From the NCBI GenBank assembly GCA_965277805.1, contig OZ255842.1:1536001-1600000 (forward strand): a stretch of DNA of 64,000 nucleotides, in the 5' to 3' direction. Origin of the DNA: Candidatus Lustribacter sp. Lineage in GTDB: Bacteria > Vulcanimicrobiota > Vulcanimicrobiia > Vulcanimicrobiales > Vulcanimicrobiaceae. Under the pieces are notes generated by a model. That model worked only from the letters and a program-made list of their open reading frames with translations. It had not been told where the DNA came from and did no database searches. Positions 1 to 64,000 of this stretch are shown here, piece by piece; the first letter of the stretch is position 1, and the number at the start of each line of letters is the position of its first letter. The position numbers and the translations under genes were made by a program.

Positions 1-108
1 GGCTCCATCGTTCAAAACGATGGTCGAGATTTCGCGCAGGCCGAGTTCGCATGCCAGCAACAGGCCGACCGGCCCACCGCCCACGATCGCCACGGTCGCA
101 GAAAGCAT
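1..108 (-). CDS. FAD-dependent monooxygenase/oxidoreductase, N-terminal part (runs off window)
   Basis: Manual translation from ATG at 108: MLSATVAIVGGGPVGLLLACELGLREISTIVLNDGA, a Rossmann GxGxxG FAD-binding start. Not in the ORF track. Confidence 0.8.
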   Translation of the reverse strand, partial: MLSATVAIVGGGPVGLLLACELGLREISTIVLNDGA

Positions 109-165
109 CACAGCAATAGTATGACTACTATACTAGTTGGCGTTATCCCGCCGTGGGGGCGCCCC

Positions 166-762
166 TTACTTGACGGCCACCAAGTCGATCAGCGCGGACA
201 TGCCGCCGTGCCCGTCTCCCTCGTAGATCTCGGCATCGTATTCGGCGATGTCGACCGTGGCGAACGACCCGAAACCGGCCTCGAGGTCGGCGCGCGTGTA
301 GAGCCGTTCGACGTCGCCCGGGCCGCCGGTGCCGTAGTCGAGCTGTTTGGGCGGATACCCCTCGAGAAGAAGAAGCCCGCCCGGTTTGAGCGCGCGCCGG
401 ATGCCCGCAAACAGTGCCGTCTTCTCGAGCGGCTGCGCGAAGATCACCACGATGACGTCGTACGCATCGGCCGGCCACTCCCACTGCGAGAGATCCACGA
501 GCTCCGTCGTGATCGTCACGCCTCGCTCCGACGCGAGCGCCCGGGCTTTCGCCTGCGCGACCGGAGAGAAATCCATCGAGACGACGTCCAGCCCTTGTTC
601 GGCCAGCCACACGCCGTTGCGGCCCTCGCCGTCGGCAATCGAGAGCGCGCGTCCGTGCTCAGGCAAGCGCGCCTTTTGCGCCGCGAGAAACGCGTTGGGC
701 GCCATTCCGAACAGATAACTATCGGAAGAAAAGCGCCCATTCCAGCGTTCGAGTTCGCCCAC
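166..762 (-). CDS. Class I SAM-dependent methyltransferase (TehB-like)
   Basis: SAM motif LSIADGEGRNGVWLA, plus LKPGGLL. Confidence 0.85.
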   Translation of the reverse strand: MGELERWNGRFSSDSYLFGMAPNAFLAAQKARLPEHGRALSIADGEGRNGVWLAEQGLDVVSMDFSPVAQAKARALASERGVTITTELVDLSQWEWPADAYDVIVVIFAQPLEKTALFAGIRRALKPGGLLLLEGYPPKQLDYGTGGPGDVERLYTRADLEAGFGSFATVDIAEYDAEIYEGDGHGGMSALIDLVAVK

Positions 763-764
763 GA

Positions 765-1760
765 TCAGCGCTTCGGCACGATGCGCGCTTGGAGCTCGCC
801 AATGACCGGCGAACTATGCACGACCACGTCGCCCGTTTTGAGGAAACGTTCCGGTGCGGCGGTGCCGTCGGGCAGACGGGCACTCGAGTCGGCTGCGGTG
901 CCTTTGGCCGTTCCACCCGAGATGACGTCGCCCGGATAGAGGGTCAGATCGGTCGTCAGGTATTGCAGATACTCCGCAAACGACACGATCATATCGCGCG
1001 TGTTGTACTGCTGGCGCAGTTCGCCGTTCAGCCATGTTTCGACGTCGACGTTCGAGGGGTCGATGTTTTCGCCCGCGACGATGCACGGTCCCAGCGAATA
1101 CGAACCGTCGAAGTTCTTGGACATCCCGAATTTCAGCGTCGCATCGCCTTCGTGCTGATCGCGAATGCTCCAATCACCGAAGAGTGTTATGCCCCAAATG
1201 TACGGCTTGAGATCGTCCGTCGCTTTGAAATCCTTGGCGGGTTTGCCCAGCACGATCGCGAGCTCGCCTTCGTAGTCGAAGCGTTTCGTGCGGCCCGGAT
1301 ACATGATCTCGGCGCCGGGACCGGCCGCGTCGCGTCCGACTTTCCAAAAGCCCCAGATCCCGCGCGCGCGCAGACGCGCCGTAACGGCCTTGATGTCGCC
1401 CGCATCCGGGGGCGTCTTGCCGTTGCGGGCCGCCATGGCCAGCGTGTGGTCGGCAAAGTTTCCGCCGGCGCAGGCGATGCGCGCGCCCGGCACGTGCGGG
1501 GCGCGCAGCGGAACGTCCGCGAGGGGATACACGCCGTTTGCGGCGTGCTGCGCTTTCGGTTTGAGGATCGCGGCTTCGACGACGCGTTTCGCATCCGCCA
1601 GTGCTTGCGCACCGCCTTCGATCAGCCCGAGGAGATCGGAGGGGAGCGGAGCATCAACGATGCCGGGGTTGGCTTCGCTCGCACGGGCCAGATCGACGAT
1701 CAGATCATTGGCCGTCCACGCACCGACCCGTTTATCTGAACCAAATACAACGATTCTCAC
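765..1760 (-). CDS. Fumarylacetoacetate hydrolase family protein
   Basis: DYEGELAIVLGK, DWSIRD, SKNFD, TLYPGDVISGGT motifs. Confidence 0.9.
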   Translation of the reverse strand: MRIVVFGSDKRVGAWTANDLIVDLARASEANPGIVDAPLPSDLLGLIEGGAQALADAKRVVEAAILKPKAQHAANGVYPLADVPLRAPHVPGARIACAGGNFADHTLAMAARNGKTPPDAGDIKAVTARLRARGIWGFWKVGRDAAGPGAEIMYPGRTKRFDYEGELAIVLGKPAKDFKATDDLKPYIWGITLFGDWSIRDQHEGDATLKFGMSKNFDGSYSLGPCIVAGENIDPSNVDVETWLNGELRQQYNTRDMIVSFAEYLQYLTTDLTLYPGDVISGGTAKGTAADSSARLPDGTAAPERFLKTGDVVVHSSPVIGELQARIVPKR

Positions 1761-1832
1761 AAAACTGATGATGGCCCAGGGGTTCTACCGGTCCCTGCTG
1801 CAACGTTATCGGGCTACTCAAACGGAGGCTTC

Positions 1833-2765
1833 ATGAATCGTTACCGGATCATGCTCATGGCGCTCGTCTTCGCGCTGATCGCCGCACCCGGCGGCGCGCA
1901 AACGAAGGAGAAGATCACCGTCGCGTTTCCGCCCGTCGACCCCACGGCGGAAGTCATCTACGCCTACGACCTGGGGCTTTTCGACAAGCAAGGTCTGGAC
2001 GTTACGCTGCAGCCGCTCGGCAACGGCGGCGCGATCGCGGCCGGCGTTGCGTCGGGATCGATCGACTTCGGCGTCGGCAACGTCATCACGATCGAATCGG
2101 CACACACTAAGGGCCTGCCGCTCACGATCGTGGCACCCGGTGCCGCGAACGTCAACAGCGCGCCGTCGAACGTGCTGATCGTAAAAAAGGATTCGCCGCT
2201 GCAAAAAGCCAGCGATCTCAACGGGAAGACCATCGCAACGAATCCGCTGCGCGGCATCGGCGATCTGATGACGGACGCGTGGATCGATAAGAACGGCGGT
2301 GACTCATCGACCGTGAAGTACATCGAGATCCCGTTCCCGCAAGCAGAGGGCGTCGTCACCCAGGGCCGCGCCGATGCATCGCTCAGCGTCGAGCCGTTCA
2401 TCACGATGGCCAAAGGCGACACGCGCGTCTTTGCCAACACGTTCGGCGTTTTGGGCGACAACTATCTGATCACGGCGTTTTTCGCAGCCGCACCGTGGGC
2501 GCAAGCCCATCCCGCGATCGTCGCGAAATTCGCCGCCGCCATTCGCGAAGCGGGCGATTGGGCCAACAAAAACCCGGCGAAATCAGCCGAGATTTTGGCC
2601 AAGTACGGCAAGCTCGATCCGGACCTCGTGAAAGCGACGATCCGCGCGCGCTACGCGCTCACGCTAACGCCGGGACAGCTGCAACCGACGATTGATACGG
2701 CCGCGAAGTACAAGTTCATCGACAACGGTTTCCCGGCCCAAGAGCTGATCTTTCAAGCAAAATAG
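1833..2765 (+). CDS. ABC substrate-binding protein, SsuA/THI5 (NitT/TauT)-like
   Basis: Signal peptide; GLFDKQGLDV, SDLNGKTIA, EPF motifs; GGAGG RBS. Confidence 0.85.
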   Translation: MNRYRIMLMALVFALIAAPGGAQTKEKITVAFPPVDPTAEVIYAYDLGLFDKQGLDVTLQPLGNGGAIAAGVASGSIDFGVGNVITIESAHTKGLPLTIVAPGAANVNSAPSNVLIVKKDSPLQKASDLNGKTIATNPLRGIGDLMTDAWIDKNGGDSSTVKYIEIPFPQAEGVVTQGRADASLSVEPFITMAKGDTRVFANTFGVLGDNYLITAFFAAAPWAQAHPAIVAKFAAAIREAGDWANKNPAKSAEILAKYGKLDPDLVKATIRARYALTLTPGQLQPTIDTAAKYKFIDNGFPAQELIFQAK

Positions 2766-2792
2766 CCGCGCTGGTCGAAAAGACCAGGAGAA

Positions 2793-3263
2793 ATGACCGA
2801 AATCCAAATCGAGTTGGTGCCCGCGATAACCGACGACGTGCGGGCGCTGATCTACGAACTGGACGCCGGCCTTGCGGTCGCTTACCCGCCCGAGCAATTG
2901 CACGGCCTGACGTTGCGCTCGCTGTTCGAACCGCACGTGAAATTTTTCATCGCGCGGATCGACGGCGGCGCGATCGGCTGCTGCGGCGTCGCGTTCTTCG
3001 ACGGCTTTGCCGAACTGAAGCGCATGTACGTGCGCGAGCGCGCCCGCGGCCAAGGCACCGCGCAAGCGCTGCTCGCCCACATTGAAGACGTCACGCGCGC
3101 GGCCGGTTATTCGGTGCTACGCCTCGAGACGGGCGTGCGGCAACCAGCGGCCGTACGACTGTACGAAAGCGCCGGCTTTCATCCATGCGGGGTCTTCGAA
3201 CCCTACACGTCGATGGCGCCGGCGGCGATCAAGAACAGCTTGTTTTACGAAAAGCAGCTCTAG
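2793..3263 (+). CDS. GNAT family N-acetyltransferase
   Basis: ELKRMYVRERARGQG acetyl-CoA motif, LETG..QPAAVRLYE. Confidence 0.9.
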   Translation: MTEIQIELVPAITDDVRALIYELDAGLAVAYPPEQLHGLTLRSLFEPHVKFFIARIDGGAIGCCGVAFFDGFAELKRMYVRERARGQGTAQALLAHIEDVTRAAGYSVLRLETGVRQPAAVRLYESAGFHPCGVFEPYTSMAPAAIKNSLFYEKQL

Positions 3264-3266
3264 GCG

Positions 3267-3794
3267 CTAGGCGCGTTTACAGGTCGAGGCGTTGGTGCTC
3301 ACCCACTGGCCGTTGCGCAGGGTTTCCATTTCCCGGCGGAACGCCGTTGGGGCTAGCCGCGTGTAGACCATCCGGATCGGCTGGTCGAACCGCCGCGGTT
3401 CCTGAATGGCTCCGGCCGGCGGCGTCAGCACCTGGTCGAGATTGCCCTCGAAGTTCCAGACGTCGGTGCTCCAGGGGCCAGCCGTCATGGTCTCGAGAAA
3501 GCCCGGCCGCCCGGGGTCCGTCGCGCTGACGGCCCAGTGTCCGGAGGCCGGATCCAGCGTGTAGAGCTCGTCGAATTCACCTTGCAAACCGCCGGCGGTT
3601 ACGAAGCGATTTTTCAAGCTGATCTGGTTGTCGGTGTCGCGCGTAACGACCATCGTGCCTGCGCTGTGCGCGATGCTCTCGCACGACCACGTCCCGACAA
3701 GCTGGTAGGCGGAATCGGCCGCCGGCGTTTGCTGCGCCGTTGCGGGAGCCGAAACGGCCAGCGCGACCATCACCCCAATCGCTAAAACTCGCAT
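3267..3794 (-). CDS. Hypothetical secreted beta-rich protein
   Basis: ORF with signal peptide MRVLAIGVMVALAVSAPATA; start re-assigned to ATG 3794. Confidence 0.6.
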   Translation of the reverse strand: MRVLAIGVMVALAVSAPATAQQTPAADSAYQLVGTWSCESIAHSAGTMVVTRDTDNQISLKNRFVTAGGLQGEFDELYTLDPASGHWAVSATDPGRPGFLETMTAGPWSTDVWNFEGNLDQVLTPPAGAIQEPRRFDQPIRMVYTRLAPTAFRREMETLRNGQWVSTNASTCKRA

Positions 3795-3918
3795 GAGCAC
3801 GGTACTTTTCCGGCACCGGGCAAGCACCCTATCGGTCCCTCAGGGCGCCTGCGGCCCCTTCTATCAATATCACATAATGTTGATTTCATGATATTTTGTA
3901 AGATCGCGGTATCGTTAA

Positions 3919-4338
3919 CTACGGCTGGTAGCTTCCGAAGCTCCAGAGATAGCCTTCCGGATCGGCGGCGCTGAATGTTCTGCCGCCGTATTCCGGCGAG
4001 CGCAGTTCGATCGTGATGCGCGCGCCGGCCGCTTTTGCGCGCACGTAGGCTCGTTCGACATCGTCGTCGTTATCGAGCACGATGTAAGTGCCCCCCGTGA
4101 CGCCGCCGAGCTCGCCCGGCGTGTGGCTGGGCCACTCGCCGTCATCGTGTTTGCGGGCGGAGCCGAGCATGATGAAATGGCCGCCGAGCTTGAGCTGCGC
4201 ATGCTCGACCTGCCGGTCGGTGCCTTCGTAGACGGCATGCTTCTCGAATCCGAACGCGGCGCACAGAAAGTCGATTGCGGCCAGCGCATCGGCGTAGGTG
4301 AAACACGGCATGATCGCGCGAATTACGGATGTGGTCAT
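3919..4338 (-). CDS. VOC/glyoxalase (PhnB-like) family protein
   Basis: AIDFLCAAFGF, HAQLKLGG, YGGRTFSAADPEGYLWSFG. Confidence 0.88.
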   Translation of the reverse strand: MTTSVIRAIMPCFTYADALAAIDFLCAAFGFEKHAVYEGTDRQVEHAQLKLGGHFIMLGSARKHDDGEWPSHTPGELGGVTGGTYIVLDNDDDVERAYVRAKAAGARITIELRSPEYGGRTFSAADPEGYLWSFGSYQP

Positions 4339-4372
4339 AGGCTCAGTATAGCTGATGAATGGCAGCGGGCTG

Positions 4373-4813
4373 CTAGGGCGAGTGGTCCGTGATGATCTTC
4401 CACCCTTGCGCCGTGCGGTGGAGCACTAACGTGAATAGTCCGGTGTTGCGCGAGCCGCCGGTGCCGTCGAGATGCCAACGCGCAACGGCAACGGCGTAGT
4501 CATCGCCGAGCGGCCGAACGAGCACGTTCGAAATCGTCAGCGCTCCCATTCCGTGCTTGTAGCCGGCCGCGTAGTGTGCGCGGATGTTGGCGTAGCCGCG
4601 AACCACGGTTTGCGAACTGACATACAGCGTATCGGGCGATTGTTCGTACGACCGCATGAAGGTCGTGAGATCGCCACGGTTCCACGCTGCGGTGCTGCGC
4701 GCGAGCAAGGCGTGAATCGCTGCTGCGGGCCTCAACGAAGCAGCGGCTTGCGACGCTCCCGTCGTGACAACGGGCAAAGCGCAAATCACTGCGAGGAGGC
4801 GCATCGCGCTCAT
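4373..4813 (-). CDS. Secreted NTF2-like (SnoaL/DUF4440) protein
   Basis: AWNRGDL..FM and GWKIITDHS signature; GGAGG before ATG 4813. Confidence 0.8.
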   Translation of the reverse strand: MSAMRLLAVICALPVVTTGASQAAASLRPAAAIHALLARSTAAWNRGDLTTFMRSYEQSPDTLYVSSQTVVRGYANIRAHYAAGYKHGMGALTISNVLVRPLGDDYAVAVARWHLDGTGGSRNTGLFTLVLHRTAQGWKIITDHSP

Positions 4814-4984
4814 AAAGCCTCCGGCACGGTCGGCAGTGAGACAAGTAAGCATGCGGCTCCAAATGTGTGGCACTTCTCAATGATGAGAATTGTGCGAATC
4901 ATGTAAAGATGGGCCTTTAATTCTCCGATGACCTAGTGAGCGTCGCAGTGAGGTGGCGCTAGTCAGCTTCAAGGATGAAACGCT

Positions 4985-5734
4985 ATGCGTCGTTTGCTAC
5001 AGGCAGCGCTAATTTCGTCATTGACTTTCTTGCTCGCCGCGTGCGGAGGCGGGGGAACCGGCGTCCTTCCGCCCGGAGGTTCGGCGGGCTCGAGCACAAC
5101 GGATGCCGGATCCGCTGCGGCACGGACGACGTTCAACGAAACCTGGTCCGAATTCAGCCCGGGCGCGATTTGGGCGGACGGCACCGTCTACGGCCGGTGG
5201 ACGGATCAATGGAACGGGTACGGCGCAATCGACGTCGCGGGTACCGGAACGCAAGGCTCGGGCTTGACGCTCGCGCCGCAGGCTGCAGCTCCGTGGGACC
5301 ACTCGGCGCTCGTGACGACGACGGCACCGCTGTCAAACTTTTCGGCGTCCGTCACGCTCACCACGATCAAACAGCTGAACACTGCGCCGAACCCGTGGGA
5401 AGTTGGTTGGGTGCTGTGGGGCTTCACGGACAACACGCACTTCTACGCCTTCACGCCGCAGCCCAACGGGTGGGAATTGAGCAAGCAAGATCCGGCCTAT
5501 CCGGGCGACCAGCGATTCCTCGCGACGGGCTCGACGCCGAAGTTTCCGGTGGGCGCCACGTACACGGTAGCGGTGGCGCAACAGGGTGCGCTCATGTCGG
5601 TGTGGGTCAACGGTCAGTTCATCGTCTCGTTCACGGACCATGAACGCCCGTATGTCAGCGGCTCGTTGGGACTTTATTGCGAGGAAGCCGCTGTCAACTA
5701 CGGTCAAATCTTCGTGACCCCGAACGCGAGCTGA
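4985..5734 (+). CDS. Hypothetical lipoprotein with concanavalin-like beta-sandwich domain
   Basis: Lipobox LLAAC, Gly/Ser linker, Trp-rich domain ending GSLGLYCEEA. Confidence 0.65.
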   Translation: MRRLLQAALISSLTFLLAACGGGGTGVLPPGGSAGSSTTDAGSAAARTTFNETWSEFSPGAIWADGTVYGRWTDQWNGYGAIDVAGTGTQGSGLTLAPQAAAPWDHSALVTTTAPLSNFSASVTLTTIKQLNTAPNPWEVGWVLWGFTDNTHFYAFTPQPNGWELSKQDPAYPGDQRFLATGSTPKFPVGATYTVAVAQQGALMSVWVNGQFIVSFTDHERPYVSGSLGLYCEEAAVNYGQIFVTPNAS

Positions 5735-5749
5735 GTTGAAGCCGGAGAA

Positions 5750-7510
5750 CTAACGCGGTGCGGCGCCGAGCCGCTGGAGCCAGACGGAAACGATCGCCGG
5801 CTTGCCGGCGCGGACTGCGGCCTTCGCCCGGCGCATCGCCGGCCCGACCTCGTCCGGCGTGCGCACGTTTTCGCCGTGGGCACCGGCTGCCTGGGCCTCT
5901 TGTGCGAAATCGACCGGCGGATCGAAATGTCCGCCTTCGTAGCCCGCTTGGAACGCGTAGCCCTCCGGATAGATCTCGCCAACGTTCACCGTGCCGGTTG
6001 AATAGCTGCGGTTCTGATAGACCACCGCCATGAACGGCGCGCCGAAATGCACCGCCGCCCAGAGCGCCGCGGTGGCGGTGCTGTACTGATAGAATCCATC
6101 GCCGGTGCAGGCGATGATGTCCTTATCCGGTGATGCGAGCTTCGCGCCGAATGCAGCGCCGATCGACCAGCCGCCGCTCGAAGCCGGGTTGTGAAAATAC
6201 GATCCCGGCACGTTGCACGGCACGTAGCGATCGATCATCGGGGTCTGCAACGTCTCATCGAAAACGATGCTGTTATCGTCGATGACCTGCGCGAGTTCGT
6301 AGGTGACGTAGGCCGGATCGATCGGATCGGAGGCGGCCTTGGATTCGGCGTAGGCGTTCCATTCGGCGCGCCGGGTGCTGGTGAACGTTTCCCAGCGCTC
6401 GCGGCGCGCGTCGATCTTCGCCCGCACCGCCGGGGTGAGTTCTTCTTCCACGAGTTGCGTCAGGAGTTCGATGGCCCGCAACGCGTCTGAGGTGACGCGG
6501 ACGTCGGCGGTAAATTCGTATGTCGGGATCCGCTGCCGCACCGGGTCGATATCGATCACCGCTACGTACGCACTCGCGGGCGGCGCTTTCGGTCCCGGAG
6601 TCCACGGGACGTTCGCATCGATCGCAACGACGACATCCGCCTCTTTCAACGGGTAGTCGCCGAGATAGAGCGGATGACGCTTCGGAAAACAGTGATACGC
6701 CTTGAAGCCTGAGTTCGCGACCGGCAGTGCCAGGAGTTCGCAGAGCTTGACCAGCGCCGGGACCGTCGCCGGGTTGCGGCCGGACGTCGAAGTGACGACG
6801 AACGGATTTTCCGCTTCGATCAGCTTGCGGGCGATCGTGCGCGCGGCTTCCATTGCCGGCGCCGGCGTCTCCGGGATACCCAGCTGTTGCGCAGTGGGAA
6901 ACGACCTATCGCGCAACGGCACGAGCGTGAGTTCGCGCGGTGGCGTGAAGTACACCGGGCCGCGCGGCTCGGTCAGCGCGATCTGCAGTCCACGGCTAAC
7001 GATGAGGCCGGGGTTGTCGGCGAATTCGAGCCGCTTCTCCCACTTCACGTAGTTGCGTACGATGCCGTTTTGATCGGCGGGTTGCTGAAACCAAAGATGC
7101 CCGCCGCGGTCGCGCGCGCCGCGGACCGTGCCGGTATACGCGGTCGGGCCGCCGCCGCCGGTGATGAAGACCGGAAGGTTGGCGTGCGCCGCGGTATGCA
7201 AGGCCCCGCCGTAATTGAACGTGCCCGCGTCCGCGTGCGCCGCGGTCGCTACCGGCTTGCCGCTGACCGCCGCGTAGCCGAGCGCGGCGTTGAGGCTCGC
7301 GTGCTCGTGAATCATCGTAATGAGACGCGGAGTCTGCCGGCCGAGCGCCTCCGCCTTCGCGATGGCTTCTTGGTAGAACGCGAGTTCGGAACCCGACGTG
7401 AAAAAGAGATATTCGACGCCGCCGGCGGCTAATGCCGCGACGATCGCTTCCCCAGCGTCCCCGTCCGGCAGCTGAACCCAATCGTGCGCGGTCTTCTCAG
7501 GAGCTTGCAT
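5750..7510 (-). CDS. Thiamine pyrophosphate-requiring enzyme (acetolactate synthase/decarboxylase superfamily)
   Basis: Catalytic HE motif (IHEHAS) and TPP motif TGDG...N. Confidence 0.88.
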   Translation of the reverse strand: MQAPEKTAHDWVQLPDGDAGEAIVAALAAGGVEYLFFTSGSELAFYQEAIAKAEALGRQTPRLITMIHEHASLNAALGYAAVSGKPVATAAHADAGTFNYGGALHTAAHANLPVFITGGGGPTAYTGTVRGARDRGGHLWFQQPADQNGIVRNYVKWEKRLEFADNPGLIVSRGLQIALTEPRGPVYFTPPRELTLVPLRDRSFPTAQQLGIPETPAPAMEAARTIARKLIEAENPFVVTSTSGRNPATVPALVKLCELLALPVANSGFKAYHCFPKRHPLYLGDYPLKEADVVVAIDANVPWTPGPKAPPASAYVAVIDIDPVRQRIPTYEFTADVRVTSDALRAIELLTQLVEEELTPAVRAKIDARRERWETFTSTRRAEWNAYAESKAASDPIDPAYVTYELAQVIDDNSIVFDETLQTPMIDRYVPCNVPGSYFHNPASSGGWSIGAAFGAKLASPDKDIIACTGDGFYQYSTATAALWAAVHFGAPFMAVVYQNRSYSTGTVNVGEIYPEGYAFQAGYEGGHFDPPVDFAQEAQAAGAHGENVRTPDEVGPAMRRAKAAVRAGKPAIVSVWLQRLGAAPR

Positions 7511-7555
7511 TCCCGTTGCTTCGCTTGCGCGAGCGCTAGAGCTTCTCGCCGCGCA

Positions 7556-8494
7556 TCAGCGTAAGAACTCCGGGGCGAAAAGGTCCGCGGCGAGAATTCT
7601 TTGCGGCAGCACGCCGTACTTCACGCCGGCATCGATGACGGGCTGGATCGCGCCGAGATCGGTCTTCTCGAGGAAGGTTGCCCGCGCCATTCCGCGCACG
7701 ACCGCGACGTCGAGCCCCATGCCCTTGGCGACGAATTCGGCCGTTTGGTCCTGGTGCCGATTGGCCCAGGCTGCGGCTTCGAGGTTGGCTTGCTGGAATT
7801 TATGGGCGGTGTCGCGATTGGCGGCGATCCACGCTTGCGAGGCGACGTAGCCGTCAATCATCCAACGTGGACCGAACCCATCGAATGCCTTGCCGAAAAA
7901 TCGCCAGTCGCCCTTCGACTGCGAGAGAAACGGTTCGGGCAAGATGCTCGCGTCTATCCGCTTCGAGAGCAGCGCCGCTCCCATAGACGAATTCGCAAGC
8001 TCGAGAAACTTGACTTGTTTGGAGTCGCCTCCGTTTTTGTCGATCCACGCTTGAGCCGCCACGTGCGCTATTCCCTGGAGCACGTTGACGCCGACCGTGG
8101 CCCCGGCAAGATCGCGCGCCGTGGCGAGTTTTGAATCTTTCGCGACGACCATCACCGTCGTCGGATGTTGCGTCGTATAGACCGCACCGGTGGCGATGAT
8201 CCGGATCGGCGCGCCGTGCGCATACGCAACGGCGAGCGAAAGCAGATTGGATCCGCTCAGATCCAGCGTGCCGCCGAGCATCGCAGCGAATGTCGTGTTG
8301 CCGTTGGTAAATGTCTGCGGCTGCACGTCCAACCCGGCCCGGGCATAGATGCCGACGTTGATACCCGATAAGACCTCGGAAGCGGAGTCCGTTTGCGCGG
8401 TTCCGAGCGAGATTTTCGTGAGTTCGGCCGCACCCGCAACGCTGCGAATCGCGAGGACAGCCGCGCCACCGGAGATGAGCCGGCCGCGGTTCAC
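7556..8494 (-). CDS. ABC substrate-binding protein, SsuA/THI5-like
   Basis: Tat-like start MNRGRLI; DLAGATVGV, WIDKNGGD, PEPF. Confidence 0.85.
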   Translation of the reverse strand: MNRGRLISGGAAVLAIRSVAGAAELTKISLGTAQTDSASEVLSGINVGIYARAGLDVQPQTFTNGNTTFAAMLGGTLDLSGSNLLSLAVAYAHGAPIRIIATGAVYTTQHPTTVMVVAKDSKLATARDLAGATVGVNVLQGIAHVAAQAWIDKNGGDSKQVKFLELANSSMGAALLSKRIDASILPEPFLSQSKGDWRFFGKAFDGFGPRWMIDGYVASQAWIAANRDTAHKFQQANLEAAAWANRHQDQTAEFVAKGMGLDVAVVRGMARATFLEKTDLGAIQPVIDAGVKYGVLPQRILAADLFAPEFLR

Positions 8495-9309
8495 GATGCG
8501 GCGTCCGTGAAGCTGGCGGCAAGGTCGCGCGCCTCCATGCGAATCGCTTTGAGCAGCAGCGACTCATCGGTGCTCGCCGAGATGAACGATGCGCCAAGAC
8601 TCCGCAGGTCGCGAATCACGTCCGGCTGCTGCTTCACGCCGGCCACACCGAGCCAGCGCCCGCTGCGGCGGCACGCCGCGGCGACGGTTTCAAACGCCGC
8701 GCGAATTTTCGGATGATCGCTATTTCCGTGAATGCCAAGTTCGTCGCTCAAGTCTCCGGCGCCGACCAGGATCATGTCGACGCCGTCGACCGCGCAAATG
8801 GCGTCGACGTTGGCAATCGCCTCGGCCGTTTCAGCCATGACGATCACGATCGTGCGCGCGTCCAAGATCGCCGAGCCTTCGTCAGCGGAAACCGGCGCGT
8901 AGCCGAGCGGCGGGCTCGCTCCGGCAAGCGCGCGCGTCCCCCGCGGACGGAACCGCGCCGCATCGACGACGCCGCGCGCTTCGGCAGCCGTGTTAACGTG
9001 CGGAACGATGACGCCGGCCGCACCCCCGTCGAGCGTGCGCATGATGTACTCGCGGCTGTGGGAGGGCACCCGAACGAGCGGCGTCAGCCCCATGTTCCAG
9101 GCGGTGAGGGAGAGCGTGGCTACGTCATCGAGAGAGAACATCGCATGTTCCATATCGAAATACACAGCGTCAAAGCCGGCCATTTTCGCCATTTGGAGCA
9201 CGTGAATCGAGCGCGACATCCGGATCGGCAAGCACGTTGCCGCTCCGTTCGCGGCGAGTTTGTTGATCAGCGGATTGTCGCTCCGCACGCCCTTCGCGAC
9301 GTCCATCAC
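8491..9309 (-). CDS. HpcH/HpaI aldolase/citrate lyase family protein
   Basis: GFDAVYFDMEH, PLVRVP, LDGGAAGVIVPHV, GAGDLS. Confidence 0.9.
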   Translation of the reverse strand: MMDVAKGVRSDNPLINKLAANGAATCLPIRMSRSIHVLQMAKMAGFDAVYFDMEHAMFSLDDVATLSLTAWNMGLTPLVRVPSHSREYIMRTLDGGAAGVIVPHVNTAAEARGVVDAARFRPRGTRALAGASPPLGYAPVSADEGSAILDARTIVIVMAETAEAIANVDAICAVDGVDMILVGAGDLSDELGIHGNSDHPKIRAAFETVAAACRRSGRWLGVAGVKQQPDVIRDLRSLGASFISASTDESLLLKAIRMEARDLAASFTDAAS

Positions 9310-11399
9310 GCGACCGGCGCCGCGACGCGCAGGGTCGTCTCACGAGACCGTTCGCCTACCGCCGCGACCGTTACAAGCATATTCGACTCCTCATCGACGA
9401 CGACGCTGTCGCCGGGGTGAATGAGCGTTGTGGACGCGACTTCCTCGATGACTGCGGGTCCGCTGACAGCGACACCCGGACGGAGTTCATCGCGCCGGTA
9501 GATCGCTGTCTCGACATATCCGAGATCCTCGAAGAAAACCCGCCGTGACGATTGCCGTTCACCGGCATGCGCGGCGCTCTCGACCCGGACCACAGGCTTC
9601 GGAAGGTGCCCGTAGACTTCGACGTGCATCGCCACCAGTTCGGTCGGTGTCTTCTCGAACGCGTGTCCATAACGCAGTTCGTGCAGGGTTGCGAAGCGCT
9701 TCTGAAGGTCGGCGATGACGTCGCTTGACCCCAGCTCGGCGAACGGCAGGCGCAGCGTGAATTCCTGACCCGCGTAGCGCATCTCGACGGCCCGCACGCA
9801 ACGGATGTCGGCTTCGCTGAAGCCGGCACGGCGCATCCGCTCGCGTCCTTCTTCTTCCATCTGCGCAAAGTACGGCTCGAAGGTCTGCGCGCTCGATTCC
9901 GCCATCTTACAGATGCGGCTCAGCTTGAATGACTCCTTGGCATCCGAGAGCAGCATCCCGAGCGCCGAGAAGATGCCGGGATGCGGTGGAATGACGACGG
10001 TCTTGATCCCGAGTTCGCGCGCGATTGCCACGGCGTGTCCTGGTCCGCCCCCGCCGTAGGCGAACAGGACGAATTCGCGCGGGTCGTAGCCTTTTTGAAC
10101 CGTCATCTGACGGACGGCTTGCACCATGTAGGTGTCGGCAATTTTGACGATGCCGAAGGCCGCGTGCGATATTTCGAGGCCAAGCGGCCCGGCCACGTGC
10201 TGTTGGATGGCTTCTTGCGATCGATCGACGGAGAGACCGATGTCGCCACCCAGAAAATATGCGGGGTTCAAGCGGCCCAGCACGACGTTGGCATCCGACA
10301 CCGTCGGCCGCGTGCCGCCTTTGCCGTACGCAGCCGGCCCCGGTACGGCGCCCGCGCTCTCCGGGCCGACCTTCAAGGCGCCGAGCGCATCGACGTGCGC
10401 GATGCTGCCGCCGCCGGCGCCGATCTCGACGACGTCGACAACCGGAAGCTGCAGCGGATACCCGTGTTCCTCGCCGCCGATGAAGTAGCCCTCGGCGATG
10501 TCGAGCTGACCGTCGCGAACGAGACTGACTTTGGCCGTCGTGCCGCCCATGTCGAAGGCAACGACGTTGCGAAAGCCCGCGTTCGCGGCGACATGCGCGG
10601 CGGCCACGGTTCCGCCCACGGGTCCCGACTCCATCATCCGCACCGGCTGTTGACGGGCCAGTTCGATCGACATCGTTCCGCCGCCGGACTGCATGATCAT
10701 CGCGGTTCCGGCAAAACCACCGGTACGGAGGTAGTGCTGGATGCTGTCGAGATAGCCGCTCACGCGCGGTCCCACGTAGGCGTTGAGGACGCTCGTCGAG
10801 GTTCGTTCGAACTCCCGGTACTCGCGCACGATATCCGAGGAAATCGAAACGAACATCGGCCGCGACGCGTGTTTGCCGATGAGATCGCGGATCGTCCGTT
10901 CGTTCTCGGGATTCGCGTAAGAATGGAGCAAACAGACCGCAATCGCGTCGACGCCGGCCGCCTCGAGCTGTTGCAGCACGTCCAGCGCTTGGACGGCGTC
11001 GACCGGTTTGAGAACCCGGCCGTCGGCCAGCATCCGTTCGGCGATCTCGAGCCGGCGGCGCCGGGGTACGAGCGGTTCGGCCGTCGTGAACATCAGGTCG
11101 AAGGCGTTGATGATGTTGCCGCGCGCGATCTCGAGCGTGTCGCGAAAGCCGGCAGTCGAAAGCAGGCCGGTGCGGGCTCCTTTGCGTTCGATAACGGTGT
11201 TGATCGCGATCGTGCTGCCGTGAACGAAGTAATCGATGCCCGCGAGGTCGACCTTCGCTTTGGCCACGGCGTCGGCGACGCCGTTTTTGACATCGAGCGT
11301 CGTGCTCGCCTTGGAGATCGTGAGGACGTTGGTCGACGCATCGAATGATGCGAGATCGGTGAACGTCCCGCCGACGTCGGTTGCAACGCGTAAGCTCAT
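9306..11399 (-). CDS. Hydantoinase A / 5-oxoprolinase family ATP-dependent subunit
   Basis: DVGGTFTD, HGSTIAINT, SGPVGG, DMGGTT motifs; ATG 11399 overlaps upstream stop (ATGA). Confidence 0.92.
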   Translation of the reverse strand: MSLRVATDVGGTFTDLASFDASTNVLTISKASTTLDVKNGVADAVAKAKVDLAGIDYFVHGSTIAINTVIERKGARTGLLSTAGFRDTLEIARGNIINAFDLMFTTAEPLVPRRRRLEIAERMLADGRVLKPVDAVQALDVLQQLEAAGVDAIAVCLLHSYANPENERTIRDLIGKHASRPMFVSISSDIVREYREFERTSTSVLNAYVGPRVSGYLDSIQHYLRTGGFAGTAMIMQSGGGTMSIELARQQPVRMMESGPVGGTVAAAHVAANAGFRNVVAFDMGGTTAKVSLVRDGQLDIAEGYFIGGEEHGYPLQLPVVDVVEIGAGGGSIAHVDALGALKVGPESAGAVPGPAAYGKGGTRPTVSDANVVLGRLNPAYFLGGDIGLSVDRSQEAIQQHVAGPLGLEISHAAFGIVKIADTYMVQAVRQMTVQKGYDPREFVLFAYGGGGPGHAVAIARELGIKTVVIPPHPGIFSALGMLLSDAKESFKLSRICKMAESSAQTFEPYFAQMEEEGRERMRRAGFSEADIRCVRAVEMRYAGQEFTLRLPFAELGSSDVIADLQKRFATLHELRYGHAFEKTPTELVAMHVEVYGHLPKPVVRVESAAHAGERQSSRRVFFEDLGYVETAIYRRDELRPGVAVSGPAVIEEVASTTLIHPGDSVVVDEESNMLVTVAAVGERSRETTLRVAAPVA

Positions 11400-13123
11400 G
11401 CCGTCACCTTCGCTCCCGAACGTGCGGCCTGCGTTGCCGGTTCGTCGATCGCGCCGGCGGCCGAGACGACGACGCCGTAGTCCCGTTCGGCGGCCTCCGC
11501 CGTGATATACCCGTCGATCACGTCGTCCGCGACCGCCTCCACGCTGCGCTCGTGCGGATCGCCGTAGCCACCGCCGCCGCCGGTCAGAATTCGCACGGTT
11601 TGCCCGGCCGGAATGTCGTAGTCCACCCGGCGCGACATCCGCTGATCGCCGTCGGCGGTGATCAGGTACGCCTCGTTCCCGGCAGCCTCTTTGCCGCCGT
11701 AGATACCCCACGGCTTGCAGATCGAGCGGATCATGTTGCTACGGGCGACGGAATCCAGCGACATGTGCACGACGACGTCGGTGCCGAACCCGCCGCGAAA
11801 CCGTCCCGCCCCGGCGGAATCCGTCCGCAAGGCAAGCTTGTCGAAGACGACGGGATACTTCGCCTCGTTGATCTCGACCGGCATGCTGTGCTCGTTACCT
11901 TGCTGGATCGAACACTTGGGTGCCGGGCCGTCGTGGTTCGGTCGCGCGCCGTGGCCGCCCGGATGCGGGATGTGAATGCTGAAATATTTCCGCGTCTTGG
12001 CATCGAAGCCGCCGATCCCGACGCCTCGCGGATCGCCGCGCGTTGCGGCCGGAATCCGCCCGGGTGCCCCGTCCGCAACGGCTTTGAGAATCGTGTCGAT
12101 CACCGTCGGGAAAATCACCGACCACTCGTACATCGCGGCCGGCCGGCGCGCATTGAGGATCTTGCCTTCGGGGCAGATGATTTCGAGCGGCCGAAAGCAG
12201 CCTTCGTTCGAGGGCAGATGCGGCGTGGTCAGGCATTTGAACGCGATCCGGCCGACATTCGTGGCGCCGCCGTAGTAGCCGCTATTGATCGATCCCTTGA
12301 CCTGATCGGCAACTTCGGAAAAATCGATGATCATGCGGTCGCTGAGCATCTCGACACGCACGCGAATGTTTACGGGTTCGTTACCAACGCCGTCGTTGTC
12401 GAGGAACGACTCGGCCGTGTAGACGCCCGGCTTCGTGTTGGCCATCGCGGCGCGCGCCGCGGCTTCCGTCATGTCCCAGTTTTTTGCAATCGCTTCTTCC
12501 ACGACATCGAAGTCGAAACGCACGAGGAGCTCGGAAATTCGCCGATGGCCCAAGCGGCACGCAGCCATCTGGGCGTTGAGGTCGCCCATTACCATTTCCG
12601 GCAGGCGCGAGTTCGCTTCAATCAGATTAAGAACGTCCGGATTCGGCTTGCCCTTGCGATAGATGCGGGCAGCGCGAATCTGCAGACCTTCTTGAAAGAT
12701 CTCAGTCGTGCTCGGCGAGCCCGAACCGATTGTAGACCCGCCTACGTCGTGCAGGTGCGCGCGGACGCATGCGTACCCGAATAGCCGGTCTTCCCAGAAG
12801 ATCGGCGTGAAGACCACGACGTTGTTGAGGTGCTGCCCCTGGATGACCGGATCGTTGGTGGCAATCACGTCGCCGTCTTCGATCAGATCCTCGCCAAGCG
12901 TGTCGACGGCACCCTTAACGACGAATCCGAGATCGCCGGTGAACGCCGGATGCGTGTAACGGGACTGCGTGATGATGCGTCCCTTCCGGTCGATGAAGCC
13001 CACTGCGAAATCGCGGATCTCGTAATTGAAATAACTGTACGAGCTCTTCCAGAAACTCGTCGTCATTTCGTCGGCGAACGCCGTCAGCGACGACGAGACG
13101 ACTTCGAGCGTAATCGGATCCAT
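11396..13123 (-). CDS. Hydantoinase B / oxoprolinase family subunit
   Basis: MDPITLEV start, NDP..GQHLNN, HLHDVGG, QEGL, GGGGGYGDP. Confidence 0.92.
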   Translation of the reverse strand: MDPITLEVVSSSLTAFADEMTTSFWKSSYSYFNYEIRDFAVGFIDRKGRIITQSRYTHPAFTGDLGFVVKGAVDTLGEDLIEDGDVIATNDPVIQGQHLNNVVVFTPIFWEDRLFGYACVRAHLHDVGGSTIGSGSPSTTEIFQEGLQIRAARIYRKGKPNPDVLNLIEANSRLPEMVMGDLNAQMAACRLGHRRISELLVRFDFDVVEEAIAKNWDMTEAAARAAMANTKPGVYTAESFLDNDGVGNEPVNIRVRVEMLSDRMIIDFSEVADQVKGSINSGYYGGATNVGRIAFKCLTTPHLPSNEGCFRPLEIICPEGKILNARRPAAMYEWSVIFPTVIDTILKAVADGAPGRIPAATRGDPRGVGIGGFDAKTRKYFSIHIPHPGGHGARPNHDGPAPKCSIQQGNEHSMPVEINEAKYPVVFDKLALRTDSAGAGRFRGGFGTDVVVHMSLDSVARSNMIRSICKPWGIYGGKEAAGNEAYLITADGDQRMSRRVDYDIPAGQTVRILTGGGGGYGDPHERSVEAVADDVIDGYITAEAAERDYGVVVSAAGAIDEPATQAARSGAKVTA

Positions 13124-13156
13124 CGTATCTTCTCCACAGGCGGCAGGAAAGCACAA

Positions 13157-13178
13157 CAGTTTTAACTGAACGCGTTCA
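13157..13178. promoter_or_regulatory. Putative TetR operator (overlapping palindromes)
   Basis: Perfect 12-bp palindrome TGAACGCGTTCA (13167-13178) overlapping CAGTT-tt-AACTG (13157-13168), in the divergent intergenic region. Confidence 0.5.
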
Positions 13179-13215
13179 ACGGAAACTTACCTGATCGGAC
13201 TGAGGGTGTCAAGGC

Positions 13216-13890
13216 ATGAAGCGCGCTGCTTACCGGCTCGGTTTACGAGCAGGAGCACAAATGGAGCGCCGTCGGCGCGTACTCGAAGCAGCCGAGGCCC
13301 TGTTCCATGAAAAGGGACTCGAGGCGACCGGAATGCGCGAAATTGCCCAACGCGCGGGAGTCGGGACGGGCACGATCTTTTTGTACTCGCCCGACAAGCG
13401 GGGCTTACTCTTACTTATCCACAACGAGCAGCTGCGTCTGTGCCACGAGCGCGCGTTCGCAACGCTCGATCCGGCGTCCGGGCCCCTCGATCAGATCGTC
13501 CACGTCTTTCGCGCACAATACGAGTATCTCGCGCGGGACACGCGGCTCTCATTGCAAGCTATGCAGGAAGCCTCGTATTTCTCACGTGCGGATCGCAAGA
13601 TTCCGGAGCTCGAGGCTTCGGATTACGTGCGTCGCAAAGCGGCATCCCGCAAGCGCCTCCGGGAACTCGTCAGCAAGCAGCAGGAGCGGGGAAACATCCG
13701 GGCCGAGGTCGATCCGGTCGACGTCGTGGAGATCTCCATGGCAATCTACGTTAGCGAAGTCCGCGAATGGTTAACGTCGATCGAACTCGAGACCGATACG
13801 ATACCTGACGTTGCCCGGGGCGTCGAACAATTGCGGCATCGGCTAGGCTTGGCGTTGGCTGGTTCCATGACGTGTCTCCCGGCCCTTTGA
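13216..13890 (+). CDS. TetR/AcrR family transcriptional regulator
   Basis: AAEALFHEKG..TGMREIAQRAGVGTGTIFLY HTH. Confidence 0.9.
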   Translation: MKRAAYRLGLRAGAQMERRRRVLEAAEALFHEKGLEATGMREIAQRAGVGTGTIFLYSPDKRGLLLLIHNEQLRLCHERAFATLDPASGPLDQIVHVFRAQYEYLARDTRLSLQAMQEASYFSRADRKIPELEASDYVRRKAASRKRLRELVSKQQERGNIRAEVDPVDVVEISMAIYVSEVREWLTSIELETDTIPDVARGVEQLRHRLGLALAGSMTCLPAL

Positions 13891-13962
13891 GCTTAACCCA
13901 CCAGACCCCGAACGCAAGCTGAGCATGGAAAGCCGTCGCGGACGCGAAGCCGCCGAACGGTC

Positions 13963-14889
13963 GTGGCGATCAAACGCAGTTCGTTCATCGGCGGCATAGC
14001 GGCCCTCGGCGCTACGGCGCCGGCCCGCGCGTTCGGCTTCGCACGCGCGCTGGTCGTCGTCAACCGCCGCTGGGAGTGCGATGCGCTCGAGGACGCGTGC
14101 ACGTACACGCGCCTCCACGCGTTTCCGGCCCGCTATCAGCGTGCCGACACCGTGCGTGGTTTGCGCGGGCACTTCGACAGCGCCAACGGCAGCGTGGAAG
14201 TCTGGTGCATCGAGGATATGCTGCCGGCGGGCGCCGACGTGCGCAGTTCGGCCGACAAAGCGCGGGTGTTGCCGGCGCTCGTGGGCGGCAACAGCATGGC
14301 GCTCGTGGTGGCCGTCGGCACGGCGGCGAGCATCGCGGCCGAACCGCAGAACGGCAGCGTCATCATCGGTACGAATACGTTTGCGCACGACCCGCACGTT
14401 GCAGACACCACGTCACACTGGAGCCCGCCGCATCCCGACGCGCTCGTCACCTCGGCGTTGGACGCCGCGACCTTCCGAAACGTCATCGGCAGCGAAGCCG
14501 ATCTCACGTCGATCAACCAGTTCTTCTTGCCGGCGCCGCTTGCGCCCGCATTACGCCCGCGCGTCTTCGCCGACCGCTCCTTCGTCGCGCTTGCCGATAT
14601 AAACGTGACCCGCAACGAAGATTACTCGCTCGCCGACCCGACCGTCGTGCGCGCCTACCGCCGCTCGGGTGCAAGGGCACCGGTCGGCTCGCTCGAGACG
14701 ACACACGCCGTGATCCGCGCCTGCACGAGCGCTCCGTTCTTCTTCATCTCCGGCATCACGAACCGCGTCGGCGCATTCGAGGCCGAGGTCATGCCACGCT
14801 TCGATGCGCAAAATTTCGCGGCGTCGTACAACGCCGGCGTTACGGTGGCGGCCTTGGCCGAACGCATGCTGTATTACTTGGCGCACTAG
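13963..14889 (+). CDS. Hypothetical exported protein, possible nucleoside phosphorylase (PNP/UDP/MTAN) fold
   Basis: Tat-like KRSSF signal; VVAVGTAA, SLETT and FISGITN resemble fold motifs. Confidence 0.5.
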   Translation: MAIKRSSFIGGIAALGATAPARAFGFARALVVVNRRWECDALEDACTYTRLHAFPARYQRADTVRGLRGHFDSANGSVEVWCIEDMLPAGADVRSSADKARVLPALVGGNSMALVVAVGTAASIAAEPQNGSVIIGTNTFAHDPHVADTTSHWSPPHPDALVTSALDAATFRNVIGSEADLTSINQFFLPAPLAPALRPRVFADRSFVALADINVTRNEDYSLADPTVVRAYRRSGARAPVGSLETTHAVIRACTSAPFFFISGITNRVGAFEAEVMPRFDAQNFAASYNAGVTVAALAERMLYYLAH

Positions 14890-14935
14890 GCCTTTGGCCG
14901 AAGGCAACGCAGCTCTTCGCACTCTATTGTAGTGA

Positions 14936-16444
14936 ATGCGACGTTGGTCTTTAGCGGCGCTGGCATTTTGCTACCTCGCAATGGTTTCCGGCGTTGCGGC
15001 GGCTCCGGACGCCGCGCTGCCCGATGCGCAAACGCTGCGGGCGCGCATGACGGCGGCCGCGGGCGAACCGAACCTCAATTATCGTGAAACGATTGTCGGA
15101 AACGGCAGCGACGGCTGGGTCATCAGAACCCACTACCGCCGTGCGCACGACGAACTGACCCGGGTAACGCGCGGTCCGATTCACTTTAGTTACGGAATCG
15201 AACGGGGCGTCGATTGGCATCAAAATGCCAACGGTATCACGGTTCTCGATGGCCCCGAACCGCCCAGTGCCGGCGCGCTGAAAACGGTAACGGTCGTCAA
15301 GCGCGTCTCAACGCCGTTCGCTGCGTACGTGGTGAGTAACCTCGACGCCGGCGGTTACGGCGTGCGCGAATACGTCGATCCCCGCACGTACCTCGTCGTG
15401 CGCAGCGATGCGATCGGCCGGGCAGGAACGACGATTACCACCAACACCGCCTTTGCGCGTTTCGGAACGCAGGTCTTGCCCGCGGCGTGGCGCGTCGAAG
15501 ATAGCGCGTTCAACGACGACACGGCCTATACGCGAACGCGCTTCGTAAACGGACACACGGGCGTGACGGACGTTGCACGGCCTCTCGCGCGCCAAATCGT
15601 GTCGTTGCCGGCCGGCATGACGGCGATCGATTTGCACGCGCACTTCGCGGGCGGACAGATCTCAGTTCCGGTGTCGATCGCCGGCCGCACGTTCTTCTTC
15701 TTACTCGACAGCGGAGCGAGCGCGGTGACGATCGATGCGGCCATCGCGAAGCAACTCGGCCTGACGCTCGTGAACGCGCGGCGCGAAATCGCCGGCCGGA
15801 GCTTTGTTGCGCACGATGCGGTCGTCTCCGCGATTGACGTGGCCGGACTCCGAATGCACGACGTCGTCGCCGCCGTGGCGTCGATCGGAATGGGCAGCAA
15901 GCCGTCGGATCCGGTCGGGCTGCTCGGGTTCGACTTTCTCGCCGGCGTCGCCGTGCGCATCGACTACGAGCACCACCGCGTGCTCGCGATGAATCCGCGG
16001 GCGTACGTGTCGCCGCGCGGAACCGACGTATCGGAACTGCACTTGCGCCTCGGCTCCCAAGTGCCGATGGTCGATGCGAATCTCGGCGGTGCCGACAGCC
16101 GGCGTCTGATCGTCGATACCGGCAGCCCGAGCGCGCTGCTTCTTTTCGACTATTTCTCGCGGCGGCACGGCGACGTCTTGCGTTTCCCGATCGACGATAG
16201 CATGCTCGCCGGCATCGGCGGGGCGTTCCGGTCGCGCGCCTTTCGCATGCCCTACGTGCGCCTCGGTCGCTTCTCGATCGCCGACCTCGTCGCAGACGCC
16301 GTCACGTCGCGCGGCGCGTATCCGCAAGAGAACGACGGCCTGATCGGAAGCGATCTGCTGCAATTCTTCACGGTCGATCTCAATTATGCCGCGGGCCGGA
16401 TCTTTCTGCGCGCCAGACCGGCATTAAGGCATTTCGTTTCTTAA
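14936..16444 (+). CDS. Secreted aspartyl protease with two retropepsin-like domains
   Basis: FLLDSGAS...GLLGFDFL and LIVDTGS...GLIGSDLL; signal peptide. Confidence 0.85.
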   Translation: MRRWSLAALAFCYLAMVSGVAAAPDAALPDAQTLRARMTAAAGEPNLNYRETIVGNGSDGWVIRTHYRRAHDELTRVTRGPIHFSYGIERGVDWHQNANGITVLDGPEPPSAGALKTVTVVKRVSTPFAAYVVSNLDAGGYGVREYVDPRTYLVVRSDAIGRAGTTITTNTAFARFGTQVLPAAWRVEDSAFNDDTAYTRTRFVNGHTGVTDVARPLARQIVSLPAGMTAIDLHAHFAGGQISVPVSIAGRTFFFLLDSGASAVTIDAAIAKQLGLTLVNARREIAGRSFVAHDAVVSAIDVAGLRMHDVVAAVASIGMGSKPSDPVGLLGFDFLAGVAVRIDYEHHRVLAMNPRAYVSPRGTDVSELHLRLGSQVPMVDANLGGADSRRLIVDTGSPSALLLFDYFSRRHGDVLRFPIDDSMLAGIGGAFRSRAFRMPYVRLGRFSIADLVADAVTSRGAYPQENDGLIGSDLLQFFTVDLNYAAGRIFLRARPALRHFVS

Positions 16445-16619
16445 CGTCTCCGCGACGCCGAGTGCTGGGGATGTCACGGAATTCTTAGTCACGATATGTG
16501 CCCGCTTCAGCGTGCGGATTACCGGATAGGAACGCGTGCCGCGGGGAACTTGGTCTTCAACGCCGTGGTAGAATCTATAAACCAACCATCCCGTTGACAG
16601 CATGGAGGTCGTTTCCCTC

Positions 16620-17102
16620 GTGAACCTCACGCTCGAGCTCGGCATCGTCGTCCTAGTCGTGATCGGTATCGGCATCGCCATCGAAGTTTACCGGCTGAAC
16701 GCTGCGAAGCGCCGGAAGCGTCGCGCGGCGATGGGACCGCCGCGCCGCTCACCGCACCTCGAGCGCCGGATGGCCGAGGCGTTCCGCGGACCGCGCGAGG
16801 CATACGGCGACGTCTTCGAGGGCTTTTCCGTGATGCGCGTGGCGGACACCACCCAGATGGACGTCGCAACGAAGGGTCCGTGGCTGAATCTTAACCTCTT
16901 CACCCGGTCCCTGATCGTACGCCACCTCTGGCGCTCGCTCGAGAAACTCGCGCGCAACACGGTGACCGTGCGCGTCGACCCGGGTGCGCCCAACGCGATG
17001 CTCTGGACGGCGAAGCAGACGGCGGAATTCAACGACGGCGGCAAGATGGAGCCGTGGGCGCCGGCGCGCGGGAAAGCGGGGACCCTGATTTCCGGAGGCT
17101 GA
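16620..17102 (+). CDS. Hypothetical protein with N-terminal membrane anchor
   Basis: TM helix followed by a basic stretch; GTG 16620 follows GGAGG (alternative ATG 16602). Confidence 0.6.
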
Positions 17103-17112
17103 AGTGGGCCTC

Positions 17113-18102
17113 ATGGATCAGCGACAACTCGGCCGGAACGGACCCCTCACCTCGGCCATCGGGCTCGGCTGCTGGGGCATGTCGGGCACCTACGGTGCGA
17201 GCGACGATACCGAGGCCCTGCGCACCGTCGACCGCGCGCTCGAACTCGGCATCACGTTCTTCGATACGGCCGATGTGTACGGGGACGGGCACAACGAAGA
17301 ATTTGTCGGCCGGTCGCTGCGCGGACGGCGCGACCGCGTCTTGCTCGCGACGAAGTTCGGGCGCACGTTCGGCGCGAACGGGTCGCGCGGCGTCAACGGC
17401 CGGCCCGAATACGTGCGCGAAGCCTGCGATGCCTCGCTCAAGCGCCTGGGCGTCGAGACGATCGACCTCTACTACTTACACCGCGTGGATCCGAACGTGC
17501 CGATCGAAGAAACGGTCGGCGCGATGGCCGAGCTCAAGACGCTCGGGAAGATCCGCTATCTCGGTCTCTCGGAAGCGAGCGCCGCTAACGTGCGGCGCGG
17601 CGCGGCCGTTCACCCGATCGCGGCGCTGCAGAGCGAATACTCCCTCTTCAGCCGCGACGTGGAAGACAACGGCGTCCTCGCTGCGATTCGCGAGCTCGGC
17701 ATCGCTTTCGTTCCCTATAGCCCGCTCGGACGCGGCATGCTTACGGGAACGGTCCGCAGCAATGAGGGCTTTCGCAATCAGGACCTGCGTTCGCACAATC
17801 CGCGGTTCGAGGGCGACAACTTTGCGAAGAATATTTCGGTCGTCGATCATTTGAGCGCGCTGGCCGCCGAGTTCGGCATCACGAGCGCGCAGTTATCGCT
17901 CGCGTGGCTGTACGCGCAAGGCAACGACATCATTCCCATTCCGGGAACAAAACGGGTCAAGTATCTCGAAGAGAACGCGGCCGCAACGAACGTGCACCTC
18001 ACCGCGGAGCAACTCGGGCGCATCGCCGCCGTTGCGCCCAAGGGCGTCGCGGCGGGCGCGCGCAGTCACGACCCGATCACGGTGCCGGCGGCGCCACGAT
18101 AG
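17113..18102 (+). CDS. Aldo/keto reductase
   Basis: [34 protein letters not shown]. Confidence 0.93.
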
Positions 18103-18793
18103 CATCGGTCTGACCGGTCGCGGTCAGCCCGCGCTGAACGAAGCCCGACGCTTTCAACTCTTCGATGAGCGCGCTGATGTAGCGCACCGCTTCGGGGCCG
18201 TGCGTCGTCACCATCGCCTGTTCGATCACCATGAAGCGTCCATCCAAGAGCCGTACGCCGTCGTGCGTTTCCACGTACGCAGCGAGCGCGGCTTTCACGC
18301 CGGCCGCGACGTCGAAGCCGTCGCGCAAGAACGCCTCGATCGCATCGGCGCTCGTGGGTATGCGCGTGATCTCGGCATGCTTCAGCGTTCGCGTGAGGTA
18401 GAGATCGTATGCGCTCGCGTCGCCGACGGTCATGCGCGTGCCCGGACGGTCCACTTCATCGGCATGTTTCAGCGGCGAATCGTTGCGCACCATGTAACCG
18501 CCTTCGATCAGGACGTACGGCGGGGTGAAGCCGAGGTCGGCCGCGCGTTTCGGATCGATCGCCATGAACGCCACGTCGAACACGTCGTCTTTGGCGACTT
18601 TGACGACGTCGCCCGCGCCTTCGAACCCGATGAGTTCGAGCGGAACGTCCAGCCGGCGCGCCAGTTCGCGCGCGATGTCGACCGAAACGCCACCTGACTC
18701 AGCCAGCGTCGGCCCGCGGCGAGCCAAGACGACGTTGCCGAAGTTGATGGCCGCCCGCAAAACGCCCTTGGGTGCGATTACTTCCCGTTCCAC
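18077..18793 (-). CDS. Family-3-like substrate-binding domain protein without signal peptide
   Basis: [26 protein letters not shown] 18793 with GGAG upstream; the long ORF-track extension is spurious. Confidence 0.75.
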
Positions 18794-19719
18794 GAAAACT
18801 CCGATGCGTTGACCGGACCGGCCAGCAACTTGTATTTTGCGGCGGAGTCGAACACCGGCTGAATCAGCGCGGGATCGAGCTTCGTCGCAAAGCGAATTTT
18901 GGGATGCGCTTCCTTCGCGCCGGTCCACTTCGCGAGGATGACGGCAGCTTGTTCTTGGTTCTTCTGTCCCCACTCGCCGCCGGCGACGATCGCGTCGCTG
19001 AAGCGTTTGGCGACGTCCTTGTTCTTCTGCAGCCAGTCTTGGGTTGAAAACCAGGCCGTCTGCATGAAGACCTTGGCGATCGCATCGTAGCCGCTGGCGA
19101 GCACCTTCACTTGCTTCGCCTCGATCGCTGCCGACATCTCGGGATCGTTCATCACGGCGCAAGCGATGCGCCCTTGGGCGAGCGTTTCGGCCATCGCCGA
19201 CGGCGGCACTTCGATGCACTTCACCGAACTGAGATCGCCGCCGGTGCGATCGACCCACGCGTCGAGCGCGAGCTGATCGAGTCCGCCGACCGAGATCACG
19301 CCGACCGCTTGACCGTTGAGATCCTTCGCCCCCTTCACCGTCGAGTTCGGCGCAACGACCATCATTGTGGTGGGCACGGCGCCGTCGTAGTAGGCACCCG
19401 GCGCAAACATGACGAGCGGTACGTTGCGCTGATGCGCCGCGCCAAGCGAGAGAACGTTGGCGACGCCGCACTGCAGGTCGCCCCCGACGATCGCCGCCAT
19501 CGTCGTCGTTCCGCTGCGCAGTTTCTGGACATCGACGTCGAGCCCGTTCTTCTTGAAGAACCCCATGTCGGCGGCATAGAAAATCTGCGCGTTCGCCTCG
19601 ACCGATCCGGTGCCGACCCGCAGATGCAGCGGATCGGTCTGCGCGCGTACCGCAACCGGCGCAAGCGCGAGCGCGGCTGCCCCCATGCGAATGAGGCGCC
19701 CTCGTGATAGATTCGACAT
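18778..19719 (-). CDS. ABC substrate-binding protein, SsuA/THI5-like
   Basis: Tat-like MSNLSRGRLI; GFFKKNGLDV; GGAGG RBS. Confidence 0.85.
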   Translation of the reverse strand: MSNLSRGRLIRMGAAALALAPVAVRAQTDPLHLRVGTGSVEANAQIFYAADMGFFKKNGLDVDVQKLRSGTTTMAAIVGGDLQCGVANVLSLGAAHQRNVPLVMFAPGAYYDGAVPTTMMVVAPNSTVKGAKDLNGQAVGVISVGGLDQLALDAWVDRTGGDLSSVKCIEVPPSAMAETLAQGRIACAVMNDPEMSAAIEAKQVKVLASGYDAIAKVFMQTAWFSTQDWLQKNKDVAKRFSDAIVAGGEWGQKNQEQAAVILAKWTGAKEAHPKIRFATKLDPALIQPVFDSAAKYKLLAGPVNASEFSWNGK

Positions 19720-19789
19720 CGCCTGGTCCTCCATTGCTTCTAGGCTACGGCAAGAGGAATGGATTTTCCGCGCCTTAATAGCGGATTCT

Positions 19790-20731
19790 ATGAAACGCTC
19801 TCGGGCCATCGCCGTGACCAGCGCGGCCGCGCTGTTTCCGAACATCGCGCGCGCTCAAGATATGCCTAAGCTGCGGGTCGGCTATTCGCCGGCGGGCGAG
19901 TCGCTCGCGCAGGGCATCTACGCAGCCGACGGCGGTTTCTTTGCGAAGGCCGGCATCGACGTCGAACTGATCCCCGTGACCAACGGAGGCGCGATGACCG
20001 CCGGCATCGTCGGCGGCTCGATCGACATCGGGCCGAGCAACGTCGCCTCGATGGCCGCGGCGTATGCGCACGGCCTGCGCCTCAATCTCTTCGCTCCGAG
20101 CATCATCATCTCGTCGACCGCGCCGCCTACGACGATCATCGCCGTGCGCAGCGACTCGCCGTTGCGCACCGCCAAAGACTTCGCCGGCAAGACGATCGCG
20201 TGCAGCACGTTGCGCGACCTGCAACAGGCCGCCGTGATGACGTGGCTCGACAAGAACGGCGGCGATTCCAAAGCGACGCAGTTCGCCGAGATACCGAATC
20301 CCGATCAGCTGCCGGCGCTCGCCGCCAAGCGCGTCGACGCGGCGTGCCTCGTCGAACCGTTCATCTCGACCGTCAAGAGCGATACGCGCCCGATCGCGCG
20401 GCCGTACGACAGCTTCGGCAAACAGATCATGACGTTCGGCTGGATCGCCAACAAGGCGTGGTACGACGGTAATCCGGCGCTGGTGAAAAAGGTCACCGCG
20501 GCCTTGCGCGACAGTGCCCGGTGGGCCAACGCGAACCAATCCGCCACCGCGGTCATCGAGGCCAAGTATTCCAAGGTGCCGGTCGAAACGATCGTCTCGC
20601 AGAACCGCCAACTCTTCGGCGATGGAAAGCTCGATCCGCGCCTCATCCAGCCGATCATCGATGCTGCGGCGCGCTATGGCTTCTTGCCGCAGCAGTTCGC
20701 GGCCAGCGCGCTGTTCGCGCCGGACGTCTAG
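19790..20731 (+). CDS. ABC substrate-binding protein, SsuA/THI5-like
   Basis: MKRSRAIA signal; GFFAKAGIDVEL, WLDKNGGD, VEPF. Confidence 0.85.
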   Translation: MKRSRAIAVTSAAALFPNIARAQDMPKLRVGYSPAGESLAQGIYAADGGFFAKAGIDVELIPVTNGGAMTAGIVGGSIDIGPSNVASMAAAYAHGLRLNLFAPSIIISSTAPPTTIIAVRSDSPLRTAKDFAGKTIACSTLRDLQQAAVMTWLDKNGGDSKATQFAEIPNPDQLPALAAKRVDAACLVEPFISTVKSDTRPIARPYDSFGKQIMTFGWIANKAWYDGNPALVKKVTAALRDSARWANANQSATAVIEAKYSKVPVETIVSQNRQLFGDGKLDPRLIQPIIDAAARYGFLPQQFAASALFAPDV

Positions 20732-20741
20732 GAGAAACACG

Positions 20742-21998
20742 ATGCTCAGCCGCGAGGACAACGAACTGCTCGTCCGGGTCGGACCCGGTACTCCGATGGG
20801 CAACCTATTCCGCCGCTTCTGGACGCCGGTGATGCTCGCATCGGAGCTCGGCGGTCCCGACTCGGCGCCGGTGCGCGTCGACATCCTCGGCGAAAAGCTA
20901 GTGGCGTTTCGCGATTCGGCCGGCGAGATCGGGCTGTTAGATGCATACTGTCCGCACCGGCGGGCGAACTTGTTCTGGGGCCGCAACGAAGAACACGGCT
21001 TGCGCTGCGTTTATCACGGCTGGAAGTTCGACGTGACCGGGCAGTGCGCCGATCTTCCGAACTGTCCCGAAGGCGTCAACCTCAAAGACCGCGTCACGAC
21101 CACCGCCTATCCGACAATCGAGCGCGGTGGTTTGATCTGGGCCTATCTCGGGCCGGCCGACCGCCGGCCGCCCTTCCCGAACTACGAAGGCTTCACGGTG
21201 CCCGATAGCCACCGTTTCATGCGCAAGATGATCGCGCGCGGAAACTACCTCCAACTGATGGAGGGCGACGTCGATTCGAGCCACGTGTCGTTTTTGCACA
21301 GCCGCGTCGACAACAAACCCGTTCCCGGCACCCGTGCCAACCCGAACACCTTTACCGACAAGATGCCGCGCTGGTTCCCGCAAGAGACGAGCTACGGACT
21401 GATGCTCTCGGCGCAGCGCAATGCCGGCCCGGATCACTTCCAGTGGCGCGTCAACCAGTACCTCATGCCGTATGTCACGCTGGTCGCCGCGCCGCCGGGC
21501 ATGCCGATCCTGCACCAAGTACGGGTACCCGTCGACGACGTGACCTCGATGCATTTTCGCTGCTACGTTCATCCGGACCGTCCGCTCACGGCGGAGGAAA
21601 TCGCGCAGTTCGAAGGCGGGATCATCATCCCCGAGATTGCGCCCGGCACGTTCGAGACGGTGGAGAACATGGAGAACGACTACCGCATCGACCGCGCCGA
21701 GCAGAGCGTCCATTCCTATACCGGCATCAAGTCGATCGTGGCGCAAGATCTGGCGGTCACCCAGGACCAAGGCGGCCCGATCGCCGACCGCAGCCGCGAA
21801 CTCCTCGTGAGTTCCGACCGCGCCATCATCATGCTGCGCAAACGGTTGCTGACCGCGGCCAAAGCGCTGGCAAACGGCATCGAACCGCCGGAAGCGCAGG
21901 CCACCTCGATCGCCGTTCGTCCGGGCGACTTCATGCTCGCGCGCGACGTACCGGTTGAAGACGGCGCCCGCGAGTTCCACCTGATCGGGCGCCGTTAG
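20742..21998 (+). CDS. Rieske non-heme iron oxygenase alpha subunit (phthalate 4,5-dioxygenase/LigXa-like)
   Basis: VGPGTPMG, CPHRRA...CVYHGW Rieske site, DSSHVSFLH iron site. Confidence 0.9.
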   Translation: MLSREDNELLVRVGPGTPMGNLFRRFWTPVMLASELGGPDSAPVRVDILGEKLVAFRDSAGEIGLLDAYCPHRRANLFWGRNEEHGLRCVYHGWKFDVTGQCADLPNCPEGVNLKDRVTTTAYPTIERGGLIWAYLGPADRRPPFPNYEGFTVPDSHRFMRKMIARGNYLQLMEGDVDSSHVSFLHSRVDNKPVPGTRANPNTFTDKMPRWFPQETSYGLMLSAQRNAGPDHFQWRVNQYLMPYVTLVAAPPGMPILHQVRVPVDDVTSMHFRCYVHPDRPLTAEEIAQFEGGIIIPEIAPGTFETVENMENDYRIDRAEQSVHSYTGIKSIVAQDLAVTQDQGGPIADRSRELLVSSDRAIIMLRKRLLTAAKALANGIEPPEAQATSIAVRPGDFMLARDVPVEDGAREFHLIGRR

Positions 21999-21999
21999 G

Positions 22000-23394
22000 T
22001 TAAGGAGAGAGCTCTTCCAGGGTCCGGAGTTTCGTTTCTTCGCCCATCGTCGCCATGACGATCGCGCCGAACAGCGCGACGAGCGCGAACATCACGAAAA
22101 TCGCGGTGAGCGCTTCGCCTCCCGTCGTCAGGAGCGCTCCGATGGCGAGCGGCGCGATGAAACTCGCGAGGCGATTGAGGCTGCTGCCGGCCGCGGTTCC
22201 CCAGGCGCGCATCCGCGTCGGATACTGTTCGGGCGTGAACAGATACACGCCGAGATTGTTGACGCTCATCGTCGACGTCATCCCGAAACCGAAGATGACC
22301 AGCACTTGCCAGCCGTGCAGGTGGAAGACACCGCCCGCGAGCGCCCCGCCGAGCGCGAACAAGGCCGACAAACCGAAACCCCAGGCAAACCACGGCACGC
22401 GACCCACGCGATCGATGAAGCCGGCCGTAGCATAGGCGAAGATCACTTGCAGAACCGAGCTTGCTATCGAGAGCGCGAGCGCAGACGACGTCGGCAGGCC
22501 GCCGATCTTCATCAGCAAGAGCGGTTGCCAGATCTGGAAGCCGTTGCTCACGAAATACGAGCAGAACCACTGCGTCCACACAACGAACGTGCGCTTCGCA
22601 TAACGGCCCGCAAAAAGTTCCAAGAAGCTGGTCCGCTCCTGGACCACGGGCGGTACATCGATCGGCGCCGCTAACGGAAGACCGCGGCTGCGCGCTTCTT
22701 CTTCCATCGACGTTACGATCGCGTCGGCTTCGGCCAGCCGCCCCTGCGCTGCGAGCCAACGCGGCGATTCCGGCAGCGCGAAGATCGCCACGATCGCAAC
22801 CAGTGCGGGGATGCCGCCGATGCCGAACAGCACGCGCCAGCCGAGCTCCGGGCCGACGCTGTTATAGAGCAGCAACCCCGCGAGCGGCGCCAGCACGAGG
22901 CCGTAGACGAACATCGTCTCGTAGATCATCACCCACTTGCCGCGCACCACGCTGCGGGCGTACTCGTTGAAGAGCGCAGCAGCAATCGGGACTTCCGCAC
23001 CCAAGCCCACGCCTTGAATCGCACGCGCCCAGAGCAACTCGTGTTCGTTGGAAGCCGTTGCGGCAAAGAGCGAACATGCGCCGAAGATCAGCAGCGAGGC
23101 GATGAATGCCCACTTCCGGCCGATCCGCTCGCTGAGCCAGCCGAAGCCGACTGCGCCGACGATCTGCCCCAGAAACGCCGCGCTGCCGAGGGCTCCGGCG
23201 CTCTTGAAGTCGATGTGGAAGGTCGCGATGATCATCGTCAGCGCGCCGGCGATGCTCAGCGAATCGAAGCCGTCGAAAAGGGTGCCGACGCCGAGCAGCG
23301 CCGTAATGCGCAGATGAAGCGGCAAGAACGGGAGCCGATCCATTCGGCCCGCGATCCGTTCGGGCGTGACGTCCGAAACGGACGATGCGGTCAC
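22000..23394 (-). CDS. MFS transporter (aromatic acid/sugar porter-like)
   Basis: Multiple TM helices, SERIGRK, LPESPRWL, EQYPTRMRA; GTGA overlap with upstream gene. Confidence 0.9.
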   Translation of the reverse strand: MTASSVSDVTPERIAGRMDRLPFLPLHLRITALLGVGTLFDGFDSLSIAGALTMIIATFHIDFKSAGALGSAAFLGQIVGAVGFGWLSERIGRKWAFIASLLIFGACSLFAATASNEHELLWARAIQGVGLGAEVPIAAALFNEYARSVVRGKWVMIYETMFVYGLVLAPLAGLLLYNSVGPELGWRVLFGIGGIPALVAIVAIFALPESPRWLAAQGRLAEADAIVTSMEEEARSRGLPLAAPIDVPPVVQERTSFLELFAGRYAKRTFVVWTQWFCSYFVSNGFQIWQPLLLMKIGGLPTSSALALSIASSVLQVIFAYATAGFIDRVGRVPWFAWGFGLSALFALGGALAGGVFHLHGWQVLVIFGFGMTSTMSVNNLGVYLFTPEQYPTRMRAWGTAAGSSLNRLASFIAPLAIGALLTTGGEALTAIFVMFALVALFGAIVMATMGEETKLRTLEELSP

Positions 23395-24545
23395 GTGAGG
23401 GAGGTCAACCGGTTGATCGTGTGCGAGGTGAAGCGAATCATCTCGTTCTTCGCCGGATCGCGCAGCAGCGCCATCGGTTCGCCGCCGGCTTCGACGACTG
23501 AAATCTGCTCGTCGAGCAGCTTGCGGAGCATCACGACGCCGGTGTCGGAAACGCCGAGGTGTTCGGCCGCGCGGTCGACGATCGCACCCTGCGTTTCCCA
23601 TGCCATGCGGTCTTGGCTATCGAAGTTGTTCAGCGCGTAGTCGCCGTTGGGCAGAACGTCGTCCTGCAGCACTTCGAGCGGGATCGGCGCGGGCTGCACT
23701 TCGTCGACGCCCGTCTCGTTGGGCGTGAACCACGCGACGAAGATGCGGGTACTCGTATCGTTCACCGGCGTGCGGAAGTGCTGCGTTTCGTTGATACCCA
23801 CCGGGATGCGCAAGATGTTCGGGAAGATCAACGGCGGCCGCACTTCTTCTTCGAGGTTGCCATCGCCGAGATCGTAGAAGCACCGTTTCTCGATGCCCCA
23901 CTCGCACAGCGAATATTCATACGATGCGATCGGGCGATGAAAGTAGTCCGCGCCGGGGCTCTTGAGCCCTTTGCTCAGCATCGTGTGGCCGTGCAAGTAA
24001 TACGTGTGCACCGTGTCGGCCGTGTTCTCTTGCGCCTGCAGCCAATTGCAGTTCAGCGTCGGCCGCAGCTGAAGTTTCCGTTTGCCGTCGTTGCGCACGA
24101 GCACGTCCCAACGAGGCAAGAGCGGCGCCGGCAAGGGGCCCATGTAGACGAAAAGCAATCCGCCCAGTTCCTCGACCGGATAGGCACGCTGGCGCACGCG
24201 TTCTTTGTAGGTGCTGGTCTCCGGCTCGAAGGGCTGCTCGAGGCACGCGCCGTCCGGTGCGAATTTCCAGCCGTGGTAAGCGCAGCGAATTGCATCACCT
24301 TCGACAAAACCGTAGAACAGCGAACAGCCGCGATGCGTGCAGTGCTCCGCGACGCACCCGTAACTGCCGTCCTCGCCGCGATACACGACGAGGTCTTCCG
24401 ACAGCACTGTCAAGCGCTTCTTCGGATGTTCGCTCATGAGATCGGAGGCGGGCGCGAGCGCCTGCCAATAGCGCCGCAAGAGCGCTCCACCGGGCGTCCC
24501 CGGTCCCACTTGCGTCAAGCGGGCGTTTTTCTCGGCGGTAAGCAT
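23391..24545 (-). CDS. Rieske non-heme iron oxygenase alpha subunit (phthalate dioxygenase-like)
   Basis: VGPGTPGG, CTHRGC...CAYHGW, DTVHTYYLH. Confidence 0.9.
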   Translation of the reverse strand: MLTAEKNARLTQVGPGTPGGALLRRYWQALAPASDLMSEHPKKRLTVLSEDLVVYRGEDGSYGCVAEHCTHRGCSLFYGFVEGDAIRCAYHGWKFAPDGACLEQPFEPETSTYKERVRQRAYPVEELGGLLFVYMGPLPAPLLPRWDVLVRNDGKRKLQLRPTLNCNWLQAQENTADTVHTYYLHGHTMLSKGLKSPGADYFHRPIASYEYSLCEWGIEKRCFYDLGDGNLEEEVRPPLIFPNILRIPVGINETQHFRTPVNDTSTRIFVAWFTPNETGVDEVQPAPIPLEVLQDDVLPNGDYALNNFDSQDRMAWETQGAIVDRAAEHLGVSDTGVVMLRKLLDEQISVVEAGGEPMALLRDPAKNEMIRFTSHTINRLTSLT

Positions 24546-24599
24546 CCTTCCGATCTTAGTCGCTGACCGGCAGGGTGTCAATTTTCGCGCGGCGTCGAC

Positions 24600-24959
24600 T
24601 CAGTTGCGGCGCAAACGGCCTTCTTCAGCGTCTTGTTTGTCGAGGTTCGCCTTCTGATCGTTGAGCACGTATTTGTTCGCCGCTTCGCGCTCCGCATCGC
24701 CGACGTGCTCGTCGAAATACTTGCGCAGCTCATCGTCGCTGGCGCCGCCGGCAATCAGCCCATCGAACTCATCGCGCGAGACGCCGGCGCGGTCGAGAAA
24801 TCCCATCGATAGGCCACAGTAGGCCATGTATTCGCCGTTGGTCCCGGCATGGTCGGCACGCACTTTGTCGGCCAGGCGGGCGAGCCAGCTATACCGGCCG
24901 AGCATTTCCCGGCCGCTCCGCGGAGGATCGGTATCGAGGTTTCGTACTGCGGTTGCCAC
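24600..24959 (-). CDS. DUF5069-like protein
   Basis: PRS.REMLG.Y.WLARLADKVRA...GEY..C pattern. Confidence 0.7.
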   Translation of the reverse strand: MATAVRNLDTDPPRSGREMLGRYSWLARLADKVRADHAGTNGEYMAYCGLSMGFLDRAGVSRDEFDGLIAGGASDDELRKYFDEHVGDAEREAANKYVLNDQKANLDKQDAEEGRLRRN

Positions 24960-25051
24960 GGGGGCAGTTTACCCGGCTCGCAGGCCTTCGACACATCCGC
25001 GTCTGAAGTCGCATCTCTCACTTACCGCTACCGCGCCGACCGGAGACGAAG

Positions 25052-25951
25052 ATGGAACGGAAAAAAGCCTCCGATTTCCCGCAAGAGCTCCTCGATCTGT
25101 TTCAACTCTACGTGCACGGCGAGATCGACCGTTCGGGCTTTCTGAACGGGGCCGCGAAGTTCGCCGTAGGCGGTTTGACGGCCGCGGGCCTCTTGGCCGC
25201 GCTCAAACCGAACTTCGCCTGGGCCATGCAAGTGCCGCCCGACGACAAGCGCATTCGCGTTGAATACGATACCGTTCCATCACCGCTCGGCAACGGCTCG
25301 ATCAAGGGCTACTTGGTGCGGCCGGCCGCCGCAAGTGCGAACGCGAAGGTGCCGGCAATAATCGTCATCCACGAAAATCGAGGCCTCAATCCCTACATCG
25401 AAGACGTTGCCCGCCGCTTGGGACTGCTCGGCTACACGGCGTTTGCGCCCGACGGCTTGACCAGCGTCGGAGGCTATCCGGGCGATGAGGAAAAGGCCAC
25501 TGCGCTCTTCACCACGGTCGACAAAGGCAAGATGACCGAGGATTTTGTCGCGTCGGCGAAATGGTTGAAGGCGCGACCGGAAAGCAACGGCCGCTACGGC
25601 GCCGTCGGCTTCTGTTTCGGCGGCGGCATCGCGAACACGCTGGCCGTCCGCCTGCCGGACCTCGGGGCCGCCGTGCCGTTCTACGGCACGCCGCCGGCAC
25701 CGTCGGATGTGACGGCGATCAAAGCGGCGGTGCTCGTGCACCAAGCCGGACTCGACACCAAACTTGCGGCGACGTGGCCCGGCTACGACGCGCAGTTGAC
25801 GGCGGCGCACGTGACGCACGACGGTTACATCTACGCGGGTGCCAATCACGGTTTTCACAATGACACGACGCCGCGCTACGATGCCGCCGCCGCGACGCTC
25901 GCGTGGCAGCGCACCGTGGCCTGGTTTGCGAAGTACGTGAACGCGTCCTAG
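25052..25951 (+). CDS. Dienelactone hydrolase family protein (YghX-like)
   Basis: HENRGLNPYIEDVARR, GFCFGG nucleophile, HGFHNDTTPRY. Confidence 0.9.
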   Translation: MERKKASDFPQELLDLFQLYVHGEIDRSGFLNGAAKFAVGGLTAAGLLAALKPNFAWAMQVPPDDKRIRVEYDTVPSPLGNGSIKGYLVRPAAASANAKVPAIIVIHENRGLNPYIEDVARRLGLLGYTAFAPDGLTSVGGYPGDEEKATALFTTVDKGKMTEDFVASAKWLKARPESNGRYGAVGFCFGGGIANTLAVRLPDLGAAVPFYGTPPAPSDVTAIKAAVLVHQAGLDTKLAATWPGYDAQLTAAHVTHDGYIYAGANHGFHNDTTPRYDAAAATLAWQRTVAWFAKYVNAS

Positions 25952-26886
25952 GACGCGGCGATCATCTCCGTCGCGCGCACGCGGCGTTCGGTGAACTTCT
26001 CCCGCGCGGAAAGCTCGAGCGTGGGATCGATCATATCCGCGTCGAGCGACTCGGCGTACGTCACCCGCACCATGCGATGCACGGTGGCGTCGTCGATCTT
26101 CGTGTACTTCTGCAAGATCGCGGCCGACCTGTCGTGGTTCGCGTTCGCCCAGCGCGCCGTCTGATAGATCACCGTCGCGAATGCGTGAACGGCCGCGGGG
26201 TTCTTCTTCGCCCAGTCGGCCGTCGCGAACCAGCCGCCGATCATCAGCCGTTTCCCGATCAGCTCGAACGGCTTCGCCAGCACGCGCACGTCGGCGAGGC
26301 TCGCCGCCAGCGACGGTTCGGAGATGACACCGGCAGCGATGGTGCCGCGGTTGAGGGCGGCGCTCACTTGCGAAAACGGCATCTCGATGATGTTGACTTT
26401 GGCGGGATCGGCGCCGTTCGCTTGCAGCCAAGTCACGACGGCCAGATGCGTGATGTCCTTGATGCCGGATACCGAAACCGCTTTGCCCTCGAGATCGCGG
26501 GCGCTCGTGACCGGCGAGTCTTTCGCAACGCAGAGCACGATCGTCGGCGCCGCGGCCGAATACATCCCGCCCCCGGCGATGTACACGAACGGCAAGCCGC
26601 GAATCGTGGCGTTGGCCAGCGTGATGACGCTCGAGATCCCGATGTCCAGGGCGCCCGATGCGACGCCGGTCGAGACTTGCGCGCCGTTGGCGAAGGTCGT
26701 GATCTCGGCGTCGATGCCGGCGCGCGTAAAGTAGCCGAGATCTTGCGCGTAGTAGGCCTCGGCGAAGCTGTCGTTGGCCGTGGCGCCGATCTTCAGCGGG
26801 ATGCGCGTTTGCGCCGCCGCCGGAGACGTGCGCGCGCCCGCGAGCGCAGCCGCCGTAGCGGTGAGAAAAAGCCGTCGATCGATCAC
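25948..26886 (-). CDS. ABC substrate-binding protein, SsuA/THI5-like
   Basis: Tat signal MIDRRLFL; GTGA overlap with the S9 peptidase stop. Confidence 0.85.
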   Translation of the reverse strand: MIDRRLFLTATAAALAGARTSPAAAQTRIPLKIGATANDSFAEAYYAQDLGYFTRAGIDAEITTFANGAQVSTGVASGALDIGISSVITLANATIRGLPFVYIAGGGMYSAAAPTIVLCVAKDSPVTSARDLEGKAVSVSGIKDITHLAVVTWLQANGADPAKVNIIEMPFSQVSAALNRGTIAAGVISEPSLAASLADVRVLAKPFELIGKRLMIGGWFATADWAKKNPAAVHAFATVIYQTARWANANHDRSAAILQKYTKIDDATVHRMVRVTYAESLDADMIDPTLELSAREKFTERRVRATEMIAAS

Positions 26887-29135
26887 GATTTGCGCTTCGG
26901 CAAACGCTGCGGGATTACCGCGAAGCCCGGATCGCCGAGCTGCCAGAACAGGAAGCTGTACTGATCGGCCAGCAGCGCATCGCTCTGCGCGCGTGAGGAT
27001 GCCATAAACCCGTGACCGGCATCGTAATCGACGCGTAGCAGAATCGGCCGGCCGCTGCTGCTCGCCGCTTGCAAGCGCGCCGCGAACTTGCCCAGCTCCC
27101 ACGGCGAGACGCGTGGATCGTTGATGCCGGTAATCAGCATGACGGCCGGATAGGCGACGCCGTCGCGCACTTGCAAATAGGCATCGATCGGGTAGAGGTC
27201 GTGGAAGCCGGCGGCCGTCGTCTGCGTGCCGAATTCGGGAATGTTGGGCGGTCCGTTAGGCGTGAACTCGCTGCGCAACGCATCGCTGACGCCGACGACG
27301 TCGAGCGCGGCGGCGAAGAGCTGCGGCGCTTGCGTGATCGCGCCGCCGATCGCGATACCGCCCGCACTCGTTCCCTCACCGGCAAGATGCTGCGGGCTCG
27401 TGTAATGATGCGCCACGAGCCACTTGCCGCACGCGATGAAATCGTCGATCGTGTGCTGCTTCGTTGCAAGCATCCCGGCGCGGTGCCAGTCCTCACCGTA
27501 CCAGCCGCCGCCGCGCGGGTGACAGACGGCATAGACGCCGCTGCGCTCGAGCCAAGCGAAGCGGGCCGTTTCGAAATCGGGGAAGATCTCGGTGCCGTAG
27601 GCGCCGTAGCCTTCGAGATATGCCGGATGCGAGCCGTCGAGTCTGATCCCTTTGCGATAGAGTATCGAAAGCGGAACCAGCGTTCCGTCGGCGCTCGGCG
27701 CCTGTACTTCCGCCGACGTGTACGCCGTTGCGTTGAACGGCGACGGCGGCTTCAAATCGGTTTTCACCACGGCCAGGCTCGCATCGTTGCGGTAATAGAG
27801 CAGCGTGTGGGTCCAGCCGGTGAGGCCGAACGTCGTGCCGGCAACGCGCGGATCGGTGAGCATTGCGATCAGCGAGCCGGTAAACGGCATCGGTACCATA
27901 GCCGCGGCGCCGGTGACCTTTCCGTCGTCGTCGACGGGCAGGCGCGCGATGCGCCCGAAGCCGCCGACGCGCGAACGCACGTACAGGCCGTCAGCAGAAA
28001 CGCCGACGCCTTCCACCACCGAGCGCGATGGCGCGACGATCGTTTGCGCGGCAGCCAGATCCGGCGCGGCGAGCGACGTCGCCAGCACCTTGAAGTTCGA
28101 TGCGTTCTTGTGCGAGAGCAAGTAGATCGTGGAACCGCGGAAGTCGAACGACGTGACCTCGTCGGCGACGTCGGCGATCTTTTGCCACGGCGCTTGCGCG
28201 TTGGTCACGCTCGCTGCCGGAGCGGCATAGATCGCCATCTCGTTCTGCACGCCGTTTTGCACCACCGCAAGCGTGTACGTCGATGCCGGTGACGTTACGA
28301 TCGCAACGAAGCCGGTTGCGGGCACCGGTACGGCCGGCGAAACGCCGAAGCCGCCGACGGCGACGTCGGTCTCGGGATCCTGACCGAGCACGTGCAAGAA
28401 CGTGCGCACCTTCTGTTCTTTGTCGGTCGCGGGCTCGCCCGGCGCAAGCTTGTTCTCGCGCAAGTAGTAGAACGATGCGTTATCCGGGCGCCAGCTCGAG
28501 ACGCCGTCGCGCGCGCGGCTGATCGTATCGGGCAGCGCACGTCCGGTGCCGGTCTCGATCACGTGCAGCACCGACTCTTCGGAACCGCCTTCGGAGAGGC
28601 CGTACGCGACGTACTTTGCATCGAGCGAGGGTGCGAAGTAATCGACCGTGTAGTGTTTGCTCGTGTCGGCCGTCAGTGTGTTTGGATCGATCAGCACGCG
28701 TTCGGGCGCGCCTGACGCCGGCCGCACGTAGAGCTTCGGAAGGTTCTCGCCCGGCCGCTGCTTCTCGTAGAAGTACCAATCGCCGACGCGCTGCATCTCG
28801 CCGACGACGGTGCCGGCGTTGTCGAGCTGGTGGATGCGCGCGAGCAGTTTGGTCCGCGCCGGATCGAGCCGCGCCAGCACGCTGCGCGTGTACGTGTTCT
28901 GGGCACGAAAGAACGCTTGCACGTCCGGACGCTTGAGGTCTTCGAAATAGCGGTAGCGGTCGGTCACCGTTGTTCCGAACAGATGTTGCGTCACCGGCCG
29001 CACCGGGGGCGGCGCCGGCGGCGTGGGTAATGCGGCCGGAGCCGCCGAGACGGCGGGTTGCCGCCCGGCGGTGACCGCAACGGCGACCAGCAATGCAACG
29101 GCAGCCAACGAACGAACGGGGACAAAGCGCTTCAT
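26883..29135 (-). CDS. Secreted prolyl oligopeptidase (S9A)
   Basis: GYGAYG, RGGG.YG, GTSAGG nucleophile, NDPRV, AGHG. Confidence 0.92.
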   Translation of the reverse strand: MKRFVPVRSLAAVALLVAVAVTAGRQPAVSAAPAALPTPPAPPPVRPVTQHLFGTTVTDRYRYFEDLKRPDVQAFFRAQNTYTRSVLARLDPARTKLLARIHQLDNAGTVVGEMQRVGDWYFYEKQRPGENLPKLYVRPASGAPERVLIDPNTLTADTSKHYTVDYFAPSLDAKYVAYGLSEGGSEESVLHVIETGTGRALPDTISRARDGVSSWRPDNASFYYLRENKLAPGEPATDKEQKVRTFLHVLGQDPETDVAVGGFGVSPAVPVPATGFVAIVTSPASTYTLAVVQNGVQNEMAIYAAPAASVTNAQAPWQKIADVADEVTSFDFRGSTIYLLSHKNASNFKVLATSLAAPDLAAAQTIVAPSRSVVEGVGVSADGLYVRSRVGGFGRIARLPVDDDGKVTGAAAMVPMPFTGSLIAMLTDPRVAGTTFGLTGWTHTLLYYRNDASLAVVKTDLKPPSPFNATAYTSAEVQAPSADGTLVPLSILYRKGIRLDGSHPAYLEGYGAYGTEIFPDFETARFAWLERSGVYAVCHPRGGGWYGEDWHRAGMLATKQHTIDDFIACGKWLVAHHYTSPQHLAGEGTSAGGIAIGGAITQAPQLFAAALDVVGVSDALRSEFTPNGPPNIPEFGTQTTAAGFHDLYPIDAYLQVRDGVAYPAVMLITGINDPRVSPWELGKFAARLQAASSSGRPILLRVDYDAGHGFMASSRAQSDALLADQYSFLFWQLGDPGFAVIPQRLPKRKS

Positions 29136-29175
29136 GCCTGCACGATACGCCGCCAAGCGTGCCGCCTCATGGCAA

Positions 29176-30090
29176 TCACCGCGTTGCGGCGATCACCGAG
29201 CTCGGCGGGCGCTCGATTCGCTCGAGGAACGGCTCGAGGAATTTCCCCGTCGCACCGCGCCGGTAGAGCGCCGCAAAGCGAATCCTAAGATTCGGGACGA
29301 TCGAGACGTAGTGCACGCCGCGAATCTTCACGTTGCGCGCTGCCGACGAGAGCAGCGCGACACCGAGGCCGGCGGAGACGAGGCCCAAGAGAATCTGCAC
29401 GTCGGTCGTTTCCTGAACGACGCGCGGCGTAAAACCGGCTTCCCGGCACGCCGTGATGACTTGATCGTAGACCGTCTCGCCGAATTTCGTCGGCGCGGTC
29501 ATCACGAAATCCTCAGCGGCTAATTCACCGATCGCGATTTGACGGCGCGTGGCAAAGCGATGGCCCTCGGGGATCGCTGCGGTTACCGCTTCTTCTGCGA
29601 TCGGCACCACGGCTAACCCATCGTGCTCCACTGCAATGTCGTCGGTGTAGTGGACGAAGCCGAGATCGAGCGCACCGCTTTCGAGCGCCTCGATCTGTTC
29701 GCGCGACCACATCTGCCGCAACTCGACCTTGATGTTGCTGCGGTCGCGGCGGATGCGCCGCACGGTGCGCGCGATCGGGATGAACGGAAAGATCCGGCTG
29801 AACCCAAACACGAGGCGCGTGCTCGCGGCTGCGTTCGCGACTTGCGCCGAACGGAGCGTCGCGCCGGCGGCATCGAGCGTACGCTGCGCCGGCTCGAGCG
29901 TCGCCCGCCCGAGTTCGGTGAGCACGACGCCGCGCGCGGTGCGGACGAACAATTGCCCGCCGAGTTCCGCCTCGAGCTTTTGCATCTGCGTCGTAAGGGC
30001 GGGCTGGGCGATCGCCAGCACTTCGGACGCGCGCGTGAAACTGCCCTGACCGGCGATCTCGACGAAGTAACGAAGCTGCCGAAGTTCCAT
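29176..30090 (-). CDS. LysR family transcriptional regulator
   Basis: MELRQLRYF..SFTRASE.L.IAQPALT..MQKLE. Confidence 0.95.
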   Translation of the reverse strand: MELRQLRYFVEIAGQGSFTRASEVLAIAQPALTTQMQKLEAELGGQLFVRTARGVVLTELGRATLEPAQRTLDAAGATLRSAQVANAAASTRLVFGFSRIFPFIPIARTVRRIRRDRSNIKVELRQMWSREQIEALESGALDLGFVHYTDDIAVEHDGLAVVPIAEEAVTAAIPEGHRFATRRQIAIGELAAEDFVMTAPTKFGETVYDQVITACREAGFTPRVVQETTDVQILLGLVSAGLGVALLSSAARNVKIRGVHYVSIVPNLRIRFAALYRRGATGKFLEPFLERIERPPSSVIAATR

Positions 30091-30252
30091 TAGGTCTACC
30101 TTATGCTAAAACGTCGTACGAGGCGAGTCATAACATATCGCGATAGCCCTATTCCTACCTGGATATTGGACACAGATTTTGCCCGATGGCATGATGGTCG
30201 CGGCCCGCTCAGGCCTCCAAACGAGCAGAAAGCCAAAAAAAGCAACCCCATC

Positions 30253-30711
30253 ATGAAGACGATCACTACCCTCGCCGCGACCCTCTCGGCAGCGCTCCTC
30301 ATCTCGGCAACGCCCGTTCTAGCAGCCGAGGCAACCACACCGCAAGCGGGCCCGATTCACATCGACGGCGTGCAGCTCTACGGTCAGAACATCGAGGACG
30401 AAGACAGCGACGGCGCCGTTCCCAACTCGGTGAAGATCGCGTTCACGAACACTAGCGCCTCGCCCGCCACCGACGTCGTATTCGCGCTGGAATCCAACGG
30501 TGTCGTGATCGGCGAAGTCGAGGATGCCGGTTCGTTCGCAAACGGCGTCACGGTCAGCCACACGTTCTTCGACGACGAGCTCTCCGACAGCCAGCAAGTC
30601 GCGGTCGAGAAGGCCACCTTCGCCGACGGTACCGTCTGGAACAGCGCCGATGTGCCGGCTTCACAGGGCACCGAAGAACGTAACGCCGTCAACGCGACGC
30701 CGGAGTTCTAA
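30253..30711 (+). CDS. Hypothetical acidic secreted protein
   Basis: Signal peptide MKTITTLAATLSAALLISATPVLA; beta-rich, ends FADGTVW. Confidence 0.65.
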   Translation: MKTITTLAATLSAALLISATPVLAAEATTPQAGPIHIDGVQLYGQNIEDEDSDGAVPNSVKIAFTNTSASPATDVVFALESNGVVIGEVEDAGSFANGVTVSHTFFDDELSDSQQVAVEKATFADGTVWNSADVPASQGTEERNAVNATPEF

Positions 30712-31922
30712 CCCTCGGTCACGGGCCGCAATTGAGCCGGCTCGAGCCGCCGCGCTACGACCAGATACGCAGCGGCCCCGATGAGCGGCATCACGCTCAC
30801 GTCGATGAGCGCCGTCTCGGGGCCGAAGCGCGTCACGGCAAAGCCGACCACGGTGACGAGGATCGAACCCACTCCGAACGCGACGCCGTTGATCAAGCCC
30901 AGCGCCATGCCGAGATTGCGCGGCAAAAGCGACTGCACGATCACGACGCCGGGTGCATTCTGCACCGCCAAAAGGATACTGCCGAGCAGCAGCAGCCCGA
31001 TCCCGAAGGCCGGCGGCGCGAAGAAAAACCCGAGCAAACACGGTACCGCCGCGACCAGCGCGACCACCGAAGCCGTAACCGAACCGAGGCGGTCGCCCAG
31101 ATAACCGCCGAGATACATGCCGATGATGCCGACCAGCAAAAACGCCGTGACGAGTTGACCCGCTTCAACGATCGAACCGCCGCGCGCCGCGAGCAAATTC
31201 GGAAGATAGGTCATGAATGCGGCCGTCGTCAGGAAGCGCGCGGCGGTGCTGCCGACGACCAGACCGATGCCGAGCCGGTCGATGCTTGCCGCCGATGTGG
31301 GTTCCAGCATGCGCTGCGTTTCGTGCGCCGGCTGAGCCGCCACGTGCGCGCGGCGAATGCCGGCGTACACGCACGCGACCGCGAGCAGTCCGAGCGGCAG
31401 CATCACGAGCGACGCCAGCGTGCCGAAACGCGCGAGCAGCGCCGCGATGGCGACCGGTCCGAACGCGAAGCCGAACGAACCGCCGATCTGAAATACCGAA
31501 ATGCCGCCGGACTTGCGCGACCCGCTCAGCAGCGCGGCATACTTGCCGGCTTCGGGATGCATCACGGCCGAACCAAGACCGCCGACGATCACGAGCAGCG
31601 AGAGCATCCACAGCGAACCCGCGAGCGACGCAAACGAGATCGACACCACAACCATCAACACGCCGGTCGGCATGAACCACCAGCGACCGTGCCGGTCGCT
31701 GTAGGCCCCGAAGAACGGCTGCACGATCGAACTGGTCAAATACCAGAGAAAACCCACCGCGCCTTGATACCAGGCCGAAAGCCCGGCGTTGGTCGCGACG
31801 AAAAAGATCGTGAGCGCGACGGTGCCGGAAAAGAAATCGTTGACCCCGTGCCCGAAGGCGATCGCGAGCAAGCCGCGCAGATTCCAATCGGTGCCTTTCG
31901 GCTTTGCGACCGCGTGTGCCAT
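30708..31922 (-). CDS. MFS transporter (Fsr/fosmidomycin-resistance-like)
   Basis: GHGVND, SSIVQP.FG.YSDR, GLGSAVMHPEA, FQIGG. Confidence 0.85.
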   Translation of the reverse strand: MAHAVAKPKGTDWNLRGLLAIAFGHGVNDFFSGTVALTIFFVATNAGLSAWYQGAVGFLWYLTSSIVQPFFGAYSDRHGRWWFMPTGVLMVVVSISFASLAGSLWMLSLLVIVGGLGSAVMHPEAGKYAALLSGSRKSGGISVFQIGGSFGFAFGPVAIAALLARFGTLASLVMLPLGLLAVACVYAGIRRAHVAAQPAHETQRMLEPTSAASIDRLGIGLVVGSTAARFLTTAAFMTYLPNLLAARGGSIVEAGQLVTAFLLVGIIGMYLGGYLGDRLGSVTASVVALVAAVPCLLGFFFAPPAFGIGLLLLGSILLAVQNAPGVVIVQSLLPRNLGMALGLINGVAFGVGSILVTVVGFAVTRFGPETALIDVSVMPLIGAAAYLVVARRLEPAQLRPVTEG

Positions 31923-31984
31923 CAAGCGCTCTTCGGCGCCGCGCAGGACGGATTCCCCGTCGGCGGCCGCCAACCGTACGGTTC

Positions 31985-32938
31985 GTGCGATACATCTTCT
32001 ATGGTGCCGGCGCGATCGGTGCCACGCTCGGCGCGCGGCTGTTCGAAATCGGCCGCGACGTCATGCTGATCGCCCGCGGCGAGCACGGACGGATCCTGGC
32101 CGAACGCGGCCTGCGTTTCGGAACGCCGGAGGGCTGGCGCACGCTGCGCATCCCGGTCGTCGCGCATCCCGACGCGCTGACCCTCGGCGACGGCGACATC
32201 GTCGTGCTCACGATGAAGAGCCAGGACACGTCCGCGGCGCTGGACGCGCTCGTCGAGCGCACGCCGCGCGACATCGCGATCGTGTGCGCGCAGAACGGTG
32301 TCGAAAACGAACGGCGCGCGCTGCGGCGCTTCGCCAACACGCACGGCATGTGCGTGATGATGGCGGGCGTATTCACCGAACCGGGCGTCGTGCATCAGCA
32401 CAACCCGCCGCACGGCGCGCACTGCGACATCGGCCGCGTGCCGCACGGCACCGACGCGATCGACAAACTGGTAGCCGCGGATCTCGAAGCCGCCGGCGTG
32501 CGCAGCAGCGCCGCGGCCGACGTCATGGGCCTCAAGTATGCGAAGCTGCTCTCGAACGTGCTCAACGTGCTCGAAGCAGCCTGCGGCGCCGTGAGTTACG
32601 GCAGCGATCTCGGCAACCGTGCCCGCACCGAAGCCGAAGCGGTGTTTTCCGCCGCCGGCATCACGCTCGGCAGCGGTCCGGAAAGCCCGCGCATCGCAAT
32701 GCGCTTCGGTGAGGTCGAGGGCACGACGCGTCCCGGCGGCTCGACGCTGCAGAGCCTCGTGCGCGGCGCCGCAACGCTCGAAGGCGACGATCTCAACGGC
32801 GAGATCGTGCTGCTCGGGCGCCTGCACGGCATCGCAACACCGGTGAACGCGATGTTGCAACGCCTTGCGCGCCGGCTCGTCTCCGAGCGCATTCCACCCG
32901 GCTCACTGCCGCTCGCCAAGGTGGAAACGCTCGTCTAA
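31985..32938 (+). CDS. Ketopantoate reductase (PanE/ApbA) family protein
   Basis: YGAGAIG, MKSQD, QNGVENE, KYAKLL.N, STLQS. Confidence 0.85.
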   Translation: MRYIFYGAGAIGATLGARLFEIGRDVMLIARGEHGRILAERGLRFGTPEGWRTLRIPVVAHPDALTLGDGDIVVLTMKSQDTSAALDALVERTPRDIAIVCAQNGVENERRALRRFANTHGMCVMMAGVFTEPGVVHQHNPPHGAHCDIGRVPHGTDAIDKLVAADLEAAGVRSSAAADVMGLKYAKLLSNVLNVLEAACGAVSYGSDLGNRARTEAEAVFSAAGITLGSGPESPRIAMRFGEVEGTTRPGGSTLQSLVRGAATLEGDDLNGEIVLLGRLHGIATPVNAMLQRLARRLVSERIPPGSLPLAKVETLV

Positions 32939-32941
32939 GAC

Positions 32942-34711
32942 TTAGTCGTGGCGGCGGTCGTCGCTGCCGCGGGTCGCACGTGCTTGCGGATGTGCGACCG
33001 GAGCGGCGTGACTGTAGGACGGCGCGCCGGTCCGGTTATACGTTGGAGCCGCGGGATGCGTGTATGCCGGTGCGGTCTGCCGATCGTAATGCGGCTGCAC
33101 GTAACCCGGCGCTGCTTGCCGGTTATACTGCGGCTGCGCATATGCCGGCGCCGCTTGCCGATTGTACTGCGGCTGCGCGTACGGCGGTGCAGCCGGACGT
33201 GCATACGGCGGAACGTTGCCGTAGGACGGCGCGGCCGCGGCACCCGGCAGTTGCGGATGATATGCCACGTGCGTCGCGCGTGCGACCGACGCTTGCTGCG
33301 TTGTGAACGGCGTGCGCGCTGCGAAGCTTCCCGGCGTTCCGGCGAATCCGCGGGTGCTGAACTGCGGACGCACCGCGAGCGACGGCGCGACCGAGCGCTG
33401 CGTGAAGCGCAGGTTTGCTTGACTCGGAACGATCGGCAGTGCGCCGCGCAGCGGCACCGTTTGGATCCCACGCAATTGCGCCGTCGACACGACGGTCGGA
33501 TTGCCGAAGCGGCCGTTCTGGAAGTTCTCACGCGTGACCGCCGTGAACGCGCCGTTCACGGCAATGTTGCGGTAGTGCACGTCGGTGCTCACGATTGCGG
33601 TAGCGTGCGGCCCCCACCACGGGTGGAACGTTTCATACGGTGCGAGCGGCACCCAGCCGATGTTGCCGAAGCCGACGCCCACACTCACCGCGCCGATGTT
33701 GAAGCCGACGAAACCGACCAATGCGGGACTCCACGCCGGCGCGCGGCGTCCGGGAGCCGGCGGATACCACGCCCACTGATGGTGCGCCGTGCTGAAATAC
33801 CAGCGGCCATAGTGATACGGTGCCCAGCCCCACGGTTCGGCGGCGACCCAGGTCCAGCCGTAGCCCTCTTCCCATACCCAGTTGCCGTTGCGATACGGCG
33901 CCCAGCCGGCCGCGACGTTGGTTGGAATCCAAACGTTGCCGTAGGTTCCGTCGTCGACCCATTGTCCGTTAGCGGCGAGGTCGCCGACGCCCTGAATGCT
34001 CGTGTCGACGTACTGCCCTTCGCTCGAAGCCGCGAGATAGATATGGTCGCGGTCGCCGTTGTACGAATCGAAATCGTCGAGCGCGATCGCGCCTTGCATT
34101 TGTACTTGCGGATTTGCCGCCGGACCGTCGGCGATCAGCGTAGAGCCCGGCCCCAACGGCTGACTGCCTTGCGGCGTCACGATGTCGGCGCGACCGGCGC
34201 GCACGGTAACGGCGGTTTCGCCGTTCCCATCGACCGAGACGCGAAAGCTGCCGGCGGTGCGCGGGATGACCGAGATCGACGGCGTGTCGATCGCCGATTG
34301 ACCGTCGGTATCACCGAACAGGCGCAACTCGATCGTCCCCGCAGCAAGCTGGATCTGACGATTCGCCGAATCGACGTTGACGAAACGGATCTGCACGTTT
34401 TGGCCGAGCCGCACGGCCGAACGCCCGTCGAAGCCGACCTCGGCGCGGCCGTCCTGCCCCGTCGTTACGTAATCCGCGCCGAGCACCGGCGCATTGAGAA
34501 CTGCGGCGAGCGCCGAGCTGTCGTCGCCGCGCTGAATTGCAACGTCGCCGGAAAGGGCATCGATGCGCGCGACCGGCCCCGGAGCAGCTTGCGCGAAGTC
34601 GTCATCTTGTGCAAACGCCGCCGGCGCGAACGCCGGCGGCATCATGAGGGAGAAAGCCACCGCGATGACGAGCGGCAACGCCCGGCGCCGCCCGGATAAT
34701 GATGATTGCAT
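32942..34711 (-). CDS. Secreted FecR-domain / DUF6600-like protein with Pro/Tyr/Gln-rich tail
   Basis: TGQDGRAEV FecR-like start; W.PY..G.W..GWTWV..EPWGWAPYHYGRW; GGAGG RBS. Confidence 0.8.
   Translation of the reverse strand: MQSSLSGRRRALPLVIAVAFSLMMPPAFAPAAFAQDDDFAQAAPGPVARIDALSGDVAIQRGDDSSALAAVLNAPVLGADYVTTGQDGRAEVGFDGRSAVRLGQNVQIRFVNVDSANRQIQLAAGTIELRLFGDTDGQSAIDTPSISVIPRTAGSFRVSVDGNGETAVTVRAGRADIVTPQGSQPLGPGSTLIADGPAANPQVQMQGAIALDDFDSYNGDRDHIYLAASSEGQYVDTSIQGVGDLAANGQWVDDGTYGNVWIPTNVAAGWAPYRNGNWVWEEGYGWTWVAAEPWGWAPYHYGRWYFSTAHHQWAWYPPAPGRRAPAWSPALVGFVGFNIGAVSVGVGFGNIGWVPLAPYETFHPWWGPHATAIVSTDVHYRNIAVNGAFTAVTRENFQNGRFGNPTVVSTAQLRGIQTVPLRGALPIVPSQANLRFTQRSVAPSLAVRPQFSTRGFAGTPGSFAARTPFTTQQASVARATHVAYHPQLPGAAAAPSYGNVPPYARPAAPPYAQPQYNRQAAPAYAQPQYNRQAAPGYVQPHYDRQTAPAYTHPAAPTYNRTGAPSYSHAAPVAHPQARATRGSDDRRHD
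33063..33186 (-). repeat. Degenerate 39-bp (13-aa) intragenic tandem repeat, about 3 copies
   Basis: GCGGCTGC recurs at 33091, 33130 and 33169; protein unit YAQPQYNRQAAPA. Confidence 0.8.
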
Positions 34712-34740
34712 TGAGGGCCTCCGATCGATGTGTACCCTGG

Positions 34741-34767
34741 AACGGCTGCTTCCCTCGTGGGAGTTCC
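34741..34767 (-). promoter_or_regulatory. Putative ECF-sigma promoter GGAACT-N17-CGTT
   Basis: Matches the ECF consensus; ends 29 nt upstream of ATG 34711. Confidence 0.5.
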
Positions 34768-34912
34768 GCGGCCGGCCCGGCGCCGGCGTAAGCTTAATCC
34801 GAGTCCAATCTCCGCGGCTCATGGCGGCAGCGTGGCCGCCGATACGTTCTACATACAACTGCACGGACGCATGGCGCGGCCGCACGCTTCACTTGGTAAG
34901 GGGACGATCGTT

Positions 34913-35551
34913 GTGAAGGTTCGCTTGGCACTCATAATTGCCGCCTTTTCTGCAATGCTCGCGCCGGCGATGGCGCAAGACACGCAGGGCCTCGCGCCGG
35001 CGGATGAATACTTCGGCCACTATAGACTCAGCGTGCTCGGGATCGCCAATACGATTCGCGACGCCGGCGCGCGCATCGACGCGGGCACGGCGCCGGGCTC
35101 GATGCTGACCGGTCCGCTCGGCTTTGTCACCGATGCGATCAAGGATTGGGAAAGCCAGTACCCCGCCGACCCGTGGATCTCAAAAGATCTGCTCGCGCTC
35201 GAAACGGTGTATCTGCGCGTGCCGACCGACGAAGGCTTCCGGCTCGCATCGCAAACGGAATCGTGGCTCGTCGCCGACTATCCGAACACGGACAGCGCCG
35301 CGAACGGCCGCAGCGAGTTGGCTGCCAATCGGATTCCCTATATGCCGCAGCAGATTCCGCAAGTCGCGCAAGCGCCCGCACCGGCTCCCGCGCCGCAGCA
35401 ATACTACACGCCGCTGCCGCCGGTCGCGTACGCTCCGCCGCCGCAACCCGCAATCCCATCCTACGCAATTCCGTGGCAACGCTTTGCCGCGATGCGCGCA
35501 CCGCTTCCGCCGCCACCGGTGCGCTATTATCGGTACGGATACGGTTACTAA
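34913..35551 (+). CDS. Hypothetical secreted protein with Pro/Tyr-rich C-terminus
   Basis: Signal peptide, APADEYFG..LSVLGI domain, low-complexity tail. Confidence 0.65.
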   Translation: MKVRLALIIAAFSAMLAPAMAQDTQGLAPADEYFGHYRLSVLGIANTIRDAGARIDAGTAPGSMLTGPLGFVTDAIKDWESQYPADPWISKDLLALETVYLRVPTDEGFRLASQTESWLVADYPNTDSAANGRSELAANRIPYMPQQIPQVAQAPAPAPAPQQYYTPLPPVAYAPPPQPAIPSYAIPWQRFAAMRAPLPPPPVRYYRYGYGY

Positions 35552-35578
35552 AATCGCGCGGGCGGGTATGACGGTGAA

Positions 35579-36097
35579 GTGATACGCGCCCTCGTCGTTC
35601 TCGTTGGTCTGCTGGCAGGCGTCCTGGCGTTTGCAGCGGGCGGCGCACAAGCGGCCGGTCCCTCGCAAGCGCTCGGCGTCACGCTGCACCACAATCGTGC
35701 GGCGACCGAGCGCTTACCGCAATATCTTTCGGCCGCCCCGATTGCGGTCAACGTCAAAGGCCGCTACGCCGGCCGGCTGCAATCGCTAACGGTTACCGCA
35801 ACCGGACCGAGCGGCGAGGCGGTCAGCACGCCGCTCGCGCGCACCGGCAATACATTCAGCGGCAATTTGCACTTGGGCGCTCCGGGAACGTGGACGGTCG
35901 CGTTTTCAACGCAACTCGGTTCCGTCAGCGCCGCGCTGGCCAACGTGCCGCTCGATGTCGTCGATGAAGATGCCGCCGATCTCGCTGCGCGCTTTGCGTT
36001 CGCGCTCTCGGCGTTGTCGATCGTGGCCGGTTTGGCACTGGTCGTGCGCATGAACGGCCGCCCGCTCGTGCTCGCGGTCGCTAAGAAACGTAGCTGA
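35579..36097 (+). CDS. Hypothetical exported protein with C-terminal TM helix
   Basis: Signal peptide, Ig-like beta segment (APGTWTV), hydrophobic C-terminus plus KKRS. Confidence 0.6.
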   Translation: MIRALVVLVGLLAGVLAFAAGGAQAAGPSQALGVTLHHNRAATERLPQYLSAAPIAVNVKGRYAGRLQSLTVTATGPSGEAVSTPLARTGNTFSGNLHLGAPGTWTVAFSTQLGSVSAALANVPLDVVDEDAADLAARFAFALSALSIVAGLALVVRMNGRPLVLAVAKKRS

Positions 36098-36500
36098 CGT
36101 TGACGCTGTAGCCGCCCGCTTCGGCGCGGTGCAGCACGTTCAAAACCGAATCGATGTCGGAGTCGACGTCGATCATCTCGCCCGCGCTGATGCCGACGGG
36201 TCCCGCGTTCGCCCACAACAAACGGCGCGCGGTTTGGAACGCGGCACGTAACCGCTGCGGCGTTGCTTCGAGTACCGGCCAGTCGTCGTACGATGCCGCC
36301 GGAACGATGCGCCAGCCGTCACCCGAACATTCGACCTCATCGGCGTAGGCATGCGGAACGTTGGCCAAAACGTCGAGATTGGCCCGATCTTGGATGGTCG
36401 TCGCGACGTCGGCTTCGGCGAGCCGGATGACGTAGCGATAAAACGATGAATTTGCGACGGAGCACATCCCGGCGGGGGAACCGACGCTAACGCTAACCAT
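36081..36500 (-). CDS. Hypothetical cytoplasmic protein
   Basis: Protein-like composition; directly downstream of thrB. Confidence 0.55.
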   Translation of the reverse strand: MVSVSVGSPAGMCSVANSSFYRYVIRLAEADVATTIQDRANLDVLANVPHAYADEVECSGDGWRIVPAASYDDWPVLEATPQRLRAAFQTARRLLWANAGPVGISAGEMIDVDSDIDSVLNVLHRAEAGGYSVNVSYVS

Positions 36501-36530
36501 TGGCCAACGGCCTTCGCGCGCCGGCAAAAC

Positions 36531-37430
36531 TCACCCCTCTCGGACGATGCCGTGGGCCGAGATCGCCAGCTCGAGCACGCGCGACGCCACGCCGTGCTTG
36601 GCGAAGATCGCCTGCATCCGCTCGCCCGCATCGCAGCCCGGGCGCACCAGCGCGATCACGGACGGCCCGGCACCCGAGAGCGCCACACCGAGCAAGCCCG
36701 GCGCGTCGAGCGCGAGCATCTCCGGCAATCCCGGCACGAACGACGCCCGGAACGGCTGGTGCAGCCGGTCGTGCATGGCGGTCCGCAAGAGATCGATTTG
36801 ACCGCTTGCTAGAGCGGCGGCAAGCAGCGCGGCATGTCCTACGTTATAAACGGCGTCGCGGCGCGGGTAGGCGTCGGGCAAGATCGCTCGCGCTTCACGC
36901 GTCGGCATCGAAAAATCGGGCACGACGACTTGCGCGCTCAGCTCGGCCGGCGCATCGAACCGTGCGTACACGACGTCTTCGCCTTCGGAAACGGCGACCA
37001 CGATACCGCCGACGATCGCCGGCACGCCGTTGTCCGGATGGCCTTCGAGCACCGTGATCGTGCGCGTGAGCTCATCGATCGTCGGCTCGGGGTCGCGCAG
37101 TGCCGCCGCGATCGCCAAACCGAGCGCCGCGCCGGCCGCGCTTCCGCCGAGCCCGCGTCCGAGCGGGACCGGATTTTCCACGCTGATCGCAAGCGGCGGC
37201 GGCGTTTGACCGACGCTCGCATAGAGCGTGCGCATCGCGCGCAGCATCTCATCGCGTAAACCGCCGTGCGTCGGCGCTTCGGAGCCGCTGAAGTCCCACG
37301 CCGGTTCGCTGCCCGGGTCCAGCACGCGCACGTCGGCGCGAATGCGGAGTTCGAGCGCAAGACCGATCGTGTCGAAACCGGGACCGAGGTTGGCGCTCGT
37401 CGCGGGAACGCTGACGGCGAACCGCTTCAC
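36531..37430 (-). CDS. thrB: Homoserine kinase
   Basis: VPATSANLGPGFD, PLGRGLGGSAA, EGHPDN, LSGAGPS. Confidence 0.95.
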   Translation of the reverse strand: MKRFAVSVPATSANLGPGFDTIGLALELRIRADVRVLDPGSEPAWDFSGSEAPTHGGLRDEMLRAMRTLYASVGQTPPPLAISVENPVPLGRGLGGSAAGAALGLAIAAALRDPEPTIDELTRTITVLEGHPDNGVPAIVGGIVVAVSEGEDVVYARFDAPAELSAQVVVPDFSMPTREARAILPDAYPRRDAVYNVGHAALLAAALASGQIDLLRTAMHDRLHQPFRASFVPGLPEMLALDAPGLLGVALSGAGPSVIALVRPGCDAGERMQAIFAKHGVASRVLELAISAHGIVREG

Positions 37431-38674
37431 GCGGGGGCGTTGAGGCGGTCGATGACCTCGGCGGGATCGACGCCGCGCAAGATACGGTTCGCGAACGGCG
37501 CCGCGCTCTCATGATAGTTGGCAGCATACGCGCCGTCTTTGAGCACGTGCCCGGTAAGGATCAGCACGATGTCGTCGCCCGCGCCGATCGTACCGTCGCC
37601 GGCGAGTTGACGCAGGCCGGCCAGCGTTGCCGCCGAGGCAGGTTCGCTGCCGATGCCGTCGCGGCCGACGATCGCGCGCGCATCGGCGATCGCGTCGTCG
37701 TCGACGTGCAGCACCGTGCCGCGCGAAGCGGCAACTTCGGCACGGGCCTTCTTCCACGATGCCGGAGCTCCGATCTTGATCGCGGTCGCGGTCGTATCGG
37801 CGTGCACGGGAATGAGATCGGCTTTGTCGCGGAACGCCCGCGCGAACGGCGCCGCGCCGGAGGCTTGCACCACGGCGAGACGCGGCAGGCGATCGATCCA
37901 GCCCAATGCCAGTGCTTCGCGAAAGCCTTTGCCGAGCGCGCTCGTGTTACCGAGGTTGCCGCCCGGCAAGACGATCCAATCGGGCACGCGCCAGCCGCGC
38001 TGTTCGAGCAGCACGAACGCGGCGGTCTTCTGGCCTTCGATGCGATAGGGGTTGACGGAATTCACGATTGCAACGCGCTGCGGATCCATCGCGCGCACTG
38101 TCACGAGCGCGGCGTCGAAATCGCCATCGATGGCGACGACGGTCGCGCCGTAATCGAGCGTTTGCGCGACCTTCGCTTCGCTGATCCCGGTCGACGGCAC
38201 CAGCACGACGGCGTGGATGCCCGCACGGGCCGCATACGCGGAGAGCGACGCCGACGTGTTGCCCGTGCTGGCGCAGATCGCAACGCGCGCGCCGGTCGCC
38301 GCGGCGCGCGAAATCGCCACCGTCATACCGGCGTCTTTGAACGAGGCGGTGGGATTCATGCCGAGGTGCAGACACGAGAGGTGTTGCACGCCCGCGTATG
38401 CGGCGCTGCGCGGCGCATCGTAGACCGGCACGTCGCCTTCGCGCAGCGTCACGATCGAATCGAACGGAATCGGCGGCAGCAGATCGCGATATCGCCACAC
38501 GCCGCTGCGGTCGCGCAGATCGTTGGAGTTGCGGCGCGCCGCGATGCGGTCGCGATCGGGCGCCGTGCCCGAAGCCGCGGCAAACGTCTCGAACGCCAGC
38601 AACCCTTCGCACGACGCGCAGAACATCGCGTCGGGCGCGGCGGCGCGGCCGCATTCGCTACAAACGAGGTTCAC
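37427..38674 (-). CDS. thrC: Threonine synthase
   Basis: [11 protein letters not shown] lysine, [17 protein letters not shown]; coupled to thrB. Confidence 0.92.
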
Positions 38675-40356
38675 GCGGTCGTAACTGCCCCTTCCGCCGC
38701 CGAGCCCACCAGGCGCGCGTACTTTGCCATCACGCTGCTGTTCCCGTAACGCGGTGCAGGCTGCTTGACGGTTGCGAGCCGCTGCTGCATCTCGGCATCG
38801 GAGATGTCGAGGGTCAGTTTGCGGTTGTCGATGTCGATCGTGATCGTATCGCCGTCGCGTACGGCAGCGATCGGACCGCCCACGTAGGCTTCGGGCGCGA
38901 CGTGGCCGATCATCAGCCCGCGCGTTGCGCCGCTAAAGCGGCCGTCGGTGATGAGCGCGACCGTTTCGCCGAGGCCTTGGCCGACGATGGCGGCCGTGAC
39001 GCCGAGCATCTCGCGCATACCCGGACCACCCTTCGGTCCTTCGTAGCGAATGACCACGACGTCGCCGTCCACGATCTCGCGCTTGTCGACCGCGTGCATC
39101 GCGTCTTCTTCGCGTTCGAATACGCGCGCGCGCCCCGTGTGCAGCGAACGTTCGTGCCCCGCCACTTTGACGACCGAACCGTCCGGGGAAAGATTGCCGC
39201 GCAGGATCACGATGCCGCCGGTCTTCTTGAACGGGTGTTCGGCCGTTGCGATGACCTTCTGCCCCGGTGTTTCTTTGATGTTCGCGGTTTCTTCGGCCAG
39301 CGTACGGCCGGTGGGCGTCAAGGTCGAGCCGTTCACGAGTCCGCCGGCGATCATGCGTTGCGCGATCAGGCCGATACCGCCGGCTTGGTCGACGTCGAGC
39401 GCGACGTATTGTCCGCCGGGCCGCAAGTCGGCGACGATCGGCGTGCGTTCGCTGATGCGATCGAAGTCATCGATCGTCAGCGGTACGCCGGCTTCGCGCG
39501 CCATCGCAAGCAGATGCAAGACGCTGTTGGTCGAGCCGCCGGTTCCGGCGGCCGCCGCAATCGCGTTGTCGAACGCATCGCGCGTGCAGATGTCGCGCGG
39601 TTTCAAATTCCGGCGCAACAGTTCCATTACGATCTGCCCGGCGCGATACGCTTCTTTTTCCTTGCGCGCGTCGGTTGCGCCGGGACTCGCGCTGCCGACC
39701 GGCGAGAGCCCGATGAACTCGAGCACGCCGGCCATCGTATTGGCGGTAAACTGACCGCCGCACGCGCCGGCGCCGGGGCAGGCAAAGTTTTCGATCTGCA
39801 ACAGTTCGTGATCGTCGATCTTGCCGGCGGCGTGCGCGCCGACCGCTTCGAACACGTCGCCGATCGTCAGATCGCGGCCCTTATACTTGCCGGGCGCAAT
39901 CGAACCGCCGTAGAGCGCGAGCCCCGGAATGTTCAAGCGCAACAGCGCCATGCCGGCGGCCGGAATCGTCTTATCGCACGCGACCAGGCACACCACGGCG
40001 TCGAAGCCGTAACCGCGCGCGACCAGCTCGATCGAATCGGCGATCACTTCGCGGCTGATCAGCGAGGTTTTCATCCCCTCGGTGCCCATCGAGATCCCGT
40101 CGCTGATCGCGATCGTGTTGAACTCGAGCGGCGTTCCGCCGGCCGCCCGAACGCCCGCGCGCACGTGGTCGGCCAGACCGCGCAGGTTGAAATTGCACGG
40201 CATCGCGTCGGTCCACGTATTGGCGATGAGGACCAGCGGTTTTTTGAGATCTTCGTCGGTCAAACCGACGGCTTTGAAGTACGAGCGTGCTGCGGCCCGA
40301 TCGCGTCCATCGACGACGACCGAACTTCGCGCGCGCATCGCGTCTGAAACGGACAT
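38671..40356 (-). CDS. ilvD: Dihydroxy-acid dehydratase
   Basis: [45 protein letters not shown]. Confidence 0.95.
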
Positions 40357-40392
40357 GGGGAGCCTCTTCTTCATGCCGAACAGGATTGCATC

Positions 40393-41736
40393 GTGATCGA
40401 CCAACAGCCGCGTTTAGGCTTCAGTGGGCAGGACGTTCCCCCCGAGGACGTATTCAATCAATGCGTCCGCTGCGGGCTGTGCCTGCCCACCTGTCCGACC
40501 TACGTCGAAACCCTGGTCGAGACATCGGGACCGCGCGGGCGCATCGCCTTGATCCGGGCCGTTGCCGAGGGGCAACTCGACCTGACGAGTCCGGGCTTCA
40601 TGCATCAGATGAGCGAGTGCCTCGATTGCCGGGCTTGCGAGGCCGTTTGCCCGTCCGGCGTGCGTTACGGCGAGTTGCTCGAGCCGGCCCGGACCCAGAT
40701 CGTGCGGGCGACCGCACCCACGCGCTCGCCCTCCGCAACCTTCGGCCGCAGCGTGCTGATCGGCGCGCTCTTCTCGCAGTTGTGGTTCATGCGGCTGGTT
40801 GCGAACTTCGTGCGCATCTACCAGCGCAGCGGCTTGCAAGCGCTCGCGCGCAAGAGCGGCATCCTGCGCGCGCTGCGTCTCGAGGAACTCGAAGCGCTCG
40901 CGCCGCGGATGTCGTCGTCGTTTTTCGTTGCGCGCGGCCAGCATTTTCCAGCGCAAGGCACCCGTAAAGCCACGGCCTTTTTGCACGCGGGCTGCATCAT
41001 GCACGTCGCCTTCGCAGACTGGAACGAAGCGTCGGTGCGCGTGCTCAACCGCGCCGGCATCGACGTCGTCGTGCCCGCCGATCAAGGCTGCTGCGGGGCG
41101 ATCACGATCCATGCCGGCGAAATGGATCGCGGCCGCGAGCTCGCCAAGCGCAACATCGCGGCGTTCGAGCGCAGCGGCGCCGACGTGTACGTGATCAACG
41201 CCGCCGGCTGCGGTTCGGCGCTCAAGGAATACGGGCAGCTCTTTCATGGCGATTCGGCTTGGCACGAACGCGCGCTCGCGTTCAGCGCCAAGGTCCGCGA
41301 CATCACGGAATATCTCGACGAAGTCGGCATCGGCGCGGGGCTGGGCACGTTGAACGCCGTCGTCACGTATCAAGACCCGTGTCATCTCGCACATGCGCAA
41401 CGCATCACGGCCGCGCCGCGGCGGCTGCTCGCGCAGATTCCGGGCCTCGAACTTCGTGAGATGGAAGAGAGCTCGCTCTGTTGCGGGAGCGCCGGAATCT
41501 ACAACGTCACGCAACCGGAAATGGCCGGCCGCCTCGGCCGCCGCAAAGTCGAGCACGTGATCGACGTCGCGCCCGACATCCTCGCCACCGCCAACCCCGG
41601 CTGCGCCCTGCAAATCGCCAACGGCCTGCGCACGACCGGCAAGAACATCGAAGTCCTCCACGTCGTGCAATTATTAGATCGAGCCTACTCTTCCGATGTC
41701 ACCCCGAGCTTGTCGAGGGGCAGCCGCCAAGCTTGA
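40393..41736 (+). CDS. glcF: Glycolate oxidase iron-sulfur subunit-like (2x4Fe-4S plus 2 CCG domains)
   Basis: [40 protein letters not shown]. Confidence 0.8.
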
Positions 41737-41772
41737 CGATCGAGGCGGTCCCTCGACAAGCTCGGGATGACA
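41697..41772. repeat. REP/REPIN-like inverted repeat (23-bp arms, 1 mismatch)
   Basis: TGTCACCCCGAGCTTGTCGAGGG (41697-41719) ... CCCTCGACAAGCTCGGGATGACA (41750-41772), at the junction of two convergent genes. Confidence 0.8.
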
Positions 41773-41773
41773 A

Positions 41774-42112
41774 CTACGCTTTGTACTCGCGCCACTCCGA
41801 GATTTTGCCGTCGCGGGTGTGGACGATCGCGCAGCCGGGGCTACCCGTCCAGGTGCCGTCTTTGAGCTTGATTTCCCAGGTGTAGGCAACCGCGAAGCGT
41901 TCGCCGTCGCCGAAGAGATCGTGCACTGTCATGCGCCACTCGGGCCCGCCGTGAAAGAACGGCTTCCAGTGCGCGGCGATCGTATCGCGTCCGACGACCG
42001 GCTCTTTCTTGGCTTCGTGAAAGATGCCGTCGGCCGTGAAGTATGCGGCCGAACCGGTTTCGTCACCGGCTCGCCACAGGTCGAACATCTGCTCGAAATC
42101 GGAAACGGTCAC
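41774..42112 (-). CDS. NTF2-like (SnoaL) protein
   Basis: FTADG..E...GRD.I...W, DGKISEWREY. Confidence 0.8.
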   Translation of the reverse strand: MTVSDFEQMFDLWRAGDETGSAAYFTADGIFHEAKKEPVVGRDTIAAHWKPFFHGGPEWRMTVHDLFGDGERFAVAYTWEIKLKDGTWTGSPGCAIVHTRDGKISEWREYKA

Positions 42113-42483
42113 AGGTCGCCGACGCGCACCCCGTCGGTAAGGGCATCGTTGAGCGTCGAGTAGACGGCGAAGATCTTGAGCAGGCCGGTGATGCGCAGCA
42201 GGCGCACGATCTGGCCTTCCTTCACTACGAGGCGCACTTCGCCGTCGAACTCTTTGGCCCGCCGCTGCGCGCCGATCAGCGCGCCGAGGCCGGTCGAGTC
42301 GAGGAAGTCGACGTTGGTGAGATCGACGATGAGCCGATGATCGCCGCGCGCGGACGCATCGAGCAGCGATGCCCGGACCGTCGGCGAGGTGGCGATGTCT
42401 AAACTGCCGCTGAGTTCGAAGACTTGCATGCCGTCCACGACGTGCATGTGCAGTTTGAGATCTTCGTGACTGTGATTACTCAA
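42109..42483 (-). CDS. STAS-domain anti-sigma factor antagonist (RsbV/SpoIIAA-like)
   Basis: GSLDIATSP, VDLTNVDFLDSTGLGAL, LLRITGL; TTG start inferred downstream of the tRNA. Confidence 0.88.
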   Translation of the reverse strand: MSNHSHEDLKLHMHVVDGMQVFELSGSLDIATSPTVRASLLDASARGDHRLIVDLTNVDFLDSTGLGALIGAQRRAKEFDGEVRLVVKEGQIVRLLRITGLLKIFAVYSTLNDALTDGVRVGDL

Positions 42484-42520
42484 ATTGTCCAACCCTTCCG
42501 AATCCGCCGGGAGAGCGATG

Positions 42521-42593
42521 CTGGGGCGGCTGGACTCGAACCAACGCATGCCAGGATCAAAACCTGGTGCCTTACCAACTTGGCTACGCCCCA
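42521..42593 (-). tRNA. tRNA-Gln(UUG), CCA not encoded
   Basis: TGGGGCGTAGCCAAGTTGGTAAGGCA CCAGG-TT-TTG-AT-CCTGG ... GGTTCGAGTCC..CGCCCCAG. Confidence 0.95.
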
Positions 42594-42648
42594 CAAAATC
42601 GCGCCTCGGCGCCAGCGCGTCTAGTTAGACGACACGGCCTCTGAGCCT

Positions 42649-43035
42649 TTAGGTGCGAACGCGGAACGCGCGGTCGGCGAGCGCCGAGACGATCGGGATC
42701 GTGAAGAGCTCGCCCCGGCCCGCGCGCGCCGAGTAGGAAAACGCGAGCACGGTCAGCGTCACGAACACGATCGCGTCGAGGAGCAATCCGGCCATGTAGA
42801 TGGTGACGGTCGCGCCGGTCGAGATGCCGGCGTCGAAGATGACCGTCAGCAGCGGCAGGGCCATCACGACGACGAAGACCACGCTGGCCAAGATCCCGAA
42901 CGTCAGCGCTTGGCGCGTATGGATGCGCGTCCAGCGCGACGCATCCGGCACTTCCCGGACCAGCGCGGCTAATGCGAGCGGCCAGACCAAGTACGCGCTT
43001 GCGGCGCGCTGATAATCTTGCTGCTCTTCGATCAG
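42649..43035 (-). CDS. Hypothetical integral membrane protein (DUF4870-like); start uncertain, possibly CTG
   Basis: AYLVWP, H.RQAL.F, three hydrophobic helices, GELFTIPIV; CTGA overlap with the nlpC stop. Confidence 0.6.
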   Translation of the reverse strand: MIEEQQDYQRAASAYLVWPLALAALVREVPDASRWTRIHTRQALTFGILASVVFVVVMALPLLTVIFDAGISTGATVTIYMAGLLLDAIVFVTLTVLAFSYSARAGRGELFTIPIVSALADRAFRVRT

Positions 43036-43706
43036 ATTAGCCGTTTGGCTCCGAGGTAGCGCGCCGACCAGTAGCTCTCGTGCAGGTTCGAGACGGTGAC
43101 GCCGTGGCTCGACGAGGCGTGCACGAAGCGGTCGTTGCCGAGGTAGATTCCCACGTGCGACGCTCCGGCAGCGTACGTTTGGAAGAAGACCAGATCGCCC
43201 GGAACCATCTTGGCGCCGGTCACGCGTTTGCCGGCGTCGTACTGCGCGTCGGCGGTGCGCGGAATGTGATAGCCGAGCATCGCGAAGACGTGCTGGACAT
43301 AGCCCGAACAGTCGAAACCGCGCGAACTGGTCCCACCGAACACATAGGGTACACCGAGGAAGCGCATCGCGTTGCGGGTCAGCGTGACCGCGAGCTGCGT
43401 GCTGCGATTGACGATCCCGTCGGCGAAGCGCCGAACCAGACGCGAACCGGTCAGCCGGGACTCGGCCGGCGTCGCTTCGGTTGAGGGGTCGACCCCCCAC
43501 ATGGCGAGATCTGCGCCGGCCGTCGGTGCCACGGCCTCGATGGCGGCTGCGCGCACGGCCTGGGCCTGCGAGGCGGGGGCGGCCTCGGCGGCTGCGGTGG
43601 CGACCGTGACGGCCGGCGGAAGCGCCGTCTCCGCGGCTCCGCCAATAGCGAAACTCGTTGCGGTCAAAAGGACCGTACACGCCCCGGTAACGAGGAAACG
43701 AAACAA
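43032..43706 (-). CDS. Secreted NlpC/P60 (C40) peptidoglycan endopeptidase
   Basis: LGVPYVFGG, FDCSG, PGDLVFF, SHVGIY, FVHAS; AAGGAG 6 nt before TTG. Confidence 0.93.
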   Translation of the reverse strand: MFRFLVTGACTVLLTATSFAIGGAAETALPPAVTVATAAAEAAPASQAQAVRAAAIEAVAPTAGADLAMWGVDPSTEATPAESRLTGSRLVRRFADGIVNRSTQLAVTLTRNAMRFLGVPYVFGGTSSRGFDCSGYVQHVFAMLGYHIPRTADAQYDAGKRVTGAKMVPGDLVFFQTYAAGASHVGIYLGNDRFVHASSSHGVTVSNLHESYWSARYLGAKRLI

Positions 43707-43727
43707 GAACTGCTCCTTCTTCCAACA

Positions 43728-43846
43728 CTTACGGGGTTAGTTGACGGGTTAGGACAGAAGAATTGCCCTCGAGCCGACCGGCTCGTTCACCCCTACCGGG
43801 AATCCCCCGTTCCGGTCTGCGAGGCCGGACTCAGCGATTACGTAAG
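43728..43846 (-). ncRNA. Cyclic di-AMP riboswitch (ydaO/yuaA class)
   Basis: Minus strand CTTACG..ATCGCTGAGTCC..GGAACGGGGGA..GGGGTGAA..AGGG..CCTAACCCGTCAACTAACCCCGTAAG; terminal CTTACG/CGTAAG pair; sits upstream of a wall hydrolase, a typical context. Confidence 0.92.
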
Positions 43847-43930
43847 CAGAGATATTGTGTGGGTTTAATCACCCACTAACCCTGGGTAGAGGGCTGAGCT
43901 TAGTATTTCCTTCCGCCAAACGGCGAAATA

Positions 43931-45292
43931 TTAACTTTCTGCAAGGGTCCCCGCGGCGGTACGAATTACCGCGGCTACGGCCTCCGCGACGTCGCTCGTG
44001 GTCGCCTCGTCGGCCGCCTCGACCATCACCCGGACCAGCGGCTCCGTCCCCGAGGGACGTACGAGAATCCGGCCGGCCTGCCCGAGGCGCGCCTCGGCCG
44101 CAGCCACGGCGGCCAGCACGGCCGGGGCGCCGGCGATGTCGCGGTCCTCGACCCGCACGTTGATCAGGATCTGCGGGAACACGGTCATGGCTGCTGCGAG
44201 ATCGCGCAGCCGCTTCCCGCTGCGCGCGGCGACGCCGAACAGGGTCACTGCCGTCATCAAGCCGTCGCCGGTCGTGTTGCGGTCGAGGTCGATCACGTGG
44301 CCCGATTGCTCGCCGCCGAGCCGGTAGCCGCCGGCGCGCATCGTCTCGAGCACGTAGCGATCGCCGACCGCGGCCCGTAAAAGCGCGATGCCGGCACGCT
44401 CCAGGGCGCGCTCGAGTCCGACGTTGCTCATCACCGTCGCCACGACCGCATCGCCCGGTAGCGCGCCGCGCGCGTGGCGCTCACCCGCCAAGATCAGCAG
44501 CGCATGATCGCCGTCGAGCAGCTCACCGGTTTCGTCGACGAACTTCGCGCGGTCGGCGTCGCCGTCGAGCGCGACGCCCACGACGCGCGTGGTACCGCGC
44601 GCGATCTCAGCGCGAACCGTCGCCTGCAGCATCGTGAGGTCGGTCGCGCCGCAGGCCACGTTGATGCGCGCCCCGTCGTCCTCGGCATTGATCGCGATCA
44701 CGCGCGCGCCGAGCCGTTCGAACACTTGCGGTCCGATGCGAAAAGCCGCGCCGTTGGCCGCATCGACGACGATCGTCCAGCCGCTGAGATCGCTGCCGGC
44801 GGCGACGAGCATCGCGACGTACCGTTCGGCGAGTTCCGGGGCGGCGGTTGCGACGCCGACGCCGGTGTGCGTTGGACGCGGCAGCGTCACGTCGTGCAGC
44901 CGCTCGCCGATCTCATCTTCGACCGCATCGGAGAGCTTGAAGCCGTCCGGGCCGAAGAACTTGATGCCGTTGTCTTCAATCGGGTTGTGCGAGGCCGAGA
45001 TCATCACGCCGGCGGCAGCACCGAGAGTCACCGTCACGGCGGCGACGCACGGCGTCGGCACGACGCCGAGCAGCACGGCGTTGCGGCCGGTCGAGGTGAT
45101 CCCCGCGATCATCGCGGCCTCGAGCATCGTGCCGGAAAGCCGCGTGTCGCGGCCGATCACGATCGGCATATCCGGACCGGCCGCATGCGCGATCACCGCG
45201 GCGCCGGCGCGGCCGACGGCAAACGCGAGTTCCGGCGTGAGGTCGGCGTTGGCTACGCCGCGTACGCCGTCGGTGCCGAAGAGGCGGCTCAC
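43931..45292 (-). CDS. glmM: Phosphoglucosamine mutase
   Basis: FGTDGVRG, MISASHNP, DGDADR, GGEQSGH, RPSGTEP. Confidence 0.95.
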   Translation of the reverse strand: MSRLFGTDGVRGVANADLTPELAFAVGRAGAAVIAHAAGPDMPIVIGRDTRLSGTMLEAAMIAGITSTGRNAVLLGVVPTPCVAAVTVTLGAAAGVMISASHNPIEDNGIKFFGPDGFKLSDAVEDEIGERLHDVTLPRPTHTGVGVATAAPELAERYVAMLVAAGSDLSGWTIVVDAANGAAFRIGPQVFERLGARVIAINAEDDGARINVACGATDLTMLQATVRAEIARGTTRVVGVALDGDADRAKFVDETGELLDGDHALLILAGERHARGALPGDAVVATVMSNVGLERALERAGIALLRAAVGDRYVLETMRAGGYRLGGEQSGHVIDLDRNTTGDGLMTAVTLFGVAARSGKRLRDLAAAMTVFPQILINVRVEDRDIAGAPAVLAAVAAAEARLGQAGRILVRPSGTEPLVRVMVEAADEATTSDVAEAVAAVIRTAAGTLAES

Positions 45293-45969
45293 GATTTCAC
45301 GCCCGCAGAGTTGGTCGACGGCGCGAAGCGCGCGCGCACGCGCACCAGATTCGGAGAAACTTGGGTGTTCGCGACCTCGTTGCCGTGCGCGTCGGCGGCG
45401 ATCGGCCGTACCATCGCATCAAAGTTTCCGGGCTTCGTGCCGAGCGGAATCTCAATCTTCACCACATCGACCTTCGCCAAATCATTGGCAATGCCGCGCA
45501 CGGTGGTCAGCGACGGGTTGACCGTCGATGATTCGACGACCAGCGAACCGTTGCCGCCGGCATACGAAATGCTCACCGGCACGGTGCGCGTTTCCAGGCG
45601 GTCGACGCTCAGCGTCACCGATGCCGGCGACAGCGACTTGATATTGAGGTCGGGCGCGACGATCTTCACCGGCAAGTTCATGATGCCGGGATCGGGCTTG
45701 TCGTTGAGATCGAGCACCGCTTGGATCTGATCGGATTTGATCGGCGGCCCGTTGCGCGGCTGCTCGACCGTCACGATCGCCGTGCGCTCGTCGTAATTTG
45801 CCACGAGGCCGGGGCGCAAACCGGTGACCACGATCGGCACGCTGAGCTGTTGATCGAAGTGGGCCGTGATCGACGCTGCAGCGGAGAAATGGAAATAAGC
45901 CCACGCCGTAACGGCGAGGGCCAGCGCCAACAGCTTAAGCCTGAAGTTTCTCTTGATCGCTTGAAGCAC
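45289..45969 (-). CDS. cdaR: CdaR/YbbR-like regulator of diadenylate cyclase (short form)
   Basis: N-terminal TM LKLLALALAV.AW, YbbR-like beta domains, position between cdaA and glmM. Confidence 0.8.
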   Translation of the reverse strand: MLQAIKRNFRLKLLALALAVTAWAYFHFSAAASITAHFDQQLSVPIVVTGLRPGLVANYDERTAIVTVEQPRNGPPIKSDQIQAVLDLNDKPDPGIMNLPVKIVAPDLNIKSLSPASVTLSVDRLETRTVPVSISYAGGNGSLVVESSTVNPSLTTVRGIANDLAKVDVVKIEIPLGTKPGNFDAMVRPIAADAHGNEVANTQVSPNLVRVRARFAPSTNSAGVKS

Positions 45970-46810
45970 GGGTCATTCGCGTTAACAGATTGGCAAGCCA
46001 CGGCGGCGGTTCGGCGGCATGCGGACGGCGGCGCGGCCGGATGCACGCTTCCAGCACTTTGCGCAGCCGCTCTTCATCGTCGATGCGTACCGACAAGCGG
46101 CCCGCGCGCGCGACCGAAACGGTGCGCGACTCTTCCGAAACGACCACCACCACCGCGTCGGCCTGTTCGGTCAAACCGATCGCCGCGCGATGACGCGTGC
46201 CGAGATGCCGTTCGGCGACGATCGCGTTTTCCGAGAGCGGCAGAAAACATGCGGCGCCCTCGATCAGCAGATCGCGCACGATGACCGCACCGTCGTGCAG
46301 CGGCGACTGCTTGTTGAAGATCGCCATCAGCAGATCGCTCGAGAGCTTCGCATCGAGCGCGGTGCCGCTCTCGACGTATTCGCGCAGACCGGTTTGGCCT
46401 TCGATCACGATAAGGGCACCGAGGTTTTCGGCTGCCAGGCGAAACGCCGCGGCCGCGACCGTGCCCACCAGCTGGTTCGCAATCGCTTCTTCGTCGGCCG
46501 GCGCGCGATGAAAGAATCTGCCACGGCCGATCTGTTCGAGCGCGCGCCGCAACTCCGGTTGAAATACGATCGGCAGCGTGACCGCGGTGCCCAGCAGCAA
46601 ATACTGCATGACCGTGGCCAAAACGAGCAGGTGCAACAGGTTGGAGACGCCGAGAACGATCACGAGCGTCAGCAGGCCCAGCACGATCTGAACCGCGCGC
46701 GTGCCGCGGATGAGGAGCAGCAGATAGTAGATCAGGATAGACGTAGCGACGATATCGATCGCGTCGGAGATGCCGAACGTACCGGAGAACGCGCCGAAAT
46801 AGGGGATCAT
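45935..46810 (-). CDS. cdaA: Membrane-bound diadenylate cyclase
   Basis: 3 TM helices, FQPELRRALEQIG, catalytic LHDGAV and GTRHRAA, VSEE. Confidence 0.95.
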   Translation of the reverse strand: MIPYFGAFSGTFGISDAIDIVATSILIYYLLLLIRGTRAVQIVLGLLTLVIVLGVSNLLHLLVLATVMQYLLLGTAVTLPIVFQPELRRALEQIGRGRFFHRAPADEEAIANQLVGTVAAAAFRLAAENLGALIVIEGQTGLREYVESGTALDAKLSSDLLMAIFNKQSPLHDGAVIVRDLLIEGAACFLPLSENAIVAERHLGTRHRAAIGLTEQADAVVVVVSEESRTVSVARAGRLSVRIDDEERLRKVLEACIRPRRRPHAAEPPPWLANLLTRMTRASSDQEKLQA

Positions 46811-47127
46811 TCGAGGCCGACCAGGTGGCGCTCGAGGATGCGCGACGCGTCGAGTTCCGGATCGGCGAGACCGACCGCCGCCAAGTGCGCCGCTTCTTCA
46901 TCTTCGATCGGTTCGGCCTCGGCGGCCGGGACGAAATGCGTTTCGATCGTGATCAAGTCGTCGATCAAATCCGGCCGCGTCACCTCGTCATCGAAGCTGA
47001 CCGTCACCACGTCGTCGCGCTCGAAACACGACTGGATGCCCGCGGGCGCGCCGGGGCCGACCAGCGCGGCCAGCAAGTTGGCGCGCACGGCGGGATCGGC
47101 AGCGATGACGGAACGGACCACCTGCAC
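46807..47127 (-). CDS. Hypothetical acidic protein coupled to cdaA
   Basis: 106-aa ORF whose TGA overlaps the cdaA ATG (ATGA). Confidence 0.65.
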   Translation of the reverse strand: MQVVRSVIAADPAVRANLLAALVGPGAPAGIQSCFERDDVVTVSFDDEVTRPDLIDDLITIETHFVPAAEAEPIEDEEAAHLAAVGLADPELDASRILERHLVGLE

Positions 47128-47142
47128 CGGTCTAGGGTTCGC

Positions 47143-48048
47143 ATGACGTCATCGCAAGTCCGCCGCGCGATCGTGATCGCCGTCGGCCGCAACGCCGCCT
47201 GGGTAGTGCGCGACGGCGAACGCGAACCGGTGCTGGCGGCGCTGCGCAAGACGCTGGCTCGCACGGTGCTCGCGCCGGGCGACATGGTCACCGTTCAAGC
47301 ACTCGACGACGACCGGGTGGTGATCGACGCGGTCGAACCGCGCAGCTTCGCGTTGGTCCGGCGCACTGCCGGCGGCCGCACCAAAACGATGGCCGCCAAC
47401 ATCGAGACGATGGCGATCGTGGCGGCCCTGGCCGATCCGCCGCCTAGCCTGCCGATGCTCGACCAGCTGATCGCCTTTGCCGTCCAGCACGAGGTCGAAG
47501 CGGCGCTGATCTTGACGAAGCCCGATCTCGCCGAACCGGACGCCGTCGAGCGCATGCGCGCGATCTACGGGCCGGCCGAGGTGCCGGTGCTGGTCGTTCA
47601 GCCCAAAGCCGGCGACGGCATCGACGAGCTCGCTGCCTACCTGACCGGCCGCCACGCCTTGCTGGTGGGAAACTCCGGGGTCGGCAAAAGCAGCATTTTC
47701 CGGGCCTTGGGCGGGACGGCGACCGTCGGCGACCTTTCGCGCTTTGGACGCGGCCGCCAGACCACCACCTCGGCCAAGCTCTTCCAAACGCCGGGCGGCT
47801 TCCTCGTCGACAGCCCGGGGATCGGCGAGTTCATCCTCGACCCGATGCCGGCGGCCGAGCTCTCCTACCTGTTCGTCGAAATGCGCGAACCGGCGACGCG
47901 CTGCCGGTTTGACGACTGCCGGCACCTTCACGAACCCGATTGTGCCGTCCGCGAGGCCGTGGCCGATGGCCGGATCGCTGCCAGCCGCTACGCCAGCTAC
48001 CGGGCGCTGTGCGAGGTGCACGACGACAAACGGCCTTGGAGCAGCTAG
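47143..48048 (+). CDS. rsgA: Ribosome small subunit-dependent GTPase A
   Basis: Permuted TKPD, GNSGVGKSS, RGRQTTT, DSPG; zinc finger CRFDDCRHLHEPDC. Confidence 0.92.
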   Translation: MTSSQVRRAIVIAVGRNAAWVVRDGEREPVLAALRKTLARTVLAPGDMVTVQALDDDRVVIDAVEPRSFALVRRTAGGRTKTMAANIETMAIVAALADPPPSLPMLDQLIAFAVQHEVEAALILTKPDLAEPDAVERMRAIYGPAEVPVLVVQPKAGDGIDELAAYLTGRHALLVGNSGVGKSSIFRALGGTATVGDLSRFGRGRQTTTSAKLFQTPGGFLVDSPGIGEFILDPMPAAELSYLFVEMREPATRCRFDDCRHLHEPDCAVREAVADGRIAASRYASYRALCEVHDDKRPWSS

Positions 48049-48138
48049 AGCCTTGTTCTTGGGCGCGTTTTTTGGTATGCTGACCGGCGTGCCCGGACGA
48101 CTGCGTCCGAGCCGAAATACCATTGTCCGGAGCCGAAC

Positions 48139-48441
48139 TTGCCCAACATCAAGGCCGCGATCAAGTGGCAGCGCCAAACCGAACGCCGTACCCTGCGGAA
48201 CCTCGACCTCAAGACGCGTCTGAAGACGCTTTTCAAGAAGGCCAAGGCCAATCCGGACCAAGCGGGCTCCGTTCAAGCGCAGTTCGACAAGGCCGCCCGC
48301 AAGGGGATCATTCATCCCAATAAGGCCGCCCGCAAGAGCGCCCGCCTGGCCCGTGCGATCCGCACCGCCAAGGCCGCAGCAGCCGCCGCTCCGCCGCCGA
48401 GCGCCGCTCCCGCCAAGAAACGCTCGACGAAAAAGGGCTAG
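48139..48441 (+). CDS. rpsT: 30S ribosomal protein S20
   Basis: MPNIKAAIK..RQ, DKAARKGIIHPNKAARKSARL. Confidence 0.95.
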   Translation: MPNIKAAIKWQRQTERRTLRNLDLKTRLKTLFKKAKANPDQAGSVQAQFDKAARKGIIHPNKAARKSARLARAIRTAKAAAAAAPPPSAAPAKKRSTKKG

Positions 48442-48454
48442 CCCGAACCTGAGT

Positions 48455-50359
48455 TCAGTGAAGCCGCTCGGCGACCGGGCGGCTTTTTTGTTTACGCAGC
48501 AGCGCCACCGACCGCTTCGGATCGATATTGTGGATGCGGCCGCCGGCACTCGTGGTGGCGCCGGCGCGGATCAGCGCGATCGTCTGCTGCGGCGTCAACG
48601 ACGGGTCGAGCGCGATGAGTTTGGCCGCGAGGTTGGTGACCATCGGCGCCGACATCGAGGTGCCCGAAAGCTCGACGTGGTGGCCGCCCGGCACCGTGCT
48701 GTCGACGTGGTAGCCGTCGGCGTCGACCAGTACCGTTTTGCCGTAGCTCGAAAACGATGCTTCATCCCCGGCTTGATCGGTCGCGCCCGCGACCAATAAG
48801 TTCGGCAGCACGAACGAGGCCGGCATCGTTTGATCGAAGCCGGAATCGGCGTCGGAGTTCCCGGCCGAGCAGACGAAGAGAATCTCGGGCGCGCTCTTCA
48901 GCGCCGCGTAGAGTCCGGCGGAATCGATCGCAAACAGGCGCGCCGCGATCGCTTTGCGTTCGGCTGCATCTTTGCCGATGTTGTTCTTCTCGAGCGCGGC
49001 CTCGACGCCGGCCGGCGTCCCGCCCCAGCTCATGTTGACCACGCGTACGTGACGCGCGCGAAAGTAATTCACGTAGGTCTTGTAGTCGGCAACGTCGCGG
49101 CGCACGAGCGCTTCCGACGGTGCTGCCGGCACGGCGCGGTAGTCGAACGTCAAGCGCCCGACGACGAGGCGCGCGGCCGGATTTCCGCGCAACGCGATGC
49201 CCGCCACGTGCGTGCCGTGCGCGTAGATCGAAAACATGTTCAGGTCTTGAAAGAACGGACCGACCTCCGGGGCTTTGAGCGCAGCGAACTGCTTCTTCAC
49301 AAGCGTCGCGGCGGGGCTATCGATCGACGATTGCAGATCGCTGTAACCTTCGAGCAGATCGATGGCTTGCGGGTAGGCTGCGCGTTGGGCCGGGGTGAGC
49401 GGCGCCAGCGGACCATGCGTCTTGAAACCGTCGATGTCGAAGGCGAGCCCGTGTGCGTCGAACTCTTTCGGCGCCGGATCGGTGTAGAGCTGATGCGGAA
49501 ACATCGTCACGTCGGAACCGGAATCCCAGATCGCGACACGCACCGGGGTGAGGCGGTCGCTTGCGTGCAGCGAGACCGAGCGCGCGGCCCAGATGTCGGG
49601 CTTTACCGAGGTGTGCTGCGCGATGATGGCGGCGATCACGGCCGACCCCTGCGGCCCGGCCGGAATGAGGATGTCGACGATGTAGCGCGATTGGATGACG
49701 AGTGCCGCGCTATCGTTGCCGAGCGTGTGTGACTGCGACGCACCGGGATCGATTTTCGCGGCGACGTTGCCGGCCATCAACGCCGGCGTGAGGATGTCGA
49801 AACGCGTCTTCGTTTGCTGTAAGAGCGATCCCACGACCGGCCACGGCAACGGTGCGAGTTCGGCCGCGTACGCCGCTTGGAACGCGTCGAGATAGGCCGG
49901 GCCGGACGTTGCGCCCGCTTTTGCGCGGGCGGCGACGATCGCGCGCGTCGTCAGGCCGCTCAATAGCTTCGCATCGGGCTTGTCTTCGAGCGCACGTATC
50001 TGATCGGCCGTCGCGAGCGCGCCGGCATCGTCGGTGCCCGAGAGCAGCTGCAGCTCGAGTTTTTCTTCCAGCAGAGCGCGCAGCGCGGCGTGATCTTGGA
50101 TGTCGTCGTTCGCCAGCAGCGTGTCGATGTCGGCCCGCACTTTCGCGGCCAAGAGATCGAAGTTCGGCCGGTCGCCGGCGACGAGCGCCGACGGCGCGAC
50201 CGCGATCGGATAGGTGAAGGCGGGCAGATCGGCCGCCGACGTGACGATCTTCTTCGCGGCGGTCTGAGCGCCGGCGGGCAGCGCCAATGCGAGCACGCAT
50301 GCCGCAATAGCAGCCAACCGTGCCGGCAAACGGCAAGTTATTGAAAACGTCACACGCAA
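48455..50359 (-). CDS. Secreted S8 (subtilisin-like) serine peptidase
   Basis: IWDSG, HGTHVAG, SAGN, SGTSMSAP catalytic motifs; start uncertain. Confidence 0.9.
   Translation of the reverse strand: MRVTFSITCRLPARLAAIAACVLALALPAGAQTAAKKIVTSAADLPAFTYPIAVAPSALVAGDRPNFDLLAAKVRADIDTLLANDDIQDHAALRALLEEKLELQLLSGTDDAGALATADQIRALEDKPDAKLLSGLTTRAIVAARAKAGATSGPAYLDAFQAAYAAELAPLPWPVVGSLLQQTKTRFDILTPALMAGNVAAKIDPGASQSHTLGNDSAALVIQSRYIVDILIPAGPQGSAVIAAIIAQHTSVKPDIWAARSVSLHASDRLTPVRVAIWDSGSDVTMFPHQLYTDPAPKEFDAHGLAFDIDGFKTHGPLAPLTPAQRAAYPQAIDLLEGYSDLQSSIDSPAATLVKKQFAALKAPEVGPFFQDLNMFSIYAHGTHVAGIALRGNPAARLVVGRLTFDYRAVPAAPSEALVRRDVADYKTYVNYFRARHVRVVNMSWGGTPAGVEAALEKNNIGKDAAERKAIAARLFAIDSAGLYAALKSAPEILFVCSAGNSDADSGFDQTMPASFVLPNLLVAGATDQAGDEASFSSYGKTVLVDADGYHVDSTVPGGHHVELSGTSMSAPMVTNLAAKLIALDPSLTPQQTIALIRAGATTSAGGRIHNIDPKRSVALLRKQKSRPVAERLH
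48461..48489 (+). terminator. Intrinsic terminator after rpsT
   Basis: AAGCCGCTCG-GCGAC-CGGGCGGCTT followed by a T run. Confidence 0.85.
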
Positions 50360-50396
50360 CCGTTGTGCGACGCGCGTGCAGCGTCCTTGCCCGGGC

Positions 50397-52808
50397 TCAT
50401 GCCTCGAACGTTACGACCAAGCGCGTTTCTTTGGACCGCGCGGCCTCGGGCAATACGCGGCTGCGCAATGCATCGCGCAGCGCCTCGAGTTCGCGCGTCT
50501 TGACGGCGATGCGGTAACGCCACTCATCGTTCAAACGCGCCAGCGGATAGGTGGCCGGACCGAGCACTTCCCAGCGTTCGTCGCCGCGCAGAAGTTCGGC
50601 GTAGCGTTCGATCGCGGACTCGACGCTCGCGCGGCTGCGGCCCATCACGCCCGCAAACACGAGCCGCACGAACGGCGGCCACTGCAGCGCGCGCCGTTCG
50701 GCCAGCTCCTGGTGCGCGAAACCCTCGTAGTCGTGCTGCGCGGCAAATGCGATCGCCGGATGCGACGCGCTATACGTTTGGATGAACGCTTCGCCGGCGC
50801 GCGCGCGCCCGCTGCGGCCGCACACCTGCACGACGACGTCGAACGTGCGCTCCGCCGCGCGATAGTCGGCGACGTGCAGATCGAGATCGGCCGCAATCGC
50901 GCCGACCAGCGTCACTTCGGGGAAATCGAGCCCCTTCGCGACCATCTGCGTGCCGACGAGCACGTCGGCTTCGCGCGCGAAGCGATCGAGCAGACGCGCG
51001 TGATCGCCGATGCGGGTCGTCGTGTCGGCGTCCATCCGCACGATGCGCGCGGCCGGAAACAAGGCTTCCACTTCGGTTGCGACGCGTTGCGTCCCGACCC
51101 CGTACGTTGCGATCGGACCGAGCCCGCACGACGGACAGATCTCGGGAATCGGCTGCTGCGCATCGCAGTAATGGCAGCGCAACCGCCCTTCGTCGCGATG
51201 CACGACGAGCGAGGTGGAGCAGCGTTCGCAGTTGGGAACGTAGCCGCACGAACGGCAGAGCACGAACCGCGCCGCGCCCCGCCGGTTGACGAACAGCACG
51301 CTCTTCTCGCCGCGCTCGAGCCGTTCGCCGATCGCAGCCACCAGCCGCGTGCTGAAAATCCGGTTGCTGCCGGCTTCGAACTCGCGCGCCATGTCGACGA
51401 TGTGCGTTTCCGGCAGCGGCTGCGCGGTGGCCCGTTCGCGCAGCCGCACGAGGGGGAAGCGTCCGGCCTTGGCGCGCGCGTAGTCTTCGAGCGCGGGGGT
51501 CGCACTGCCGAGCACGAGCACGCCGCCGGCGCGGCGCATGCGTTCGCGCGCCACGTCGACGGCATGGTAGCGCGGCGTGTTGTCTTGCCGGTACGAGGAT
51601 TCGTGTTCTTCGTCAACGACGATCATCTGCACGCCGGGGAGCGGCGCGAACACCGCGCTGCGCGCGCCGACGACGACGTCGAGTTCGCCGCGCGCCGCGG
51701 CTTGCCAAGCATCGTAGCGTTCGCGCTCCGAAAGCGCTGAGTGCAGCACGGCCACGCGCTCGCCGAACGCGCGCTCGAAACGCTCCGCGGTTTGCGGGGT
51801 CAACGCGATCTCCGGCACGAGCACGATCGCGCGGGCGCCGCGCGCCAGCACGCGCGCGATCGCGTGCAAGTACACGAGCGTCTTGCCGCTGCCGGTTGCA
51901 CCGTACACGAGCAGTTGCGCGTACGTTCCGGCATCGGTAGCGGCGGCGATCGCATCGATTGCGCCGCGCTGTTCGTCCGTCGGCACGAGATCGGGCAAGT
52001 TGAGCCGCCGTTCTCGCGCGGCGGCGAGCGAACGCGCCGATTCGATCACCGCGCCCGCAGCGATCGCGCGCCGGATCACGGCGTCGCTGAACCCCGCCAG
52101 CACCGCATCGGTGCGGCGCACCGGTGCGTGTTCGCGCACGTAGGCGGCGAGCGCCGCCGCGCTGCGCCCGCGAATCATTGCTTCACCCGGCTCCAGGACG
52201 CGAATCGTCCGCTCGCTCACCGGCGGACGCACGAACGTGCGCCGCCGCTCCAGCGCGCCGCCGCGCACGAGCGCACCGATCGCCGCGATGAGCGTGCGCC
52301 GGTCGCCGCTGCGCCGCGCTTCGGGATGCCGCAGCAACGCCGCCGGTGAGATCCCGGCCGCCGCGTCGTCCCATAGCAGGCGAACCAGACGTTCGGGCAC
52401 GCTCGGAAAACGCTCGGGCGCCGGCGGCGCACCAACCGGCACGAATCGTTCGACGACGCGCGGCACCGCATCGGCCAGCACCACGGTGGTCAGCGCTTCG
52501 CGCAGCGAGCACAAGTAGGTTTGCGCGACCCAGCGCGCGAGGGCCAGTCCTTCGTCATCGAAAGCACGCGGCGCATCGGTGCGCGCGGCGACGGCACGCA
52601 GCTTGATCGCGGGATCGGTCACGTCGCGCTCCGCCGTCACGACGTAGGCGAACACCTCACGCGAACCGAGCGGAACGCGCACGATTTCGCCCACGCGCAG
52701 CGCGGGCGAGCTTGCCCCGAGCGCAGTCGAGGGGTCCGGGACGCTGTAGGTGAGCGCGCGATCGAAACGAGCCGTGGTCAGGTGAACGAGAACGTCGACG
52801 GCCCGCAC
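50397..52808 (-). CDS. priA: Primosomal protein N'
   Basis: GATGSGKT, LVPEIALTPQ, DEEHE, C-rich zinc motifs, GTQMVAKGLDF; start GTG 52808 or TTG 52832. Confidence 0.95.
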   Translation of the reverse strand: MRAVDVLVHLTTARFDRALTYSVPDPSTALGASSPALRVGEIVRVPLGSREVFAYVVTAERDVTDPAIKLRAVAARTDAPRAFDDEGLALARWVAQTYLCSLREALTTVVLADAVPRVVERFVPVGAPPAPERFPSVPERLVRLLWDDAAAGISPAALLRHPEARRSGDRRTLIAAIGALVRGGALERRRTFVRPPVSERTIRVLEPGEAMIRGRSAAALAAYVREHAPVRRTDAVLAGFSDAVIRRAIAAGAVIESARSLAAARERRLNLPDLVPTDEQRGAIDAIAAATDAGTYAQLLVYGATGSGKTLVYLHAIARVLARGARAIVLVPEIALTPQTAERFERAFGERVAVLHSALSERERYDAWQAAARGELDVVVGARSAVFAPLPGVQMIVVDEEHESSYRQDNTPRYHAVDVARERMRRAGGVLVLGSATPALEDYARAKAGRFPLVRLRERATAQPLPETHIVDMAREFEAGSNRIFSTRLVAAIGERLERGEKSVLFVNRRGAARFVLCRSCGYVPNCERCSTSLVVHRDEGRLRCHYCDAQQPIPEICPSCGLGPIATYGVGTQRVATEVEALFPAARIVRMDADTTTRIGDHARLLDRFAREADVLVGTQMVAKGLDFPEVTLVGAIAADLDLHVADYRAAERTFDVVVQVCGRSGRARAGEAFIQTYSASHPAIAFAAQHDYEGFAHQELAERRALQWPPFVRLVFAGVMGRSRASVESAIERYAELLRGDERWEVLGPATYPLARLNDEWRYRIAVKTRELEALRDALRSRVLPEAARSKETRLVVTFEA
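52711..52734. repeat. Single REP-like unit in-frame within priA
   Basis: CTTGCCCCGAGCGCAGTCGAGGGG shares the CCCCGAGC-N3-GTCGAGGGG core with the 41697 arm; encodes PSTALGAS. Confidence 0.6.
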
Positions 52809-53836
52809 GGAGCAGTCGTTCGTGTCCCGCAAACGAGGGCCCCGTCGAGACCGAAATACGAGACCGCATTGCGCCCGCTCCGCTTGCTATGGTACATAGC
52901 CTCGTCGGCGCGCTCCAGCAGCTCGCTCGGCGTGGCAGCATCGGCCGGATACGCAGCCACACCGATGCTCGCGGTGATCGCAACATCCGCGCGCGCAGCC
53001 GGCGAACGCAGCGCGGCGAGATCGAGCGTTTCGATCGCGCGGCGCACGGTTTCGGCGCGTTCGACGGCGCGCGACTTCTCGGTATCGGCAAACACGATGC
53101 AGAACTCGTCGCCGCCGTTGCGTGCGACGAGGTCATCGTCGCCGCACGCGCCGCGCAGCACGCGTGCCAGCGCGCGCAGCAGCGCATCGCCGCCGGCATG
53201 TCCGTAGGTGTCGTTCCAGCTCTTGAAGTGATCGGTGTCGACGAAGAGCAATGCCATCCGCGCGAGCGGCGCGAAGCGCGCACGTTCGATCGCAAGCGCG
53301 AGCCGTTCGCGCAGCGCGCGCGGCGAAAGCAATCCGGTCAGCGCGTCGTATTCGGCGCGGTGCAGATACGCTTCGCGTTCGTGTGCGAGGGCATACGCGA
53401 AGCCGGCGTGATCGGCCAGCGCAACGATCGCTTCGAGCGCGGCATCCTCGACCGCGCACGGTGCCGCGGCATAGACGACGCTGGCGCCGCCGCCTTCGCG
53501 CAACAACGGCACGGCAACGGCGAACACATCGGCCGGATGAAAGCCGCGTGCGCCGCCGTCGCCGAGGACGGCCCGGTGGCCGCGCGCCAGCGCTTGCGCC
53601 GGCAGGGTGCGCACTTCGCGGCGCGTGATGCGCACGCCGGCGAAGTACATCACCCGCGCGCCGCCGGCCGCAACGCAGACGAGGTCGCCGTCTTCTTCAT
53701 CGAAGATTAGCACGGAATCGATCGCGGGCGCAACGCTGCGGATCGCCGCCGCAAGTTCGGCCCGCACGTCGCCGACCGAACGCGTCGCCGCGAGGCCCAG
53801 GCGCCGTACGCCTTCTACGAGGTTCACGAGCTGCAT
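52778..53836 (-). CDS. GAF-like sensor plus GGDEF diguanylate cyclase
   Basis: DALTGL, DTDHFKSWNDTYGHAGGD, RNGGDEF. Confidence 0.9.
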   Translation of the reverse strand: MQLVNLVEGVRRLGLAATRSVGDVRAELAAAIRSVAPAIDSVLIFDEEDGDLVCVAAGGARVMYFAGVRITRREVRTLPAQALARGHRAVLGDGGARGFHPADVFAVAVPLLREGGGASVVYAAAPCAVEDAALEAIVALADHAGFAYALAHEREAYLHRAEYDALTGLLSPRALRERLALAIERARFAPLARMALLFVDTDHFKSWNDTYGHAGGDALLRALARVLRGACGDDDLVARNGGDEFCIVFADTEKSRAVERAETVRRAIETLDLAALRSPAARADVAITASIGVAAYPADAATPSELLERADEAMYHSKRSGRNAVSYFGLDGALVCGTRTTAPCGPSTFSFT

Positions 53837-53875
53837 GACCCCGTACAGTGCCCGGCCCGCGCCGGGTGATTCGCC

Positions 53876-54556
53876 TTACGGGATAAGGGCGCGGAGGCGG
53901 TCGGGTTCGACGATCACGACGTGGGCGGTGCGCATGTCGACGAGCTTGTCGTCCCAGAACCGGTTCAGCGTACGATTGACGGTCTCGCGCGTTGTCCCGA
54001 TCATGTTCGCCATTTCCTGATTGGTCAGGCGCAGCGTGATCCGCGTGCCGTTGTCGACGCGCTCGCCGAACTGATCGCTCAGGTTCAGCAGCAGCGAGGC
54101 GAGACGCGCCCGGATGTCTTGCGAGGTCGTCGCGGCGATCAGGGCATTCGCGGCGCGCAACCGCTCCGAGAGCGCGATCACGAGCGAACGCCCGATTTTG
54201 GGATTGCGGTCGAGCAGCACCAGGAAGTCGGCCTGGCGGATCGCCCCGACCTCGGTTTCGGTCAAGGTCTTGATCGACGCGCTGCGCAGTGAGGAATCGA
54301 ACATCGACATCTCGCCGAAGAAATCGCCCTCTTTCAGGATCGAGAGAATCGTCTCGCGGCCGTCAGGTGCGATCCGGCACACTGATATCGATCCCTTGAC
54401 CAGAATGAAGAAGGTGTCGCCAGGGTCGCCCTCGCGCACGATGAATTGGTGTTTTCCGTAACGACGATCGGTGACCGTGGCAGCTACGGCAGCTGCCTCG
54501 TCATCCGCGAAGTCGCGAAAGAGCGGAACACGTCGTATGGACGCGACGTCGATCAT
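53876..54556 (-). CDS. Crp/Fnr family regulator with cNMP-binding signature
   Basis: FFGEMS...RSAS cNMP pocket; HTH TTRETVNR. Confidence 0.92.
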   Translation of the reverse strand: MIDVASIRRVPLFRDFADDEAAAVAATVTDRRYGKHQFIVREGDPGDTFFILVKGSISVCRIAPDGRETILSILKEGDFFGEMSMFDSSLRSASIKTLTETEVGAIRQADFLVLLDRNPKIGRSLVIALSERLRAANALIAATTSQDIRARLASLLLNLSDQFGERVDNGTRITLRLTNQEMANMIGTTRETVNRTLNRFWDDKLVDMRTAHVVIVEPDRLRALIP

Positions 54557-54570
54557 ATTGAGGACGGAGT

Positions 54571-57408
54571 TTGCCGATGCCGGAGCCCAGCCTTCTTCCA
54601 GAGCGGATTTTCGGACTCTCCGCCGTGGACGGCCGGCGCGCGGTCCGTCCGGGCGAGGTAATCAGCTTCCACTTCCGGGCGAAAAACGGAAGCCAAGTTG
54701 CAACCCCGCCCGCACTGCTCGTGCTCGTGCTGCCGCCGGGGTGGTCGCCGCTGGATAAGCTCGAGGCCGAGATCCCATCCGTCGCCCCCGGGGCCGAACA
54801 CAGCGTCGCCTTTCGCGCCCGTCCCGACGTGGCCGACGCGACGACCGCGCACTCGCCGGTGCAGGCCGCCCTTCACCTCGACACGCTGGTGCTCGGCTCC
54901 AACGTCGTCCACATGCGCGTCTTCGGGCAACCGCGCCTCAACGGGCCGGCCAGCGGCGTGCGGATCGAGCCCGCCGGCGGCGATGCGCTGCGCGTCTCGG
55001 TCACGATCGTCAACGAGGGCGACGCCGCGGCCCGCGCCGTGCGCGCGGTCGTGCCGCCCCCGCCCGGCTTCGGTGCCGAAGAATCCGCGATCGTCGCGAG
55101 CGTCGCCGAGCTACCGGTCGGGGGCACGTTGTCGTACGCGTACACAATGATACCGCTCGGGCCGGCCGCCGCGACCGTGCGCATCGACGACGCCTACGTC
55201 GCCTTCGACGGCGGCCGCGTCGCGCTGACCACCGGCGCATCGGCCCTCCTCGCGCCCGACATCGACGAACCGGCGATCGAGGCCGAACGCCGGGCGAGCC
55301 GCCTCGACCTCAAGATCCGCATCGCGAACACCGGCTGGGTCGCCGCGCGCGACGTGCGCTGCGCGTTGGAGTTGCCGGCGGGCTGGCGGGTGCTGCGCGG
55401 CACGATGCGGGCCGACGGTGCGCCGCCCGCAATCCGCCGTGACAACGAATCCGAGAACGGCGTCGCCATGGCGCTGCCGCTCGTGCCCGCGCGCGGCTTC
55501 GTCGACCTCACCGTCGTCGCCAGCGCGTCGCGGCCGCGGGTCGAAGGCGATCTGACCGTGCGCTGCGGGAGCCACACAGTGACGTTCCCGATCCCGGAAG
55601 TGGCCGAGCGCGCCCTGCGCATCGATGCGCGACCCGAATCGGCCTTTGCCGAACCGGGTTCGGATATGCCGATCGCGATCGACGTGCAGAACACCGGCGA
55701 GACGTCCGAACGCGTCATCGTAACGCTCGACGAACAGCCGTGCTGGAACGGTGAACTGCGCGCCGGCGCGGCCGCGGCGTTCATCGCGCGGCTCATGGTG
55801 CCGAGTCACTTGGGCGACGGCGACATACTGCCCGTGGCGGTTACCGCCGGGGGCGACGACGGCGTGCAACTCGCGACGGCGACCTTCGACCTTCGCACCG
55901 TCGACCGCCCGTGGATCGCGATCGACGACGTGGTTTGGGAATGCGGTCAAGCGCGCGTCACGATTCGTAACGTCGGCGCAACTGCGGCCCGCGACGTGCG
56001 GCTCGACGGGGAGGACGAGATCCTGATCGCATCGCTCGCCCCGGGGGAAACACATTCGATCGTGGTCGCACCCGCGGTCGCGCGCGCGGCTTCGCTCGTC
56101 GGACACGACGGCCGCGCCGTGCCGATCGGCTGGGACGATCAAGCCGCGCCGGTCGCGGTCACGGCACAACTCGTCGCCGCAGCAACGGCGCGCAGCGGCG
56201 AGCGGCTCGACGTGCGCTTGCGCATTACTGGTGCCGGTGCGATACAAACGTTGCGCGTGCGTCCGCGCGCGCATGCCGCGGCGGTCTACGTCGACGGTTC
56301 CACGACCGTCAACGGACACGCGGTCGTTGACGGTATCGAAGGCCCGCCGCTGTTCACGCGCGACGGTCTTGCGCTGCACGACATTCCGGCCGGCACGTTC
56401 GTCGAAATTGCGTGGTCGCTCTTGCCGCGCACGCCGGGCGAACTCATCGTCGCGGCCGACGTCGAGGCCAACGGCAATGCCGTCGACGTGGAGGTGCGCA
56501 ATGTGACGATCGCCGACGCGCCGCCGTTCGGTGCCCGTCCCAACGCATTGCCCTTCCACATCGACGCTCCGACCGTCGGCGACTTCAGCATCGCCGCGCC
56601 GTACACGGGCGCAGCAGCCGTCCTGCCCGTGGCGGCCGGACCGACAGGCATCGACGAGTTACCGGCCGCTCCCGATTCATCCGATCCCGGCGCCTGGACC
56701 CTCGCGCCGCCCGACGTGCCTACCGGCGAGACGAGCGCGTCTCCGGCGACCGGCGGTGCGGTCGTCGCGTGGCTGACGCTCGACGCCGTGCGCTCCGCCG
56801 CGATCGTGCGCGTGTTGCGCGGCGCACGCGGCACGGGCATGATCAGCCACGTTCCGTCGCTCGCGGTGCTGTTTCCGAACGCGATCGCATCGGGTGATCC
56901 CGCGCTCGACGCGGCGTTCGCCGGCGCATCGGAAGCGATCCGCGGCATGTACGAACGCCTCTTCGTGAAACTGCGCATCCCGGGTTACGGCGTCACGCCC
57001 GCCGATCTCGAAGATGCAGCGACGCGCACGGAATTGCTGGCGCTGCTCGAACGCATCGATACGACGAACGATCCCGCGGGCACGCCCGATTCGAGCGCGG
57101 ACGTGTACGTGTGCGTCGATCGCAGCCGCGTTCGCGCGGCGCGGGCGGCGCTGGCGCAAGCTCCGCTCGGCGGACCGTATACGCTGGCCGCGATCGCCGC
57201 GTTGCTGCCGCGCTTCGGCCGCGGCGATGCCGCGGTTGCCGTCGGCGCATATGCGAGCGAGTTGGCGACAACGTTCGATGCGGCGTGCGCGTTCTCACAT
57301 GCTGAGTTTGCCGCGTATCTCACCTCGCAAGGTTCGCCCGACCTCGATAATGCGCGCGCCGTTGCCGTCGCCGTGCTCGATGCGCACAACGAGTTGACGT
57401 CACCGTGA
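54571..57408 (+). CDS. Large hypothetical protein with repeated DUF11/CARDB-like Ig modules
   Basis: Recurrent (I/V)xNxG..AAR.V motifs and YVDGSTTVNG; no signal peptide. Confidence 0.7.
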   Translation: MPMPEPSLLPERIFGLSAVDGRRAVRPGEVISFHFRAKNGSQVATPPALLVLVLPPGWSPLDKLEAEIPSVAPGAEHSVAFRARPDVADATTAHSPVQAALHLDTLVLGSNVVHMRVFGQPRLNGPASGVRIEPAGGDALRVSVTIVNEGDAAARAVRAVVPPPPGFGAEESAIVASVAELPVGGTLSYAYTMIPLGPAAATVRIDDAYVAFDGGRVALTTGASALLAPDIDEPAIEAERRASRLDLKIRIANTGWVAARDVRCALELPAGWRVLRGTMRADGAPPAIRRDNESENGVAMALPLVPARGFVDLTVVASASRPRVEGDLTVRCGSHTVTFPIPEVAERALRIDARPESAFAEPGSDMPIAIDVQNTGETSERVIVTLDEQPCWNGELRAGAAAAFIARLMVPSHLGDGDILPVAVTAGGDDGVQLATATFDLRTVDRPWIAIDDVVWECGQARVTIRNVGATAARDVRLDGEDEILIASLAPGETHSIVVAPAVARAASLVGHDGRAVPIGWDDQAAPVAVTAQLVAAATARSGERLDVRLRITGAGAIQTLRVRPRAHAAAVYVDGSTTVNGHAVVDGIEGPPLFTRDGLALHDIPAGTFVEIAWSLLPRTPGELIVAADVEANGNAVDVEVRNVTIADAPPFGARPNALPFHIDAPTVGDFSIAAPYTGAAAVLPVAAGPTGIDELPAAPDSSDPGAWTLAPPDVPTGETSASPATGGAVVAWLTLDAVRSAAIVRVLRGARGTGMISHVPSLAVLFPNAIASGDPALDAAFAGASEAIRGMYERLFVKLRIPGYGVTPADLEDAATRTELLALLERIDTTNDPAGTPDSSADVYVCVDRSRVRAARAALAQAPLGGPYTLAAIAALLPRFGRGDAAVAVGAYASELATTFDAACAFSHAEFAAYLTSQGSPDLDNARAVAVAVLDAHNELTSP

Positions 57409-57746
57409 ACGAAGCCGTTCCCGCAGCGCTCGCAGTCGCCGGTACCGCGCTGATGGCGGTCGCGTTCTTCGGCCCATTCCGCCGCCGCGCGCTCGACGCC
57501 GACCCCGAAACGGAAGCCGCGAACGGCGTAGCGCACACCGGCAGGGTCGCGTGGCCGGCGCTCGTCGAAGCATCAGCGTCGGCGATCGACGTCCCCGCGC
57601 GCATCGACCTCGCCGACGCGCTCGGCGCGTTGCAATCGGTGTGGTCGGAATCCGTCCTGCGCAGAGCCTACGAGACGGAATCCGATCCCGGTGTGCGCTC
57701 CGCCATCGAAGCGGCATTATCGTCGAGCCAGTCCCTCGTCACGTAA
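57405..57746 (+). CDS. Small membrane-anchored protein with HEAT-like C-terminus
   Basis: GTGA coupling; N-terminal TM; R.DLADALG...E.DP.VR.AIEAAL. Confidence 0.6.
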   Translation: MNEAVPAALAVAGTALMAVAFFGPFRRRALDADPETEAANGVAHTGRVAWPALVEASASAIDVPARIDLADALGALQSVWSESVLRRAYETESDPGVRSAIEAALSSSQSLVT

Positions 57747-58681
57747 CACCAGAACGCGAGGCCGGCAAAGCGCCCGTAGGGTTTGAAGCGCCGGATGATC
57801 GGTTTGTCGGAGCGCGGTTTGCGGCCGCTCAGTCGCGCGTATCTCGGGCGCGTTGATGAGTCCAAGACGGGACGTGAATAGCGGCCCATCAGCATCATGA
57901 TATGCGCGGCAGCGTAGGGGCCGACGCCGGGTAATTCCAGCAAACGTTTTTCGAGCGCTTCGTCCGGCAGCTGTTCCGGCGACATGTCTTCCAGCGCATC
58001 GAGATCGATCTCGCCGCGTGCGACCGACGAAGCGATGGCGCGCAGATACGCGCCGCGATAGCCCGCACGCGCAACGTCGCGATACCAGGCTTCGTTCGCC
58101 TTCGCCATCGCCTGCGGCGTCGGGAAGAGCCGCATGCCGGGCGCGCCGGCGACCGGCTCGCCGAGGCCCGCAACGAGCGCATCGGTCATGCGAATCGTGG
58201 CCGACCACGTGCAATTGGTCGTGCAGATCGTCTTCACGACGTCTTCGAAGAGCGTCGCGCTGTGCACGAAACGCCCCGCACCGCGCGTCACCCAGCGCAG
58301 TTCGGGATCGTTTGCAGCGACGCGGTAGAATTCCGAGTAATCGCCGTCGAGGTGCATGATTCGCCGCACGCGCGCCGTGAGTTCCGCCAGTACGGCCGCG
58401 CCGCGCAGCGCACCGGACGCCGTTACGCGGACAAAACCCGGCTTACCGGGTCGAAGCTCGATGACGGTCGCGCGGCCGCCGGAGAGGCGCAACGGCATGC
58501 GCAGCGAGTCGCCCTCATCGGGCACGTCGTTGGGCGACAAGGTGATAAGTCCGTGCGAGTGGATGGTCCGGTGGAAGTCGACCGGCTCGCCGCCGGCGCC
58601 CCGTAAGGGAAGATCGAAGGTCACTTTGAAAACTGTCCCGCCGTTTCGTCCGTTCTCCTGGTGTAAGCAAACCCACGTCAC
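57668..58681 (-). CDS. HhH-GPD DNA glycosylase (AlkA/Ogg-like)
   Basis: FEDVVKTICTTN, FPTPQAMA, GYRGAYL, LPGVGPYAA, VLD; start uncertain. Confidence 0.82.
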   Translation of the reverse strand: MTWVCLHQENGRNGGTVFKVTFDLPLRGAGGEPVDFHRTIHSHGLITLSPNDVPDEGDSLRMPLRLSGGRATVIELRPGKPGFVRVTASGALRGAAVLAELTARVRRIMHLDGDYSEFYRVAANDPELRWVTRGAGRFVHSATLFEDVVKTICTTNCTWSATIRMTDALVAGLGEPVAGAPGMRLFPTPQAMAKANEAWYRDVARAGYRGAYLRAIASSVARGEIDLDALEDMSPEQLPDEALEKRLLELPGVGPYAAAHIMMLMGRYSRPVLDSSTRPRYARLSGRKPRSDKPIIRRFKPYGRFAGLAFWCYVTRDWLDDNAASMAERTPGSDSVS

Positions 58682-58710
58682 ACCATCCGACAGAAGGCTA
58701 TACTAGCGCC

Positions 58711-59181
58711 ATGATCGACCGACGCACCGTTCTCACCGCCATCGGAGCCCTCGCGCTCTTCCCGGCCGTCGCCCGTGCCGCCGCGAATCCGGGCCGGCTC
58801 GTGCTCACGGACGCCCAGTGGAAGGCACGTCTGACGCCGGCGCAGTTCGACATCCTGCGCCGCGAAGGGACCGAAGAGCCGTTCTCGAGCCCGCTCGATC
58901 ACGAAACCCGCGCCGGCACGTACTATTGCGCCGGCTGCGATCTCGCGTTGTATTCCTCGAAGACGAAGTACGACAGCGGCACCGGCTGGCCGAGCTTTTG
59001 GAAGCCGCTGCCGAACGCCGTGTCGACCAAGAAAGACGATTCGCTGCCGGGCGAAGAGCGCAACGAAGTGCACTGCGTGCGCTGCTCGGGTCACCTCGGG
59101 CACGTGTTCGACGACGGCCCGCCGCCGACCGGACTGCGCTATTGCATGGACGGCGTCGCGCTGAAGTTCAGGCCGGCGTAG
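58711..59181 (+). CDS. msrB: Tat-exported peptide-methionine (R)-S-oxide reductase
   Basis: MIDRRTVL; GTE.PF, KYDSGTGWPSF, HLGHVFDDGP, RYCMDG. Confidence 0.95.
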   Translation: MIDRRTVLTAIGALALFPAVARAAANPGRLVLTDAQWKARLTPAQFDILRREGTEEPFSSPLDHETRAGTYYCAGCDLALYSSKTKYDSGTGWPSFWKPLPNAVSTKKDDSLPGEERNEVHCVRCSGHLGHVFDDGPPPTGLRYCMDGVALKFRPA

Positions 59182-60025
59182 CTTCGCGATAGGCGTCGAG
59201 AATTTCGGCGCCCGTCGCCCACCACACGCCGTCGTGGCCGGCGATATATTTCAGGCCCTCGGCCAGATAGCGGATGCGGTGCGGCACGCCGATCTTGCCC
59301 GGATGCAGGCAGATCGCCATCACCTTGGCGCTCGTTTGCGCTTCGTGGTAGAGCGTGTCGAACTGGTCCTTGATCATGCGCAGAAACTCGACCGGCGTGT
59401 GCGACGGGAAGACGACCGTGTCGTTGATCTCGGTGGAATACGGCACCGAGTGGAGCACGCCGTGCTGCGTGGTCATCGCGAACGGCTGATCGTCGACGCA
59501 CCAGTCGGCCACGTAGTGGAGCCCGGCTTCTTTCAGCAGGTCGGGCGTGCGCGCGTTTTCGGCTAATCCCGGCCCAAGCCAGCCGCGCGGCCGCGCGCCG
59601 GTGGCGGCGCCGATGCGCGCCAGCGTGCGCACGATGACGTCGCGTTCGGTCGCCTCGTCCAGGCCGCTGAGCCCCTGCCCGTTGGTGAGGCCGTGCCCCA
59701 TCCACTCCCAATTGCGTGCGACGCCGGCGGTGATGATCTGCGGATAGACATCGCACACGTCGGCGTTGAGCGCAACGGTGGCGCGGATGCCGAATCCGTC
59801 GAGCAGCGACATGATGCGCCAAATCGCAACGCGATTGCCGTAATCGAACTCGCTGTAGCCGATCATGTGCGGCGCCGCGCGGCCGCCCCAGCGCGGCAGG
59901 AGCGTATCGAAGTGGATGTATTCGATATTCGGAATCACCCACACCGCCAGGCGCTTTCCGTTCGGCCAATGCCAAACCGGCCGATCGACGATCGGGCTAT
60001 ACGCGAAGCGGCCGTGCTCCATCAC
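59168..60025 (-). CDS. Polysaccharide deacetylase family protein (PuuE/allantoinase-like)
   Basis: WPNGKRLA, DYGNRV, EWMGHG, RPRGWLGP, DDQPF, LHP. Confidence 0.85.
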   Translation of the reverse strand: MMEHGRFAYSPIVDRPVWHWPNGKRLAVWVIPNIEYIHFDTLLPRWGGRAAPHMIGYSEFDYGNRVAIWRIMSLLDGFGIRATVALNADVCDVYPQIITAGVARNWEWMGHGLTNGQGLSGLDEATERDVIVRTLARIGAATGARPRGWLGPGLAENARTPDLLKEAGLHYVADWCVDDQPFAMTTQHGVLHSVPYSTEINDTVVFPSHTPVEFLRMIKDQFDTLYHEAQTSAKVMAICLHPGKIGVPHRIRYLAEGLKYIAGHDGVWWATGAEILDAYREATPA

Positions 60026-60037
60026 CGGAGCGCGGCC

Positions 60038-61297
60038 CTAGGCGCTCTGGTCTTTGGGGCGCTCGGCGTAGATGAGCGTCGGCTGTTCTTTCTTGTCGAC
60101 GACTTCTTTGTTGACGACGCACTTCTTGACGCCTTGCAGTGAAGGCAAGTCGTACATCACGTCGAGCATGATCTCTTCGAGAATCGAGCGCAGGCCGCGC
60201 GCGCCGGTTTTCCGCGATTGCGCGCGGATGGCGATCGCGATCAAAGCTTCTTTGGTAAACGTGAGCTCGACGCCGTCCATGCCCATGATCTTCTGGAACT
60301 GGCGCACGAGCGCGTTGCGCGGCTCGACGAGAATGCGGCGCAGCGCGAGTTCGTCGAGCGCTTCGAGCGTGACGACGATCGGCAGGCGGCCGATGAACTC
60401 GGGGATGAGTCCGAACTTCAGCAGATCTTCCGGCATCAGTTGCTGGAGCATCTTGCTGGACTTCTGTTCTTTTTTGGACTCCGGATTGGCGCGGAAGCCG
60501 AGCGAGTTCGAGGCGACGCGGCCCTCGATGATCCGTTCCAGACCATCGAATGCGCCGCCGCAGATGAACAGCACGTTGGTGGTGTCGATCTGAATGAACT
60601 CTTGATGGGGATGCTTGCGCCCACCCTGCGGCGGAACGTTGGCCGTCGTGCCTTCGAGGATCTTGAGCAGCGCTTGCTGCACGCCTTCGCCCGAGACGTC
60701 GCGCGTGATCGACGGGTTCTCGCTCTTGCGCGCTATCTTGTCGATCTCGTCGATGTAGACGATGCCCTTCTCAGCCCGCTTGACGTCGTAGTCGGCGGCC
60801 TGAATGAGCTTGAGCAGAATGTTCTCGACGTCTTCGCCGACATAGCCGGCTTCCGTCAGCGAGGTCGCATCGGCCATCGCCAACGGCACGTCGAGAATCT
60901 TCGCGAGCGTCTGCGCGAGATACGTCTTGCCGGAGCCCGTCGGACCGACCAGCAAGATGTTCGATTTCTGCAGCTCGACTTCGTCGGTGCTCGCGCCGGC
61001 GTTCACGCGCTTGTAGTGGTTGTAGACCGCTACTGCGAGCGACTTCTTGGCGCGCTCCTGACCGATCACATACTGATTGAGGATGTGATTGATCTCTTTG
61101 GGCTTCGGAATGTTCCGCAGCCGCAGGTTCTCGTCGACGTTCTTGTAGAGCTCTTCTTCGATGATCTCGTTGCAGAGCTCGATGCACTCGTCACAGATGT
61201 ACACGCCGGGGCCTGCGATCAACTTACGCACCTGCTCCTGCGACTTACCGCAGAAGCTACACTTCAGCTGACCCTTCTCATCCCCGAATCGGAACAT
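60038..61297 (-). CDS. clpX: ATP-dependent Clp protease ATP-binding subunit
   Basis: CSFCGK..CDEC zinc domain, [23 protein letters not shown] loop. Confidence 0.98.
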
Positions 61298-61316
61298 ATC
61301 GTCTTTCTGGTCGGCG

Positions 61317-61937
61317 CTAAAGGCTGGTGGAGCTGGGCGCGACGGAGCGGTTTTCTTTGGTGAACACCTGGTCGACGATACCGTAGTCCCGCGCTTCTTC
61401 CGCGGTCATATAGTAGTCGCGTTCGATATCCTTGAGAATTTGCTCGATCGGCTTGTTGACGGTCTTCTCGTAAATACCGGCCAGGGACCGGCGCGTCGCG
61501 ATCAGATCGCGGGCATGAATTTCGATATCCGTCGCCTGGCCACCCACCTGCTGGACCCATGGCTGGTGAATCAGGATTTTGGCATAGGGCAGGGCATAGC
61601 GCTTGCCTGGCGCACCGCCGGTCAGCAAGATCGAAGCCATCGAGGCGGCCATGCCGGCGCAGATCGTCGCGACGTCCGGCTTGATCAGGTTCATGGTGTC
61701 GTAAATAGCCAAGCCGGCCGTAACGGAGCCGCCCGGGCTATTGATGTACATGTCGATGTCTTTGTCGGCATCCTCGCGCTCGAGGAAGAGCAGCTGGGCA
61801 ATGATCAGCGACGACATGCCGTCGTCGATCGGCCCCTGCACGAAAATAATGCGTTCTTTGAGCAGCCGCGAGTAGATATCATACGCCCGCTCACCGCGCG
61901 CGCTCTGCTCGACGACCATCGGAACCAAGTGACCCAA
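61317..61937 (-). CDS. clpP: Clp protease proteolytic subunit
   Basis: [26 protein letters not shown]. Confidence 0.98.
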
Positions 61938-61967
61938 GATGGAACCTCCTTTGCCGAGAGACCGGCG

Positions 61968-63269
61968 CTATACGCTTTTGGTTGCCGGAACGCGCTTGGA
62001 CCGTTCGATCAAGCGATCGATGGTCTTTGTGCGCACGATGCCGTCGACGAGCGCGCCGATGTTCCGGCCCAGCAACTCGAGGATCTTTTCACGCGGCTGC
62101 CCGTACTGGCGCGCGAGCGCACCGAGCTCCGCTTCGAGGTCGGCGGGGGTCGTCTCGATCTTCTCCCGCTTGGCGATTTCCTCGATCAAGAGCGTGGTCT
62201 TCACGCGCCGCTGGGCTTCCTCGCGGAAGTCTTCCCGGATCGTTTCCTCGGACTTCTCGCTCTGCTTGAGGTACTCGTCCCACGTGATGCCCATGCGCGC
62301 GATGTACTGCTTCGACTCGTCGAGCAGGCCGTCGATCTCGCGCTCGACCAGAACCGCAGGCAGCGGAAAATCGTTGGCGGCAACGAGTTTGTCGAGCAGC
62401 TCGGTGCTGATCTGACGGCGCGCTTTTTGGGCGGCGACGCCGTCGAGCCGCGTGCGCAGTTCGTCTTTGAGCTCGGCTAGGGTCTGGTGCTGTGAGACGC
62501 GCTTGGCGAACTCATCGTCGAGTTCCGGCAGCTCGGGCTCCTTGATCTCGTGTACGGTGATCGTGAAGGTCGCGTCCTTGCCGGCGAGCTCCGTTGCGCC
62601 GTACTCGTCCGGGAACTTCACGTTGATGTCGCGCGTCTCGCCGGCCTTCATGCCGACAATGCCGCTCGCGAAGCCCGGGATGAACCGCTCCTCGGAGATC
62701 TCGGCTTGCTGGCCTTCGGCCGTGCCGCCCTCGAAGGGCACGCCGTCGATCTTGCCGGCGTAGTCGATGGTGGCCGTGTCGCCGAGCTGGACCGGCCGTT
62801 CGACCGGAACGAGGGTCGCGGCGTTCTTGCGCATCGTTTCGAGCGCCTGATCCATGTCGTCGTCGCCGGCTTTCTCCGGGACGTCCTCGACTTCGATTCC
62901 CTCGTAGGGTGCCGGTTCGATCGGCGGACGCACGGCCACGACGGCCTTGAAGCGCATCGGCTGGCCCTCTTCTTCGGGCAGCATTTCCATTTCGGGACGC
63001 GCCAACGGCTCGATGGCGTGCTCTTTGACCGCTTCGGCGTACTTCTCGGGCACGAGGTCTTCGAGGGCGCGATCCATGATGGTGCCGACGCCGTACGTGT
63101 TCTCGAAGATTTTGCGCGGGACTTTGCCCGGACGGAAACCCGGGATCTTCGCGCTGCGAACGAGTTTGCGGAACGCGGCGTCCTGTGCCTTACCGAACTC
63201 TTCGGGGGAGATCTGAATCTCGAGTTCGACCTGCGTCGGATCGAGCTGTTTCATCGTCGTTGCGGACAC
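61968..63269 (-). CDS. tig: Trigger factor
   Basis: IPGFRPGKVP, FEGG, FIPGF, FPDEY; GTG 63269 after GGAG. Confidence 0.96.
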   Translation of the reverse strand: MSATTMKQLDPTQVELEIQISPEEFGKAQDAAFRKLVRSAKIPGFRPGKVPRKIFENTYGVGTIMDRALEDLVPEKYAEAVKEHAIEPLARPEMEMLPEEEGQPMRFKAVVAVRPPIEPAPYEGIEVEDVPEKAGDDDMDQALETMRKNAATLVPVERPVQLGDTATIDYAGKIDGVPFEGGTAEGQQAEISEERFIPGFASGIVGMKAGETRDINVKFPDEYGATELAGKDATFTITVHEIKEPELPELDDEFAKRVSQHQTLAELKDELRTRLDGVAAQKARRQISTELLDKLVAANDFPLPAVLVEREIDGLLDESKQYIARMGITWDEYLKQSEKSEETIREDFREEAQRRVKTTLLIEEIAKREKIETTPADLEAELGALARQYGQPREKILELLGRNIGALVDGIVRTKTIDRLIERSKRVPATKSV

Positions 63270-63324
63270 GTCGTTGGTTCTCCGGGGATGAGGAGCAAAT
63301 TTCTGTCCGAAATTTGTCCCAAGT

Positions 63325-63355
63325 ACGAACGGCGGGCTCGTGGCCCGCCGTTCGT
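63325..63355 (-). terminator. 13-bp hairpin downstream of tRNA-Gly (terminator or processing stem)
   Basis: ACGAACGGCGGGC-TCGTG-GCCCGCCGTTCGT; weak U-tail. Confidence 0.6.
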
Positions 63356-63359
63356 CAAC

Positions 63360-63434
63360 TGGAGCGGAAGACGAGATTTGAACTCGCGACCCTCGCCTTG
63401 GCAAGGCGATGCTCTACCGCTGAGCTACTTCCGC
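63360..63434 (-). tRNA. tRNA-Gly(GCC), CCA encoded
   Basis: GCGGAAGTAGCTCAGCGGTAGAGCA TCGCC-TT-GCC-AA-GGCGA ...GTTCAAATC..CTTCCGCTCCA. Confidence 0.97.
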
Positions 63435-63534
63435 GTTCCCGGACGCTACACGTACCACGAGCGTCCGGGTCAACCCTCGGATTGTATGCGCCCGCCCCAA
63501 CCACGTCAAGCGAACCGGGTCCGGGAGCAGATTC

Positions 63535-63616
<82 letters not shown>

Positions 63617-63741
63617 GTGGCCTTGTTCTTCGCCTGCTTGCTTTGGGTTGGCATCCGCTCTGCCACGGCCTAAAACGGGGCGCGGAAGCATAGAAGGTGC
63701 ATCCTTGTTAGGAGCGAGACAGTTTAGGGCATGAGATACCT

Positions 63742-63939
63742 ATGACATTCGCGCAACTGTTCTCCGCACTTTTCAACCTCGGCGCGACGACCAACTTCTG
63801 GAACTCGACGACGGCAGCCAAAGACTTCTGGCTGGTGTTCTCGGCGGCCGTGGTGGCCGGGATCATCTACGTGAGCCTCCGTACGGCACGGCACCGTCGC
63901 GAGCACACGCATCCCTTCGGGCACAGCCTCCAGCGCTAA
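63742..63939 (+). CDS. Small membrane protein (65 aa)
   Basis: Single TM helix plus His/Arg-rich tail, followed by a terminator. Confidence 0.55.
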   Translation: MTFAQLFSALFNLGATTNFWNSTTAAKDFWLVFSAAVVAGIIYVSLRTARHRREHTHPFGHSLQR

Positions 63940-63955
63940 CGGAGGCCGAGGATGA

Positions 63956-63989
63956 GAAAAGGGACGGAGTTCGATCTCCGTCCCTTTTC
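63956..63989. terminator. Bidirectional intrinsic terminator
   Basis: GAAAAGGGACGGAG-TTCGAT-CTCCGTCCCTTTTC. Confidence 0.85.
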
Positions 63990-64000
63990 GTTATCTGGTG

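Follow-up and report, generated by a model that had tools for sequence, protein, structure and literature searches.

We found a c-di-AMP riboswitch that stands directly behind the operon of the sole diadenylate cyclase of this genome and directly in front of a gene for a secreted wall endopeptidase. The best explanation, in which we have fairly good confidence, is that the riboswitch leads a unit of endopeptidase and membrane-protein genes and would control it by turning translation off. All parts of the locus are of known kinds. New is the joined layout, a lineage-specific genomic setting, and the finding extends known parts and adds no new mechanism. The original prediction knew of no description of this joined cyclase-glmM-riboswitch-P60 layout, and a full-text literature search likewise turned up none.

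The locus and its parts

Read along the minus strand of the window (the whole stretch of 64,000 nucleotides that was analysed), orf106, cdaA, a cdaR-like gene and glmM are followed, after an 84-nt gap, by the RF00379 riboswitch, the NlpC/P60 gene and a DUF4870-like membrane-protein gene:

46807..47127, minus strand: orf106, small acidic protein, first gene in the tightly packed cluster
45935..46810, minus strand: cdaA, membrane-bound diadenylate cyclase (Pfam DAC 1.5e-39, CdaA_N 1e-08)
45289..45969, minus strand: YbbR/CdaR-like gene, 226 aa (Pfam YbbR 17.7 bits, below the 22.3 cut-off)
43931..45292, minus strand: glmM, phosphoglucosamine mutase, four PGM_PMM domains (Pfam)
43847..43930, minus strand: glmM-riboswitch spacer, 84 nt, AT-richer, three small hairpins
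43905-43914, minus strand: purine-rich motif GGAAGGAAAT inside this spacer
43711..43846, minus strand: c-di-AMP riboswitch aptamer (ydaO/kimA class, RF00379), 76.9 bits, gathering score 38
43757..43762, minus strand: pseudoknot 5' strand UUCUUC, in a hairpin loop of the aptamer (helix 7)
43713..43722, minus strand: pseudoknot 3' strand GAAGAA (43717-43722) and Shine-Dalgarno GGAG (43713-43716), directly contiguous
43032..43706, minus strand: secreted NlpC/P60 peptidoglycan endopeptidase, 224 aa, TTG start, signal-peptide-like N-terminus (Pfam NLPC_P60 1.6e-35)
~42649..43035, minus strand: small multi-pass membrane protein, DUF4870/MamF_MmsF-like (Pfam DUF4870 19.9 bits, below the 25 cut-off)
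42600..42619, minus strand: terminator-like hairpin with T-run behind the membrane-protein gene (promoter/terminator scan)
42520..42593, minus strand: tRNA-Gln (UUG), conserved downstream neighbour

Every element of the original prediction was recovered in its place, all on the minus strand, and the spacing of 84 bp given there between glmM and the riboswitch is exact to the nucleotide.

The stop codon of orf106 overlaps the start of cdaA in ATGA, and the cdaR-like gene overlaps cdaA by 35 nt and glmM in GTGA. No Pfam or NCBIfam match was found for orf106; its codon-position GC content (0.77/0.42/0.83) is coding-like, and tblastn places homologues in front of cdaA in the relatives G005 (65% identity) and G051 (51%). 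CdaA scores above the equivalog cut-off of NCBIfam TIGR00159 (228.7 bits, cut-off 188.8), as does GlmM for TIGR01455 (528.9 bits, cut-off 447.55). DGA and RHR, which we take to be the diadenylate cyclase motifs and which had been predicted to be intact, were located in CdaA at residues 173 and 206. Orthologues of the third gene in the same position exceed the Pfam YbbR cut-off in 6 of 9 cases. One YbbR stretch is matched in the 226-aa protein of the window and at most two in the orthologues, not four as in the CdaR of B. subtilis (reported in PMC10636490), and we therefore call the product CdaR-like.

Downstream, the NlpC/P60 protein matches PF00877 over profile positions 1-105 of 105 (121.7 bits, gathering score 23). 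Read by eye rather than from an alignment to a solved structure, it contains DCSGY, SHVGIY and FVHAS, whose residues presumably form the catalytic Cys-His-His of NlpC/P60 enzymes. The start codon of the membrane protein is uncertain because the conserved N-terminus offers no ATG, GTG or TTG. Its nearest protein-atlas clusters carry PF09685 (score 0.92, a lead only), and tblastn finds the protein behind P60 in 15 of the 29 relatives' loci.

Whole-genome searches gave one RF00379 riboswitch, one DAC domain (that of cdaA) and one NlpC/P60 domain in 5.5 Mb, all inside 3.5 kb; the DAC and NlpC/P60 counts are those of profile searches at E<=0.001, which very divergent relatives could escape. To call the circuit self-contained, as originally predicted, is too strong: the genome's only candidate c-di-AMP-degrading enzymes, two DHHA1 matches, are both distant from the locus. 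A genome search for a PgpH-type domain found none. The four best sequencing runs resemble low-depth DNA from several related strains and are uninformative on transcription.

Conservation of the aptamer and of the layout

The predicted ydaO-class RNA stood up to the Rfam covariance model with a full-length match (E 4e-16, model positions 1-134 of 134). Across 30 related sequences, pairing in the helices of the aptamer reaches 96.3%, with compensatory changes in 16 of 33 pairs; none of 500 shuffles attains these figures, and in slid controls no more than 52% of cells are paired. The conserved core nucleotides are invariant in the relatives' alignment. By family, the RNA is thus a genuine c-di-AMP riboswitch with predicted ligand binding. 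It leads a gene on its own strand: NlpC/P60 starts with TTG at 43706, just past the last position of the aptamer, 43711.

The predicted adjacency recurs in relatives, whose phylum is named Eremiobacterota (WPS-2) in our analysis. Indeed, glmM, riboswitch and P60 stand in order in 26 of 29 loci, and cdaA-cdaR-glmM-riboswitch-P60 was confirmed in 8 longer loci. In the phylum sample, the window's class has 76 genomes with the riboswitch, and in 70 of them glmM precedes it by less than 300 nt on the same strand (coordinates compared by hand); this holds for none of 10 genomes from other classes. The layout is conserved over three families with GlmM identities of 55-70%. Judged from these sequence comparisons, the class inherited the adjacency from its ancestor, and it is specific to this lineage. 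In the window's family, 6 of 72 genomes have the riboswitch-P60 unit separated from glmM. The unit stands 13 kb away in G139, and five genomes have a gap of 2.1 kb. In G017 and G021, the two of these that were examined, we considered the insert as glmS; it holds an M61 peptidase gene instead.

Cyclase and riboswitch are also absent together. Six genomes of the class that are 96-98% complete (G030, G031, G032, G033, G037 and G038) have neither DAC nor RF00379, and G034, G035, G039 and G040 have both. In the four cyclase-less genomes that were inspected, glmM is still followed by P60 and then by the tRNA; cdaA is missing upstream, no trace of the riboswitch is left, and cdaR is gone as well where glmM-P60 persists in this way. 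The co-absence covers three genera of one family and may be a single loss.

Is the riboswitch coupled to the operon in front of it, or is it merely a neighbour? The tRNA, too, occupies the same downstream position in relatives, so that plain inherited synteny is a live alternative and the adjacency may carry no function. An independent riboswitch-P60 unit would then have stood behind glmM in a stable neighbourhood since the class ancestor, and we give this a real chance, if somewhat less than an even one. That P60 still follows glmM in genomes without cdaA, cdaR and riboswitch is consistent with it, and so are the detached riboswitch-P60 versions. The spacer adds a further point. It contains the motif GGAAGGAAAT, which occurs nowhere else in the window (2.1 occurrences expected by chance), and relatives carry a similar purine-rich motif in front of the riboswitch, also where the riboswitch is detached from glmM. 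This hints at a promoter of its own. Conservation across three families at such GlmM identities argues against mere synteny, as do the short gap and the absence of a detected terminator in the window.

The riboswitch could also be part of a single mRNA that runs from orf106 through cdaA, cdaR, glmM and P60 to the membrane protein. This would create an incoherent feed-forward loop, in which hydrolase mRNA rises with cyclase mRNA and the cyclase product blocks hydrolase translation, and the genes would stay together because this coupling is selected for. We regard it as a tentative possibility. The common strand, the gap of only 84 nt, the overlaps of the four upstream genes and the adjacency in most genomes of the class speak for it, and a simple scan of 42400-47600, covering promoters of the sigma-70 type only, found neither a promoter-like nor a terminator-like site in the gap. 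Additionally, the position behind glmM is occupied by a glmS ribozyme in 17 of 30 Bacillota loci and by RF00379 in none of them (a search centred on another genome gave the same 30 genomes). Against it stand that narrow scope of the promoter scan, the motif that moves along with the riboswitch, and the units that stand without adjoining glmM in G139 and behind the M61 peptidase gene in G017 and G021. The gap itself is unconserved in sequence between genera, ranges between 50 and 223 nt in length and frequently holds G+C-rich hairpins. In the window it has a GC content of 0.476 (0.652 for the window) and folds at -30.9 kcal/mol (z -2.84) with no U-tract. RNAalifold gave no consensus structure across 15 spacers, and no further Rfam family was found in the spacer at E<=1 in six relatives' loci.

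Proposed mode of riboswitch action

In the window, the aptamer forms one uninterrupted stretch with the Shine-Dalgarno sequence and the start codon: the TTG at 43706 begins six bases past GGAG and five bases behind the aptamer model. Of 30 sequences, 25 show TTG at the aligned start and none shows ATG (by eye). The pseudoknot, helix 7, is 92.8% paired over these 30 sequences and 3 of its 6 pairs change on both sides, with UUCUUC/GAAGAA in the window's genus and UCUUUC/GAAAGA elsewhere; the compensatory changes come mostly from one genus (6 sequences) and so represent few independent events. In the crystallised ydaO RNA, as given in PMC5393176, the loop CUCCUUCG pairs with the tail CGAAGGAG, and loop and tail of the window match these. 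Given the covariation of the pseudoknot and its direct continuation into the Shine-Dalgarno sequence, the RNA is likely a translational OFF switch, as reported for nlpC of C. glutamicum. The main register of the window pairs GAAGAA and not GGAG; occlusion of the Shine-Dalgarno sequence would therefore be partial or steric unless a second possible register forms, GAAGGA with one G-U pair. The loops of G011, G021 and G024 complement the Shine-Dalgarno sequence itself (by eye).

For the preferred OFF switch we propose the following course. c-di-AMP made by CdaA would lock the pseudoknot and hide the ribosome-binding site, and less endopeptidase would be translated, as with C. glutamicum nlpC. High c-di-AMP would then lower wall cutting, and restraint of CdaA, such as that exerted by GlmM in Firmicutes, would increase it. 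A competing hairpin of the pseudoknot tail with the U-rich spacer and the start codon was rejected; 3-5 of 6 positions pair, wobbles included, which is too weak in a U-rich context. The minimum-free-energy fold of aptamer and start (z 0.05) is uninformative because pseudoknots are not modelled.

Alternatively, the riboswitch might act on transcription, by Rho-dependent or non-canonical attenuation. Precedents are the B. subtilis kimA and ktrAB riboswitches, which terminate transcription (PMC10636490), and the Streptomyces rpfA riboswitch, reported to reduce transcript levels without a canonical terminator (PMC9960051). Here, a simple scan found no terminator-like site after the aptamer, the start codon follows five bases behind the model, and the pseudoknot abuts the Shine-Dalgarno sequence, which makes this mode improbable in our view. 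Finally, a role as a 3' element that feeds back on the stability of the cdaA-glmM mRNA and does not serve P60 is suggested only by its place behind the last gene of the cyclase operon and is very improbable, since the riboswitch, when separated, stays with P60 and not with glmM (G139, G017, G021) and runs without a break into the start of P60.

Known systems and biological meaning

The closest counterpart of the proposed translational switch is nlpC (cg2402) of C. glutamicum, where an aptamer of the same class likewise lies directly before an NlpC/P60 wall peptidase, with no canonical terminator (PMC9960051). c-di-AMP represses it, with translation the most likely level, and its ribosome-binding GGAG was proposed to take part in a pseudoknot (PMC9960051). 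The cyclase there, however, is DisA, and PMC9960051 describes no DisA-nlpC link; four NlpC/P60 genes and two predicted riboswitches are given there, whereas the present genome, from a different phylum, has one of each directly behind cdaA-cdaR-glmM. Wall-hydrolase riboswitches had been expected mainly in Actinobacteria with DisA, but the riboswitch-NlpC/P60 pairing is not confined there, as we also see it in the sampled Bacillota loci L087 and L120.

The upstream genes and their order are those of the Firmicutes operon cdaA-cdaR-glmM, a conserved operon whose GlmM inhibits CdaA according to the review PMC10636490. In both settings a metabolite-sensing RNA behind glmM controls an envelope gene: the Firmicutes operon often precedes a glmS ribozyme and glmS (PMC10636490), as in our Bacillota sample, whereas RF00379 takes this place here, next to a CdaR-like protein of only 226 aa. 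The site behind glmM may be one that envelope-related riboswitches prefer: in Bacillota it holds the glmS ribozyme, in Eremiobacteria the c-di-AMP riboswitch. A Chloroflexota search with GlmM at E<=1e-60, too strict a threshold for testing that phylum, found it in 1 of 31. Streptomyces uses DisA. The rpfA riboswitch of S. coelicolor resembles ours in placing a muralytic enzyme under c-di-AMP control without a canonical terminator, but its target is a lytic enzyme of the Rpf type and reduced transcript levels are reported (PMC9960051). The B. subtilis kimA (ydaO) and ktrAB (yuaA) riboswitches share the RF00379 family and the OFF logic; unlike the present one, they use a terminator-based platform, serve potassium importers and do not adjoin cdaA, as far as PMC10636490 describes them.

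With its sole riboswitch in front of the sole NlpC/P60 endopeptidase and beside the sole cyclase, the genome offers a very small and clean regulon. c-di-AMP has long been tied to cell-wall homeostasis, a link that has been debated for as long; transporters of potassium and osmolytes make up most of its RNA targets in model organisms, where the link to the wall is indirect. GlmM supplies wall precursors, and such a regulon is suited to asking how c-di-AMP balances wall synthesis, through GlmM, against wall cutting. The relatives that lack cyclase and riboswitch and retain glmM and P60 are an exploitable natural control. If the genes from cdaA to P60 do share one transcript, c-di-AMP synthesis and wall hydrolysis would be hard-wired to each other: what the first-encoded enzyme makes would govern how the final gene of that mRNA is translated. 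Eremiobacterota are a little-studied phylum with very few cultured members. If the reading is true, this lineage, with one cyclase, one riboswitch and one NlpC/P60 protein, would serve as the simplest natural model for how c-di-AMP is tied to the wall.

The c-di-AMP riboswitch locus

The RNA element behind glmM is a member of RF00379, the Rfam c-di-AMP riboswitch (ydaO/kimA class). The original prediction of a ydaO-class riboswitch at this place is borne out by a covariance-model match of 76.9 bits against a gathering score of 38, and the positions it gave, the spacer of 84 nt and the genes it called were all correct. The features, from upstream to downstream, are as follows.

Features of the locus (window coordinates)
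46807-47127, minus strand: orf106, of no known family; coding-like GC by codon position; homologues in two relatives
45935-46810, minus strand: cdaA; Pfam DAC (diadenylate cyclase) and CdaA_N domains; NCBIfam TIGR00159 at 228.7 bits (cut-off 188.8); DGA and RHR motifs
45289-45969, minus strand: YbbR/CdaR-like gene, 226 aa; below the Pfam cut-off, which same-position orthologues pass in 6 of 9 cases
43931-45292, minus strand: glmM; TIGR01455 at 528.9 (cut-off 447.55)
43846..43711, minus strand: c-di-AMP riboswitch RF00379; full-length match, E 4e-16
TTG start five bases past the riboswitch model end, minus strand: NlpC/P60 protein (P60), 224 aa; NlpC/P60 domain at 1.6e-35; signal-peptide-like N-terminus
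Behind P60, minus strand: small membrane protein; tentatively DUF4870/MamF_MmsF-like, from a weak Pfam match and a protein-atlas lead

The first four genes overlap successively, by ATGA, 35 nt and GTGA, and the 84-nt spacer between glmM and the riboswitch has a GC content of 0.476, compared with 0.652 for the window. Downstream of the membrane-protein gene we found a terminator-like hairpin, then tRNA-Gln and, directly behind it, a STAS-domain protein of the anti-sigma-factor-antagonist type (42109-42450, minus strand). The conserved N-terminal start of the DUF4870-like gene (42990-43035) lacks ATG, GTG or TTG; because the first in-frame TTG would remove about 15 conserved residues, translation may begin at a CTG or an ATC, or be coupled to the P60 stop. 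Only about 15 nt (47127-47143) separate the GTG with which orf106 begins on the minus strand from the likely ATG of rsgA (plus strand, about 47143), so that either each of the two divergent promoters sits within the coding region of the other gene or one start is called too early.

The genome itself (5.53 Mb, one contig, estimated 95% complete) contains exactly one RF00379 match, one DAC domain and one NlpC/P60 domain, all three within 3.5 kb. Neither a PgpH-type 7TM-HD domain nor a DarA/PstA receptor was found in it, and as candidate degrading enzymes it has only two DHHA1 matches, which lie far from the locus. The locus thus does not hold the whole signalling system, and to describe the circuit as self-contained goes too far.

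Conservation and lineage distribution

The synteny holds in relatives, where glmM lies upstream and P60 downstream in 26 of 29 riboswitch loci. In a sample of 151 genomes from the phylum, Eremiobacterota (WPS-2), we compared the coordinates of RF00379 and GlmM protein matches by hand. All 72 genomes of the window's family carry the riboswitch, which in 66 of these is preceded by a same-strand glmM ending at a distance of less than 300 nt. A second family, of which one genome was sampled, also shows the adjacency, as do 3/3 riboswitch-bearing genomes of a third (including the unpublished G036, which is also among the relatives' loci); for the class, presumably Eremiobacteria, this gives 70 of 76 riboswitch-bearing genomes. 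The complete order cdaA-cdaR-glmM-riboswitch-P60 was confirmed in eight longer loci, and a Candidatus Eremiobacteraeota bacterium record (L090) shows the order glmM-riboswitch-P60-membrane protein, as in the window. In five genomes of the window's family, glmM and the riboswitch are separated by about 2.1 kb. This stretch is filled in G017 and G021 (L032:2354-4342, minus strand; L033:4669-6669, plus strand) by an M61 glycyl aminopeptidase gene, which in G021 also has weak matches to PDZ that stay under the Pfam cut-offs; G058, G078 and G161 are known to share the gap size only. In G139, glmM and the riboswitch are 13 kb apart.

Outside the class the picture is different. Riboswitches occur in 11 genomes of other classes of the phylum, and riboswitch and GlmM shared a contig in 0/10 of those with a GlmM match. 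The eight examined riboswitches precede Usp, KdpA, asparagine synthase plus opine dehydrogenase, GCS2, alanine racemase and other genes; the highest riboswitch score in the phylum sample, 115.8 bits, belongs to one in G042 (L046:641-3087, minus strand) that stands before a gene resembling asparagine synthase and one for an opine/octopine dehydrogenase. While cdaA is nearby in six of the seven other-class glmM loci, P60 follows glmM in none. A broad sample of riboswitch-core sites, its 122 loci drawn mainly from Actinomycetota, Bacillota and Chloroflexota, offered 79 sites with enough flank; GlmM lay upstream in one, which is the Eremiobacterota record L090 already named. Among 30 glmM loci of Bacillota, none had RF00379 and 17 had the glmS ribozyme directly behind glmM, in the position that the c-di-AMP riboswitch holds here. 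From this class adjacency, set against its absence in other classes, the broad sample and Bacillota, we conclude that the glmM-riboswitch layout is lineage-specific; elsewhere it was not found within the samples searched. In a Clostridium niameyense record (L092, about 1680-2690), a c-di-AMP riboswitch and a gene with a DAC domain stand on opposite strands, back to back at a distance of about 360 nt, with glmM 10 kb off; this closeness is of a different kind from that in the window.

Aptamer structure and predicted control of the hydrolase

An alignment of 30 riboswitch sequences from the class supports all helices of the Rfam structure, with 96.3% of cells paired and 16 compensatory pairs, matched by 0/500 shuffles. 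In addition, the hairpin loop UUCUUC (43757-43762) forms a pseudoknot with the 3' tail GAAGAA (43717-43722), which is 92.8% paired; outside the window's genus both strands change together to UCUUUC/GAAAGA. The matching loop-tail pairing is described for the crystallised ydaO RNA (PMC5393176). Directly behind the pseudoknot tail follows GGAG (43713-43716), with the TTG start six bases beyond, and the promoter/terminator scan gave no terminator-like hairpin after the aptamer. Among riboswitches already studied, that of C. glutamicum nlpC comes closest; PMC9960051 likewise describes it as having no terminator, with c-di-AMP repressing most likely at the level of translation. Because the pseudoknot adjoins GGAG shortly before the start, no terminator was seen and this precedent exists, we infer that the riboswitch is probably a translational OFF switch for P60: high c-di-AMP would stabilise the pseudoknot, the stabilised pseudoknot would mask the ribosome-binding site, and less endopeptidase would be made. 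In contigs from four public runs, one base is deleted at 43708, in the spacer between Shine-Dalgarno and start codon, and a T>C change stands at 43769 inside the aptamer; since both match sister-species states, they look like co-occurring related strains.

Cyclase, sensor and hydrolase as a possible joint system

Six genomes of the third family (G030, G031, G032, G033, G037 and G038; 96-98% complete) have neither a DAC domain nor the riboswitch, while their sisters G034, G035, G039 and G040 have both. In the four of the six that we inspected, glmM is followed by P60 and then a tRNA, with no cdaA upstream, and no riboswitch remnant was detected either by Rfam at E<=1 or by a sensitive nhmmer search that recovered 20/20 positive controls. 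Cyclase and riboswitch are hence present or absent together with glmM and P60 retained, a genomic pattern that fits a working ligand-sensor pair. The pattern may go back to just one event, as all six genomes come from a single family, in which they represent three genera. In G037 (L204:4470-5360), the P60 gene that follows glmM has an ATG start after GAGGG and a LysM-like N-terminal stretch; that of the window, unlike the P60 of these cyclase-free relatives, starts with TTG and lacks the stretch.

The glmM-P60 order, being kept without the riboswitch, does not require it. That the cdaA operon and the riboswitch-P60 unit share one transcript and form one circuit could be argued from the common strand, the short gap and a scan that detected neither a terminator nor a sigma-70-like promoter in it. 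We nevertheless consider this less likely than not, since the gap is not conserved between genera (50-223 nt, often with G+C-rich hairpins), the unit can also stand apart from glmM and then keeps a purine-rich motif upstream of its riboswitch, and the downstream tRNA neighbour is conserved too. The motif, a candidate leader element or promoter of unknown type, reads GGAAGGAAAT in the window (43905-43914) and AGGGAAT or GGGAAC in other genera; it was seen in the spacers of loci L029, L021, L012, L018, L016, L008 and L010, at about 4040-4060 in L034 and at about 2275-2290 in L032. An AAAC box stands exactly 14 nt behind it in several genera. Of the proposed joined circuit, the parts, their adjacency and its conservation stand; its reading as one physically joined system is supported only in part.

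Control of NlpC/P60 by this riboswitch class is known from Corynebacterium, and that of other wall hydrolases from Streptomyces (both as stated in PMC9960051). Our full-text literature search gave no study of c-di-AMP signalling in Eremiobacterota and, in agreement with the original prediction, no paper that describes a c-di-AMP riboswitch behind glmM; the gene-context lists of Nelson et al. 2013 lay outside this search, and its supplements might bear on the point. New are the phylum, the class-wide position of the riboswitch immediately after the cyclase operon, the economy of one cyclase, one riboswitch and one hydrolase, and the co-absence of cyclase and riboswitch. The locus is a known kind of parts in a new, conserved genomic setting.
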